Of a stretch of DNA of 64,000 nt, positions 1 through 64,000 are shown piece by piece. The notes beneath the pieces are model-generated. The model saw only the letters and a list, made by a program, of their open reading frames with translations. It did not search any database and was not told where the DNA came from. Made by a program: the position numbers and the translations under genes. The stretch lies in NCBI GenBank assembly GCA_965645245.1, contig OZ287069.1, positions 2,914,001 to 2,978,000 on the forward strand, written 5' to 3'. The stretch's first letter is position 1. The number at the start of each line of letters is the position of its first letter. Origin of the DNA: Massalongia carnosa. Taxonomy: Eukaryota.

Positions 1-419
1 ACGGTATTGAGGCCTGGTGGAAGGTGCACTTCTCTACCTTATTATTCTCGGAAAGGCCTCTGACCCATGGTTTTCGAGGTGGATGCAACGAGGTCATCTG
101 ACCCATGACTTATAACGAAGGCGTATGCACATTCGGTCGACTTGAAGGGATAGAGGTGACGACATCGACACGTACGAGCAGCGATAGGCATGTCGAGGGC
201 GATAGACACACAAAAACAGTCAAAAGTGGGAGCAGGAATACATCTGGATTTGATTTCGATCTACTGGATGACCCGGCTCGGAGGGGATACGGGGGTCTTC
301 CGCTGAGTCCCCGCTGGATAACGATTCGAGATCAAAACGACCAAGGCTCAAAAAAGTCCCTACCCTGACCATAGTGCGCGATTCATCGTGCCATTTCTTT
401 TTCTTTCTGGTCATGCAGT

Positions 420-602
420 CCGCATAGACGTCCGAATCCGTTCCGGCCCCAAGGAGTCGGTGATGGAGTGTTGAAACACAGGGTTTTTGTCACCTCGTAA
501 GGTTTTTTCACCCCTGTATATAGCCCCATAGATGTGCCCGCATGGGCCGTCCTTCGGACGGTGCCACATCGGAGAATGAATTATCATCATCATCATCATC
601 AT
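420..602 (+). mobile_element. Possible 3' end of a non-LTR retroelement (stem-loop plus (ATC)6 tail)
   Basis: Branched hairpin GATGTG(531-536)/CACATC(565-570) encloses GCCC/GGGC and CCGTCC-TTC-GGACGG. It is followed by (ATC)6 at 583-600, where the neighbouring minus-strand protein abruptly turns into MMMMM. No reverse transcriptase is visible in the window. Confidence 0.3.
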
Positions 603-1753
603 ATCCGATGCCACACGTTCGCCCCAGAAGTGAGCCATCTCCCAATCCTCGAGCTTTATGTACGCCTGGACGATGTTCCAGTTGAGCTGCGAGCCAAGTT
701 TGTGTCGAAGGAGATCTCCTCGTTGGCCGGCAAGCTTGCCCTCAAGCGGCGTGGTGGCGAAGTAGCCGTCGAGCAGTACTGCGTATGTTCGCCCGTCGAT
801 AATGGTATGCATAGCTTCATATGCTTCATGGTACTTCTGGATGCTTAGCATAAAGCCTCCAGCCTTGAAGGCAGCGTTGCCTTCTAGCTTCAGTTTTCCG
901 GCATTCTCAAGAAAATCTGTGGGAGTTGGATTCGGGATTTTCATGGCTTTCTTCAGTTGCTTTTCTGCCGATTTCAGTTTGCAACCTTCGATCGAGACAT
1001 TGCGAATATGCTTCAGTATGGCAAATGGCATCAACAGCGATTCTTGCAATAGTTTAGGGGGAACCGTAGGCTTCGTTGCATACGAGTCCTTGATAATCAA
1101 TTGAAGAAATATGCCCCGAAAAAAGCCGAATTCCTGATAGTCAAAATAATATAATAATTTGCACAGCTGAGGAAGATCGTCTACACATGTGATGTAGGTT
1201 TAAAGTGTTTTTGATTTGACGTCGACTATAAGATCTAGGCGAACGGAGAGGTGGTATTACTTGAAAGATGTTGCTTTTGCGCCCTGGCCTATTATGGGAA
1301 ATTTCCCTGACAAGGGACTTGAAATCTCTCCAAGCCGTGGTAATCTAGATGAACTTGTTCTTGTGAAAAACGCCCTTGGCTTCATCGTGAATCTGCCGAT
1401 TTGTACGGAGGATAGCCACAACGAGATCATAGCAAGAAAAGCCAAACTCAACGTACCGTTTAGTGCGCCTGGTGGAAAGCAAGTTGCTGTAGACTTGCAG
1501 ACGAAGCTCCAATGGTAGACCGAGGAACCTGAACCCATTCAGCAACTGGTGGTGTTCCTTGAAGCTATCAAACTTTGGAGATCCAGGATCTGGCGATATG
1601 ACAGGATTATCAATTACTACAGAAGGGGAGGAGCGGGAGAGAACTTTCTTCCAACGTAAGGTTACGGGATCTAATACATATCTAGGGCATTTTTTCAACC
1701 TCGTGTTGAGTCCAGCAAAAAAAAAAATTGGGAGTTATATCTAAGTTGCCCAT
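601..1753 (-). pseudogene. Disrupted F-box-like/TPR-repeat protein
   Basis: FRFLGLPLELRLQVYSNLL is F-box/2EXR-like and LKLEGNAAFKAG...SIQKYHEA is TPR-like. Lesions: ATG 1753 is one base out of frame across an 11-T run, TAG at 1345-1347, a frameshift near 1310, two TAAs at ~1200-1259, and a C-terminus cut off at ~601. Confidence 0.65.
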
Positions 1754-2171
1754 GTTCTTATGTATGAGGGTTCACAAAAACATTGATAGCAAGGACGAAT
1801 TAGGCATAGGGGAAGCTTTATTAGCATTTGTACCTCACAAATCTCTTGAAACGTGCCGAGTTTTACCACATCAATCATACTTTATGTTCACTGGGAAAGA
1901 ACCCAATTTGTAAAATACGAGTTGAATTTCATTGCAACGAGCATTAGTTATGAAAGCTATCGCCGAGGTGCTATCGCAAGATGCGTGGTGTGCGCCATGT
2001 TGAGCATCGCGTGTACACACCCTAGTAAGCGTAAGCTCACGGTAAACTGGGCTGGGCTACAGAGTATCTCCTAGCCAAACGTGACAAAACATAGCCACAT
2101 TATCTGCCCCAAATAAAATCGAGTTGAACAACCATGTTGTCGAGTCCTCGAGACAAGAGAATTCAGGGAAC

Positions 2172-4608
2172 TTAGATCTTGGAGCGTACCAGATCCAAGT
2201 AGCCCTTGGGCGTGGACGCCCGGTTCGCTGTACTATCATCCTCCGAATCTCTCATGACTTCGTCTCCACCGTCTTCTCCACTAACATTGGCGGTTCCAAC
2301 CGCAGCATTGGCAAGATGCTCTAAGCTGCCACGACCGATTGGAGCACTTTTTCCATGAAGCCGCTGCGGATGACCACGCTGAAGTGTTAAAGCGATGTAG
2401 TTGGAAATTATCCAATTCCAGCTTGACTGGTCGACCTTGTGAGCAGTGTTTGCTGTGGTAGATTCCTTGTCCAGCCAATAGCGAAGATCTTGAAGCCCGG
2501 GGAAGATAGCAGCGCTCAATCCGGGTATCTGGAAGTGCTCTACGAGAGCAACGGCAGACAGACTGGCATAGTGGTGGATAAAAGGAGATGTTGGGGTTTG
2601 ACCGGTGCATAGAGTTCCAGCGGTTTTCAGAACCAACTTAACATATTCATCCATTTCGAGGTGATACACACGAGCATGACGTTGTAGTAGAAGTTTGGCG
2701 TGCAAATAGGACATGTGCAGAAGCGGGGCGGACGCGAACAATGATTCGACAGATTCACGGAACCGCTCCAACTGACCATTCAGGATCCGAAAATTCAATG
2801 CAGCCGATGCCCTGCCATGAGAGATGCTTTTAGAGTGGTACAGGAGAATCGTATCTGCGATATGACCTAAAATAAGAGATAGCCCTGATGCACGTAAGCC
2901 TAAATGTCATATATTAGAGAAAGGTAAAAATCTACTCACGAGCAAAGTGATAGCCAGTGTCCCCAAGTAGCACATTGTCTTCACGAAACAAAGTTACATC
3001 TACAACGAGCAATGGGCTCAGCGTACCACCGCCATGCCAGCGATCGATGATCATTAACACGAGCCAGGCACGACGTGCAAGCTTTTCATCTGCATTAGGC
3101 TCCCCATGTTGGTATGGTTGCTTGAGGTGTAACCCTAGAAAGGTTGACATGCTGACAGCTAAGCCATACCAGACTGGTGGCTGGAAGGCACTTGGGTTAT
3201 TGACATCAGTTGCCAGAGCCATCAAGATGAGGGCTTCAAGATAAACAAGATTATCTGTGGGTGATCTCATTGCCGCATCTTCAAACTGTAGCGCCATAAG
3301 AATCTCCGTAGCCTTTGTGCGATGTTGTACCACACGCGGATGTGTTACTGCATCTGAAGAGGCAGGTTTGGCTAGAGTTTGAAGAGCCGCAAGTACAACC
3401 TCGCGCATGTTATCAGAAGCTTTGGCAAGATGACGTAGAAGTTCAGTTTTCGTATCGGGCAGCAGTGGAATTGTCGTATGAACAACGCGATAGTATCTGA
3501 CAAAAATTAGTCACATATCTTTTGCTAAGAAGCTCTTACATACTCATCAATAGGGTATTCATCCCACTCGGAGGGATAGTCCATCTGATCATTTAACTGA
3601 ACTTCCATAGCTGGATTGTCTCCTGGAGTTAGGTGATGATTACCTTGCTGTATGAAAGATTGGGGAGTGTGAGGAGAGTTCATAGGCGCTTGTTGGTCTG
3701 TAGTGTTATGGGGAGTGGAGGAGTAAACTAAATTCCCTTGCACCCCACGCGTCACCTGATACCTACCAATCGCGTCTCCTGCTTGAATTTGATCCGAATA
3801 CCTACCAATCGCGTCTCCTGGAATCTGATGATCTTGCATGTAAGGTGAAGTCTGCACTCGTTCGGACATTGAGCTTGATCTCTTGTTTAGGCCGTATCCA
3901 GGCTCCTCAGGGTGAGGCGAGTATTCGTTGTATGCGGCATATGGGTATCCAGGGACTGAGGGTATCGGGTGCCTAGCTTCCAGTACTTCAACGCGCTCAG
4001 CTAGTTCTTTGATGTACCTAAAGCAATCAGCATCAAGCAAACGCAGAGAACGCGGGTAACAAGGTTTACCCTTTGTTCGGGCCCCTCTTTTGCGGTGTTC
4101 TAGTGAACATGCAGATCGAGTCAGAGCGTATACAGTTATTACATCGGGGTTCAGAAGTATCGGGATCACAACGGATCTTTGGGGGTTAGAGTTAGAAAAT
4201 TAACCTCGGTAGATATTCTGGCAATTTACGTACCTTTTTACGCCGACATTCATCACACGCCCTTGATACCTTAGTACGTTTTCGACTAGAGGAGTCCCCA
4301 GGATTGTGATCGCGATTCTGAGAATTATCAGATCCATCTTGGCCCAGTCCGCTCTGGGCCAATCCACTCTGGGCAATCTGCTGTGAAGACGAAATTTGAG
4401 TCGGCCTCAATTCTTGTGCATTGCGATCGGTATGATATGTCTGATCACCGTCTCCCTCCATTCCGGGGGTGTTTGGATGGACGCGATGCGGTAACGGTGT
4501 CGGTGCTTGCACATCTTCAGTCACGGGCAGCTGGTGTTGGCTGGCAAAAAACGGGCCCGCACCCATTTGCGCTGAGTTTGGCGATGGGTATGATGTATCT
4601 TGTGCCAT
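2172..4608 (-). CDS. Zn2Cys6 transcription factor, Rgt1-like (multi-exon)
   Basis: Spliced reading KRTKVSRACDECRRKK|IRCD...CNNC...CMFTRTPQKRGPNKG|YIKELAERV, followed by fungal TF middle-homology exons (ORFs 2932-3408 and 2172-2798). Confidence 0.88.
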
Positions 4609-5469
4609 TTTCGATGGGTCTTTTTTGGCGGTTCCCAGGTTGATAGTATGACACGGTTGGAAAAGGAAGAGAGGAAGTTTCTACGACGGTGGAGGTAAGG
4701 TTTTTTCCCCTCCATGACGCTAACGCTTTTCGGCATCGCTTGTGATGGCGGAGAGTGATCGTAGTGTTGCGCTTAAGGGGTACAATCAGGCTCATGGTGG
4801 TGTTGAGTGTTGAAGGTAATGAGATGGTGTTGTAAACCGCCGCAGTGTAATAGCCTGAGATGATAGAACTCCATCGGTAGCTAAAATCTCGACTCGGGTG
4901 GACTTTTTTGCGTTCATCGGAACGGGATGAGTCCTCCGGATGTACTTATCAAAGTCATCTACTTCGTACATTGAACCAAATACTATGTGTTACCTAGGTA
5001 TTTGGAGAAGACAAAAGCCCCGTAAGTTTCATAAGGTGCCATCTGCTGTATTAACTTGCGGTCTTTAAGTTAAATATCAAATAGGTAGCTAATGTACAAG
5101 AAAGCAAAGGAGTTTATAATAGTCTTTAGGTTCGGAGCGGATGAAGGTTGGAGCGCAATGACAAGACACAAAATTTATACTCCCTATTGCGGAAGCCTTC
5201 GCTCGTAGGGTGCTATTGATCTGTCAATTAATCGGGTCGATTGCTATAAGGATATCAGGCCGTATATGGCAAGGACTAGTTATAGAACCGATGCTTTCAC
5301 ACGGAGACCCCTAGGTTTTCTTCACTACATCCATTTACCCATCATCTTAACGCCTCGATTAACACCTCCATACAATGATTTCTTCTATTCCGAAAAATAT
5401 TGTCTATGTATCCCAATGGGAATAGGGTTGACTTCTCAAATGCCGTGCCCTAGTAGCGTAGAATACCTT

Positions 5470-6154
5470 CTATCTTTTTTTCTTACCTACAACCTCGATG
5501 AACCCGTCGTTACCTATTTTTGGTTTAGGCTTTTCCCTCGGCACCTTCACGATCGATGGTGCTAGGTCCACCTCCATGGCCTCATCAGCCGAATCTTCGT
5601 CGTCCATATCGCCACTGTCCCAATCTGTGTCATCGGCCTCCTCTGCCCTCTCGACGTGCTTAAATGAAACAGTCCCTCCGCCTCTATTTTGCCTCTCCTG
5701 CCACCGGTTATACATCTCGTCTACCATAGAGAAGTCTCCTTGTAACGTCATTTTTCGAAGCCCAATTATCTTCGAAGCAATCTCTTCTCCACTTCCGTCC
5801 TCGATGTTGATCTCAAACTCATCATACATGACCTGTAGTAGAAATTCCTCGACGTATTCGACATCAGCATTGGGCGTAGATTCGATGAGCTCAGAGATAG
5901 CTCCAGCGAACCAATCGCGCTTCTCAGATGATTGCGGGCCCCCCCATGAATTTTGAACTGCAAGTGTGAGCGCCGGCCATGCCGAGAGAGTTAGAGCGAT
6001 TGAGAGATCAAATTGGGTTTGAATCTTTTCTATCATAAGTCAATACTAGGCTTATCGGGCTTTCGCATGTCGTACCCGCTGATGGAGGTAGAGCAACCCC
6101 CCCTCGAGCTTCTCTAGCTGCTCGCGAAACTGTAAATTCGGGTGATGTGGACAT
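5470..6154 (-). CDS. TSR2: Pre-rRNA processing protein TSR2
   Basis: WPALTLAVQNSWGG...KRDW...DEFEINIEDGS and C-terminal DGFIEVVGKKKR. One intron at ~6030-6075 joins ATG 6154 in frame. Confidence 0.92.
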
Positions 6155-6500
6155 TGTTGTAGTGGTTTGCGGTTAGATTTCCTTGGTGGGAGCACCAACG
6201 CTCGAAGTGAACCGGCTGATGCTTGGCGTTCCGAGACCCGTTCAACCTCATGCTTTCCTATAGTTAGACTCCAAACATTTAATATTTAAAATCAGTTGGG
6301 GAAAGGACGAACACCGCAACAACCTGCTTCTCTGCTCTTACCTTGAGCAACCATGGACAGAAAATGCTTTGCTCCGTCCGTCTCCTTTTTCCCTTTCTAT
6401 TGTTTGTGTTCAGACAGATAAGCAAAAACAGAAACATTATTTACCTCCTCCAATTTGTTTGATATTCATATACTGTAGTCGTTTCACTTCGAGTAAGATC

Positions 6501-8913
6501 ATGGTGTTTAACAGTATATCCGTTGGAGCTGCTGTTGGACCTACAGTCATCCAGACCTACTTCTCTCATGTGTGTAACCCATGGTCATCCTTCCTCTACC
6601 ATTCTCCTATTGACTTACTCCGAAGTATTTCAACCGGAAGCCCCTTCGACAGAAACCAACCGCACATGTCTCGTACCATGAAGGTTTAAATCTAATCCGA
6701 CGATTCCTTCATCACGCCTCGCTTCACACTGTTGAAGAAATTCAAACTTTCACTTCTCAATGGGTACCGACTCCTCGCTGGGTCAAGGTTGATGGAATTG
6801 AAATTCCTGCAAATTCGATTGCCAAGGCCACCAATGCAATTGTCTCCCAGCTAGGTCATAAAGGCATTGACAAGGTGGGTGGGACCAAATGGTGGCAATG
6901 GCGATTGGAAGGCAGTACCTTGAAGGCGGAATGGATTGAGATGAAAGCACACTATGCAAGACGAGAGCAGACTGGCGATAAAGGGAACAGGGTTATGCTC
7001 TATGTGCATGGTGGAGCTTATTTCTTTGGGAGCGTCGACGAGCATCGGTATCAATTGCAAAGACATGCAAGGAAGCTTGAAGCTAGAGTTTTTGCTCGGT
7101 CAGTACGGTACACGTTTAAAGTCAACAAAGAATAATGCTAATGTTGTGCAGTGAGTTTGGTAAAGCTGGGGCTCGTCAAATGTGCTAATCGGCGATAGCT
7201 CGTTATCGATTGGCCCCTCAATTTCCCTTTCCTTGCGGACTACTTGACTGTCTAGCAGCATATATGTATCTTTTGACTGTACAAGATGCATCAACCATTA
7301 TACTAGCAGGTGATTCTGCGGGAGCCGGCATGGTCCTCAGGTTAGCATATCCTATGTTCGCTATGTGATATTTGGCTGATCTACCTGCAGTATGCTTGTC
7401 GTCTTGCGCGACAGAAATATGCCGCTTCCCGCTGGAGCAATTTTGATCTCACCCTGGGTTGACCTGACACATTCTTTTCCGAGCGTTGCTGGTGATGCTT
7501 CGCTTGACTACATACCAGCTCATGGCTTCTTGCATCGCCCGTCTACTGCGTGGCCACCTCCCAATGCTGACGACATAGAGCAGATTGCGATGCATGCGGT
7601 TGAGAAGGTAGCCGGAGACACGGTACCGCGAAGGGCAAGTCAACAGGTTCGGCGTCAAACTATCCAAGACGCAGTTCGAGGTTTCTCGGTTGACCAAGCA
7701 ATTGGGAATATCTACCCGATTGAAATATCAAATAATCCCGGCGGCACTCGACCCACTGGCAGCATGTCTGGTAATACTTTATTCGGGGTCGGCCATGATC
7801 TATCAGTCATGCTTGACGGGAAACTCGTTGGGATCAAAGACCAGATCCAGCTGTACACCACGAACCAGCTAATTTGCCATCCACTGGTATCTCCGATACT
7901 ACAGCCATCTTTAGGTGGCCTGCCGCCTCTACTGATCTTGACTGGTGGCGGTGAATTGCTCCGAGACGAGCAAATTTATCTTGCGCATAAAGCTGCAAAT
8001 CCTTCCCACTATCCCCCAAGTGAAGCGTACTTTCTGGAATACCCGGAGGCACGAAACATTGTCACTAAATGGAGGCCAACTAATGTGCAGCTACAAATCT
8101 GGGATGATTTATGTCATGTTGCGCCTACGCTGAGCTTTACCAGGCCTGCAAAATACATGTATCGTTCGATTGCTCAATTCGGTGCTTGGGCACTTGCACA
8201 AGCCCAGAAGATAGAGATCAACGTACAGGATTACGATAATGTGTCTCTTATCTCCTCGGGTTCAGCTACCGAAAGTGATGAAGACCTTAAGGCAAAACAG
8301 GTTACCATGAGCGGAGACACGGCCAAGAAAGTTGGGAAAGCTGGTGATGCCCTTCCATCTTTTCAAAACCACATGATTCGACAACGTGTGGACCGACATG
8401 GCAACATTTATCCTCTAGGACATGAATCCACCTTGCCAGCATTGAGTGTTCCCGCCAACGAGATTGGTGTGATCAAGCCAGGACCAGTTGGCAAGTGGAG
8501 TGATACAAAACAGGTATGGGACGCGAAGTACGCCAAGGACAAGGTAAAGATTCAGAAGCAAAGAGCAGAGGCTCTGGCGAAGGGGTTCCAGGGATTTGAT
8601 GGCGACGAAGTACCACCACCGTCAGCCTTGGCTGGGAGGCGAGGCCTTGTCATGCCGAAAGAGGAAAAGAAGAGTAAGAGCTGGGGGATGAGCTTGTGGA
8701 GTTTGTGGGGTAGCTCGCACGATCAGAAGACGGTAGGGTTACGTTTGCCATAAATCGTGTTCTAGCTAACAGGTCGCAAAGATTGTGCGTGAAGAAAAGG
8801 CTGAAAAGGAAGCCGACGTATCGACTGCCATTGGACATGATGGGGCTAGTGATAGTCCCTCAAAAGTGCGTTTCAAGGTGAAGGGCGTACTCCTACACTG
8901 TTTCCTGACCTAA
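6501..8913 (+). CDS. Alpha/beta-hydrolase, hormone-sensitive-lipase family esterase (multi-exon; 3' end uncertain, may extend to ~9160)
   Basis: HGGAY oxyanion motif (~7007), GDSAG nucleophile (~7310), ISPWVDL and WDDLCHV; canonical GT-AG introns. Confidence 0.88.
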
Positions 8914-9859
8914 GCCAGGACAATAACGACGATTTCCCCGATCTCAACAAAAAAATCCCGCCCTCGGAGTACGTCCGCCATGGCAGGCCAAACAAGAAGA
9001 AGCCATGTCTGCCCGGCGAAAATCCCCAGAGCATCTTGAAAAAGCCAAAGCCCGAGGTTCAGGAGGTGGATGTGGACTGCATTGAGGAGTGGCGGGGAGA
9101 TGTTCAAGGTGGGGACGAGAGGGTTGTAGTGGATAGTCGGATACCGCCTCTAAATATTTAACAAGGGAAGAATGTCTTGCGTATATGCTATCGTTGTTAA
9201 CAGGCAAGGGGTAACGAATGAGGGGTTATTTCCCTCAAGGGTTTCTAGGAATAGTGGGACAGGATTATGGGGAGTTGTTTTATTGACTGCTAAGGTCAGG
9301 GAAGGAGTGATTTCATAGGTGCCTACATCCAAATGTTATCCTTACGCCTTTTTGGAGGCGCTGAAGCATTATTTCTATTTAACATCCTTGTGCGGGTGTG
9401 CTCCCTTTTAGAATTGGTATCAAGCGTGGTTTTATGAACTAGAAAGAGTTGGGCCCTTTTCGAGCTTCTTACCTTCCTCATTTCCATGAACGATAGGTGG
9501 AAGAAGAGAGAAGAGGAATTCCACAAAGGGAAAATTTTAGGGGAGAGGCGGTGTTTCTTTTCTTCTATTAGCTTTGGAATGGATGGATGGATGAAATTGT
9601 ATAAATCTACATACCCACATGTATATATATATACCCGATGAAGGAGGAAACGAACGAACGGAAGAAAGGAGGGAGGGAGGTCTTGAGTAAGGGGTTATGG
9701 TTGGTTGTTCCGAAGTACCTGCATGCTAGGCTAGGCTATGGGCAGGCCAGGGCAGGGGGGCCGGTTTCGTGGAGAGGACTGTCTGTTTTGGAAGGGTTGG
9801 AAGGAGGAGGAAACTTTTGGATGAGTGCAGGGGAAAAGGATGGTAGGAGGTACGCAAGT

Positions 9860-9883
9860 AAGAAAGAAAGAAAGAAAGAAAGA
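9860..9883. repeat. (AAAG)n microsatellite
   Basis: Tandem AAAG/AGAA units seen directly. Confidence 0.8.
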
Positions 9884-10357
9884 AAAAAATAGAAAGAGAT
9901 CTCCCCGTGGAAAGCTCCATAGTACGCTCCTAAAGACCTGCATGCCTGCGCGTCGGTTTGACTTGGTGTAGGTCTCTTCAATATATTTAATCGACTTCCG
10001 TTTCAATTCGTTTGCTAATTACTTACTTATCTACCTACGTTCATACCTACCTACTATGTAGCTAACCAAACCTAGCCTCTCTAAATCTTCGACGAGGTAT
10101 TTCATTACTGGTGCAAGCCGATGCTCAAGAAAAAGCTTGAATGGGTTGTTCTTTCTCTCTCCCGCACCTCATACCGCAAGCGCCGGTTGATCCTCATATT
10201 CATCCGTCCTTTCATACGTCCACATACATAGAAGCGATTTCCCAGCTATAATGGAGGGCTCGAATCTAACGACTCCAAAAGAATGGTTGATCATCATCGC
10301 TCTTCCTGCATGACCGAACCCGCTCCATATTAATGGTACGTCATCATCGGTATGTCA

Positions 10358-12453
10358 TCATCGGTATATCTTGAAAAGATCCATCTCACCAACGGTAGCG
10401 GACGGCGGACCGAGTATATCGTTCATATCCTTTTCATCGATGACAGCTTCGCTGCCGTTGCATTTCGCCTTAGCCTTAAGTTGGGCGCAGAGGTCGTTGA
10501 TGTCGATTTCCCCAGACTGCACTTTCTCGGAGCCTTGCATGCGGTCCCTACATTGCGTTCCGTCAGTTTTGCAATTTAGAAATTTCTCGCCACCACGCGC
10601 TGAGACTGACCACAGTTTTTCGCAGTTGATTGGCCGTTTCGTTTCATCCTGCGAGACTTTGGCGAAGTGGAAGGCGTCGTCTTCGTAGCCGTTTCCCTGA
10701 GTCTCGATTTCCTTCATAAGATCACGTTTCAATGTGGGGCTGCTGGTGGTAAATTCGCCAGTGTTGAAGGGGCTGGCAAAATCTTGGGCGAAAGCGTCGT
10801 TGAAGAAGCCGCCGAAACTGGCGTTGTTGAGAATGTTGTCTTGCGGATCGCGATAATCTCCGAAAAGGACGGGATCAAATTGTCCTCCGTTTTGTTGTGC
10901 CATCCAGTCGATGCCATTGATGTCGTTAAATGAATGTTTCATTGCGCTTGATGGTGCTATCGCGACGTCAGAATCGAGGTTGGATGTCTACTAAGGCTCA
11001 ACTTGACCACAAACAATGTTCTTACCTTCAAGGTTTTTTTGACCAAGTATTTCTTCATCAATGGTGTTCAACGTTGTCTCGCTAGCCTTGCGAATGTCTG
11101 GCGAATCAGCAGAGGGTTCTGGTGTAGTACCACACGAGGAGTCGAGCCCGTGATTCGACATGGACGAGGCGGAAGGGGATGTGGTGATTGAAATCGATGA
11201 TCCGCGGTTATGATTTCCCTGATTCTCTACGTTGGATGCAGCTCTGTTGTTATCAAAGTTCATGTCAGAAGAGTTGCTACGGCGGGCAGCCTCCAGAATA
11301 GAAGGGCCGAAGAGTCCATTGGGATCCTGGTAAGCGCTAAATAAGTTCGTGGGGGATGGGAAAGGCCCGTAATCGGTGGATCCAATCTTCGTAGGACCGT
11401 TAACATTCGTGGGTGAGGCCCCTTCAAACGAACTTGAGGAGTTTGTTCTCAACGCGCCGGGTAACAGTTGGGATGAAGGACGCTGTTCTGAACGGTTGGA
11501 CGAGCTGACTCTTGCAAGCGAACCGTTGCTCATGAAATTGGAGCCTGGAAGATCTCCAAACTTGGGAAAGGCAAACTGGAAGTCGTTTTGATTGGGATTC
11601 CAGGGTCTCCGAGAGAGTAGCGCAGCAGCCGACGGCGGAGATTGAACAGCTCCGGTTCCATTCATGGAAAGCCTCTTCTTGTACTCCTTTACCTCATTGG
11701 TCAATCGATCAACTTGCGCCCGAAGCTTCCCATTCTCGTGATTAGTGGACTCCGAAGCTTTCTCCAGGTCTTCCACCTTAGTCTCCAGTTCTTTGAGATG
11801 GCGCTCCTTCCGTTCCCGAAACGCACGTTGAGCAGCTCGATTCTGGGCCTTACGTTTCTATCAATGCGAGATTATCAGCTCCAACGCTTCAGATGCAAGA
11901 GCTAAAGAAGGCTTACGGTTGTCGGTTCTCCGGTCAACGGTTTGCGTCCGGGCTTCTTAGCCAATTTATCTTCAGACTCCCATCGCTTGCTCCCATTCTC
12001 CCCTTCCTCGTCCTCATCTTCGATAAGTTTCCTTTTCTCATGGAGGTCGCCGTCTTCCTCGAGTGGGGCTCCTGGAAGACTTCCAAATAATTGCTCCCCG
12101 CTATTTTCCCAATCGAAACTCCCATCCTCTACTTCGTAGTCGAGGAAAGGGCTATCATCAAAGCCGTCGCTACCAATTGCCCCAGACCCTGGAGATTCTT
12201 GCACTGGCGACTTGTAGAGTTCACCCATGGAAGAATTCACATCCATGCTATGCCGGCCTTGCTTTGGGTCACTATTCGCCCGGCCGGCCGCTGGCTTAGC
12301 GGTATTAGAGCCCCGGGCAGAGGTGTTAGCATTCTGATTTTGCATGACAGGTGATCGGTTGGACGTTAAAGCCGTGAGGAGCAAGTTTTGTTGATCCGGT
12401 GTAAGGGAGAGATCGGGGCCAGTGGCCTTTTTAGCCACGCGGCCGTTGTCCAT
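10358..12453 (-). CDS. YAP1: AP-1-like bZIP oxidative-stress transcription factor (Yap1/Pap1/NapA orthologue)
   Basis: KKPGRKPLTGEPTT|KRKAQNRAAQRAFRERKERHLKELE bZIP, GGQFDPVLFGDYRDPQ, and C-terminal CRD NCEKLW|DR...DLCAQLKAKAKC. Introns 11858-11916, 10957-11025 and 10548-10610. Confidence 0.95.
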
Positions 12454-13262
12454 GTTCCACTGTACCGCGTTGATTCTTATGAATGTATCAAGGTTTGGTG
12501 ACAAAGAGAGCGGTCTTGTGTATGATCCCACTCCAAGTGAAACTTCGATACAGTGGTGGGGTTCAACGAATCGCAACGGCACTAACCCCGCATCCACGGA
12601 GCGATGCAGAGACCGAAATGACCGGACTCGCTCAGTGATTGGTGTTAATTATTGATTAAGCTTGACGGAGAATATGGAGAGAGCGCTCTATTGTTGGTAA
12701 TGGGAGAGCGCAAAGGGAAGGGATTCGTGAAAAGGCAAGGTGTTGTCGATGATGACGAAGGATGGACGGACTTGAAGCCTTTTGACTAGGTAATAGGAAA
12801 TATCAATCGTGTCTGGGGGGTTCGTTTACTTAGTGCCAGAGAATATTTCCAGTACAGAGTACCCTATAAAGTACATACTCCGATCTAATGCATCAGTCTT
12901 TATACGAGGGGAAGCCGACCACCATAATGAGGAAATATTGCGATTGAGGATTTATCGTCACCGTATACAGAGTAAGCTCTTTTGGCTCTGTTCGTACGAA
13001 GTACTCTGTCCGGTGTACTTCGTACTCGATTACAGCGTACTGGGTAAAGTAAAGGTACAGAGTACGCTGTACCGAATACGCTGTACCGAGTACAGGATAC
13101 TCCATGTATGATGCCCTAAAAATACCGTGGTGCTTCTGCGTCATTCCATGTCATAACCCCACTCATACCGTCGATTTGAAATCCAAAATACGGTAAACTA
13201 CTCCGTACTCCGTACGTCAGACGTGCTCTATACTGTGTAGTTGTATACAAACTACGGAGAAC

Positions 13263-13307
13263 TGAGAAACGACACGTGAAAAACGGCACGTGAGAAACGA
13301 CACGTGA
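13263..13307. promoter_or_regulatory. Three tandem 14-bp repeats, each carrying a CACGTG E-box, in the YAP1/SPF30 divergent intergenic region
   Basis: TGAGAAACGACACG / TGAAAAACGGCACG / TGAGAAACGACACG-TGA; each unit gives TCACGTG on the minus strand. Confidence 0.6.
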
Positions 13308-13554
13308 CTGGCGTGTAGTGTGGGTAGGTTAATACTCCAAGTTCTCTTCCAACCCCAATTGGTTGATTCCGCCAAAACCCATCATAGAGTATCGTCGCTG
13401 TTTCTTGTTATTGCTGATCATTCTGTCAACTCATCTGCGTGCGGATCCATTGGCTCGCTGGACTACAGAGTAGTTATCTCCGATCCACTCTCATAGCGCA
13501 TCTTTTCTGCGGGTATAGTACAGCCTGAAGTAAAACCTCAAGCCAACGGATAAG

Positions 13555-14579
13555 ATGAGTAACGAAGTGGCAGCGTTGGAGGCAGAAATCAAAGAGTACA
13601 GACTGCAGGTAGGTGGGTGGAGAAGACGGGAGAAGAACGGCGTAGAAGAGAAGAAATCATGCTAATAGGTCGTTGATCAATAGCTTGAGACGGTGCAATC
13701 AGGACTTCAGGCAGATCCAGACAATGCAGAGCTGCAAAACCTTAAAACTGAGCTTGAAGAAGTCATTACCCTTACCGACGTCGCGATCGCAGAGCTAAAG
13801 CCAACGTCAGCACCTGTAGCCTTTAGGAAACCTTCCCCACCCCCGGTCAAAGAGAAATGGTCCAAGGAAAACCACCCAGCATTTCAAGCCGGTTACCGCA
13901 AGCCAACGGCCCCACAGAGCCCGGTGGACGAGCCCCAGACCTTGACGACTTTCTCTGTTAATGACAATGTTTTGGCGAAATGGGTGTCGGGAGATAAATC
14001 ATTTTACCCCGCAAGGATTACATCGATCACGGGCTCGTCTAGTAAACCGGTGTATATCGTTACCTTCAAGTCCTATGCTACGACGGAAACACTGTCCGCG
14101 CATGATATAAAACCCATCTCGGTGGATTCAAAGAAACGAAAAGCCGACGGCTCTCCAGTTACACCAACGCTACCAATCGCACCAGCAAATTCGAATGTAA
14201 TATCCGCAGCGGCAGATATCAATCCGGCTCTTGCAAGCCAAGCAAAGAAAGAACCCAGTAAGGTTAGTGATGGACCGATCAGACCAGCGAAGCTACCACG
14301 AAAGGTCAAGGCCAATAAGGAATTGGAAGCGGGCAAAAACAAATGGCAGGATTTCTCCACCAAAGGAAAGGTTGGAAAAGTTGCGAAGAAGGAGAGCATG
14401 TTTAGGACCCCAGAGGGCGTAAACGCGCGAGGTACGGCAGCTTGAGCATTATTGGCTGGTAATAGGTCGTAGCTAACTCGTCGATAGTCGGATTTACCGG
14501 ATCCGGACAGCAGATGCGCAAAGATCCAAGCCGGAGTCGGCACATATACCAGCATGGTGCAGAAGAGGAGGGGGGTTGA
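13555..14579 (+). CDS. SPF30: Splicing factor SPF30 (SMNDC1-like Tudor protein)
   Basis: LQADPDNAELQNLK, Tudor VLAKWVSGDKSFYPARI, KNKWQDF and KKESMFRTPEGVNAR|VGFTGSG. Introns 13609-13683 and 14432-14487. Confidence 0.92.
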
Positions 14580-15470
14580 ATAGGCCACGGTATCATACTT
14601 AAATTTATGCAAGGCGAAGTTCTATCTTTGCAAGCATCGTACAAGCCTCGACGAAGAGAGTCTTTGGGACATGTGCTGACTGGAGTTTCTGCTGGCGCAT
14701 GCATATAGTTGAAGACGCCAACATCCCTTCCTCGGATCACGCCGATGTTGGGCAGTATGAGACTTTGAAACCTGTTCATCTGAATGGCTTTGGTTTGCCT
14801 GATTCTCTTCACCGAGTACAAGCTGAAATGATGAACAGCAGGTTTATGACGTTCCACAATACCGCCATTCGTTTCAACCCATTTTTCTTCCAGCTTTCTG
14901 TCCCGTCTATCTTTGGCATTTTTTCCCTTCGTTCATGCGCTCAATTGCAGCGCCGGGATTATATTCCTTTTCCTCATTCAAGTTTTTCTGATTTGTGTGC
15001 AAAATTCCGAACGGGGTTTCATCTAAAGGTGTGGTTACACTACAATTATTTAGTAGATTATATGTTGATCACATAATGTATTTTGAGCAATTGAGAAATA
15101 CGAAATCTGCCATCTCAAGTGAGCATCCAGACGTTTCAAAGGCCATTCCCCTGGCGCGCGGTTACAGAAGGGGTGTCATGTCGGGGTAAAGCGAGATAAC
15201 CGAACATTTGCTTCAACCTATCTGAATTTAGCGCATTCATTTGCTCAGGCTGTTTCCAAAGGGAAAGTGCAGCAAGGCTTTTGCAATATGAACCGTCGCG
15301 GTATTGCTGGCCAAAGAGGTCGGCATCAATGCCACTGTCCCCAACACATATAATGCGGAGAGAAAATTACATCTTCGAGGCAGTCTCACCCTACAAAAAC
15401 TCATTCTTCAAGCTCGCGCATGTTTTGTCAAAAGATCTTACTCAATTTCTATGACCTCTGCAAATCAATT

Positions 15471-16578
15471 ATGTCTGTAAATCGTTCCGCTCGCGAAATA
15501 TCAGAGTAATCTTCCCTACAGTTAACTAACGTACATATATCCCCTTATATATTGCATCTAATGACATTTTTATAGTCAAGTAACAGATACTGGTCTTGTA
15601 TACATCCGCCTGTTAGGTGCCGATACCCGCCAGTGGTGCCTTCAGAAGAAACTCCTTCGCTCACACTCTCCGTACTTCCACGAACGCCTTGCAAACAACG
15701 CTCTCGCTGAAACCATTATACTTCCCAACCTTGAGCCTTTGCGAGCTACCAACGACCTCGTCTCCCACGATCCTTTCGACTTGCTAGTCCAATGGCTCTA
15801 CACTGGTACCATTGATACCGTCGTCCCTGGATCCAAGCTACGGGAGCAACTTGATCGGTACATTCTTCTCTTTGTGCTATGTGAAAGTGATTATCTCAAT
15901 ATGGGCAATGTTCGGAAGTTGGCATTGGAACGAATGCAAGAGCTCTACACGGAACACGAATACTCCTTCATGGCATCTCATATGAAATACATCTATGCGT
16001 ACACATCACCTACCTGTATACTCCGTGGCGTTGCAGCAAGAGTAGCTGCGCACGAGTTTATGGGCCCATCCAGGGCAAGCGCCGGTGATGAGCCTCCCTC
16101 ATACGAGTATAAGTCTAGCAGCATCGACTTTGCAACAGATCTCCTGGACATTGTCCGCTTGCATATCGGAACAGCAAGGCTTCCGCATCCCTTTGAAGCG
16201 TCTAGCACCTTTCCCAACCTTGACGACCTGCTCCTTTCAACATTTGAATTGTCACCCACTCCCGCAGAACCCGCTCCCGAACTCCGCTCGCAAACGCTAT
16301 CGCCTTCACCAACAATAGAAACAGACGGCGAAGACTCGCAAGAACTCTCCAACCGCCTACCTTTACCGCCCTTGTCGAGCGATGCTATCGCGCTCACTGT
16401 GCCCGTCAACGGGATGCTGACTCCTGCGTCCACGCCGAAGAAGTCGGCCAAGGACCGGGTGAGGAGGAAAAGCGAGGAAGAGTGGCTTCGAACGGAGTTT
16501 CCCGAGCGAACGAGTGCATTGCTGGAGGCGGCGTCGTATGGTAGCTTTGAAGCAGGTGATCAAGAGGAGGTGCTTTGA
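15471..16578 (+). CDS. BTB/POZ-domain protein
   Basis: KKLLRSHSPYF and DPFDLLVQWLYTG BTB-like motifs; one intron at ~15506-15575. Confidence 0.75.
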
Positions 16579-17062
16579 GGGGCAAATGGTTTCCAGCGAT
16601 GGTTCAATGATATGCATAGGGATGAGGGAGCCGTTAACGCCATGTTTTTAACATGATAGTTGATTTTCAGACACGGTTTTGTTTGATTCGTGGGATGATG
16701 GTGGTTGGGAGAGGTTGTGGGTTTGTGGCGTCCTGTCGTACATCCCTTGGTCATGAAGCAAGCTCAGGCAGGTGATTCGAAGGTTAATCAGACAGTGGAC
16801 TTGCTTGTACGTCAACTTGATCTCTTCATCTGTAAGCCTGTAGTGAAACTGCGACAAGAAACATGATTCGAAATGAAAGTATGAGAATAAAGAACGCGGA
16901 AAAGATCAGATTGACAGAGCAATGAAATCCGTTCCCCTTCCAGCACTATCAGCATGCGCCGTTTGAATGCGTGAGGACGAGGCTCTGAACCACATCCAAA
17001 TCTTTCACCTCGCTCTGATCCAGCCTCGTCCAACTCCGGCTATCACCTGCTTCCTCAAAGCA

Positions 17063-18254
17063 ATGATGCCCGAAGCCACCTTCTCCCGAGAAGCCCTCAC
17101 CACCCGCTCCATCCCCCATATGCTTCTCTCCACCGGCTCCTCCTCTTCCATGACCGGTCCCCCACCTCCACTCCCGCACTACCTCTCCCCCGAAGGCCGC
17201 GCATGGAGACGCTTCGCAGTTGAAGGTAACGCCATCAGTATGTTGCCCAGATCTCTAGTGGTATTTTACTCCCTCCACATGTAACACTTTTAAAAACCCC
17301 CCTTCCCTTTCCACCAACGAAAACCCAAACTCACGGAAATGACTCACCAAAACAGTAACCGGCGGTGCCGGCACCCTAGCCCTCATCAACGCGCGAGCTC
17401 TCCTCGAGCACGGCCTTTCCAACCTCGCGCTCCTAGACCTTGACTTCGCCCATGCCGACTCCGACGTCAAGTCCCTCGCCGCGGACTTCCCCGGTGCGCA
17501 GATCCGCGTCAAGCGCGTGGACGTCACGGATGCGGCGCAGGTGGACCGGGCAGTCGAGGAGACGGCGGCGGAGTTTGGGAGCGTGGATATCCTGTGCTGC
17601 TTTGCGGGAGTGGTGGGGTGCGTACATGCGGTCGACATGCGGGCGGAGGAGTGGCGCCGGGTGTTGGACGTTAACACCACCGGGGCATTTTTGTGCGCAC
17701 AGGCCGTTGCTAGGTAGGTCATCTTGCTAGAATTTCTTCTTCTCCGTCCTCCTACCATCTACTTGCTCTCCTATCTTTCCTATCCCTAAGCAAAGCACTT
17801 TTACATGCGCCACAAAATCACCCCTCAGACCCCGGTATACTAACCTCCCCTTCCCCCCACCTCCTTATCCGACAGAAAACAAATCTCCCTTCACCTCCCC
17901 CTCTCGATCCTACTTATCGCCTCGATCTCCGCCCACCGCACCAACTACCCGCAACCCCAAGCGGCCTACAACGCCTCCAAAGCCGCGCTGCTGTCGCTGA
18001 AATCCAGTCTCGCGGCTGAATGGGCCCAGCACGGCGTGCGCGTGAACTCCATCTCTCCTGGCTACATGGACACGGTGCTGAACGCGGAGGACGGCTTGGC
18101 GGAGGCGAGGGCGGTGTGGTGCGCGCGGAACCCGATGGGGCGCATGGGCATAGGCGAGGAGTTGACGGGCGCAGTGGTGCTGTTGTGCGGGGGGGCGGGG
18201 AGCTATATCTCGGGGGCGGATTTGGTGATAGATGGGGGGCAGACTTGTTTTTAG
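17063..18254 (+). CDS. Short-chain dehydrogenase/reductase (D-arabinitol/sorbose reductase-like)
   Basis: TGGAGTLA Rossmann motif, PQPQAAYNASK catalytic YxxxK, RVNSISPGYMDT and DLVIDGGQTCF; two introns. Confidence 0.9.
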
Positions 18255-19139
18255 TTTTTCGGGAGGTGGGAGGGATGCTGGCTGGAATGGGTATATATGT
18301 ACTTATGTACGATGACAGCAGACGAGCAAAGCAAGCAACTCTTTTCCTCTCTTTCCCCCTTTCCCTCTCACACCGACCTCCTAAACATTCCCCAAACAAG
18401 CCTCTCCCCTGGGTTTGTAACTGGGCATCTACGAGAGAGAAACGATCGTATGTGTAACTTAAATTGGGTAGGTAGCGTGATTTCGACTCCGTCGTTCCTA
18501 TCTATTGGCTATGGATGATATCGTTGTCAGCATCGGTACATATAAGATCAGGTAGCTGGGTGGGTGCGGTGGGTGGGTTGTGTAAGGTCATCGCCATCAT
18601 CTGCTTCATCACTATCCTTTTCTTCTTCGTCAACAGAACCACACCTGCCGAAAAAACAAGAGCAGCGAAAGAGAAGAGTTACCCGATTTCTATCTCCATC
18701 AAGCTAGCTAGCTACCTAGGTAGGGACTTTGCCTTCAGCCGCTATAGCCACATTCATCCAGCCAAGGGATGGCAAAGTACGCCAATGGTTTAAAAAGAAA
18801 GAACGAAGGAAGAAATGTACAAAGAGGCCCCAAAGGCCTTGGGGGCGGGGGGGCAAAAAGATAAAAATAAAATTAAAAAAAGAGGGGGAAGAATATGATA
18901 AACAGTCTCCATCCGGGAGTGTGCCTGTCTTCCAGCCTTAGCCAGTACTTTTCCATTCAGTCCCCTATCTAACTCCGTGGAAGAAACCCATGGGGGAGCA
19001 GCATCACAGCATAGCATAGAAGTCCCCTCCTGGCACCGCGCAAAGAAGCGTAAATCCTGCCCTAATAACCTTAGTGCTCATGCCTCTCATCATGGAAACC
19101 CCACAACCTGCCTAACCCCTTAAACCTACCATCCCCACT

Positions 19140-22100
19140 TCAATGCGTATTCCCAAAAACTAACCGCCGATTCCTTTTTAGTAGCCCATTCAGCTTCTTC
19201 TCAAATCCCTCCGTCTCCTTGCGACTGGCTAGCATCGCCTGCTCCGCATCTTCTACTCCCATCAGCGGCAGTCTCCGCGCCATAGCCTCCTCCGTCAATG
19301 GCGCCGCTGTCCAATATGACGGTGTAGCCGCGGCAGCTGAAGCAGGGGCGGAAGTAGATGCTACGAAACGGTTGAGCAAATCGAGAAAGTCGTCCGCGGA
19401 CGGCGAAGCGGGCGCGCGCGGGGGTTTTGGTGCACCAGCGGCTGCCCCGCCATGAGGAACAGCATGTAGATAGCGATCGATGTCGTAGCGAGAGGAGTTG
19501 AATGCGATAGGGTCGGTAGTGGCAAGGGCGCGTTTCCTAAGTTCAAGGTAGCGCTGGGCTTGCTCCTTGCTGAGACCTCGAAGAGTGCAGCGGTCTGGAA
19601 GAAGGACAACGCGCTTATTATTCCCGACCTCAAGGGCAAGCGCCTCGCCGTTTTCGAGTTGGCAGCGATGCACGTCAGACAGGAGCGGGATATTTGGTTC
19701 TGTCAGGTCGATTTGGGTGAGCTCGAAGCGGTAATTAACGCCGGTGACGCCCTTAAACAGATCCAGGACTGTGGAGGAGACATCATCGGATCTTTGAAGA
19801 CTGGAAAGTATGGATGCTGCGGTGAGAGGATTCTTTATAGGGTGGTCGCCACTCGATGAAGCGATGGGGCTAGCTGGCGTTTCAGCCTCTTGCTGTTCCC
19901 TTTGAAACCTACTATCTTTCTTCAGCTCTTTGACCGGACTTGCAGGCCTTGAAGTCGTTTTTTCTTGAGAGACTTCATCCCTAAGAATTGGTGACGAGGC
20001 GCGAGTGGCCATTGGGGTTGAATCAGCAGTACCCAGGTTTGCTTTCTTTGTCTTCTTTTTGCGCCCTACAATTGGAGCTTGCACTGTCTCTTCAGCAATT
20101 GCCTTGGCAGAAACGCCTTCGGTTTTCGAACTTTCCTCCGCAAGCTTTGCACGTACTTGCCTCTCTTTTTTTTGCTGGCTCTTCGTAACTTGTCTTATCG
20201 GCGCTGATCCAACCTTATTTGGTGGTGGAGAATTGGCTCGTGACATCGACGTTGATGTATAAGAAGCATTATCCGATATCTTTTCGCTAATTGGTGTTCC
20301 GGGCGGATGTATAGAAGCAAAACTTGCTCGGCGCGATTGCTGTCGACCAGCGGCCGAGGAAGCAACCGCATTAACAGTCGATGGGGATGCAGGACACAGG
20401 CGGGGCGGAGTTTCCGTCTTGGGCGTTGGAAGAACTCGAATCGTGCGAGGTTGTACCTGGCGGGCTGTAGATGATCCCGAGGCTTGTGATACTGCTGTTG
20501 CTGGAGTGGCGGGACGAGAAGCCATCGTAGGAACTCCGCTGTGTTCCACAAACTTGGATTGCGCGGACGAAGATGCCACTGATTCCATTTCCTTTTTCGA
20601 TGCATCCTTGGCAGCTGCAATGTCTAGTTTACCAGGATGATGCTTCTTTTCTATTACTTTTGGTGTAATTGAAGGTGTTTGATTGATATCACTCTTGGGC
20701 TGAGTAGGAATCGCCTTGGGTGTGGCGGTATCAGCAAAAACATTCTTAGGGCGTGCTTTTGCTCGGGTAGAGCTGGTAATGGCAATCTTGGTCTTGACCT
20801 TGGATTTTGCACCTGCTTTGAAAGTCGAATCTGCGCTGATATTCTCGGCATCTGCTAAACTTGGGGGGCCGTCCGGGTCTTCTGCTCGGTGTGATGAATG
20901 ATGTTCTCCAGGTTCCTTGATCGGTGCCGGAGTTCGAATCTGTTTCCCAGGTAGCACAGGCACAACTGGCTTTATCGTGGCAGACGTGACGATGGTAATA
21001 GCGGTCTTACGTGGAAGCTTCGCTGTCGCCGGAGGCGCCGGAGCAGCTAAAGGTGGAAAGTCCTGGGAGGATGCCAGACCAGGAGGTGCAGGTTGTGGAG
21101 GTTGAACCTTGGTCTTTGAAATTTTTATGCCAGACAGTAAATTTGGAGGTAGATCACTGGTAATGTCTTTAACCAGCTTATCTGCAGGCGGAATTATATC
21201 GCCAGAACAGGATATATTTGGAGATTCTGCAATGATAACTAATCAGCAAATGTACCTTGGGTCTGCAACAATACACCGCAGTACCACATTTGTCTTGAAG
21301 GTAAAGGAATAAAAATAAGCGCAACGAAAAAAATAAGAGATAAATTCGCCCGCACGGTAATTCTATGTACTACCCGGCCATAGGGAATCCTTAGGAGACC
21401 GAATTAACACCATTGAGAGGTGATCGTCGGTCTCGTTATGGCACGTCAAAGCGGAGATTCTAACTTGGCAGATCTATTGTAAGAAAATCATCTGATACAT
21501 GCCTGCCTGGGTTTCAGGTCAGGGAAGGGGAGTTACGTACATAACGCTGGCCACGCCGAGGACGACGAAGTAGGTTAGTGCAGACTAGCCAGCCACAACC
21601 CTATGATGAAGCCTAGAGAAATAGAGTATTCTTTGAATCGACAGAATTGAAATCCCCATCGAAAATGTCCAGACCAATCTTGACCGGTTCAACCAGGGTA
21701 TGGCTTCATGTCAAACGCCATTAAAGAAGCCTCCTCCAAAATGTTCGACATTCTCCCTTATTCATGCTCGCTAAAAATGAGAAAATGGAAGATTGCGCCT
21801 TCGTTATGATAATAAAAAAAAATCACCCTGGTGCTATAAAACAAAGGAGAAAACTTGGTGTTTGCGACTAATATCTGCTTCCGTAGCCACCGCCGTATAT
21901 CATGCTGTTCGGATTGTACCCACCTTGACCTTGAGCGCCAAATTGCCCCTGCCCCAAGCTGGCGTGATGCATTCTAGCTTGTAAGATACTCGGGTCCGCA
22001 AGATCTACTATACCACCTCCCCCAGAAGAGGAAGTGTTAGCATGTCTTTGCTTCTTCCCCTTCTTCTTCTGCTTTTGGAGGTTCCCATCATGGTGCCCGT

Positions 22101-24604
22101 GAAAGGTGCCAAGCTGAGAGCCATAAAGCGTGCTAAGAAGGCTAGAGGCAGAGGTTGCGTTGGAGGTCTTGGGCTTCTGAAGAGAAGAAAGGAAGTCAAA
22201 CTCACGCTTTCCGACCTCTGGTCCATGACCGTTCATCACACTATTTCGCCCACGGAGGAGTTCCCGCATGAGCTCTTCGTTTCCATTCTTGTTTCCACCA
22301 TTGGCACGACCTAAACCAACATTGCCTCCAACTACGCTCGTGAATCCGTGACCTTGACCAAACATACCACCCCCACTGATTGGGGGGGTACCGCTCGATT
22401 TGAGCCCAGGAGGTGGTCCTTGAACGCCGCTGTAGAAATGACTCGCATGCGAGTTCGAGTGCTGAGCTGCTGGGTTGTGGAATATCTTGCTTTTTGTGGT
22501 AGGCATCATTGCCGACTGCTGAGCCATGAGTTGCGCATTAGTACTCGGATTGATTGTTGCAGAAGCTGATGAAGAATCATTCGCAAACGTGTAACGCGAG
22601 GCTTGCCTAGTATGACCTGGAATACCAAGGCCCGTAGTTTGTGTCTGAAACGGGTTTGAAGGTTGGTGATGGTGTTGACTAGTATTATGTTGATATTGGG
22701 TGCTGATAGGGCTTTGATGATTGCTAGCCGCTCGGTGTTGTAGCAGCTGCTGTTGCTGCTGTGGGGTAAGGCTACGAGCGTTGATAGGTAAACTTGCTGA
22801 TTGGTTCGAGAAGAAAGCCGATCCACTAAAAGGTAAGGTACCTGATAAGGCAGAGGACGGAAATGGCGGCTGTATAGCGCCTCGTTCATTGCTTGATTGT
22901 CCAGCTATATCACTGGGGCGATCCAGCGTTTCAGGCTCACCACCCAGCTGTAAGCTACCACTCGCAGGATTCTCATCTTCATCGGCTGTAGCCATTGCAC
23001 CTAGAACCTTTCGTTCGTCCTCTTCTTGCTTTAAACGCTCTGCCTCCCGCTCCTTTTCCATCCGATAGCGCACTAGACCACCGTTCGCATCGAATAAAGG
23101 TGGGTAAGCATCTATTTCCTTCAAGGCTTCCTCGCTGTATATCGATCTATCAAAAGTAAACTTATATGATGAGCTTAGAAAGGTCTTCATCACACGATCC
23201 AGGGGGTGAGGTTCTCCTGCAAATAGTCGCTCAGCTAAGGAGGGGACGTTGGATTCAGGAACTGCCTCCTGTGCGTGGACCGAGGATCTAGAGGTGCTCG
23301 GAGCTGCCTCTTCGACTTGCGAGGGTGAGTTGGCATGAGGAATCACAGGACTTGAGGTTGAAACGCTTGCAGCCTTACTAGATTGTTTACTCTCTTCTTG
23401 TGTACTTTTATGGGCCCAACTGGCTGAAGATGGTAAAGCCGAGCTATCAACGCTGTTGCTCCGGCTCATCGATTGCTCCTGACTGATATGCCGTGTCATC
23501 GGTTGTGATGCCGTTGTTGCGGTTGAAGCTTCTCGCTGAGGGGCCGGTTGTGGTTGCGTAGCTCGTGAAGACAGAGTAGGAGATAAAGACGATGGGGCCG
23601 GACCTTGAGCAGCGACAGCATTGGCATTCATTTTCGAAGCATCTTGCCGGCTAACATTATTATACCCTTCCCCAGAATCATGAAGAAACATGCAACTACG
23701 ATTGTTGCAAGTCTCGTTTCGTAAATATGCTGAACAATACTTTGTTGTTCCAAATTGGGCCCTAGTTGAATTGTCAGTGAATGAATCCTCAGTGAATAAT
23801 TAATAATTGTTTGCCTTAAGATTCGATCTCCATTTTGTGATCCATCCACAGCTTTGATACAACTAGCCGCGTCTTCCTCACGGGCAAATGTAACATAGAT
23901 ACCTTGCGAGTTGCTTCCATTGGCACCTTCCTTTGCCTTACTGACCACAATTTTGATGATTTTGCCATATTGACCAAAATATTGGTCCCCTCGCAAAGTT
24001 TGCAATAGGTCTTCCTCACGACTCTTGGGGTTCAGGCCAACAACGTAGACAAGATTTTTCTGCATTACACGAAGACCAGCGAGATGCTTTCGACTCAAGG
24101 TCTCAACTTGCTTTCGTTCAGTCTCTTTCTGCTTCGCTAACGCCTTCTTCTTGGCTTGTAGCGCAAGGTCGGCTTTTGCCCTAGAGCACTTCAGCAATCT
24201 ACAAGGTATTCAAAGTATAAATTGAGGGCTCACTCTTCGGGGCTGACAACTTTCCACTCAATATTCTTGTCGTCATACGGTCTTCGGCATGCAGGACACA
24301 AGCCGTTCATATTAGTCTTGATGTTATTGTAGCAGAATTGGCAGACCTGTTTATGAAAATTGCTTAATATACATTACCTGGGAGCTGTTTATTTTAATCA
24401 GAGGTTTCACAGATCTCACCTGGTAGCCACAAGGACATGGTCGGAAGTTTTTGTCGGAGAGATCAAATTCTTCAACACACAAAGGACTGACAGGTTTGTT
24501 ATCAGTGACTCGGTCTAAGTCTTCTTGGAGTGAAAGGTATCGAATACTGACCATGCATCGTCGGAGTCATCCATAAAGGTATCTTGTTGGATTCGAGACG
24601 CCAT
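19140..24604 (-). CDS. NOT4: CCR4-NOT E3 ubiquitin ligase Not4/Mot2 (long isoform; short isoform ends at 21868)
   Basis: C4C4 RING CPLCVEEFDLSDKNFRPCPCGYQ|VCQFC...CPACRRPY, RRM LRVMQKNLVYVVGL and C3H RAQFGTTKYC...CMFLH. Predicted splice 21923->21227 joins the terminal ORF in frame. Confidence 0.9.
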
Positions 24605-25010
24605 GGCGTCGATGTAGAAGGGGGGTGATGGGCGCGCAAGTCTGGAACGCGTAGAATAAACAAAACGAGGTCATGCAGCGATTTCAGCATAAGGAAAAGT
24701 GCATGTAAAGTAAGAAGGATTGTTCATAAGAGTGAAATTGAATGATGGTGGAAGTAATGAATAACTCAGTGTTTTGGATGTAAGTTGGATGGAGGTAAAA
24801 TCATAAATCATGAGATAGGTAGACTGACCAGGGTTGATCGTACCGGTTCAATTTGAAAAAAAAAACGCTAAGTCGAATAGAGAGATAGCATGCGGCTCTT
24901 TCCGTTAGTCCTGCATCTCTCACTTCTCGATAAGATGGCAATGATGGATTACTCTCTAACATGATGGCTCACTGAGCGTATAGCAAGTACTACTTCTTCT
25001 GATTTTTGCG

Positions 25011-26028
25011 ATGGCACTGTGGTTGAGTCGCAATAAGGCTGTGTGTGGTTTTAATCATGCTGCTCAATCTGCTGTCAGTATATCGAGTCGATCAGCCACC
25101 GCACGTCGTTTCTCTGGTACATCTATTTGCGCAAAGGATGTTGTATCTCAAAAAGAAGCTCCCAATATGAGGCATGCGCCTCGACTACCACGTGTGTAGA
25201 AGAATCGCAATTTAATCGCTCACAATGTAAGCTGACTGTCAATTCCAGCTAGGGGAAAGCTTCATGCCCCCATAGTCAATCCGGCCGACAAATACCAAGA
25301 AAAATCCGCCAGCCTTCATACCTACGGTCAATACCTCACCTCCTGCCTCCCGAAATACATTCAGCAATTCTCCGTCTGGAAGGACGAGCTGGCCATCTAC
25401 ATCCCGCCCTCGGGCGTCATTCCCGTCATCTCTTTCTTGAAATACCATACCGCCGCCGAGTTCACCACGGTGGCTGACATCACCGCCGTCGACTACCCCA
25501 CCCGGAGCCAGCGCTTTGAAGTTGTCTATAATCTCCTCAGTGTACGCCACAATTCGCGCATTCGCGTCAAGACGTACGCCGACGAAGCTACGCCGGTGCC
25601 CAGCATTACCGGGCTGTACGACGGCGCAAATTGGTATGAGCGCGAGGTGTATGATCTCTTCGGCGTATTTTTTGTCGGGCACCCAGATCTGAGAAGGATC
25701 ATGACGGATTACGGCTTCGATGGGCATCCGCTGCGCAAGGACTTCCCTCTAACGGGCTACACAGAGATCCGATACGACGAGGAGAAGAAACGGATTGTGG
25801 TGGAGCCACTGGAGTTGACGCAGGCATTTCGGAATTTCGAAGGTGGTACGGCGGCTTGGGAGCAGGTTGGACCAGGAAAGGATAGACAGCCAGATCAGGT
25901 TTGTTCTTCTACGTTTTCTTACCCACCCATTGGCACTTCTATGTGCGGGGCGAACCAATGCTAATCGCCTCGAGCAGTTCAAATTACCGACACCAAAACC
26001 AGAGCCGAAGGAAGAGCCGAAGAAGTGA
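25011..26028 (+). CDS. NDUFS3: NADH:ubiquinone oxidoreductase 30-kDa subunit (NDUFS3/NUGM)
   Basis: [22 protein letters not shown] and [16 protein letters not shown]...[25 protein letters not shown]; mitochondrial-presequence-like N-terminus; two introns. Confidence 0.97.
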
Positions 26029-26283
26029 AGACCTAGACCATGAACATTTCCCGATAGGCCATGGGATGTTCTTTTTCTCTTTCTTTTTTGTGCTAAAGGA
26101 AAAACATCATGCATCCTACTATAAAAGCATAAAATACCCATATCAATCTCGATTGCGCCTTTTTGCCCTCTCCTTACAGGAATGCCGCCAACTAAACCAT
26201 TAACAGCAGAAGTGAAATGAGGTGATTCAAGAACAAATTTTCGAATAAGACTTAAAAAGGAAGGTTTCCTCGCCCAGCGAATC

Positions 26284-27530
26284 CTACTCCCACTTGCCCT
26301 CCACCCTCTGCCCTACCTCCTTTCCTTCTATATCTCCCCAAACCATCTCGTCTCTCACCCAAACGCAAACAACCGCAGCCCCCAACGGCCCCACGAATCC
26401 CACCACCCCCACCACTCCCAACCCGACCAGAAACGCACCCTTCCACCCCCATTCCACCCTGTTCAACACTATTCTGAACAAAAACAACGCCCACAGCACC
26501 ACGGCCGCGGAGCCGATTATCTCGTCGTATTGGATCATGATCAGCGCCCCAGCTCCGATGGAAGGGACCTTGTGCGAGGCCGAAATCGCAGCAGGCCAGA
26601 ACACAGACGAGGGGCTAAAGACGTGCGTGAACTCGGGGGCGAAGATGCGTGGGAGAAAGGTGGAGGTAAGGAGGAGCGTGATGGTTGCAAGATGCGTTGT
26701 TGCCGCGGGTATGAGAAGGAACATGTAAACGAAGCGTAAGGCGAGGAAGGGTTTTTGCTGCGGTGCGCTTAGAAGGCGCGGTTTTCAGGAAGAATCGGCT
26801 TATGAGCTTGGGAAGGAGTTGCTGGAGAAGGCAGATCCAGAAGGGGGGAAGTTGCCAGACCGTCAAGAAGGATTGTTTGCGGTCAAAGGAGAGGAGTGAA
26901 GGGGCGGGAAGCATGATGGTAAGGGAAGGGAGGATATAGCCGAGGGTGAGGGAAGCGGGGATGCTGAGGAGGTGAGGGAGGTCGATGGCGTGGTGGGCGA
27001 GATTGGTGGAGAGGATAGAAGGGGAGGTGGAGAGATGGGTGAGGAGGTAAAGCGGCATGATGACGTTGAATGCGAGGTTTTGCATCAGCATACCCCAGAT
27101 TACAAGGCTGTGCTTTTCAGTTGCCGAATCATGCATCGTGTTGGTACCGATTCAAGGAGAAGAAACCTTACAGCGTAACGACTCGTCCGCGATTCCCAGC
27201 CCCTAACGCTTCCTCCATTAGCAGACCCCATCCAGCAGCGATTTGGCCTGCGAAATGAAAGCACAGTAGGGAGGCATTCGGCTAAGAGCCGTCCACCAGC
27301 TCCCAGAAAAACAGGCCGAGCACAGTGAGTTGCTAGACTAGGGGCCCTAGTCCAGTGTAAGAGGTCTTGAGGGGCGCATTGGTACCTGGGAGAAAACGGG
27401 GACTGATGTCGTGGACGTGGATCATGTGCTTCTGGGTGTTTTTATGGGAGGTGAGATACCAGGTGGTGTAGAAGCCGGCTAGGGAGAAGGAGAGGAGGCA
27501 GAGCTTGAGAGTGACTGATAGGAAAGACAT
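26284..27530 (-). pseudogene. Multi-pass membrane protein of the CtvD/AurD (AtmA/PaxA)-like secondary-metabolite family, disrupted
   Basis: YTGLGPLV*QLTVLGLFFWELVDGS*PNASLLCFHFAGQ, WGMLMQN, QYDEIIGS and GPLGAAVVCVWVRDE. Two in-frame TAGs near 27285-27335 and a frameshift near 26730. Confidence 0.65.
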
Positions 27531-27935
27531 GATGAAAGTACGGTGAAACGAAACAGAAAATAGACGGTAGCAAGAGATATGGTGAACTTGATATGGACGA
27601 TGAGGCTGGTTAAACAGAAGAGTCGATGACTCTTGGGAAAGGCTTTATTAAATAAATCGCGATCTGAATATCGTACCCTTAGAGCTCGCACCTTTCCGTC
27701 AAGTTGCAGCTTGCTGTTCATATAAGTATTAATCTCCTTTGTAGTTGATTTGCCTGAAGTTGGTGCGTTAGCACGGAATATTTACCTGCCTATTTGATAT
27801 TCAAGGAATTCCATCAATCAAATCGCTTCCTTTCGACAAGTCGCCACATCGAGCACTCTTGAAAGTCTATCAAATATACTACTCAAATTCTGACCTGTAA
27901 CGTCTACCGAATAAAAAAACCAATAGCAACTGACC

Positions 27936-29420
27936 ATGCCCAAACGAAAACTTAAGGAGTTCCGCAGCGACGAGGTCAATGATTCTAGCCTTTCAGATCG
28001 GGGTGTGCGCGCTCAACGGGAAAGACTAGAGAACCTATTGGAACACGGCAAAAAAACATTATTTCGCGCATTGAAAATAGCAAGAGGTATTGAGCGCCAG
28101 AAGCTGGGCAGACGGCAGAAAACTGCAAAAGAAAGCGATGCACCGCCATCCGAGGCCATGCGATTGAACGTTGAAATAGGTGCGCTGAAAGTTCGTGATC
28201 CGTCGAAGTGAGAGCTATGAGGAAGAACTACCTTATTAACGTTTTGGAGTTTATAGGGGCTTGACCTGTCTGTGATCGCGGAGTTACGTCTTTACAAGTC
28301 GTTGTCAAAATCGAAGCTGATCGTTTCTGCGCCGGCGTTTCCTTCGTATATTCAAGTGAAAGCTGATGTGGCTGCGCAGTCGCAAGATGTGGCGAAAGCT
28401 AACGTTCAGGCTCGACTTTTCAACTCCACGGTTGTGAAATCGGCTTTGACGGATGCAATGGATGGCATCACTACTGTGTTGGGGATTGAAAGCGAAGAGC
28501 CGGTCAAGAAAAAGAAACGGCTGAGGGCAGCGGACTATATAGTTGAAAAAAATACAAATGAAACGCCTTATATAGAACCACGAGAGCGCCCTCAACAATA
28601 TACCGAATCCAAACCGGAAGGTCTACAACACGAAGACATGGCCAGCAACGATGACGACAGCATCGAATACAGCATATATCACTCGCGGCTAGCCGCATCC
28701 TCCGACAATGGGTCTAGCCAAGATGAACAGTCACAAAATTCCTCTCCCTTCCTCCAAACCCCCAAACAGACTCTCTCCAGACAACGATCACCCTCCCGCT
28801 CACCCTTTCCTTCCCTCTCCCGCTCCTCCTTTCCCCACCCCCCCAAAACCACCACCTTCCTCCCTTCCCTAACCCTAGGCGGCTACATCTCCGACTCCGC
28901 CTCCTCCATCTCCGCCACCTCCCCACCTCCCAAAGACAGCAAGCCCCGCAAAAACCGCCGCGGCCAGCAAGAACGTCGGCAGATTTGGGAGAAGAAATTC
29001 GGCGCGAACGCCAACCACCTGAAAGCCCCGCCCGCGACAGACCGAGACCGAGACCGAGACCAAGGCTGGGATGGCCGAAAAGGCGCTAGCGAGGAGCGGA
29101 GCACCCAAAGGAGAGGCAGAGGCAGAGGCAGAGACATGGGCAAAGGCCGTGGCCGTGGCCGAGGCGGCGAGCATTCCCTTATTCGCGGTGGACGAGGAGG
29201 GTCAAGAGGAGGTTTGTCGCACAATCAGACACAGGCTAAAAAGCGGGGTCTCGGACCGCACAGCAGCGGCGCGAACAGTGATCCCGTCCTCCCCTCCCGC
29301 CGCCCGGATCCGGACCCTGCAACCGGGGCGCCGCCCCTGCACCCGTCCTGGGAGGCGGCACGGCGGGCCAAGGAGGGGCAGAAGAACGTGGCGTTCTGCG
29401 GGCGGAAGGTGGTGTTTTGA
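27936..29420 (+). CDS. BUD22: Bud22 (18S rRNA maturation / bud-site selection protein)
   Basis: ERQKLGRR, TFLPSLTLGGYISDS, KNRRGQQERRQIWEKKFG and LHPSWEAA...FCGRKVVF; intron ~28191-28256. Confidence 0.92.
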
Positions 29421-30791
29421 AAGAAATAGTTGGTTTGGTGGATTGAAATTAGGTACCGACTAACTACCCAAGCGACTAACCCAGGTAGCAAAGCACAGCA
29501 GAGCTAGTTACCTATCTTTTTGTTTCGTTCATTCCCGAGATAATCGGGAGAGATGTATAGAGGGAAATTGACTGGAGTTTTTTCTCACTCGTGCGGTCTT
29601 GGTTCCGGTGAACGGTAGTCCCATGATCACGGACGAGGTCAAGAAAGAAGGAAGGGTTCCATGTGTATAAGGGAGCTTCTATCTACTTGATGAACGAGCG
29701 AACATCCCGCCCCCAAAAGCTACGCGCAACAGCACCAGCTCGAAAAGGTCCCCCTTGATTCGTTCCGGATTGATTGAGTGGTTGGTTGGCGCTCAAATCG
29801 TTCAAGTTGCTCCGCTCTTCATTTCTCTTACTAGATCTCTACCTACCCGTACTCTCTCCCTTCATTTGTTTCTTGCCCGCCCCACCTGCGCCGTTCACAC
29901 CCCGCTCACACCTCATTCCAGTCCTCCCCCCCCCCAAAATAAAAAAGGCTCAGCACAAAGACCGGAGGATTAAAGCACAAATAAAATAAATAACAACTCC
30001 TCCAAAAACAAAAGAACCCTAGACCCCTGCTCCAATGAGTCATTCCCCACTCCCACGAAAACCAAAATACACCCCCTTCATACCACTCCTCCAAGCCAAA
30101 AGTTTGCTCCCACTTTACTTTGCCATCTAAATCCCCATCTAATTCCCAATTTACCGGGATGGATATTTCTTAGTTGCGGTATGGAACTCATAGTAAGAAT
30201 TATGCCGGAGGGGAAAGGATTTGTAGATAGGGGTTGGGTGGGTGAGATTTGGGAAAGGTCCTGAGGGGGTGGGGCCCAGGGGTTGAGACGAAAGTCGAGT
30301 TGAGAGGGTGCCTTAGAAAGGGAAGAGGGCAATTTTAGGAGCGAGGTTTTGCGAGGGAAGAAATTTGTTTCAGGAAGGGAAGGGCGTATGTACACTCGTT
30401 TGGCGTTCCACAAACAGCAGAGAGAATGATTCATTAAGGAGAAGAAACTCAAAATCGGCTAAGCTGACTTTAAAAGAACTAGAGCAGTCCGTCGAAATGA
30501 AGTCCCTCGGTCTTGCTGCCACGCTTTCCAGGCTCTAGATTTCCCTACTGGCTAACTAACATGTTTGCTGCTGTTTCTGCTCGCTGAAACGGGGGTATTA
30601 AAGAGACGAAGGAAGAGTAAATTGAACGAAAAGAAAAAAGCGACAGTGCGTCAGCTGCTAATTCAAAAGCTTTGAGACAGTGACTTGGCAACAAAGACTC
30701 AAGCCAATCAAAATAAAATTGACACGCATACCAGCCATCCATTAGGCGACTTAATATCATCTGAGCTGAACACGCTCATCTGTGATTAAGT

Positions 30792-31571
30792 CTACAATAT
30801 CCTCCCCTCTACCTTGCTGACCTGCTCCTTGGCAGCCGCGCCCAAGTCCTCGCCTTGCTTTGTGACCGGAGCAGGCTGATCGTTGCCCAGGTCCGAGTAC
30901 TCATGCGCAATCTGGTCGTCCAAAGGCCCAGATGTCGCGCTCATACCTGGCTCTCCGGCCTTGGGGGCTGGAGGTGGCCCTGTATCGGGGGTTAGAGTTT
31001 GGGCAGCTGATGGCAGGTCCTCGGGTTTTTGGTGCACGTCGTGAACTCCCTTTGGGGCTGGAGTAGAAATCTGTTGTTCTGAGGGCTGAGGCGCTGCGGG
31101 GCCATGGTGTGAGGCAGAAGGATTGGTGTTGGGCGCCGACGTGGTGCTAGATGGTTGAGGGGCAGGGGGAAAGCCTGTTTCTAAGGGGAAGGAAGGATTA
31201 GCTGATTAGGAAGCCAGAGGTGAACAAGGGTGGATGAGGCGGAAGAATTTGTACCAGTTTTTGTAGGTTCAGGAACATTCGCTGCTGCTACCGGGGCGGC
31301 TGCGGTAGTTGAGTTTGTTGGAGCATCAGATGTGGGTTTGGGTTGGTCTAGATGCTTCTTTTTGCGGCCAAACAAGCCCCGAAGACCTCGCTTGACTTGG
31401 GCCAGCGCGTCTGGTGCTATGGATCGATGAAGAGGTTAGTAGGGGCTCGAGGAAGTAAGGGTTGAGGAGTAATATGCTTTAAACAAAAGAAGGCAAGGGG
31501 GTTGAAGGATGTTGGACACGGCCAAGAAAGATGGCATGAGCGCATAAGGGAAACTTACGGACTCCGGGCAT
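30792..31571 (-). CDS. Hypothetical Pro/Ala-rich protein (multi-exon)
   Basis: Canonical introns join MPGV|..DALAQVKRGLRGLFGRKKK..|..GEPGMSATSGPLDD in frame; 3' end uncertain. Confidence 0.6.
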
Positions 31572-32640
31572 AACTGATATAGGTAAGGTAGTGAGGACGA
31601 ACGTGAAAGTAGGTGAGCTAGAAGAGAAAATGCCGAGGATGTTTATGATGTTTGTTGAGGATATCCAAGCAATGGTTATGTAGAGATAGATCTAGGAGGC
31701 GTAGGGATCCAGCAAGCTGGGTAATGGGTGATCTTGTTTCAAATTCAAGGAAGACTCCCAAGTTAGTAGGAATCTGTACGAGCATGTACGAGGATGTTAT
31801 TTAGCTTCACCGATAACGATCGCGTCGACAGGGCGTTTTGATGCAAGTATCACGTAACTTACCTCTTTTTTCATCCACAACGTTTGTCATTCAGGCCATC
31901 TACATCTTCCAGTATATCACCCAGTCGAGGTTCATAATGATCGTCGTTGCTCTTTATATGTACCTATTAATGTCAATTTCTATATTTCTGTACATTTCTC
32001 CCTTTCAGATAGATCTTTGATACTATCTACTTTCGAAGCCCATCCACCCGCGGCGGGCATTGAGGGTACACCTTGCGCATTCTCAAAGAATGCCACTTCC
32101 CAAGTCTTTGAATCAGATACAACTACGCGCTGATCTAGAACATACTGCAGCCCTTGAGTTTTCGGTTTCCGTGAATGAGGCAGTGCAGGCTTTTGCTGCA
32201 ACCTTGGATATATGTGCAAAAGTTACATCTCACAAGTAGAGCGCAGCACAGCAGTGGTGTTTCGAAATCGGCTGCGCAATTGTACCGCCCGTACATAGGA
32301 AGAGAGTTTGTTCAAAACATGACAGAATCTGTATCGTGATGAGAGTTATATCGCGAATCGTTGTGTCGACGCTTTACCCCTATATATCCGTTTCATTCAC
32401 TATTCCCTCCCTTGAAAGGACAAAATAGCCCAGTCACACGTGGATAGTTTGTGCATCCAATCTTTGAGAGTCGTCAACGCCCCGAAAACCCATTCTGCCA
32501 TGGATGATGATAATCAATATATAAGTAAAAATATCTAGAAGCAGGCAAATAAAATAGGTGGTTCTCGAATTTTAGCCTCGAGACTTTATGTTTCCGAGGC
32601 GTAGACGAATAGGGGCATACTCGATAAGCCTAGTTATTCA

Positions 32641-33226
32641 TTATGAAACCTTTCTGCCCTTAGCCGGGCTTCCCCCTCCACTGGATCGTTGTCTATCACT
32701 CTTTGCTCCGGAGCTTGCGCTAGAGCTTTCTGCACCACCTTCGGTACCCCTACGTTGCTTGCTAACATCTGGGTTCGCTGGGCTGACCTCGAGAGGGTTG
32801 GCCGATTCCTAAAACCAGAGAACATATTTCAGCATGATTGAATTCGAATGATCATCCACCCAATATTCCTATGGGAAGCGCCGTTGGGTGCTAGTTTCTA
32901 ACTCCGATTTCTCGTTGAACGCTTACCCCACTCGCCTCGCCTGCTTTCTTCCGTTGAGTTTCCGGATCTGTGATATCAGGATTGAATGCTGTTTCATCTC
33001 GCCTCGCGGCCTCATCATCGGTGGCACTCTTGCTGTACTCCGTCGCCTCTGGGTTCATACTCTCCCGGTCCTGGGAATCTTTCCTCGGGTATCCCAACCA
33101 TTTAAATTGGGAGAATCGACGCTTCTCGCATTGGATCATTGATTGAGCTTGAGAGCGTGATTGCTGTCTGACGACCGAGATACGTGTATGCGGGGGGACG
33201 GTCTTACGAAGCTGAGTTCGCGCCAT
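32641..33226 (-). CDS. Conserved-looking fungal hypothetical protein
   Basis: Basic N-terminus, then QDRESMNPEATEYSKSATDD...AFNPDITDPE|..NPLEVSPANPDVS; one GT-AG intron. Confidence 0.75.
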
Positions 33227-33924
33227 CGTTGGTAAAAATAATGTGGATGTTGAGGTGAACATGATGAGGAGCACGAGGAAGAGCTTTTAGGTTAAATCTA
33301 TAAAGCTGGGTTAATTGATGAGAAAGATAAAGAGGTGGTGCACTCCTACATTGGGTGAATTGGCGTTCAGACTTGCAGAAGATAGATGAATATGCGGGGG
33401 GGGTTGCAGGAATGACGCTCTTGCTGCAATCTCAATTGGAGTTGTGGAGTTGAAAATCTATTGACGTCATCCTAAAGAAGAAAAAAACGCCTGTGAAACA
33501 CAATAAATACCTGTTTATGTGTTAAAGTCCAGAGAAGCTATGATGAAAAATTAAAGAGGTAGTACATACCGTATTATCTGGCAGATAAAACCCTCGGTCA
33601 TAAAACCCCGTTCTGATTAGTCAAATTCCACCGTTGGGTGGTTGGTCCATAAAACCCGGTCCTTTCCAGTTCTAAGAACAAGTACATGGATTTGTATATA
33701 ACTTTCACCCAAACTATGTATCTTTTCTTAAAGTCAATTTGATCCGAGAATCAATCCTCATCTGCATTCATTTCAGTCTCATCATAATCAAAAAGAACAT
33801 TCAGATTATTCATTTCATCTTTCAATTCTCTCTTCATTACGTACTCTATTTCGTCATAAACGTGAATTCAGAACGTTGATTTACATTTGATATGCAAATT
33901 CACGAAAATTATCGGGGAGGGCTC

Positions 33925-34064
33925 TTGCCTCAGTACTTCGTACCTCAGTGTGCGTGGCTCTATGAGCCGGCTAAGCCCCTCCGGGTTAGCCTACCACCCT
34001 ACTTTGCTGAGCCCCTTCGGGTTAGCGGCTGACTACGCATGCTACGGGCCGCACGTCTGAGCAA
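33925..34064. mobile_element. Solo terminal module (mini-element) of the AcademH-like element
   Basis: Close match to the reverse complement of the right TIR at 42248-42413. Ends TTGCCTCAG...CTGAGCAA; flanks GGGAGGGCTC / GAGAGGGCTC (8 bp identical, 9/10 overall). Confidence 0.8.
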
Positions 34065-34306
34065 GAGAGGGCTCTTGCTAGGGCTCCGATTTGAAAAGAA
34101 CACTGAAAGTTTGCCTAACCCGATCGGGCGAAACTTTCACTGTCATCTTCATGAGTGAAACTTTCATGGATTATTTACAGGGGGGGAGGGGGTGGGTAGG
34201 GAGGTGCGGAAAGGGGGAAAAGCGGGGAAAAGTCAGCAAATAGTAAACTTAAAAAGTACGTAATTTTGCCGGTCATCGTCATACAATTAATTGTATGTAT
34301 TTCTAC

Positions 34307-36306
34307 TTATTCAACCCATGATCTCGCTGAATCACCTCCTATTTCTTGACTGGCCGGACGTTTCGATGACGTCAAGGACTCCTGAATGACAATTTCATCC
34401 TGCAGCAATCTGTCTTCCATTTCACATAGATCGCTTTCGTCAATGTCGATGCCAGCAAATTGTAACTTCTTTTTGATATCCCCAGGTCGGTTGAGGGTAC
34501 GCTCATTCATGTAGATAAACATGAGTTTATCTACGCTTATCGAGCTCATGGAATTGCGCGTTTTATTCATGATCAGATTCATTACCGACCAGCTTCTTTC
34601 GGCCAATACCGAATTACCAGGAGGTTTCATCACCTTTCTGGCTAAGCTGCTAAGGGTTGATGCAAAATTTCTGCTGAATGTCCAAAACAGCTCCGGATCC
34701 ATTTGATACGTCCAGCATTCGGAGCTTGTATGAAAGCCATCTTCTTGATCGCGAAATGCGAGCCATTGCTTCATGGCAGTAGCTGCCTCTGCACTAGTCA
34801 GATGTTGATTGAAAAATCTATGCATTAGCGGAGCAAATGTCGGCTCCGTAGATACGCCAATCACCTTTATAGCATGATTCTGAGGAAGCAAAAGAGCTGC
34901 TACCACATGAAGCTCAGTAATCTGACTGAGATATCTGTCTTCCCAAATCACCTAAGCAATGTGATTCAAATCCGTCTCGTCGTCTTCATTGGCAGCCATT
35001 GAATATAGATGAGATCGAATCTTATTCCAGGTGTTGGCTATGGTATAAAGTTTATGCTCTTCGGCCTCGGACATGTATTGAAACTGATGTATGGGATCCA
35101 TCACTTTCTTGACAATGGTCAGCTTTTTCCAAAAAGAAAAGTCATTGACGAAGCTTCTCAAAGAATTCTTTCTTCCCTGATCAATGCCGGGATTCTTTTG
35201 TTGAAAATAATCCAATAAGGCCTGCTGATTCCTGAGGACTGAGTTTAATAAGCCTATCGTCGTTCCCCATCTGGTAAGAACGTTAAGAATCAATGAACGA
35301 CGTTGTTGATAGGCCTAGAAGTTTGAGCATCAGAAAGGTTGGTCATCAGAAAGTTTAATAATTCAAGAATTTGGCATACCTTCATTTGATAACCCCTTAA
35401 AATGGACATTTCCTTATTCGACCCCCGAAAGCTGGTTACTATCAATTGTGCCTTTTCTATAACCTCCGAAAAGAATGGAAATTTCAGTATGTCTCCCATC
35501 AGCAATTGCAGACCATGACTGTCGCAGGGAACGAAAAACACGTGTTTCATGTCTGGAAATTTTGCTATCTCCGTCCACATAGCCTTCATGGTTGCACACG
35601 TATCAGTGGCAATGCAATTGATTCTCCAAAGCTGATCGTTGGTTGCTTCCCTACAACCTTTTATCACCCATTGAGCTTGAACGACAGCACTCATCTTCTC
35701 GGCAACACCAGCATCAGCTTTCAATTGAAATCCTCCTCCATTGGAGGTGGCGGACGGGGGAACATGACAACAGAGATTTATAACACGTTCTTTTCGAATG
35801 TTGGCTGTCTCGTCAGTGAAGAAGTTCAGGTAATTAGAAGCATTCAATTCCTTGATAACTTTCGATTTAACGATGCCATAGATTTCGTCCAACAGCTTGC
35901 CAGCAATAAGGCCAGAATGAGGAGGTTTATAGCCCGGATTAAGTGCCTGATGATGAGCAATAACGTACGGATTTTCGAAGTGGTTAAATGGCAGATTTGT
36001 CATATAGACAGACATCGCAGCTGCTCGATGTGCTGATGCAATTTGGGCTTGATTAAGGGGACGAATCAACGTAGTGATGGGCAGTTGAATAGAGGCATTA
36101 CTGAGAATACCCTTCTGTTTTCTAGCTTTCTCTTTTTGATAGGCATCACATTGATTTAGATGCTGTTGTCCCCTAGCAGCATTTCTGGTTGATTGATGAC
36201 CGCAATGAATGCATTGATGTTGAGGATTTTTTAAGCCCTCAGTAATGATATCCTTGAAATTCTCATCTACCAGGTGATTTTTCTGACGTCCACCTCGTTG
36301 AGACAT
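34307..36306 (-). pseudogene. hAT transposase with one premature stop
   Basis: BED-like finger CIHC...HLNQC, FFTDET, IATDTCATM, PCDSHGLQL, TRWGT and dimerisation motif NSVLAERSWSVMNLIMNKTRNSM. Intron 35315-35379; in-frame TAG at 34952-34954. Confidence 0.88.
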
Positions 36307-36885
36307 AATAGATGATAATAGAAAGATTCCTGATTATAAGTGCAATTACCTAGTAAATCGAGGTACTCCGATATTCTACTAATTGTTTGCCTCAGTACCT
36401 CAGACGTGCGTGGCTCAATGAGCCGGCTAAGCCCCTCCGGGTTAGCCTATTTTCGCTAAGCCCCTTCGGGTTAGCGTCGCTGCTGACTAACATCAGTGCG
36501 ATAGCACGTCTGAGCGCAAAACTCAAAATTACGGCCAGATCCGCGTAATAAAAATTTTAGCAGTGCAACCATTCCTTTTATGGATTTAATACAATGATTA
36601 GGGTCGTATTAGTTTACCAGAGACTGTATTTTATACCAAAAACGCACCTCTCAAGATGGATGACTCGATAATCATGTGTTATAACTACTGTCAGGCTAAG
36701 AAAAGCGATGTGAAAGTCGATTAAGTGATAAATTGTTCGCTTTCGCTCAATTTTGAGGTTGATGAACTGATTATTTTCATGTGGCGCGATTACATTGAGT
36801 TACAAAGATCATGATGATATGAATAACGACGGCCAATCAATGGTATTGTATGATTTATCTAGATTGAAGCTATCTGACGAAAGCC

Positions 36886-39564
36886 ATGGCTCTTGTCGGG
36901 GGCCCCTCCTCGCCACTTACCGACCTACGGACAAGTCCCTTGACTCCCGCCGGTGCGCTCAAGCGGCCCCACCCATCGCCGTCAGGCAGTAATGATAGCT
37001 CACCCTCTTCCTCCTCCCCTCCTGCCTTACCTGAAAAAAATGGAGGCGCGAAACGCCACCGCCGGCGCATATCAGATTACGACAAGCTGGTTGAGGTGCT
37101 TAAATTTCTGAGCTCTCTAAATTGGTCGGTAAAAGATTTTTTATCAACACTTTGTAAGAATCGAGCCCGTCATAGTATGCGAAAGGCGCAAGGCCAGCTC
37201 TTCGATTTTGTCTATGTTGATATTGTGCGGCAAGAAGACTTTTCAAGCCTCATTGGGCCTGGTAGAATATCCACTATCCTTCGCGAGAGAGGATGGGTTT
37301 GGGCCGCGGATGTGCTTCGTGAAGAAATCAAAGCTTTGGCAGATCACGCAGCCTTTGGCCCTTTCCAGCCGCCCTCTGCGACAGTCGAGTTTGGGACCTT
37401 GGAGGCTATTAAACTTGCTGCATCTGCCGCCAAGCAGTTGGCGCCACGATGGCTTGAGCTAATTGATAGTGTTTGTCGCGAGGCTCGCCCGCAGGAACCT
37501 CTCGATGTGACGTTGGATTCTCCCAGCGGCCGGCACACCGTTATATTGGCAATGCTTTGTCACAAATTGCGACCAAATAAGGCGACCAATATTCAGTCCG
37601 TCTTAGGCCTTTATATTTATCAAGGTGGGGCGAGGCGGCGAGTTCTAGATACACTCTGTCATTTTGACCTGACGATGTCATATACTACCCTGCAGCGGCG
37701 CATGTTGTCCTTGATTAAGGAGGCCGAACGAAAGGTTCAGATGCTAGGACAAGGCTCAAACATGATCTTGACATACGATAACTTTGACTTCGCAGAAGGT
37801 AAACGAGGAGAGCGCACGGGGGATAATAGAGACGTCAGATCAATCACTACCGCTCTAATTTTCCAGGGGCAAGGATTCGATGCCGGCGCTTTGAGGCAGG
37901 ATATGTGGCGCCCCGCCACGCATCTTTTATCAGCTGAAAGAATTGCGCGAAAGCTGGAGACTGGTGATCTCGAGATGCAGGTGAGTTCAATACAGGACGA
38001 GGTGTATATACCGCGCTCAATCGCTAATGCACCGCGTACCTAGATTCGTCTTCATCATCTAGAGTCAGCGATTCGAGCGCTTTATGGCCCAGAGATCGGC
38101 GACGTTCAACTTCCTTGGTCGACTGCAATGCCCGTGCTGAATAAGATGAAAAAATACAAGACCAATTACATTCCTATCAAACCAGTCATGAAGGATGAGA
38201 GCACAACATCTAATAATATTCAAATATTGGAGGATATATTTGTGCGACAGTTCAAGTTCAAGGAGGATGACTCGACGTTTGCGAGCGTCATTCGGCTTAT
38301 CTATGGTGACCTCAAGACATGGTCGAGAATGCAATCTGTCAAGGAATTACGTCGTGGGATATCGGAGCAATCTTTCGATCGGTTCGACTGGATTTTACCG
38401 GGATTAGGGTTATGGCATCTTCGCTTTAACATGCTGCAGCTTATTCATAAAATACATTGGGGAGAGGCCCAGCCGGTTGATCCTTCGACTCTTCAATATG
38501 CCGCCGATCGGTGGGGCCGCGCTCGTGTCGTGCAGCCGAACGATTTCCAGGCCTTAGAGGATCTGATCATTCAGAGCTATCAAGCTAGAATCGTTGGGAC
38601 GTGGATTAGGTTTTTACGAAAGGATGGATATGCTCCGCAGCGAATCGAAGCAACTATTTCGTGGCTCACAGCGCAGACTTGCGGGCAGGATGGCACCTGG
38701 ATGAATATGTTGGGCAGGATATCTCGCAAACTTCACGCGGAATTACCCTCAACGTCAATAGATATGCTTCCTCCAACGCTTGATCAACAATTTCAGAATC
38801 ATCAGAACTTCTGTGATCACGTTGAATCGTATCTAACACTTCGATACGCAATCAAATATGCGGATATTGGACTACTTCGTCACGCATTGCGCCACGCAAC
38901 GGTGATCTTTCAGGCAAGCGTAGCTGGCACCCCGAAATATGCGCAAGCTCTTCTATACACCCTTCATGCGATTGATTCTTCCGCAGCGACCATAAGGCTA
39001 CAGGAAAGTATTTTAATGAATAGTCTTGTCAATTTACGCGGTGACGAAGAGTCGAGTTTTGAGACTGATCGGCTTTTAGAGATACTAAACAATAACCTCA
39101 AGACGTTCCAGCACGAGCGATCTTATTTTTCAAAGTATAGTGACACCTTGCTCGAGAACTGGGCACTCAACGGTCCATATCTTATGAAGCTCAAAGAAAT
39201 CGTTGAGTTTTACTTTGGAAGAGTCAACTCTTCAAGGCATCCAGCAAAATCGGCCGCAGAGGATGTGTGGGGCATGGCTACGGCACTAGCGCATAAATCA
39301 CTCTGTAAAAGAAGCTATGATCGATTTTCAACTAATCCAACAGCTAATCTTTATGTTGAGGGATTGAAGAAACTTGGAGAAAATGTATTAAAATACAATC
39401 AGCAGTATCTTTCCGAAGAAATTTCAAAAGAAATTTCAACAGACGACCTTGAGGGTAAGTATGAAGCCGAGCCCGATTTTGTCAATGAAACAAAGCAGGT
39501 CCCCGACAGCCCTGTCATTTCAATGGCCCGTCTCGAGATATCCGGCGGTATGTTTTTTGATTAA
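36886..39564 (+). CDS. Academ/DUF6589-type transposase (~871 aa, 2 exons)
   Basis: Intron 37981-38043 (GTGAGT..GCTAAT..TAG) joins the two ORFs in frame. Candidate catalytic motifs YDNFDF, YGDLKT, PGLGLWHLRFN and FETDRLLEILNN; no internal stops. Confidence 0.8.
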
Positions 39565-39623
39565 ATCATCGATACCACGAGATAGCCTAGTCATGTAAAT
39601 CCGCGCCGCGCGGCTTTACAGAG

Positions 39624-41799
39624 TCAGAGGTAGCGGACGGGGCACTTTCTTTCTTGTCTAGATCGTGTCGGAGGAAGGGCCATGGGTACATTCAGCGACA
39701 ACGCTTCCATAGGATCTCGAGGCGCTTTTTTGGTCTTTGATGCCTTCATCGATGATTTAAGAGCATCAACATTGTCAACAACGAGCGCCGCATCGGAGAT
39801 ATTGTGATTAGGCGCAGGATTCTCGCCCGATGGCTCCGTGCTCTCGCTTTCCTTCGAGACTTTCTTCTTGACCGCATTTCGCTTTTTAAAAACCTTTCTC
39901 GACATATATCCTTGTTTGATCATCCAGTTTTTCCTCCGTTCCTCAAATTCAATACTGGCGGAGTTGCATGTTAGGCTGGGTAATCGTTTTCTCTTTATGT
40001 CGTTGTGTCGTTTCCATTCCTCGAACATGTCTCCCTCGTCTAATCTCATTGCTTGACCCCGCTTTAAAATTTCTAAAAGCTCGGCGCCGTAGGGCCTAAT
40101 ACCAGTCCATGTGTTACCAATCCATCGCCGCATGGTGGGCTCGTCCACAATCTGATCCGCCCAAGTGGTCAAAGAATTCAGTACCTCATCGGGCATTATC
40201 AATGATGGGAAGTATCGCATATGTGAATTTGGGAACTTTTCCTGCGCCTTGGCCTCCCTCCATTCTCGAAGTTTAAGGGTGAACCAAGGCCGCCTAGACG
40301 AGTCACGCTCGGCCGTTCTATTTAACATCTCATTGGCGGCTGTTGATGTCTGAAAACTTGGATCGCAAATTGAACAGCAAGGTTGCGGCTTAACATAGGC
40401 CGACGTTGGATACACTTTATCATTGAAGAAATTCAAGCCAATACCTCGAACGCAACCATCTGAAGGCACATTGATTATCTCCCAAAGACCCGGTGGCATA
40501 TCTCGTCGCCGATCAGCATCCTTTTGATTGATGCGGCGTTTACTGGCCTTGGATTCAATCTCGATTCCCGCGTCATATCCGTCCTGTTCGTCCATTTTTG
40601 ATCCGCTTCTTGGACCCATGCACCAAGAAGGATGCAAAAGAGTAAAATGCGCCTGTCCTCGACCGCAACGCAAAGCACGACCTAAACGTTGGTATAGCTT
40701 CGCCATTGACGAGGGTAGCAGCCATTGCGTAACTCTCATAACGTCTGGATTATCAATACCAAGCCCGTATGCATCCGTTGCGATCAGGATTCGAGGAAAT
40801 TTACATTGATTCGAGGGCATTTCGAAGCGAGCCGCAATCCTTTCTTTGTCTTGGGTGGCCATGTCGGAAAAGAAAGGCGCGACCCAACTAGCAGCCTCAA
40901 TTGGATAGGACAATTGATTCATCCATACTTTCATTAGCGCACACGCCTTTTTGATAGATGAAATTGAATCCATGAAGATAATCGTTTTCGGAATATCAAA
41001 AGGACTCTCAGCCCGTGTTGGTAAAAGATGTTGAAGATCGATCATGCTGTTCATAGGCCGCTGTAGACTGCTTGTCTGTATGTATATCTCTGGACGATCA
41101 AGCGCTGTTTGAATAACAGTACTTTCGTTATCAAAGCCACAGCGATCTTTAACGCTCTCTAGGGTTCTTGGATCCAGCGTTGCAGACGCACCCAGAAAAG
41201 GAATACCATCTGGTAATCGTGTACGAAGCACACCGAGATTGAAGTATTCGGGCCGGAAATCTCGCCATTCGGATACAAGATGCATCTCATCAAGAGCTAA
41301 AAGACATAAATTCAAGAAGAAACTTGGATGCCTCAGAACCTCCTGATTAAACAGCTTTGACGTCGCTATCTCTGGGCTAGTAAAAACTATTCATATTAAC
41401 GAGTAAGTTTTTATATTTATCTCAATCATAATTTGAATACACACCATGCGTATAATTGTTTTCACGAATTAACTTTAAATTAGAAGAATTATTACTATCA
41501 CCGTCCAACACGAAAGGCTTGCATCCCTCGATAACGCTCAATTTCTTGCACTGTTGAGCTTCTAAGGTCTTGAGAGGCATGATAATTAAAGCGATCTTAA
41601 GACAAGAGAACATTAATGGCATAGCTTGAAAGATAATACTCTTTCCAAATCCAGTCTTGGCGATAAATATCAGATCCTTTTGATCTTGTGCTAAAGTCAT
41701 GATAGCGTCAACTTGCTCATTCTTTGGATAAAAGCCGAATTTACTTAAAATCACGGTCGTCACCTGCTCGCGAGTTATCGACGCTATAGGATCGTCCAT
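39624..41799 (-). CDS. RecQ-like superfamily-2 DNA helicase (transposon-encoded, 2 exons)
   Basis: AKTGFGKS (motif I), LDEMHLVSEW..FRPEY (II plus aromatic loop), GASAT (III), ATDAYGLGID (V), QRLGRALR (VI), C...CCSIC Zn module and HRDC-like LREWR helix. Intron 41387-41444. Confidence 0.92.
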
Positions 41800-43576
41800 T
41801 TCGATGTGTTCGCGAGCGATATTCGACGATTCGCGAGTTGGATTCTTAGCCCGCAAAACGCACATCAAGCAAGTTCATCACATTCAACGATTTTAGGCTT
41901 TCGAAAACAACGCTCGGAGGATCAGATTAATGATCAGAAGCGCCGACAATGAAAAACTGGAGCTAGTGACCCGTTGAGTCTGCTGTGGTGGTGTCGAAAT
42001 TTCGAGTCAAAGTCGAGTCCTCGTCGCGAGATCGATATTGCGACTCAATTTTGCATCGATATGTAATTAAAATATTGATTAATCGATAGAATGTATATCA
42101 AAGCATCATTTCTATTATTACATAATTTATGAAATGTCGTTGCGCGTTGTTGATTCCGCCGTCAACTTGATTCTTGATGATTTTTGAGGTTAAGCCAAAA
42201 ATTTGTATGAGCGCGCACCAAAATAAGCCGGATCTGACAAAAATACAGAGTTTTGCGCTCAGACGTGCCGCCCGTAGCATGCGTAGTCAGCTAAAGGGCC
42301 GCTAACCCGAAGGGAATTAGCGACGCTAACCCGAAGGGGCTTAGCGAAAATAGGCTAACCCGGAGGGGCTTAGCCGGCTCATAGAGCCACGCACGTCTGA
42401 GGTACTGAGGCAACTAATTGTCGTATAAGTTATGTGTGCTTAGGTAATTAATTTCCAAAAATTCAGGGTCCATGTCAGCACGTGATGAATTTTTCGTGTC
42501 ATCTTGTCAAAAGAGCGAAATTTTCGGAGCCCTAGCTCTTGCTGTTTCTAGGTGCTGACTCAGCCCCCTCCCATCCATAAGACCCCTGTCTCAATTTTGT
42601 CCATGAAACCAGGGTGCCAGATAATACGGTATCTCGTCGCCTGAATTAAGACTCCATAATAAATCAATGTAACATTTCCTATTTACAGCCAACCTGCATA
42701 TAGGCTTGAGAGGGGATCCTTAGAGGTCTCATCATTGGATATGTTCCATGTGTATGTGCAGAACTGAAGCTGTGTACGTAGATCCTGTGCTACTGCATAG
42801 TCATCGTTGATCAAAAATTTACTCGTCAAGAACATGCCTTCGAACACCAACCAACATGTCACATTTCTGCCTTCCCTTCTGTTCTGGATCGCCTCCCAAC
42901 TACTTGCCCCTCTTTTCAAATATATCCATCACATCCTAATAGCAACATCTACTTTCGCTCCACTAACCATGTCTTGCTTACCAGCCTAAGTTCCTTGGCG
43001 AACCCTTAAAGTTCGAGCTCCGTATTCTTTCACCCCTTTCTTCGGATAAATAGTCTGTGGATACTCGAGGCATCCCTGCATCGTTCAGCTTAGCCTTCAT
43101 CCTCGAGTAGGGAAATATAAGTCCTTCGACCACTTGGCAGCGCGTGCCAGGTCAAGGTAGAGATCATATAATGGCGTGGCGGGCTCCAAAGGAACCCACT
43201 TGGGCAGTTAGTTGTGAAGCCCCGAGCGGAAAAAATGATCACTATGCAGGCTAAGTGGTCATAAAAGTGTCTGCCATGTGAATATATCTTGTAAAGTAAA
43301 TGACTTTGATACTGAGTAGCGAAGTTGACAGGATCTACCTATTTTAAGCACCTTATCATCCACGGATCTAATCGGAATCTCCGGAGATGTTGTCCGGCTA
43401 ACTATAGTTAATCAGATAAGATTGCGTTTTTCTCCGATTTTCGGTGGTTTCGTGTCACGAAATTTTTTTTCTTTCAGAAGCTGATTCATCATGTTTGTCT
43501 CTCTTGTTAACGGCCTTTGGGTGGTTTTTCTACTGTTTTGTTTTTGACAAAATTTTCAATTTAAGTATATCTGAAG

Positions 43577-46500
43577 ATGTATCTCCAACAAACAAAAACC
43601 AAAGGTCCTGCAGGGTCAAAAGACCGGCCCCAAGTATCCAAGCAGCAATCTTCAAGTCTTCCCTTTGGGCAAGCCCTTCCACTCACCTCAATTGGTGGAC
43701 CGACTTACTTAACCGCACAAACACTCATTCAGCAAGTTGCTTACACGCTATCTGATCGGCTGTGGGCGTTCTCTCCAGAAACGTTTGATCTCGATATTGC
43801 CGCGAAAGATTGGTTTGGACGGGGTTTGCACAACGCCAGGGGTTATCCTACAAATGTTGAATCCATGGAGATTCGGCAGGGTGCTGCATCTATAACTCTT
43901 GGGTACATGTTCTCCAAAGATTTCGACCTTAAGAAACGTTACATTCCACAATCAATGTTGGCCCCAGCTGCGGCATTGCGCTACCTTCATACTGCCCTAG
44001 ATCAGTTATCCCTTTTATATACAGTCGCCAATCCATTTGTTGCTCACATAGCAGCTGTCGATTATTCATCTACGGGCTTGGTCACAGACTACGTGTCAAC
44101 GATGACTTTCGCAGACGAGCTGGGATTTGCCGTGGTATCAAGTTTTTCTGCCTATGAGACACAGCATCTGTCCCTACTTGCGACTTTACTCGCAAGCTTG
44201 GCCCCGACTATACACACATATGATGGCATCAGCATTGGGCGCGAGACGACCAGAATAATTGATGTTATAAATCAAGCTGGCCTGGAAAGCACATATAAAA
44301 CGGTCTTACAAGAAGTCTCTACTTCAGGAAAGCGGAACGAAGATCTAGACGCAAAAGTTGTGCGGTTGCTCAAATCATTTAATGGCGAGCTTGGCACAAC
44401 CTATGGATTGTTCGAATATCAGGGCCATACCACACCTCATTCTGTTCTCGTAGTGTTTGGAACAATTGAGTCCTCGTTGGCTTCCCAGGTCGCATCATCA
44501 TTGGTGGAAAGCGGTGCCAGGATCGGAGTTCTCAATGTAAGGGTCTACCGACCCTTCGTCGAAGAAGAATTTCTTCGAGCAATTCCAAAATCTGTAAAAG
44601 TTATAGGAGTATTGGGTCAGGTGCACGACAACCATGGTGTTTCTGACAGTAGTGTATATTCAATACTTCATGGAGACGTGATGGCAGCTGTGACGTTCTC
44701 CGATCGGTGGTCACAACCCCCAACTGTTCTTGATATAAAATATCCAAGAGAACGAGTCTGGTCACCAGTATTGATGGCTGCCGTTTTCCAGTTATTTATG
44801 GAGAAGCCAATTCTACAACAGAATCATAAAACCGAGATATCACAGTTTGCCTCCCAGCTACAATTGGTTGATCCTACCAACATTCAGCAGTATACATTCT
44901 GGGACATCAATGATTCACCGTCAGCCTTTGCACCGATGATACTTGGGCAGGCGCTTTCCATAGATTCTGCTAATAATATCACTATAAAGACTGGTCACGA
45001 TAACTTGATTCAAGGTGGCATCCTTCGAACTGACATTCGCAAGTCAAAGAAAACCGTTGAAGCGTCATACTCAATTGAATCAGCAGATGTAGTCTTCGTA
45101 GGCGCAGAGAGCCTTTTTCGCTCGATCGATGTTCTAGATGGTCTTACTGTTGGCGGATCGATCATCGTAAAGCTACCTGGAGTCCAGAATGCCGAACTTG
45201 AAAATAAGTTGCCTGTACACTTCCGGAAAGGTCTTTTTTCAAAATCCGCTCACCTCTACGTACTTGATACATCAGCCCTAGAAGCTGTGGCAAATGATCC
45301 ACCGATGGAGACATTTCTGGTCCAGCTCGCTTTCTTGCGTGTTAGTCTTTCAGATCTTGAGAAAGTCAGCATCCAGAGGTTGGCATCTGTCACTGGAGCA
45401 ACTGAGATTCTGGATGTGCTCGCCAAAGATATTGGCAAAGCTCTCAGGCAGGTAGAAATCCCCGAGTCTTGGGCGGTAGAAGAGCTAGAGAAAGATGTTC
45501 AGCCTCTACCGTCAGATATCAACGTGAGTAGCTTTACCGGATTTGAGAAGGATGAGTCAGAACTACCTGGTTTCCTCAAGGGCTGGAAGACAGTGGCAAA
45601 AAGCTTGGTTTTCAAGGAAGCCTACGGAACCAAAACAGTTCTTCGTCCAGACGTCTCTTTAAAGACCTATACGGTGCAGGTCAAAGAGAATCGTCGACTC
45701 ACGCCCCTGAGTTACGAGAGAAACATATTTCACATTGAATTTGACTTGGGAAATTCTGGGATGAAATACGATATTGGGGAAGCACTCGGTATCCATGCGG
45801 AGAATGACGAGTTTGAAGTTGAAGAATTCATCAAGTTCTACAAGCTGAACGCGGATGACGTTGTGGAAATACCTAGCCGAGATAATCCAAACTTGCTTGA
45901 AAACCGGACGGTTTATCAGGCTTTGATGCAAAATGTTGATATTTTCGGGCGGCCGCCTAAAAGGTTTTATGAGGCCCTATCTAAATTCGCCGATGATCCC
46001 AACGAAAAAAAGGAGCTTTTGACATTGGGTGGACCCGAAGGCGCCACGGAATTCAAAAGAAGAGCCGAAGTGGACACTATTACCTATGCGGACATCCTTC
46101 TGGAGTTTTCTTCGGCGCATCCAAGTTTCCACGATATAGTCAGCATCGTCAATCCTATGAAGCGTAGGGAATACTCTATTGCATCCTGCCAGAAAGTCAC
46201 CCCGAATACTGTGGCCCTGATGATAGTCGTAGTAGGCTGGGTCGATCCTAAAGGCCGTGACCGATTCGGGCAAGCTACACGATTTCTGAACAAACTCAAG
46301 CTTGGAGCCACCGTAACTGTCTCGGTGAAACCTAGCGTAATGAAGCTTCCCACCAAATCCACCCAACCACTCATCATGGCTGGCCTTGGCACTGGTCTTG
46401 CACCCTTCCGCGCTTTTGTTCAGCATCGAGCGTGGGAAATGGCGCAGGGGAAAGATATTGGGGCCGTGTTGCTGTACATGGGCTCCCGCCATCAGCGGGA

Positions 46501-46825
46501 GGAATACTGTTATGGAGAAGAATGGGAGGCTTATCGGGATGCCGGCGTCATCACCTTACTCGGCCGAGCCTTTTCTCGCGATCAGCCGCAGAAGATCTAT
46601 ATCCAGGACCGTATGAGACAGACGATGAAGGAAATCATCCAGGCTTATCTCAAGGATGACGGTGCATTCTATCTATGTGGCCCCACATGGCCAGTGCCGG
46701 ACGTGACAAATGTGCTGGAGGATGCTATTGCATTGGACGCGAAGGCGCTAGGGAAAAGGATAGATCCAAAGAGCGAAATCGAGCGTCTGAAGGATCAGGC
46801 GAGATACGTGCTTGAGGTTTATTAG
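43577..46825 (+). CDS. MET10: Sulfite reductase [NADPH] flavoprotein (alpha) subunit
   Basis: PFOR-like N-terminal half, then VKENRRLTP...RNIFHIEFD, REYSIAS, MAGLGTGLAPFRAF, AFSRDQPQKIYIQDRM, FYLCGPTWP and terminal RYVLEVY; 1082-aa ORF. Confidence 0.95.
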   Translation: MYLQQTKTKGPAGSKDRPQVSKQQSSSLPFGQALPLTSIGGPTYLTAQTLIQQVAYTLSDRLWAFSPETFDLDIAAKDWFGRGLHNARGYPTNVESMEIRQGAASITLGYMFSKDFDLKKRYIPQSMLAPAAALRYLHTALDQLSLLYTVANPFVAHIAAVDYSSTGLVTDYVSTMTFADELGFAVVSSFSAYETQHLSLLATLLASLAPTIHTYDGISIGRETTRIIDVINQAGLESTYKTVLQEVSTSGKRNEDLDAKVVRLLKSFNGELGTTYGLFEYQGHTTPHSVLVVFGTIESSLASQVASSLVESGARIGVLNVRVYRPFVEEEFLRAIPKSVKVIGVLGQVHDNHGVSDSSVYSILHGDVMAAVTFSDRWSQPPTVLDIKYPRERVWSPVLMAAVFQLFMEKPILQQNHKTEISQFASQLQLVDPTNIQQYTFWDINDSPSAFAPMILGQALSIDSANNITIKTGHDNLIQGGILRTDIRKSKKTVEASYSIESADVVFVGAESLFRSIDVLDGLTVGGSIIVKLPGVQNAELENKLPVHFRKGLFSKSAHLYVLDTSALEAVANDPPMETFLVQLAFLRVSLSDLEKVSIQRLASVTGATEILDVLAKDIGKALRQVEIPESWAVEELEKDVQPLPSDINVSSFTGFEKDESELPGFLKGWKTVAKSLVFKEAYGTKTVLRPDVSLKTYTVQVKENRRLTPLSYERNIFHIEFDLGNSGMKYDIGEALGIHAENDEFEVEEFIKFYKLNADDVVEIPSRDNPNLLENRTVYQALMQNVDIFGRPPKRFYEALSKFADDPNEKKELLTLGGPEGATEFKRRAEVDTITYADILLEFSSAHPSFHDIVSIVNPMKRREYSIASCQKVTPNTVALMIVVVGWVDPKGRDRFGQATRFLNKLKLGATVTVSVKPSVMKLPTKSTQPLIMAGLGTGLAPFRAFVQHRAWEMAQGKDIGAVLLYMGSRHQREEYCYGEEWEAYRDAGVITLLGRAFSRDQPQKIYIQDRMRQTMKEIIQAYLKDDGAFYLCGPTWPVPDVTNVLEDAIALDAKALGKRIDPKSEIERLKDQARYVLEVY

Positions 46826-47782
46826 TTATGAGCTTTAGATGGCGCTTGAACTCGAGCTCCGGAGGATATATATTAGACATGACCATCCTCTCCTCGTATA
46901 GACTTGTGATTACGCCACTAAACCTGAAACCCGACGATTTTCATTGTCCTCTTTTAAGACTTTCACTTGTATATTGAGAAGTTATCGCTAAATCTTCAAG
47001 ATTCTTCCGGTGTCATAAGTTCGTAAAACATTACGGTGCGCTCAACAGCCGGACAGCAGTTCCCTTACTAACGCTGTTTGTTGTCCTAGACACTTAACGA
47101 ACCAAAACCATTTGGGTTGCCAGAGGAAAGACGGCTTTCTCCTTGCAACCCAACATTAATTATTCATTGACGCATTAAAACCTATCGCAGATGTCCAGCA
47201 ACGCAAAGAAAGTCATGGGAAATGAGACAAGCTGACACCATGGGGTTCCGAGTGAGACAATACAACACTTCCACCAGTAAGCGCTAATGAGGTGCTTGGT
47301 AAGTCATGGGGTACAGAGCACGCTCGCCCTTGCGCTCCTCTGCTGGAATGATGTTTGATAAGTTCGGGAGGAAAGGGGGAAAGGGGAAGTGACTTCCTTC
47401 ACATGAATAGAAGCGGCCGCTGTCGATTTAGCGTAATTTAGGGTCGAGTCGGCAGAGCGCTAATTGGTCAATCTACACCGGAACCGTCGTGGTCGCTCGG
47501 GGCTGGAAGTCGCTGTGATGAAGAAAAATATTTGTCAGACTCGCCCATTGCAACCAGGAGAACTGGAACGATTGTTCATTGCACTTCCTGCTAAGGCAAC
47601 TTCGTTCATTGTTATACCATCCCGCCAGGCTTGGTGCGCAATCAGGAATACCTACTCCGTATTACCAAGCGCATTCGGCAACCACTAGGTTGTACAGAGT
47701 ACTTGGTATCTCACGTTGAGCCTTAGAGAAGCACCCCATTGCGCCACGAACAAGATGTTTTGACCACGTTCTTCAAACAGCC

Positions 47783-49552
47783 ATGCCTTATCATGACTCT
47801 CCATCGCCTGCAAGGCGATCACAATTGAGTGAGCGGACCTCGTCAATGCAATCCTTACAGCGAAGTTCACCAACCGCGGGGCACCCTAGTAAAGGTTCAG
47901 CACAAAAGCTCCACAAGGCGCATCCAGTCGGACACCACCGCCATGCTCATGGCAGAGTACCCTCTTATGGTAAAAACTTGAACAAGCTATCTAAATTGAC
48001 CGCAATTCGTCCGGTCGATGATTCATCAGAATCAACGGGTCACACCAACGCGAAGTCGCAAATCCCTTCGTCCAGTCCTACGTCGCAACAAATCAAACGT
48101 AACAGCTCAAACAATTCCAACGTTAGCCTACCAAGGGCAGGCTCAAAAGTCTCTTTTAAGAAAAATTCCTCAAACACAAGCCTTAAGCACAATGGATCTG
48201 CAGCAAACCTGGCCAATGCTGCGAAACCACATATCAAGCCCCACTCTCGCAATGGGAGCGCTCACAATTTGCCATCGAAAGTAAAAGTTCAGTTTTCTGT
48301 GGGGAGCGACGATCAGGATGACGAATGGGTCGAAGCAAGCAGCTCGCAGTCCCCCAGCACGACAAGGCATAGCCCAAACAACTCCAAGACCCTCCAGCTG
48401 GAAGAGCCTCCGTCACCGGATGAACCCGCTGGGCGACCTCACCAAACTCTTCCACATTCCCCTCCTCAATCACCGCCTACCCATGGCTCCAAGGCTCCGA
48501 ACAACGGATCCACAGAGCATCGCCCAGGTCATTCAATTCAATACTCTCATCCTCCAGATGCGGAAGTTGTTACTCATCGACTACTTAATCGACATAACCC
48601 AAACAATGCGGCGCCGCAGATGTCGTCCGTATCAGCCACCATCACTCCTTCAGGCTCCAGTGGGTCTCCAGCCTTCAACCATGGACACGACTCCACACTC
48701 CCAAGTGATCCAAGCATGCCTGCTGATGGTATCTCCCGGTTTCTAAATCATACAGGCTCCTCTTCTGGTAGCGCCACCCCTGGCTCTATCTCCCAACTTC
48801 AGTCCACTCTCGCACAGATTCACCGCAACCAACACCGCCCACAGGCGCAGCATCCTTTCTCCCCTTCCTCCAATTCTCCGCCTACGAAGGGTGCTCTCGA
48901 GGTTTCCAAACGCACCAAATCCGCCGGCAATCTTACCCATTCTCGTCTCTCTAGCAACGAAAATCATTCCGCCTCTCCTCCTTCACCGGTCCAGCCCACG
49001 GCCCCATATAACTCGCGCGCCTCGCCTTTTAAGTCTGCCCGTGACCCTCGCGAAGCCGGCAAGTCCCTGACGCAATTGAAACTTGACCTTCAGCGCATGT
49101 CCACCAACCGCGAACCGGCACACGCCCCAGCCGTGCAGCCGCCATTGGCGATGATGCATGGGGCGCACGCGGTCGCGGGTCTAGGCGCTGCCAATGGAGA
49201 GCGGAGCGGGGAGAGGAGGATCAGGCAATGGGATCAAGCGGATCTAGAGTACAAGAATGGGAGAAGATTTAACAACATGCTCGTCAGTGCCGTAGGGCGC
49301 CTGGAGAAGCAGCGTGAGAAAAAGAAGGTTCTGATACGAGCCCCACGAGAGGAGGCTTCCAAGGCGGCTGGCGATCTCAACGGGACTGTTATGCGAGCGG
49401 CTGGTTCACGGCCGGGAAGCCGAGGGAGGGTCAGGTTTGAGGTTGGGAGGAGGGAGGGCGAGGAGGAGGAGGAAGAAGAGAACAATGAGGATGGAATGCC
49501 AGGATTGTTAAAGAGGATGTGGGATAGCAACGGACCGGAAATAGGGGACTAA
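47783..49552 (+). CDS. Ser-rich protein, likely TORC1 subunit Tco89-like
   Basis: 589-aa low-complexity ORF with HPVGHHRHAHGRVPSYGKNLNKL, VQFSVGSDD..EWVEASSSQSP, SLTQLKLDLQR and LLKRMWD. Confidence 0.65.
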   Translation: MPYHDSPSPARRSQLSERTSSMQSLQRSSPTAGHPSKGSAQKLHKAHPVGHHRHAHGRVPSYGKNLNKLSKLTAIRPVDDSSESTGHTNAKSQIPSSSPTSQQIKRNSSNNSNVSLPRAGSKVSFKKNSSNTSLKHNGSAANLANAAKPHIKPHSRNGSAHNLPSKVKVQFSVGSDDQDDEWVEASSSQSPSTTRHSPNNSKTLQLEEPPSPDEPAGRPHQTLPHSPPQSPPTHGSKAPNNGSTEHRPGHSIQYSHPPDAEVVTHRLLNRHNPNNAAPQMSSVSATITPSGSSGSPAFNHGHDSTLPSDPSMPADGISRFLNHTGSSSGSATPGSISQLQSTLAQIHRNQHRPQAQHPFSPSSNSPPTKGALEVSKRTKSAGNLTHSRLSSNENHSASPPSPVQPTAPYNSRASPFKSARDPREAGKSLTQLKLDLQRMSTNREPAHAPAVQPPLAMMHGAHAVAGLGAANGERSGERRIRQWDQADLEYKNGRRFNNMLVSAVGRLEKQREKKKVLIRAPREEASKAAGDLNGTVMRAAGSRPGSRGRVRFEVGRREGEEEEEEENNEDGMPGLLKRMWDSNGPEIGD

Positions 49553-51531
49553 AGGGGCGCTTTTGGGGGCATTTCGGCGTGATGACGATTCCGAGTTCTG
49601 CTGACATAAGGGCAACCAGCTGGGGGATCTACCTGAGGAGTTGGATTGACTTTGAACTTCTGTTTTATCGGCACGATGGTCGGGCGTTGCACACACACAC
49701 ACGACTCACGGCGGAATTAGAGATCAGTTGGGCTTCGCACTTTGTTGTTCAGGGTGTGTATGAGCTAGTGTTCTTTTCAGACTTTTCAGCCAAGTGTGTA
49801 CCGGTGGTTTCGGGTATGTTTGGCGGTAACATACATGGAGGATTGATTTTACTTGGTGTACCTAGGTGGGTATGAGCTTTTACTTTATGTGTTGTGGAAG
49901 GGGGGAAAGAGGGGGTGTTGGTTGGAGGGTTCCTGGCGCGAGGTTTGGGGTGCCGAGCTTAGCGACAAGGACTGATGTTTACGTTAAGTAGCCGTGGTAG
50001 CCCGTGGGTAAGTAAGTTTGATACCTGGAGCGCCCTGGGCTGGGCTGATACAGACGATAAAGCTACGAGAATTTCTGATTTTGATTCTTTTCTTGTATGA
50101 ATACCTGACTTCGTCACTCAGGTAAATCATTTACTTCGTATGAGTAATCCAGTCGCATGGCAAGATATGAAGTCTTTGCTCCTTCCTCACGGGTGCGTCT
50201 ATTGGCCTGAGTTTTGTACGCATTCTTTTCTCTTTGAGTTCATGAATCATCCGATTCCAGGCAATTTCTTTTTTCGCTTGGGTTCGGTTGGAGATGAACT
50301 CATATTACTTCTTACAGAGTACTATCTCTCGTTTCGTTGTGCGAGTTCCTGCCCATATCGCTGATCGTTGGTCCTTAAAGCCCAGCGCTCGGGGATACTC
50401 TTCTCCAGTAGAGAATGTTTCCTCGTCATGGCATCTTCCCAATCGCTGGTCTCTAGACGATGCGCTGACGTGACTTTCCAGCCTGAGGAATCAATCAGAC
50501 ATACCCTGCTATGGAAATCTCGTTTGCCCTCAAGGCTGGGTGTAGCCTTCTCTCAATGAAAAGTGCAGTATGAACTTCACCCTTCATTTAGGAGACCACT
50601 ACTAAATTATATCGCAGTTCTTCATCGGTGTCCATAATTTGTAACAACTGTACGGAGTACATATCATCGATGCGTCGAAATGACCAGAGGCGACTTCCAA
50701 TGAAGAAACATCGGTAATAGGACAGACCTTGAGGAAACTTGGTTTGAGATCAAAATGCATCGCCCTTAAGTTTAGCATTTCCCTGTGGCTTCGTCTAATA
50801 TTCGGAATCAACTTACTTGGAGGCTAGGCCAAAGCTGGGCTAAAATTCCTCATCCCAAGCTCAGCAAGAAGTAAGCCAGAAAAACTGGGTCGTTGGAACA
50901 CTAACCAACGTCGTGCCTTCCATCTTTCTCGATGCTGTCATTTCTCTTCATGAAGACATTAAGGGGGCCCTCGGTCGCAGCAGCCATTTCTCCGACAGAC
51001 CCTGCCCGCAACCAGGTTCGTTGGGTCCACAGCTTACCTGACCTCTCTGATGGACAGGCAAAGACCCTGGGTCCGGTCAAGCCTGCGGCTACTACGGTAT
51101 CTGCCTCTTCTTCGACAGCGGCTTCAGGAACTCCTACTGGTGCCATTGCTACAAATACGCCACGATTGTTCGAGGGGCCGATAGCAGAAATATCCTAAAG
51201 CATTCGATTTATTTGCTTCATTCTCCATGTCTTCATCGAACTTAGCCTAAAGTTTTCTCGATCCGATTGATGTTTGGATTTCCTGGAAGATCTGCCACGC
51301 TTTTGCCTCTTTGCTGTTTCACAGCTGCGAGGCTCATCATAAGAATATTTGAAACTACAAGGTGGCTTACTCCGTACGTAGCTGAAATAACTAAAGTAGT
51401 CTAACGGAGGTGATCGGATCTCGCTAACCTTCACCTATCGTCGAGAAAGAGTCATTCGTGTCAAGAAACTAGTACAAGGATGGGTGACATTGGTCCGTAT
51501 CATCATTTTTCATTAATCATTCATCAATCAC

Positions 51532-51790
51532 ATGGCTATTACACGCAGTCCTCGAAACTCTCGTAAACGAGGTGGCTATCATGGTTTAGAATGGGATACA
51601 TCAGTTAAAAATCGGTGCTACGGTCGCATGGATGTAGGATAATCACTGCATAAAACTGATGTCGTCACAGAGGTGCATCGAGACATTCTCCGCAAATAGC
51701 GAAGACAGCGTAGTGTTGAGCACACAGTCAGGAGAAAAGGTGCTAAATGAATTGAAAAAGCATGAAAGTCTAGATCACAAAGGTGCTCAA
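51532..51790 (+). pseudogene. Degenerate Tc1/mariner-like transposase N-terminal relic
   Basis: MAITRSPR...HGLEWDTSVKNRCYGRMDVG*S...HRDILRK*RRQR resembles a fungal Tc1 HTH start; four stops, each explicable by one transition. Confidence 0.35.
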
Positions 51791-52206
51791 TTGAGTGTTA
51801 AAGGAGAAATATTTTGAAAGACGTTTGTCATTTGCTCAATTATGCAAATTTCTCAGTTTATCAATTCATTCTCGAATGCTCGCACGACGTTTAGTTCAAT
51901 TGTGTTATCGCTGAAAACATTGGCAAATCGAGAACCAAGTACTTATATGCGCCCAATAGCTAGCCCAGATATCTGAACAGAGAGAATTTTGATGTTCGTA
52001 CGGGCGCACGGACATTTACACTTCATCAAATCATGTACCGTTCAACGCACATCAAAGTTATTAAAAATATAATTTCATTTTCGATCGATTCGCGCAATTC
52101 ATGCACGTACAATCGGCATATCACGTTGAAACTTATTGTCGTGACGCACTCCACGTGCGCATGCATGCATGAACTTATCCCGGGAACTCGGCGCACACAA
52201 GAGGTA

Positions 52207-52633
52207 CCGTATTAACTGACAAATAAAACCCTGCTTTTGGATAAAACCTTGCTAGGATATAAAACCCCGTTCAAATTGCTTATTTTCGAACATAAGGGGT
52301 GTCCTTGCTCTATAAAACTATATTTTCGAGATTAGGGGATGACAAATCAAAAACAGGACAAATTTGTATGGAAAACAGTATTAAAAATCCCCTGAAAATC
52401 AGTCATCATCGACATCCGTTTCTCTATCACTATTGTTCTCCAAAACATCATCCAAAACGGCCCCGAATTCATCATTCAAAACAGATCTGCCTCAATCGCA
52501 GGCTACATTTGGTGCGTGTTTTCGTGTTTTTTCCCTGCTGACTAAGTTCTGACCCCTTATAAAACCCTCCTGCATGACTCTCGTGTTGACCACCCCCCTA
52601 TAAAAACAGGGTCTTATTTGTCAATTAATACGG
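52207..52633. mobile_element. Pogo/Tc2-like MITE (427 bp)
   Basis: 27-bp TIR CCGTATTAAYTGACAAATAARACCCTG with 2 mismatches; flanks TA / TG; internal ATAAAACC repeats. Confidence 0.85.
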
Positions 52634-52789
52634 TGCTCAAATAGCTCATGAGCTAAGACATGGGCAGAATCGGTCCCGAGTCAATTAGAGCTCGCGGGGC
52701 TTTCTCTCCCATCTAGCTTTTGTACTTACTCCAAGCACCGACACTTTACGTGTATTGTGCAACTCTGTGCAGTCAGCGCGGAAGTGAAT

Positions 52790-54536
52790 TTCAAGTTCAC
52801 TGGGTGAAGCCCGCTTTACCCACCATTCTGAAAGGCAAAGCATGGCTCCCATTGCCTTCTACAGACGTGATCTATGAACCGGTGAGTACAGACTAGAAGT
52901 TCGCTCCATGATGGACGTTCGCACTGACAGAAGCGCACAGATGAACGTTACCTGGACCGTCCCTGGTGCGTTGGATACTGAGAAGCTCAAACTGGCTTTG
53001 TCTCGCACGCTGCAGCAATGGCCATCTTATGCGGGCAGGCTGTCCTACGACTCTGCGTCTAAAAAGAGCTTGATTTTGCTCAACAATGAGGGGGTTCCGC
53101 TTAAGATTGGGTCCACTAACCATCCTGGAATCTTCTCCAAAGAATCCAAGCATGAAAGACATCCTGGTAGCTCAAGTCTATGGAGTCTTGCCTTGCTGTG
53201 AATTTAACACTAATCATGTAGACTACTTTGATTTGCTCGAAGTTCCTGATTCTGCGCTTTGCGATTACGTTCCCTCCCCCCTAATGCAAATCAAAGTAAC
53301 CACTTGGAGGAACACGGGGCAGACCTCGCTCATGGTATCCGTATGCCACGCCACGGGTAGCAGATATGGCTCCTCTCCACAGAGTTATTCCATTCTGATG
53401 GCTGACCTCTTCTAGGGGACGCTTTCTCTTTGATTTTGATGATGACTGCCTACTCCAGGCATTATGAAGGGCTGGAACCACCCATAATCCCGAGCTTCGA
53501 CCACTACTTTTTCAGTAACCCGACTATACACCCCGACCTTGTCCACCATGCTCTTCCTTATCTTACAGGAAATGTTATAGATTATCCTAAAGACGAGTTC
53601 AACAAACTTGCCGAAAAAATGCTGAAACGAAACAACACTCGTAAACTTTGGGTTTTCATCCCAACATATTGACAACATCTGGTGTATCACAAAAGAGAAG
53701 GCAGCCAGCTTCGTCTCGCGCATGGACGCCTTCTCCGCCTATGTTTGCACCCTAATTCAAAGAGTCTCGGTCCAGCCGATTGAGGATATTCAGCTAGTAT
53801 TGAGTGTACGTCTGGTTGGAAGGATTTTATACAAAGCAGGCCTATTGACTATTTATCATTTAGATCAGAGGTTTCCCCCAGGCGCCGAGCAGCAGCTTTA
53901 GACCCCCTTCAAAAACCGAAGCAGGAAATTTATTTATCATCGCGGGTCGCAGAACAACCATTAGTCACGAGGCAAACCCAATTGGGTAGAAGCCCTTTTG
54001 CCCCTTTGCGTATCTTGGGGCTGATGCTGTGATAGCACAACGGCACAAAGCATACGCGATCTGTACACTGAACTTCGCGACCCAAAGAGGATGGAACAAG
54101 TGTATTCCCTCTATTCATACCTAAATTCCAGGGCCGTGGAAACTAAGCGTGAGCTTTGGGACTACCCGAATGACCGATCAATCCAGATCAACGTGCTCAC
54201 AAAGTAGGTTTCGCCTATTTCCCCTTCACACACGGAACATGCACACTGACTGTGCTCCCCTCGGGCCTCGTCAGACTGCCGATTTTCGAGGCGCACTTCA
54301 GTTACGTTAGCCGCGCGTGCTTCTACGAGTAGGATTCGTGGTAGCATTTCATCGAGATCTTCCCGGCAAACCCGACTCGGCTCGAGAGCGGGGAGTGGAA
54401 ATCCGACCCGGACGGTGCGGACGTCTACCTGCGGCTGAAGCATGCACTTGTGCCGAGTTTTTTGCGCGAGATCGAGCTGGACAAGACCGCGCTCGACCAG
54501 GGTCATCTAGGACATGTGGGAGGAAGCCGGTTGTGA
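52790..54536 (+). pseudogene. CoA-dependent acyltransferase (BAHD/transferase family), disrupted
   Basis: VKPALPT...LPLPSTD, LDTEKLKLALSRTLQQWPSYAGRL and spliced HxxxD motif CHATG|D. Frameshift near 53641, TAGs near 54330-54343, no clear start codon. Confidence 0.75.
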
Positions 54537-56429
54537 GAGAGGGAAATAGGGAGAGTGTGCGGGGAAGGTCTCCGGACTTCTTGTGGTTGAGAAGAAGAAG
54601 AGAGAGAACGAGGTTGCGGGAAGTTTTCTTAAAGGGGCGGAGATTTGATTCGGAAAAGCAAGCCGTAGCATGGGCACGCGAGGAGATTTCTTTTTTGGAG
54701 GGCCTCACTCGTGAATCCCACGGTGGCGGGGGGTGAGAAGTATCTCGAATTTAACGATAGACATTTTGTTTAGAAACTTGGACGAAGAAAGGGGAAAGAA
54801 CTCTCTGAGTCTTGGATTGGGGGAGGATGAGAAGATGGAGGATTGAATACTTCGGAGGATGAAAAGCCCGCCAAGAGACTGAAGCGTATAAACAATCCCT
54901 CATCAGTCTTTATGTTGATTCCGTACAACGTGTACCAGCCAGCACCCTTGACCCCGGTAGACCAATGCCTCAATGCAGTCATATGAGACGCAGGAAGGCC
55001 AAGCCTGTGGATTTTGGAGATGTGAAGCAAGGTTAGGAACAGCTTCTAACACCACTCTTTTTAGGCTCCGGAACACCTCCCCTAACTATCCTGAGATATT
55101 TTGACAGGCTTGCTTTTTAAAAAACTATACCGAAATTTCGGTTCTATCAATTTATACAGAGTAGATCCTCCACCCCAACAAAGTTGGTGCGGCCAGCAGT
55201 TCTTGAATCTTCCTACCAGCCAGGCACAGCGTACAGAGACAGCATTCAGCTCTATAGTTGTATTATTTCAGCCAAAACATACTCTTAGATACTTCAATAG
55301 AGTATCTCCGAATACTATCGTAGGAATTTTAGCAATGGAGGCTGTGGTAGAGAGAGCTAGTTAGAGCTAACTGAGAAAGATTGGGGGTTGGTGGGTGTTG
55401 GACTCGCACGAGCACACGGTGAGTTGATGAATTTGGCATTTTCTTGGCCAATGTAACCCATCATAGCTTGTGAGATTTCGAAAACGGAATTGGTTTTCAT
55501 GCTTGTATACTAGTACCCATGTTGTCATCGCCGCCGATCTTTATGGGCGTCAAATCACAGCACTTAAACTAGACTTAAGCGCCACCAAGCGCCACCTCGC
55601 CAAGCTTAATTAGTCCCAATTCGATTTAGCGCATCTTACTTTGCACGTCCGTGATAATTTTCCCAACGCAACCTCTCGCATCTCTTTTCATAACGAGTTT
55701 CGATCAGGAGAATCATTCAGGATTAAAGATCAGATGGCTTTGTTACGAGAGATTCATCTATTTGTATCTGTGATTAAGTCCAGGCAGCAGGAGTTACGCT
55801 ACAGCCAGCTCAGGGCAATCCAGTGGAGACGTCTCCATAGAAATCTTTACCTATCCAAGTATCAATCATTCGAGTCATACTAAACCATCGCTATCACTGC
55901 TAACAGACTCGGTCCATGAAGGATGTGTTAAATCGTGACTATGTTTTTTTTTTTCTGATTTCCAACATTAACCATCCTCTTTCATCTTCGAATCATTTCT
56001 CTTCGTCAATCTGTCTGATCTTATTCTCGCACTGGTTCCTTCGAAGATACATTTAAGCTACCCAGAATTATAAAGCAGGTACCACCGCCCCGACTCTCAC
56101 ACCAGCAACAGACACCTTCGCCATAATATGCCATAATAGGCGAGCTCCACGAAGCGTGCTCCATATGTAATGTCTCCTGGCTGCAAGGCCTTCTCGTTGC
56201 CCCAGCACACGCTGAAGTAGCAACTACTCAAAAGATGCGTCTTACAACGCTGTTCGCATGTTAACCCCGAATCTCTGGATCCTGCTTCAAAGCGCAGTCC
56301 GTGCAGGCCTGTCGCCAAACACTGAAGCTCGTCTTCATTTCGCTAGGGATCACAATATCGCTTCCAACACTCTGACTACCCGGAAAAATCTCCTCGCTGC
56401 TCTCGACGGCGATAATCTAGATGTTCTCT

Positions 56430-56905
56430 AAACTTGGTCACGGTTATGCCCGAAACCGTTTCCCTTGATCTCGGATACCTCGGCGATCCGTTGGCCCAGA
56501 CGCTGCACAAGCAGAAACTTAATCATGCAGCGTAGCTGCTCGGCCATGGTGCGGATTCAAACATCCCCTGCGCCGGCCATAAAGAATTAGGCTATCACCT
56601 CCGTCTCACCGCGTAGAAATTCCCTTTGGATTACAACACCCTGCTCCTCCAGCACGGGGCGCTGGTGTCACAATTCATTCACATGGCTGCCGAGAAGGGA
56701 CGTGTGGACGTATTGTAGGCGCTGATCGAGACTGGCGATGAAGACCTCGTAGATGAACGATTGGAGCCAAACCTAGGGTTTCTAAGCCACATACGGAAGC
56801 AGCAGCAAGCATCCGAGACGCCGTTAATTTTTGCCGCGACGAATCGGCAACACAAGGTGGTGAGCTGGTTTTTGGAGCGGGGCGGTGATGCCGGAACGTG
56901 TTGAG
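56430..56905 (+). pseudogene. Ankyrin-repeat protein relic
   Basis: LLGHGADSN, LLQHGA, IHMAAEKGRVDVL*ALIETG and ETPLIFAATNRQHKVVSWFLERGGD, with stops and frameshifts. Confidence 0.7.
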
Positions 56906-57633
56906 AGTGAATCGGGATCTAGGATGTGAGAGTTAGCTAATATTCTATTTATCGTTGATGTCCTATATGAAGTAATTGGTTTCCGGACTGTATGGCGGAA
57001 ACTGGATGACTAATAGTCACGTATTTCTGCATCCTCACAAACTTTTATTTTTGCCTCGCATAAATTCGTTTGGTACCCTCTATTTTCACAATGTCCCAAC
57101 ATCTCTCAACTCACATTTTTTCCTTCTCGCACTAATTAAAAGCAAAATTGATAAACGATAAAACGAGGCTCTTTCCGTAGGGACTTATCTAACGAAAAAA
57201 CAAAAAGCCAGTGCAAAGAAGGGATAATTATAAATAAAAAGAGAGCTACCAGCAAAAAATCTCAATCCTACTCTATCAAATCTTGCACCACTTTCAGCCG
57301 AGATGAATTTTAGCTTTTTCTCCCATTTGATCAGGAAAGGGTGACGGAGAGGGAGTGGAAAAGAACAAGTTGAATAAAAATTGCCCACCCCACTTCTCCT
57401 GAAGGAGGAGAAATGGGGAGCCAATGAACCAGGGGGAGAGATATGTTTAAGACCCATGGAAATGAAAATTAACCCTGTCAAGCACAAGCCCAACATATGA
57501 ATCCTCTTCCCTTCTCTCTGTTCCATCATCCTTCCAACAACCTACAACGAACCTCCCCCCCCCAAAAAAAACTCTCCTCCTTTGAAACCTACACCTACAC
57601 ATATCCATAAGTGCGTTAATTCTTCTTTCTTGC

Positions 57634-57694
57634 TTTGGGTTTTGGGTTTTGGGTTTACGTTTGGGTTTGGGTTTGGGTTTGGGTTTGGGTTTGG
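57634..57694. repeat. (TTTGGG)n-type G-tract repeat
   Basis: Eight GGG tracts, mostly spaced by T3-4, with one TTTACGTTT interruption. Confidence 0.85.
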
Positions 57695-58091
57695 ATAATG
57701 TGTCGGTAAAAGGAGAAAGGATAGAGAATTAAGGAAGTTTTTAGGGGTTAAGATTGGGGACTAGACAGGGCTGAGGGAGGGAAACACATAGTTGCAAGAA
57801 AAGAATGAGAAGAGATAAAAGGAAAGGGGGGGTGCAAAAGCGACAGTCACGTGTGGTCTTCCTATCTAAATTTCCCCCTGTTTTGCTTATCTCCTCTCAT
57901 CAGCTACCATACAGATTTTCTTCGGACAAATGCTAAAAGGGAAAAAGTGCATATGCGGATAATTATTTAACCTCCAAATTCTACTCACCTACAGCTCGGC
58001 GTCGCCCCCCGAGAGTACGCTACAGGAAAGCAAAGTATCGATACTGGGCCTAAACCAATAGGTACAAGTGGAATTCAAAACTCCCCCGACT

Positions 58092-58652
58092 TCAATGTCC
58101 TCCCTTGTTGTACCCGTGTTCCCCATGTTTTTCATACGCCGCCTCGCACAATGGCCCCAGGCACTCGCAACTGAATCTGTAACTCTTCGATCCTTCTCCA
58201 ATAGCAACCATCCCGTCTGCACACGTAGCCTCCTCCTCCGTGGCCGGCAAGTTCACTGGAGCCACGGCTTCGCCCTGGCAATCGTTCTCGCCGTACACGG
58301 AGAAGGTACAGGTGGCATACTCGCTGACGCGGATAGGCTGCCACAATTTGTAGCTAAAGAACGGCGGCACCGTGAAGCATATATTTTGGACGATGATGTT
58401 GGTGGGGGAATCCTTTAGATTCTGAACGCTACCCACGGAGGGGCAGCCTGGCGCTTTGTAGGTGCGGATTTGGGCCTGCGCATCCTCGATTGGGGCAGGT
58501 AGGGATGGATGGCTAGGGTAGTTTTTGGGTGGGTGGGCGCTCGCTATTGCGAGGAGGGTCCCGAGGAGGAGGATCTGTGGTGATGGTGAGCGAATGATGT
58601 GGTGGGAGGAGGAGGCTTGGGAATAGTTCTATACCGTGGATTGGAGCTGCAT
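58092..58652 (-). CDS. Small secreted cysteine-rich protein (~166 aa)
   Basis: MQLQST|ILLLGTLLAIASA signal-peptide-like start. Intron 58575-58634 joins in frame to ORF 58092-58436; 8 Cys. Confidence 0.8.
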
Positions 58653-60719
58653 CTTGCGTAATAGTAAATCGGAAAATAGGTAGTCTTGGAGAGTGGAAGG
58701 TTTAACTGCTGGAAAAGGATCTTATTGCAAATGGATTGTTGAGCAGATGAGCATAGCGATAGGGATGAATTGACCTTATATACATGGTAAATCGACGATA
58801 GACCACTCTTGAAAGAAATTCCGCCTATACAGAATTATTCTTAGCAAGTACTAATAAAAAACGGTTCTAAGTAGAAGCAGGTGACATCGTACGAAGACAT
58901 AGCAACGCTGCAGCAGGCCCTATTCAACTCCGAGGAGGGGATTCCTACGGCATTAATAACAATAGATCATTACGAAGATCATGGAGGAACAACGAAATCA
59001 GACAGACGGAAGGCATCGAGAAACCGGGGTTAGGAAAAAATGCCACACGCCCCAAGAGCCATCATGCCTGAGCCGTTCTTTACTTTGTGCTCCGAAGCTT
59101 TGGTGAGAAAAACGGTAGAATCTCATAGTTAGTCGCGATATTGCATGCAGAAGCTTCCACATTCGATCATGAATTACCAGAACGACGGCAGCAGGGCCCT
59201 ATGAAAGGGCGGGACATTATTGGTAATTTCCCTGACTTCGCAGCTTTTCCGCCCAAACAGTCGGGTTACCTAACGCAATTGATCGGTTCATTCCGAGACT
59301 CGATGTCCGCGTAGTTAGTTCACGAAGTCGCATGCTTAACTTATTTTCACAGAGTCACTGCAGGAACACAGGATGCCGCTTCATGGTTTTGGTGCTTAAA
59401 TGGTCCCGGTCTGGAAATCGTTCCTCGCGTGGACTTGACCATTAATCCTTTCAAACGGGAAATTCACCAACGTGAAGTGAGGAAGTCCCATTTCACCAGT
59501 CCACCGAACCGATGTCATAAATTGGAAAATAGCCTCAGAGGCTTCCTTCACACCCTGGCAAGGTTGAGCATATCTCATCGACCTGGATCATGCAATGCTG
59601 GAGAATCAAAGGCCAAATACAACTTGGAATAATTATTGTTTCTAGTTTTTGAAAACATATTCTTTTGACACTATCGCACGGAACGTCAAAGAAATGACTA
59701 AGAGATTAGTGGCAGCAGCACTAAAACATATACCTACAGTACCCGTAGTTTATGTAACACATCCCGCTGGTCTGATGCTACCAGCTGTTAATACCTAACC
59801 GATAACACCCAATAGAAATTGATGATAGGCCAGTAGGGAGATTTCGGATTTGCAAGAACCCTTGAAATTTGGACGTGCCGATACCTACGGCTCGTGGGCT
59901 CTTCCTGATGACCGGTAGACCAAATTATGTAGGGCATTCGAGGCCACGATGTCACCCACTTGCAGTAAGCTTGAATAACAGCATAAATGCGTTGAGTTTT
60001 TATTTTCTTGGCAGAACAAAAAAATTCTTGTCGAGGGAGGTCTAGGCAGGGAAGGCAGAATTCTAGTTACTCTGTAAAAACGGCTGGGTTAGAATGAACC
60101 TTAACTCTTTTCTTCTCTAACTCAGGTATAGAGTACGCACTACTCAATGGAGAGGATTATAGCAGGATGCTGAAGGGTTGAACTCGTGGTATCTGCCAGT
60201 TTCAGACATACCGGCGGATAAAGATGCTGAGAGGTGGGCTTTAGTTTGACAACGCGTTGTGGTGGTTACTCTCAAGTCAAATACAGATACGAACTCTTCC
60301 AGGAGGTCCTGTGACTCTATAAGACGTAAAGATAGGTTCCTAAGCTTGCTCGTTCTCCCTCGGCGAGTCTAACTTCTATCCCATCCACATGATCGTTACG
60401 GGCTCTAAAGGCTTGGGCACGATAAATGTACGAGTGAGGGATGGATCAGGAATCGGATAGCAAGGAAAGAACTACAGGATGCTAGAGAACGACGAGAACA
60501 ACTGGATAGCGCAAGGAGAGTACGCCTCTCACAGGGCTGAAAATTTCAGCGTATGCTGGTTTGATTGTACTTGTTGAGTTCTATCTACCATAGGGGCACG
60601 GCAAATAGCTCTCTACAGCAAAGCATCTAGTGTTGCTGGCAATTTCTCCACGGGCAACCAGGGCCTCACTGCGAAATTCTCCCTGCATGTCAGCCTCCCC
60701 TTCAATCCGAATCATAGGA

Positions 60720-61916
60720 CTAGTATCGCCTAAGCGCCCTTGCCTTCTCCCGAAGGCGATCTCTAGTTTCTTTGCGACCCATGAAGGAATAGTACCAGGT
60801 CGGCTGCTTATGTGAGAACCGACAACCCCGGACCCATTCGCTCTCATGGAGCTTGCTGTGCTGCCAGTAATCCATGTCTACATCTTCAGTCTTCGATTTT
60901 GAATGATCCATGCAATCTAGACATAAACCATCGAAGTATTCCGATGTATGCATTTGGGCATTGAGAATGATGCTCCTGAAATTCTGTTGACAACTTCTCT
61001 GACAGCTCGGCTCTCCTACCTCGTACCGAAACTCATCCAGAATGCTCAGAATCTCTCCCATTGACGATTTTTGTGCTGCACGTTCTAACGGCCACACATT
61101 GAGGCGGAAGAGCTCTTTTTCGTAGCCGTACAAAGTTTTCTCCTTACAAGTACAACTCGCCACCAACAGGCTCTCGTTTGGCCGAAAGAGGTGATTATGC
61201 AGGATGGTGCGTAGCCGCCCTTTCGCAGCGTTGAGCTGTTCTATTATATTGAAATCAGATAACCTAGGACAAAGGATGCGATGCAGGTACTCTCAGCTTA
61301 CGGATAATGATGGAAGGAAGATGAAGCTGATAATGCTTCGTGTCATTTCTATCTTCAATGTGACCAACATCGTTATAAACAACAGACCGTGTGGCTTTCA
61401 CAAAGCCGATGGCGTGATCAAAACGCCAGCACGGGTAAAGCAGCTTGTACGAGCCTATTTTGGAAATATCCTGCCTGGCATATCAAAGAGCAAACCAGTC
61501 CTCCAAAAGACTGATGTCTAATCCATATTTATCTCCGGCAACGACTATATGCCAACATTCTTCTATGACTGGGGCTGTATAGATGTTGTCTGCGACAGAA
61601 GCATGTGACGCTCTAAACCATATCTCCATGCTCATAACATGATCTTCTTCTAGCGTGACAATATCTTGGCTAGCCTCAGCAAAATTTGACGAACTGCCAA
61701 CTAAATTTCGAAAGTATGGTGATGCTTGAATGAGTATTTCCCTACTGACTCGGAAGTAGGCGAGCTTGCGGATGCTCTTTTGATTACCATTTGATGAATA
61801 CTCTTTAACGATGATAGTAAGATCGCCTTGATCATCAATACTGATTATTGTATCGCTAGAGGTGGGGCTGTTGGGTGTCGGGCTGTTATGGGTGCTGCTT
61901 GATTTAAGGAGTTCAT
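60720..61916 (-). pseudogene. BTB/POZ-domain protein, disrupted
   Basis: IDDQGDLTIIV, FRVSREILIQASPYF, WHIVVAGDKY, WFAL*Y (TGA 61483-61485), LLYPCWRFDHA and YFDGLCLDCM. The nearest upstream ATG (61916) is out of frame. Confidence 0.75.
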
Positions 61917-62737
61917 TGTGCCAAAGATATTTAAAATGTAGCGGAAAGTTGCCAGCGCTTATGAATCAATGTATAAATGGTGCTGTAGTTAAAGGCCCTC
62001 GACCAATGATTAGGTGCAAGGCTTTGACGAAATTTTAAGAGCAATATCGCTTTCCACCAAGACTGTTAGTAGATTACATTAAAGACTTCACCATCAGACT
62101 GATAATGCTTGACGAAATGGGCTGTAATTCAATGAGGTAGTAAATTTCTAGACAAAGACTAGTTATGGGATTGAGCTTTAGAGAAAATGTGTAATGACTG
62201 AAAGAAATGTATTTCAGTTAATCAAATGCATGCAACGGAAGCTATGTGAAGAAGGATGTAATAGGAAATAATCCAAGATATTCAAATGCAAGATGATTTT
62301 ATCAATTTCAGGAGGATCTACTCAGACTTTCTTAGTCAACTGGCCATTCACTGGCAAAGGAGAGAGTCAAGCGCAAGGTATTACTCTACAAGTACTATAT
62401 AGGTTAGTTGAGTACCGTTTCGAATAGGGTTTCCTAAGGTATATGTTGGCATCTCAACCAACCTTGGTCGATCCTGTGTGAGCTCATTTCCTACTGTGTG
62501 CAAGTCTTGAGAGTGAAGTAATGTATAAGAAGGTTCAAGACATGGCGATGGTAATGCAAGCCTTGACAAATTGGCGGTCTTCCTCATTCGATATTCCAAA
62601 ATGCGATTGGACAGCCAAGACTATTAGGATTTTGCAGATGAGATTTTCATAATTGCTACAATAAACAAAGTATTGAACAATGAAACGATTGTAGCAATGT
62701 CAATCCTGCCTGTGTCATAAATGTGCAAGAAGGAGTA

Positions 62738-64000
62738 CAGAGGCGAATCTCAAAGGTAATGATAATACGCTAAAAGCTAGTGCCGTAATTTAAATTTTCC
62801 GTACCGAGCAAAATTTCCCCTTTTCTTTCCCCTTTTCTCATCCCAAATCATTTACGAACCAACATTTGATCAAATCATCATCATGGTCAATAAATCAGCT
62901 GATATTTCTTTGCGGGCTCAGGTCTTGACGTTGTCTTATTGCACCCTGGCCTCAATTGAATTTATTGCAGCTACTACAGGTTATTCTGTCCCCAACATTT
63001 ATCGTATTCGTCGCATTGCCAGGGATCGAGGATTTGATCCCGCCATTTCTTTGCAGGTGCTTGATAAATATGCCCGTCATGAAGAAAAATCTGGTCGACC
63101 GAGAAAGGCTACTACTGAGAAAGAAGATGAAGTCATTGATCTAGTCATAAAAGACAGATACGCCCGTGAAAAAACCAGTGCCCAGTTGGCAAGAGAAGTT
63201 GGACTGTCCAGATGCACCGTGTGGAGAATCCTGAAACAAAGAGGCTATAAAAAAGTCAAACCGTCGTATAGACCAGGGCTTACTCCTGAAATGAAAGCGG
63301 CTAGACTGGCTTTTTGTCTCCTGTATAAAGACTGGACCGTGGAGGATTGGAAGCGGGTTATTTGGTCAGATGAAACAGCAATAGTGCTTGGTCACCGTCG
63401 CGGAGCTGTCAAAATTTGGCGTACAACCAAGGAAGGAAGAAGACCAGTCAAATCCACCGTACGTGCCAGGTGGCATGGGGCTCATGAATTCATGTTTTGG
63501 GGATGCTTTTCCTACAATTGGAAGGGGCCATGTCATTGCTGGAAACCGGAGACAAAAGCGGAAAAAGCGGAAGCCAAAACCAAGCTTGACGAGATGAATG
63601 CTGCATTGGAAGCCAGTGAGAGATTAAATTGGGAGCTGACCAATGGAATGAGACGTCTTTCAACTCGCAATTTACCAGGAAAAAAGCCGCAATGGAAATG
63701 GGATGAGGAACATGGAAAGATGATCAGAAAAGAAGGTAAAGGAGGCATTGATTGGTGGCGGTATCAAAACGTCATACTTCTGCCAAAACTGATTCCTTTT
63801 GCTCAGCAATGCAATGCAAAAAGAAGAGAAGCCGGATTGTCTGAAATGATCGTACAGGAAGATAAGGCTCCGTCTCATGCTTCCAAGCATCAGATTCCCA
63901 TCTTCTCTCGTCATGGCATCGAGCGTCTTTTATGGCCCGGAAATTCTCCTGATCTCAACATGATTGAACCCTGCTGGCCCTGGATGAAGCGACGTACAAC
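62738..64000 (+). mobile_element. Tc1/mariner transposon, left part (cut by window end)
   Basis: TA|CAGAGGCG... candidate left end ~145 bp before the transposase; right TIR not visible. Confidence 0.75.
62883..64000 (+). CDS. Tc1-family DD34E transposase (partial, open to window end)
   Basis: MVNKSADISLRAQV..., SGRPRK, WTVEDWKRVIWSDET, FMFWGCF and QEDKAPSH...WPGNSPDLNMIE with 34 residues between D and E. Missing from the ORF track because there is no stop in the window. Confidence 0.93.
   Translation, partial: MVNKSADISLRAQVLTLSYCTLASIEFIAATTGYSVPNIYRIRRIARDRGFDPAISLQVLDKYARHEEKSGRPRKATTEKEDEVIDLVIKDRYAREKTSAQLAREVGLSRCTVWRILKQRGYKKVKPSYRPGLTPEMKAARLAFCLLYKDWTVEDWKRVIWSDETAIVLGHRRGAVKIWRTTKEGRRPVKSTVRARWHGAHEFMFWGCFSYNWKGPCHCWKPETKAEKAEAKTKLDEMNAALEASERLNWELTNGMRRLSTRNLPGKKPQWKWDEEHGKMIRKEGKGGIDWWRYQNVILLPKLIPFAQQCNAKRREAGLSEMIVQEDKAPSHASKHQIPIFSRHGIERLLWPGNSPDLNMIEPCWPWMKRRT

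Follow-up and report, generated by a model that had tools for sequence, protein, structure and literature searches.

A young helicase-carrying DNA transposon from a lichen-type ascomycete, very probably a new family of the AcademH lineage

AcademH, the Academ lineage with a helicase, is already described (Kojima 2020, Mobile DNA 11:15, as cited in PMC10045372 and PMC10799480), and it is taken here as the available text of these citing papers presents it. By those descriptions, AcademH makes target-site duplications of 9 or 10 bp (PMC10045372) and is low-copy in fungi (PMC10799480). Two further systems are close enough to be compared. In the same available text of PMC10045372, AcademX has 3-4 bp duplications and a nuclease instead of a helicase. 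KolobokH is a fungal inverted-repeat transposon with a RecQ helicase, of the Kolobok group, for which the available part of PMC9587614 gives TTAA 4-bp duplications and 5'-RR..YY-3' ends. The element described below lies in the window, the whole 64,000-nucleotide stretch of Massalongia carnosa DNA analysed here, and is very probably an autonomous cut-and-paste Academ transposon, a new family of AcademH from a lichen-type ascomycete (Lecanoromycetes). The lineage itself is not new; the family very probably is. No earlier report of an AcademH family from a lichen-type fungus was found, and no entry for PF20231, DUF6589 or Academ appears in the PMC10799480 supplements. The element resembles AcademH, as far as the citing papers describe it, in its inverted ends, its apparent Academ-type DDE transposase, its separate RecQ-like SF2 helicase, the long duplications of its relatives and its occurrence in fungi, including Ascomycota. 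It differs in being high-copy and near-identical, whereas fungal AcademH is low-copy (PMC10799480), and in the 8-bp duplication of the window copy, which reaches the 9-10 bp of AcademH only if a terminal A is counted as flank.

The element occupies positions 36387..42413, a 6,027-bp unit with inverted ends and a direct repeat at both flanks, just as the initial annotation had placed it. Its borders are as follows.

36379..36386, no strand: left target-site duplication, CTAATTGT, of which the empty-site contig has a single copy
36387..36543, plus strand: left terminal inverted repeat, starting TTGCCTCAG
42229..42413, minus strand: right terminal inverted repeat, with three 21-nt palindromes and a fold-back as at the left end
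42414..42421, no strand: right target-site duplication, CTAATTGT

The outermost 30 nt match exactly inverted at both ends (2 matches in the window, 0 expected); so long an exact match is unexpected at random. Inverted repeats of 138 and 166 bp had been proposed at the outset and could not be reproduced; the ends comprise 95 nt with 1 mismatch, with weaker similarity out to about 157 nt on the left and 185 nt on the right, where the arm holds an additional 27-nt repeat unit beyond the 95 nt. The left end contains two imperfect 21-nt palindromes (36426-36446 and 36455-36475), and its nt 13-23 recur inverted at 36504-36514; at the right end, the inner copy of the fold-back lies 146-156 nt from the end. 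Read from its sequence, each end of the element is a conserved fold-back, a new point of this analysis. In the predicted layout, a 12-nt tail precedes a stem (nt 13-28) whose inverted copy lies 66-146 nt inward, with small GC hairpins enclosed, and the stem appears to vary in sequence between families with its pairing kept. By symmetric reading of the ends, the duplication of the window copy is 8 bp; the 9-bp reading, ACTAATTGT, is obtained only with the terminal A at 42413 counted as flank.

Both genes lie between the inverted ends. They had been described as two uninterrupted convergent genes 59 bp apart; the convergent orientation and the gap (39565-39623) hold, but neither gene is uninterrupted, as each has one canonical intron. 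The transposase gene is laid out as follows.

36886..37980, plus strand: transposase exon 1, 365 codons, with the N-terminal region and the first catalytic motif, YDNFD (D298)
37981..38043, plus strand: predicted transposase intron, 63 nt, phase 0, canonical GTGAGT..CTAAT..TAG
38044..39564, plus strand: transposase exon 2, 506 codons and stop, with DUF6589, GD (D454), WxxPxxGxWH (H490) and DxxxE (D707, E711)

Once spliced across the predicted intron, the gene encodes a stop-free protein of 871 aa. The intron is supported by a homologue (P0048) that is collinear across it and by a relative locus (L001) that is gapped at the same place. The D-D-(GxxH)-D/E motif order claimed for this protein was recovered, at D298, D454, G487..H490 and D707/E711 of the spliced sequence. 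Exon 2 matches Pfam DUF6589 (PF20231) over profile positions 59-410 with 209.1 bits (E 1.2e-61), where the gathering cut-off is 27 bits, and the same domain is present in 57/57 homologues. In an alignment of 112 sequences, conservation of the motifs is high (D1 64/65, D2 72/77, H 74/76, E 72/75). Judged by these motifs, the 871-aa protein is a DDE-type transposase with D298, D454 and E711 as its putative catalytic residues. Profile searches of solved structures with the transposase gave nothing meaningful (best E 0.22), and searching the Protein Atlas with DUF6589 excluded returned weak unnamed arthropod and mollusc clusters only.

The relation of DUF6589 to Academ can be approached through the Academ RNase H profile (RNase_H_Academ.hmm, 465 nodes) in the supplement of PMC5751038, which, by the available text of that paper, rests on Repbase Academ sequences plus later representatives. 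As given there, the profile reads f-D-N-w-D, y-v-p-i, g-d-q, w-l-v-p-f-l-g-f-f-H and D-e-a-l-E..K. Nodes 1-40, 118-245 and 424-465 were compared, and within this part of the profile the Academ motifs (DNxD, GD, WxxPxxGxxH and DxxxE) recur in the window protein in the same order at alignable conserved positions. A collinear score over four blocks (46 scored nodes), picked after the match had been inspected, came to 52.0 bits, against a mean of 23.7 and a maximum of 35.1 in 300 shuffles. Other long DUF6589 proteins behave alike: all 18 of 18 score 37.4-64.6, above every one of 62 controls (at most 31.7). When the window was scanned in six frames, the D1 and W..H blocks ranked top, and the D2 and E blocks fell outside the top 6 sites. 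The evidence of these comparisons says that DUF6589 is probably the Academ catalytic (RNase H-like) domain, which is a new point. The expectation of the initial annotation that the large ORF would match DUF6589 and Academ was thus borne out, the latter on a partial profile, and its AcademH-like interpretation gains support, at the level of sequence, from this fit, from the RecQ-family helicase and from the 9-bp duplications of relatives.

It could be argued that DUF6589 elements are a separate group sharing few catalytic motifs with true Academ, in which case the AcademH label would be wrong or too narrow. This seems unlikely to us. The profile derives from Repbase Academ sequences, by the available text of PMC5751038, and its best-conserved positions are the ones matched, in the right order and suitably spaced; the range of the family in Atlas rows, fungi and arthropods, also fits the AcademH range reported in the available part of PMC10799480. 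What speaks for a separate group is that only 210/465 nodes were compared and 46 scored, that the window duplication is 8 bp by symmetric reading versus the 9-10 bp of AcademH in PMC10045372, and that a fused XPG nuclease was found in none of 33 long family members. The last point, with no XPG domain matched in the element itself either, also sets the element apart from AcademX, whose XPG nuclease is fused, although the catalytic domain fits the same superfamily profile. The second gene is laid out as follows.

41445..41865, minus strand: helicase exon 1, with motif 0, Walker A (TGFGKS) and motif Ia
41444-41387, minus strand: predicted helicase intron, 58 nt, phase 1, canonical GTGTGT..AATAG
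39624..41386, minus strand: helicase exon 2, with the DEMH box, the RecQ aromatic loop, SAT, motifs V and VI, a four-cysteine cluster and the C-terminal region

Spliced across its predicted intron, this gene is stop-free and encodes 727 aa; in relatives L003 and L009, the corresponding position is gapped by 63 nt. Pfam matches are to the DEAD and Helicase_C domains. The claim of a RecQ-like helicase agrees with the closest solved structures, which are RecQ, WRN, RECQ5, RECQ1 and BLM. In the alignment to 1oyw, the DExH box, aromatic loop and motifs III-VI are matched and the core alone aligns (E 9e-17); for motifs 0, I and Ia the alignment is to WRN. Membership of the RecQ family was judged by SF2 motifs, by the aromatic loop and by a cluster of zinc-binding cysteines, with RQC and HRDC optional. 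Across 31 sequences, 26 helicase columns are invariant, including SAT, motif VI and the four cysteines (C311, C336, C337 and C340). This cluster falls at the position of the RecQ zinc site. Judged by these features, the second gene encodes a helicase of the RecQ family, with its predicted catalytic motifs and zinc-type cysteine cluster kept family-wide. Cellular RecQ proteins (E. coli RecQ, WRN, RECQ1, RECQ5 and BLM) likewise have motifs 0 to VI, an aromatic loop following the DExH box and the cysteine cluster. The helicase differs from them in that its core alone aligns, in having no Pfam match to RQC or HRDC, and in carrying about 340 C-terminal residues that matched no known family.

Relatives as distant as 25% identity also have the paired transposase and helicase, the terminal motif TT[A/G]CCTCAG and duplications of 9 bp. 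The helicase adjoins or lies near the transposase in 16/41 related loci and was not seen at the other 25, including L005 and L007 despite 10 kb of downstream sequence. Transposase and helicase hits include 11 pairs on contigs of equal size, within which identity to the window rises and falls in step (Spearman 0.91); linkage of the two genes has been kept while they diverged in parallel. The long duplications attributed to the lineage are found in all three complete relatives (L019, L025 and L027), each with 9 bp, one with a mismatch, and L025 could be 10; the interior of L025 has no long ORFs. Two other loci, L009 and L011, have one common insertion site and no recognisable right end. Could the element instead be a Mutator-like element that captured a host RecQ gene? 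Mutator-like elements typically have long inverted ends and 8-10 bp duplications, as the window element has with its long inverted ends and 8-9 bp. Such a capture is nonetheless very unlikely: neither exon of the transposase gene matched MULE, SWIM or any Pfam transposase family other than DUF6589 at E up to 0.01, and the helicase is not a recent capture, since its linkage extends across families to a transposase identity of 25% and the two genes diverge in parallel.

The element is mobile, young and recently multiplied; its first description had proposed a young copy. It splits another transposon, which is a hAT by its 8-bp duplication, short inverted ends and dimerisation domain.

34079..42535, minus strand: hAT transposon split by the element, 2,430 bp without the insert, with ends TAGGGCTCCGA

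The hAT duplication (GCTCTTGC) lies at 34071-34078 and 42536-42543, and its domains are DUF659 and hAT dimerisation (PF05699). Each of two public runs has a contig that passes from 36377 to 42413, skipping 6,035 bp with 9 letters shared, and so represents the empty site; one of these contigs has 820 nt, 719 nt of it left and 101 nt right. Because the flanks of the element are repeated hAT, the empty-site contigs are other hAT copies. Contigs that leave the right end (42413) into unlike sequence number 4 and 6 in these two runs, and one contig leaves the left end (36387) in this way. In run X4, 2,519 of 3,201 aligned contigs are at least 99% alike. The exact ORFs of the window recur on multiple large contigs (478 aa on 7, 385 aa on 10 and 553 aa on 10), clusters of window ORFs at 90% comprise 72 and 43 distinct members, which lie on at least 11 contigs that differ in their Mb-scale length, and short end-to-end deletion forms are present alongside many near-identical copies at other sites. 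Being multi-copy and having an empty site, the element is not a syntenic single-copy gene pair such as might lie in relatives without inverted repeats. A host or domesticated pair, a RecQ paralogue and a DUF6589 protein between chance repeats, is an extremely improbable reading. DUF6589 loci without a helicase (L005-L007 and L013), with the same layout in several assemblies, would suit it, but it is opposed by the empty site, the many copies with other flanks, the identical ORFs on 7-10 contigs, the deletion forms and the 30-nt exact inverted match.

A KolobokH element has almost no chance of being the right reading: it too is found in fungi and carries a gene for a RecQ helicase (PMC9587614, available text), but the duplication here is 8-9 bp and not TTAA, the ends are TT..AA and not 5'-RR..YY-3', and the KolobokH helicase lies downstream of the transposase domain where here it is a separate convergent gene. 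The Helitron reading was dropped, the element having inverted ends, a DDE enzyme and a helicase of the RecQ type. Helitrons are likewise eukaryotic DNA transposons encoding their own helicase; theirs is of the Pif1 type and is fused to a Rep nuclease, and they lack inverted ends and make no duplication.

We know of no bench test of AcademH by anyone, nor of an established job for its helicase. For the AcademH element in the window, the transposase would bind each end at its repeated palindromes and at its terminal and inner sites, which form a pair, excise the element and join it to a target cut with an 8-9 nt stagger, the repair of which would give the target-site duplication. The helicase would be an accessory factor. 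It could tentatively be given the task of opening or remodelling the fold-back ends, or of peeling the non-transferred strand for a host flap nuclease to finish the cut, although the chances are against this; the fused XPG nuclease of AcademX may do an equivalent cut-finishing job. Aid to donor-gap repair is the other main possibility. A more doubtful idea is that the ends of AcademH are conserved fold-back modules; if these are real DNA structure, their extrusion or resolution may be the reason why the element has a RecQ helicase of its own, and if they are not, they would be two binding sites instead. Should the idea be true, AcademH would be a DDE transposon that needs a helicase and structured DNA for the recognition of its ends. 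The window copy is a practical start for transposition assays in which the helicase is supplied or left out, because it is intact and recently multiplied and its borders are fixed within one base by the empty site.

Care must be taken with annotation. It had been foreseen that such genes would be mislabelled, and their public labels are indeed 'hypothetical', 'DUF6589 domain-containing' and 'superfamily II DNA helicase RecQ'. The one paper found that names DUF6589 discusses two possible roles for it, in virulence or in epigenetic regulation. If DUF6589 is the catalytic domain of a transposase, DUF6589 gene counts in fungal genomes would be transposon copy counts, and some annotated 'RecQ' genes in lichen and other fungal assemblies may likewise be transposon copies.

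Runs X5 and X6 have cover for the element without its flanks. Close to the hAT lies a further small unit, of the same end family as the AcademH-like element.

33925..34066, plus strand: solo end or MITE-like unit, 142 bp, 76-81% alike, with GAGGGCTC on both sides

Its duplication shows the same ambiguity between 8 and 9 bp as that of the window copy.

The two genes of the element (36387-42413) are convergent and have stops 59 bp apart, as the initial annotation described, but they are not uninterrupted as it had held, since one short intron is predicted in each:

36886-37980 plus 38044-39564, plus strand: transposase gene, 871 aa, one canonical intron
37981-38043, plus strand: transposase intron, 63 nt, phase 0, GTGAGT..CTAAT..TAG
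41865-41445 plus 41386-39624, minus strand: helicase gene, 727 aa, one canonical intron
between 41445 and 41386, minus strand: helicase intron, 58 nt, phase 1

These predicted one-intron models are supported by homology, because P0048, an 838-aa database homologue, is collinear with both transposase exons and because exon matches in related loci on JGI metagenome contigs leave gaps at the same places (79 nt in the transposase of L001, 63 nt in the helicase of L003 and L009).

A Pfam search matched exon 2 of the transposase to DUF6589 (E 1.2e-61, profile positions 59-410), a domain that the initial annotation had anticipated and that is present in 57 of 57 transposase homologues found. Named relatives come from lichen fungi and one Fusarium. 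With P0048 as the query against 1.84 billion cluster representatives, 1,032 clusters matched at E of 1e-3 or below, and DUF6589 was the sole domain in all 33 of their long members. Two profile searches of the PDB with the transposase found no relative. A profile of the Academ domain, RNase_H_Academ.hmm (465 nodes, 44 sequences), is printed in the supplement of PMC5751038, which gives as its source the alignment of Yuan and Wessler, extended with later Repbase entries. Nodes 1-40, 118-245 and 424-465 of the 465 were compared, and the D-D-(GxxH)-D/E motifs first read in the ~871-aa protein align with them at D298, D454, H490 and D707/E711.

Academ profile nodes, profile letters and matching transposase residues
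Nodes 2-7: fDNwDi, YDNFDF (D298)
Nodes 24-30: tngialq, TTALIFQ
Nodes 151-154: yvpi, YIPI
Nodes 190-192: gdq, GDL (D454)
Nodes 214-223: wlvpflgffH, WILPGLGLWH (H490)
Nodes 450-454: DealE, DRLLE (D707, E711)
Nodes 461-462: lK, LK

The transposase agrees at 7 of the 11 capital-letter positions among the compared nodes; P9 is mismatched, and G137, G240 and S430 are unaligned. Four blocks, chosen after the match had been seen and centred on the profile's most conserved positions, were scored from the emission rows. When the window was scanned in six frames, the block around D298 came top at the predicted site (13.1 bits vs 13.0 for the runner-up), as did the W..H block (21.6 vs 18.4 bits); the D454 and E711 blocks fell outside the top six. 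Collinear scoring of all four selected exactly the predicted transposase sites with 52.0 bits, against a mean of 23.7 (sd 4.1, maximum 35.1) in 300 shuffles. Other long DUF6589 proteins scored 37.4-64.6 bits (18/18), and the highest score among 62 controls, made up of 58 helicases and 4 window ORFs, was 31.7. GDQ.T, as in the Academ profile, is present in many relatives, and an alignment of 112 sequences keeps the candidate catalytic residues D298 in 64/65, D454 in 72/77, H490 in 74/76 and E711 in 72/75, the last followed by N in 75/75. From these comparisons we conclude that DUF6589 is the putative RNase H-like catalytic domain of Academ. The authors of PMC5751038 described the Academ domain in 2017 as having no Pfam counterpart; in the literature searched, the one paper naming DUF6589 discusses it as a possible virulence or epigenetic factor, and nothing was found there tying it to Academ.

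The RecQ-like identity proposed for the second protein was borne out. Pfam assigns it DEAD and Helicase_C domains, its best solved relatives all belong to the RecQ family (E. coli RecQ at 9e-17, then WRN, RECQ5, RECQ1 and BLM), and the alignment to solved RecQ spans the DExH box, the aromatic loop behind it and motifs III-VI, with motifs 0, I and Ia of exon 1 aligned to WRN. Across the 31 family members compared, 26 columns do not vary; SAT and motif VI are among them, as are four cysteines (C311, C336, C337 and C340 in exon 2 numbering), which sit at the position of the RecQ zinc site. Pfam found no RQC or HRDC domain, and the last ~340 residues matched no known family.

A scan of JGI metagenome contigs yielded 41 related loci, 16 of them with a helicase match. 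The helicase is convergent and immediately downstream in eight (L002, L003, L009, L010, L011, L034, L036, L037) and lies 6-8 kb off on the opposite strand in the other eight (L017-L019, L025, L026, L028-L030). No helicase was found in 25 of the 41; many of these loci are short, though L005 and L007 extend 10 kb downstream. On equal-sized contigs, 11 transposase and 11 helicase matches have identities to the window that co-vary (Spearman 0.91, n=11, phylogenetically non-independent). These data show a RecQ-type helicase that is conserved and linked to the transposase. As a separate observation, L005, L006, L007 and L013 form a DUF6589 lineage (40% identity) that keeps one layout across four assemblies and lacks a helicase within 10 kb; it may be a helicase-less or domesticated branch.

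The 6,027-bp unit and its flanking direct repeat stand as first described, with borders at 36387 and 42413 and the target-site duplication on both sides:

36379-36386 and 42414-42421: target-site duplication CTAATTGT
36387-36546 and 42226-42413: fold-back ends

The outermost 30 nt have an exact inverted copy at the opposite end and are absent elsewhere in the window (2 matches; 0 expected in 100 shuffles). Inverted ends of 138/166 bp had been proposed; the ends are indeed inverted, but the arms are alike over 95 nt with 1 mismatch, and weaker similarity extends to ~nt 157 (left) and ~nt 185 (right), the right arm having one additional 27-nt repeat unit past the 95-nt match. In each arm nt 13-23 have an inverted copy, at nt 118-128 on the left and nt 146-156 on the right, and a 21-nt imperfect palindrome occurs two or three times between them; single-stranded folding gives z = -5.1 and -4.8. 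This layout, with nt 13-28 as the outer stretch, recurs in relatives with differing sequence (loci L001, L003, L011, L015, L019, L022, L025-L029 and L035), with changes on both stem sides between families. An exact inverted word of 9-17 nt, reached by at most ~2% of shuffles, occurs in 16 of 21 ends tested; its outer start is always at nt 13-22 and its inner copy 66-146 nt from the end. The five failing ends comprise one with a terminal duplication, the right end of L021 with an 8-nt word (23/500 shuffles) and three with short words only, and in the left ends of L021 and L023 these words lie at the same place. Several families also have a small GC hairpin ~50 nt from the end. Either a pair of inversely arranged transposase-binding sites or an actual DNA structure could account for the pattern. 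Families at only 25-35% transposase identity share the terminal motif TT[A/G]CCTCAG with a second CTCAG after it.

The window is unremarkable, gene-dense fungal DNA: it carries PAP1, the complex I 30-kDa subunit, BUD22 and a sulfite reductase whose best named relatives are from lichen-forming Lecanoromycetes (Sticta 77%, Pseudocyphellaria 75%). Within it, the element is nested in another transposon:

34079-42535 (pieces 34079-36386 and 42414-42535): hAT transposon hosting the element, 2,430 bp without the insert
33925-34066: solo end or MITE-like unit of the element's end family, 142 bp, 76-81% alike

The hAT shows ends TAGGGCTCCGA.. and is flanked by an 8-bp duplication of its own, GCTCTTGC; it carries DUF659 and hAT dimerisation domains and a transposase reading frame in at least two pieces (34307-34951, 35290-36333). 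The 142-bp unit lies just to its left with GAGGGCTC at both sides; the hAT insertion postdates this unit, and its target overlaps the right GAGGGCTC copy. Three transposon events fall within ~150 bp. An 18-nt inverted pair, ATACCGTATTATCTGGCA, at 33566-33583 and 42615-42632 encloses the whole nest, with no clear duplication and single-copy contig depth, and may be an old element or chance. At 62781-63998 an open reading frame encoding Tc1/mariner-type HTH and DDE_3 domains extends past the window edge.

Mobility was assessed by aligning contigs of four public runs to window 33500-45500. An empty site was found in two runs as a contig joining 36377 to 42413, with 6,035 bp skipped and 9 letters common to both sides; one such contig is 820 nt (719 nt left, 101 nt right). 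Since the host hAT is itself repeated (summed contig depth ~40-60x the unique right flank in two runs), the empty site is seen in other hAT copies, not necessarily at the same locus. In the same two runs, 4 and 6 contigs continue beyond 42413, the right end, into sequences that differ from one another, and one contig exits the left end at 36387, indicating further copies elsewhere with both terminal bases inside the element. The duplication of this copy, like that of the MITE-like unit, is 8 bp, or 9 when one terminal T/A counts as flanking sequence: an A directly precedes the left CTAATTGT and the element's last base is A, so the 9-bp reading holds only if that base is assigned to the flank. 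The exiting contigs favour 8 bp.

Summed contig depth over the element in run X4 is 100-230x the unique flank, a measure not equal to copy number, and 2,519 of 3,201 aligned contigs are at least 99% alike. In the protein collection, exact window ORFs of 478, 385 and 553 aa occur on 7, 10 and 10 contigs; their 90% clusters contain 72 and 43 distinct members. Many of these members are truncated, and they come from at least 11 contigs that differ in their Mb-scale length. The organism may be represented in these counts by more than one assembly. These data show that the element is present in many young copies, and it is not a single-copy gene pair. Position 37218 is C in all four runs vs T in the window, a synonymous change. 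Several X4 contigs fuse left and right end regions directly (e.g., 36498 to 42272) and look like short internal-deletion forms. In runs X5 and X6, labelled as other organisms, the element (36387-42323) appears at depth 2-3 with a single difference and without flanks, which could reflect low coverage of the same fungus, with only the high-copy repeat assembled, or the element in other species.

The best placement for the element is as a new family within the known AcademH lineage, as AcademH is described in later papers. This placement, already suggested in the initial annotation, agrees with the Academ profile match, the RecQ-type helicase and the 9-bp duplications of all three complete relatives (L019, 11,238 bp, with one mismatch; L025, 12,509 bp, 10 bp if a terminal A is counted; L027, 9,404 bp). 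Such lengths fit the 9-10 bp given for AcademH in PMC10045372 and not the 3-4 bp of AcademX. Fungal AcademH, including Ascomycota, has been published and is described in PMC10799480 as low-copy; our literature search found no paper on Academ in lichen fungi. KolobokH, the other fungal lineage that carries a RecQ helicase, is excluded because it makes TTAA duplications and has RR..YY ends (PMC9587614). Pfam found no Mutator domain in the element's proteins.

The conserved D, D and E mark the transposase as a DDE-type enzyme, which would move the element by cut-and-paste with the target cut staggered by 8-9 nt. The favoured role of the helicase would be to remodel the fold-back ends or to displace the non-transferred strand for a host flap nuclease, paralleled by the fused XPG nuclease of AcademX; PMC10045372 relates the duplication lengths of AcademH and AcademX to their respective accessory enzymes. 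The main alternative is that the helicase would help in donor-gap repair.

In L001 (63% transposase identity; 2865-8830), the left end (26 nt, 96% window-like) lies 6 kb upstream of the transposase, and the interval holds two ORFs, one of 879 aa that weakly matches PhyH dioxygenase (E 6.5e-5) and one of 516 aa without a family match, which may be cargo or a nested insert.
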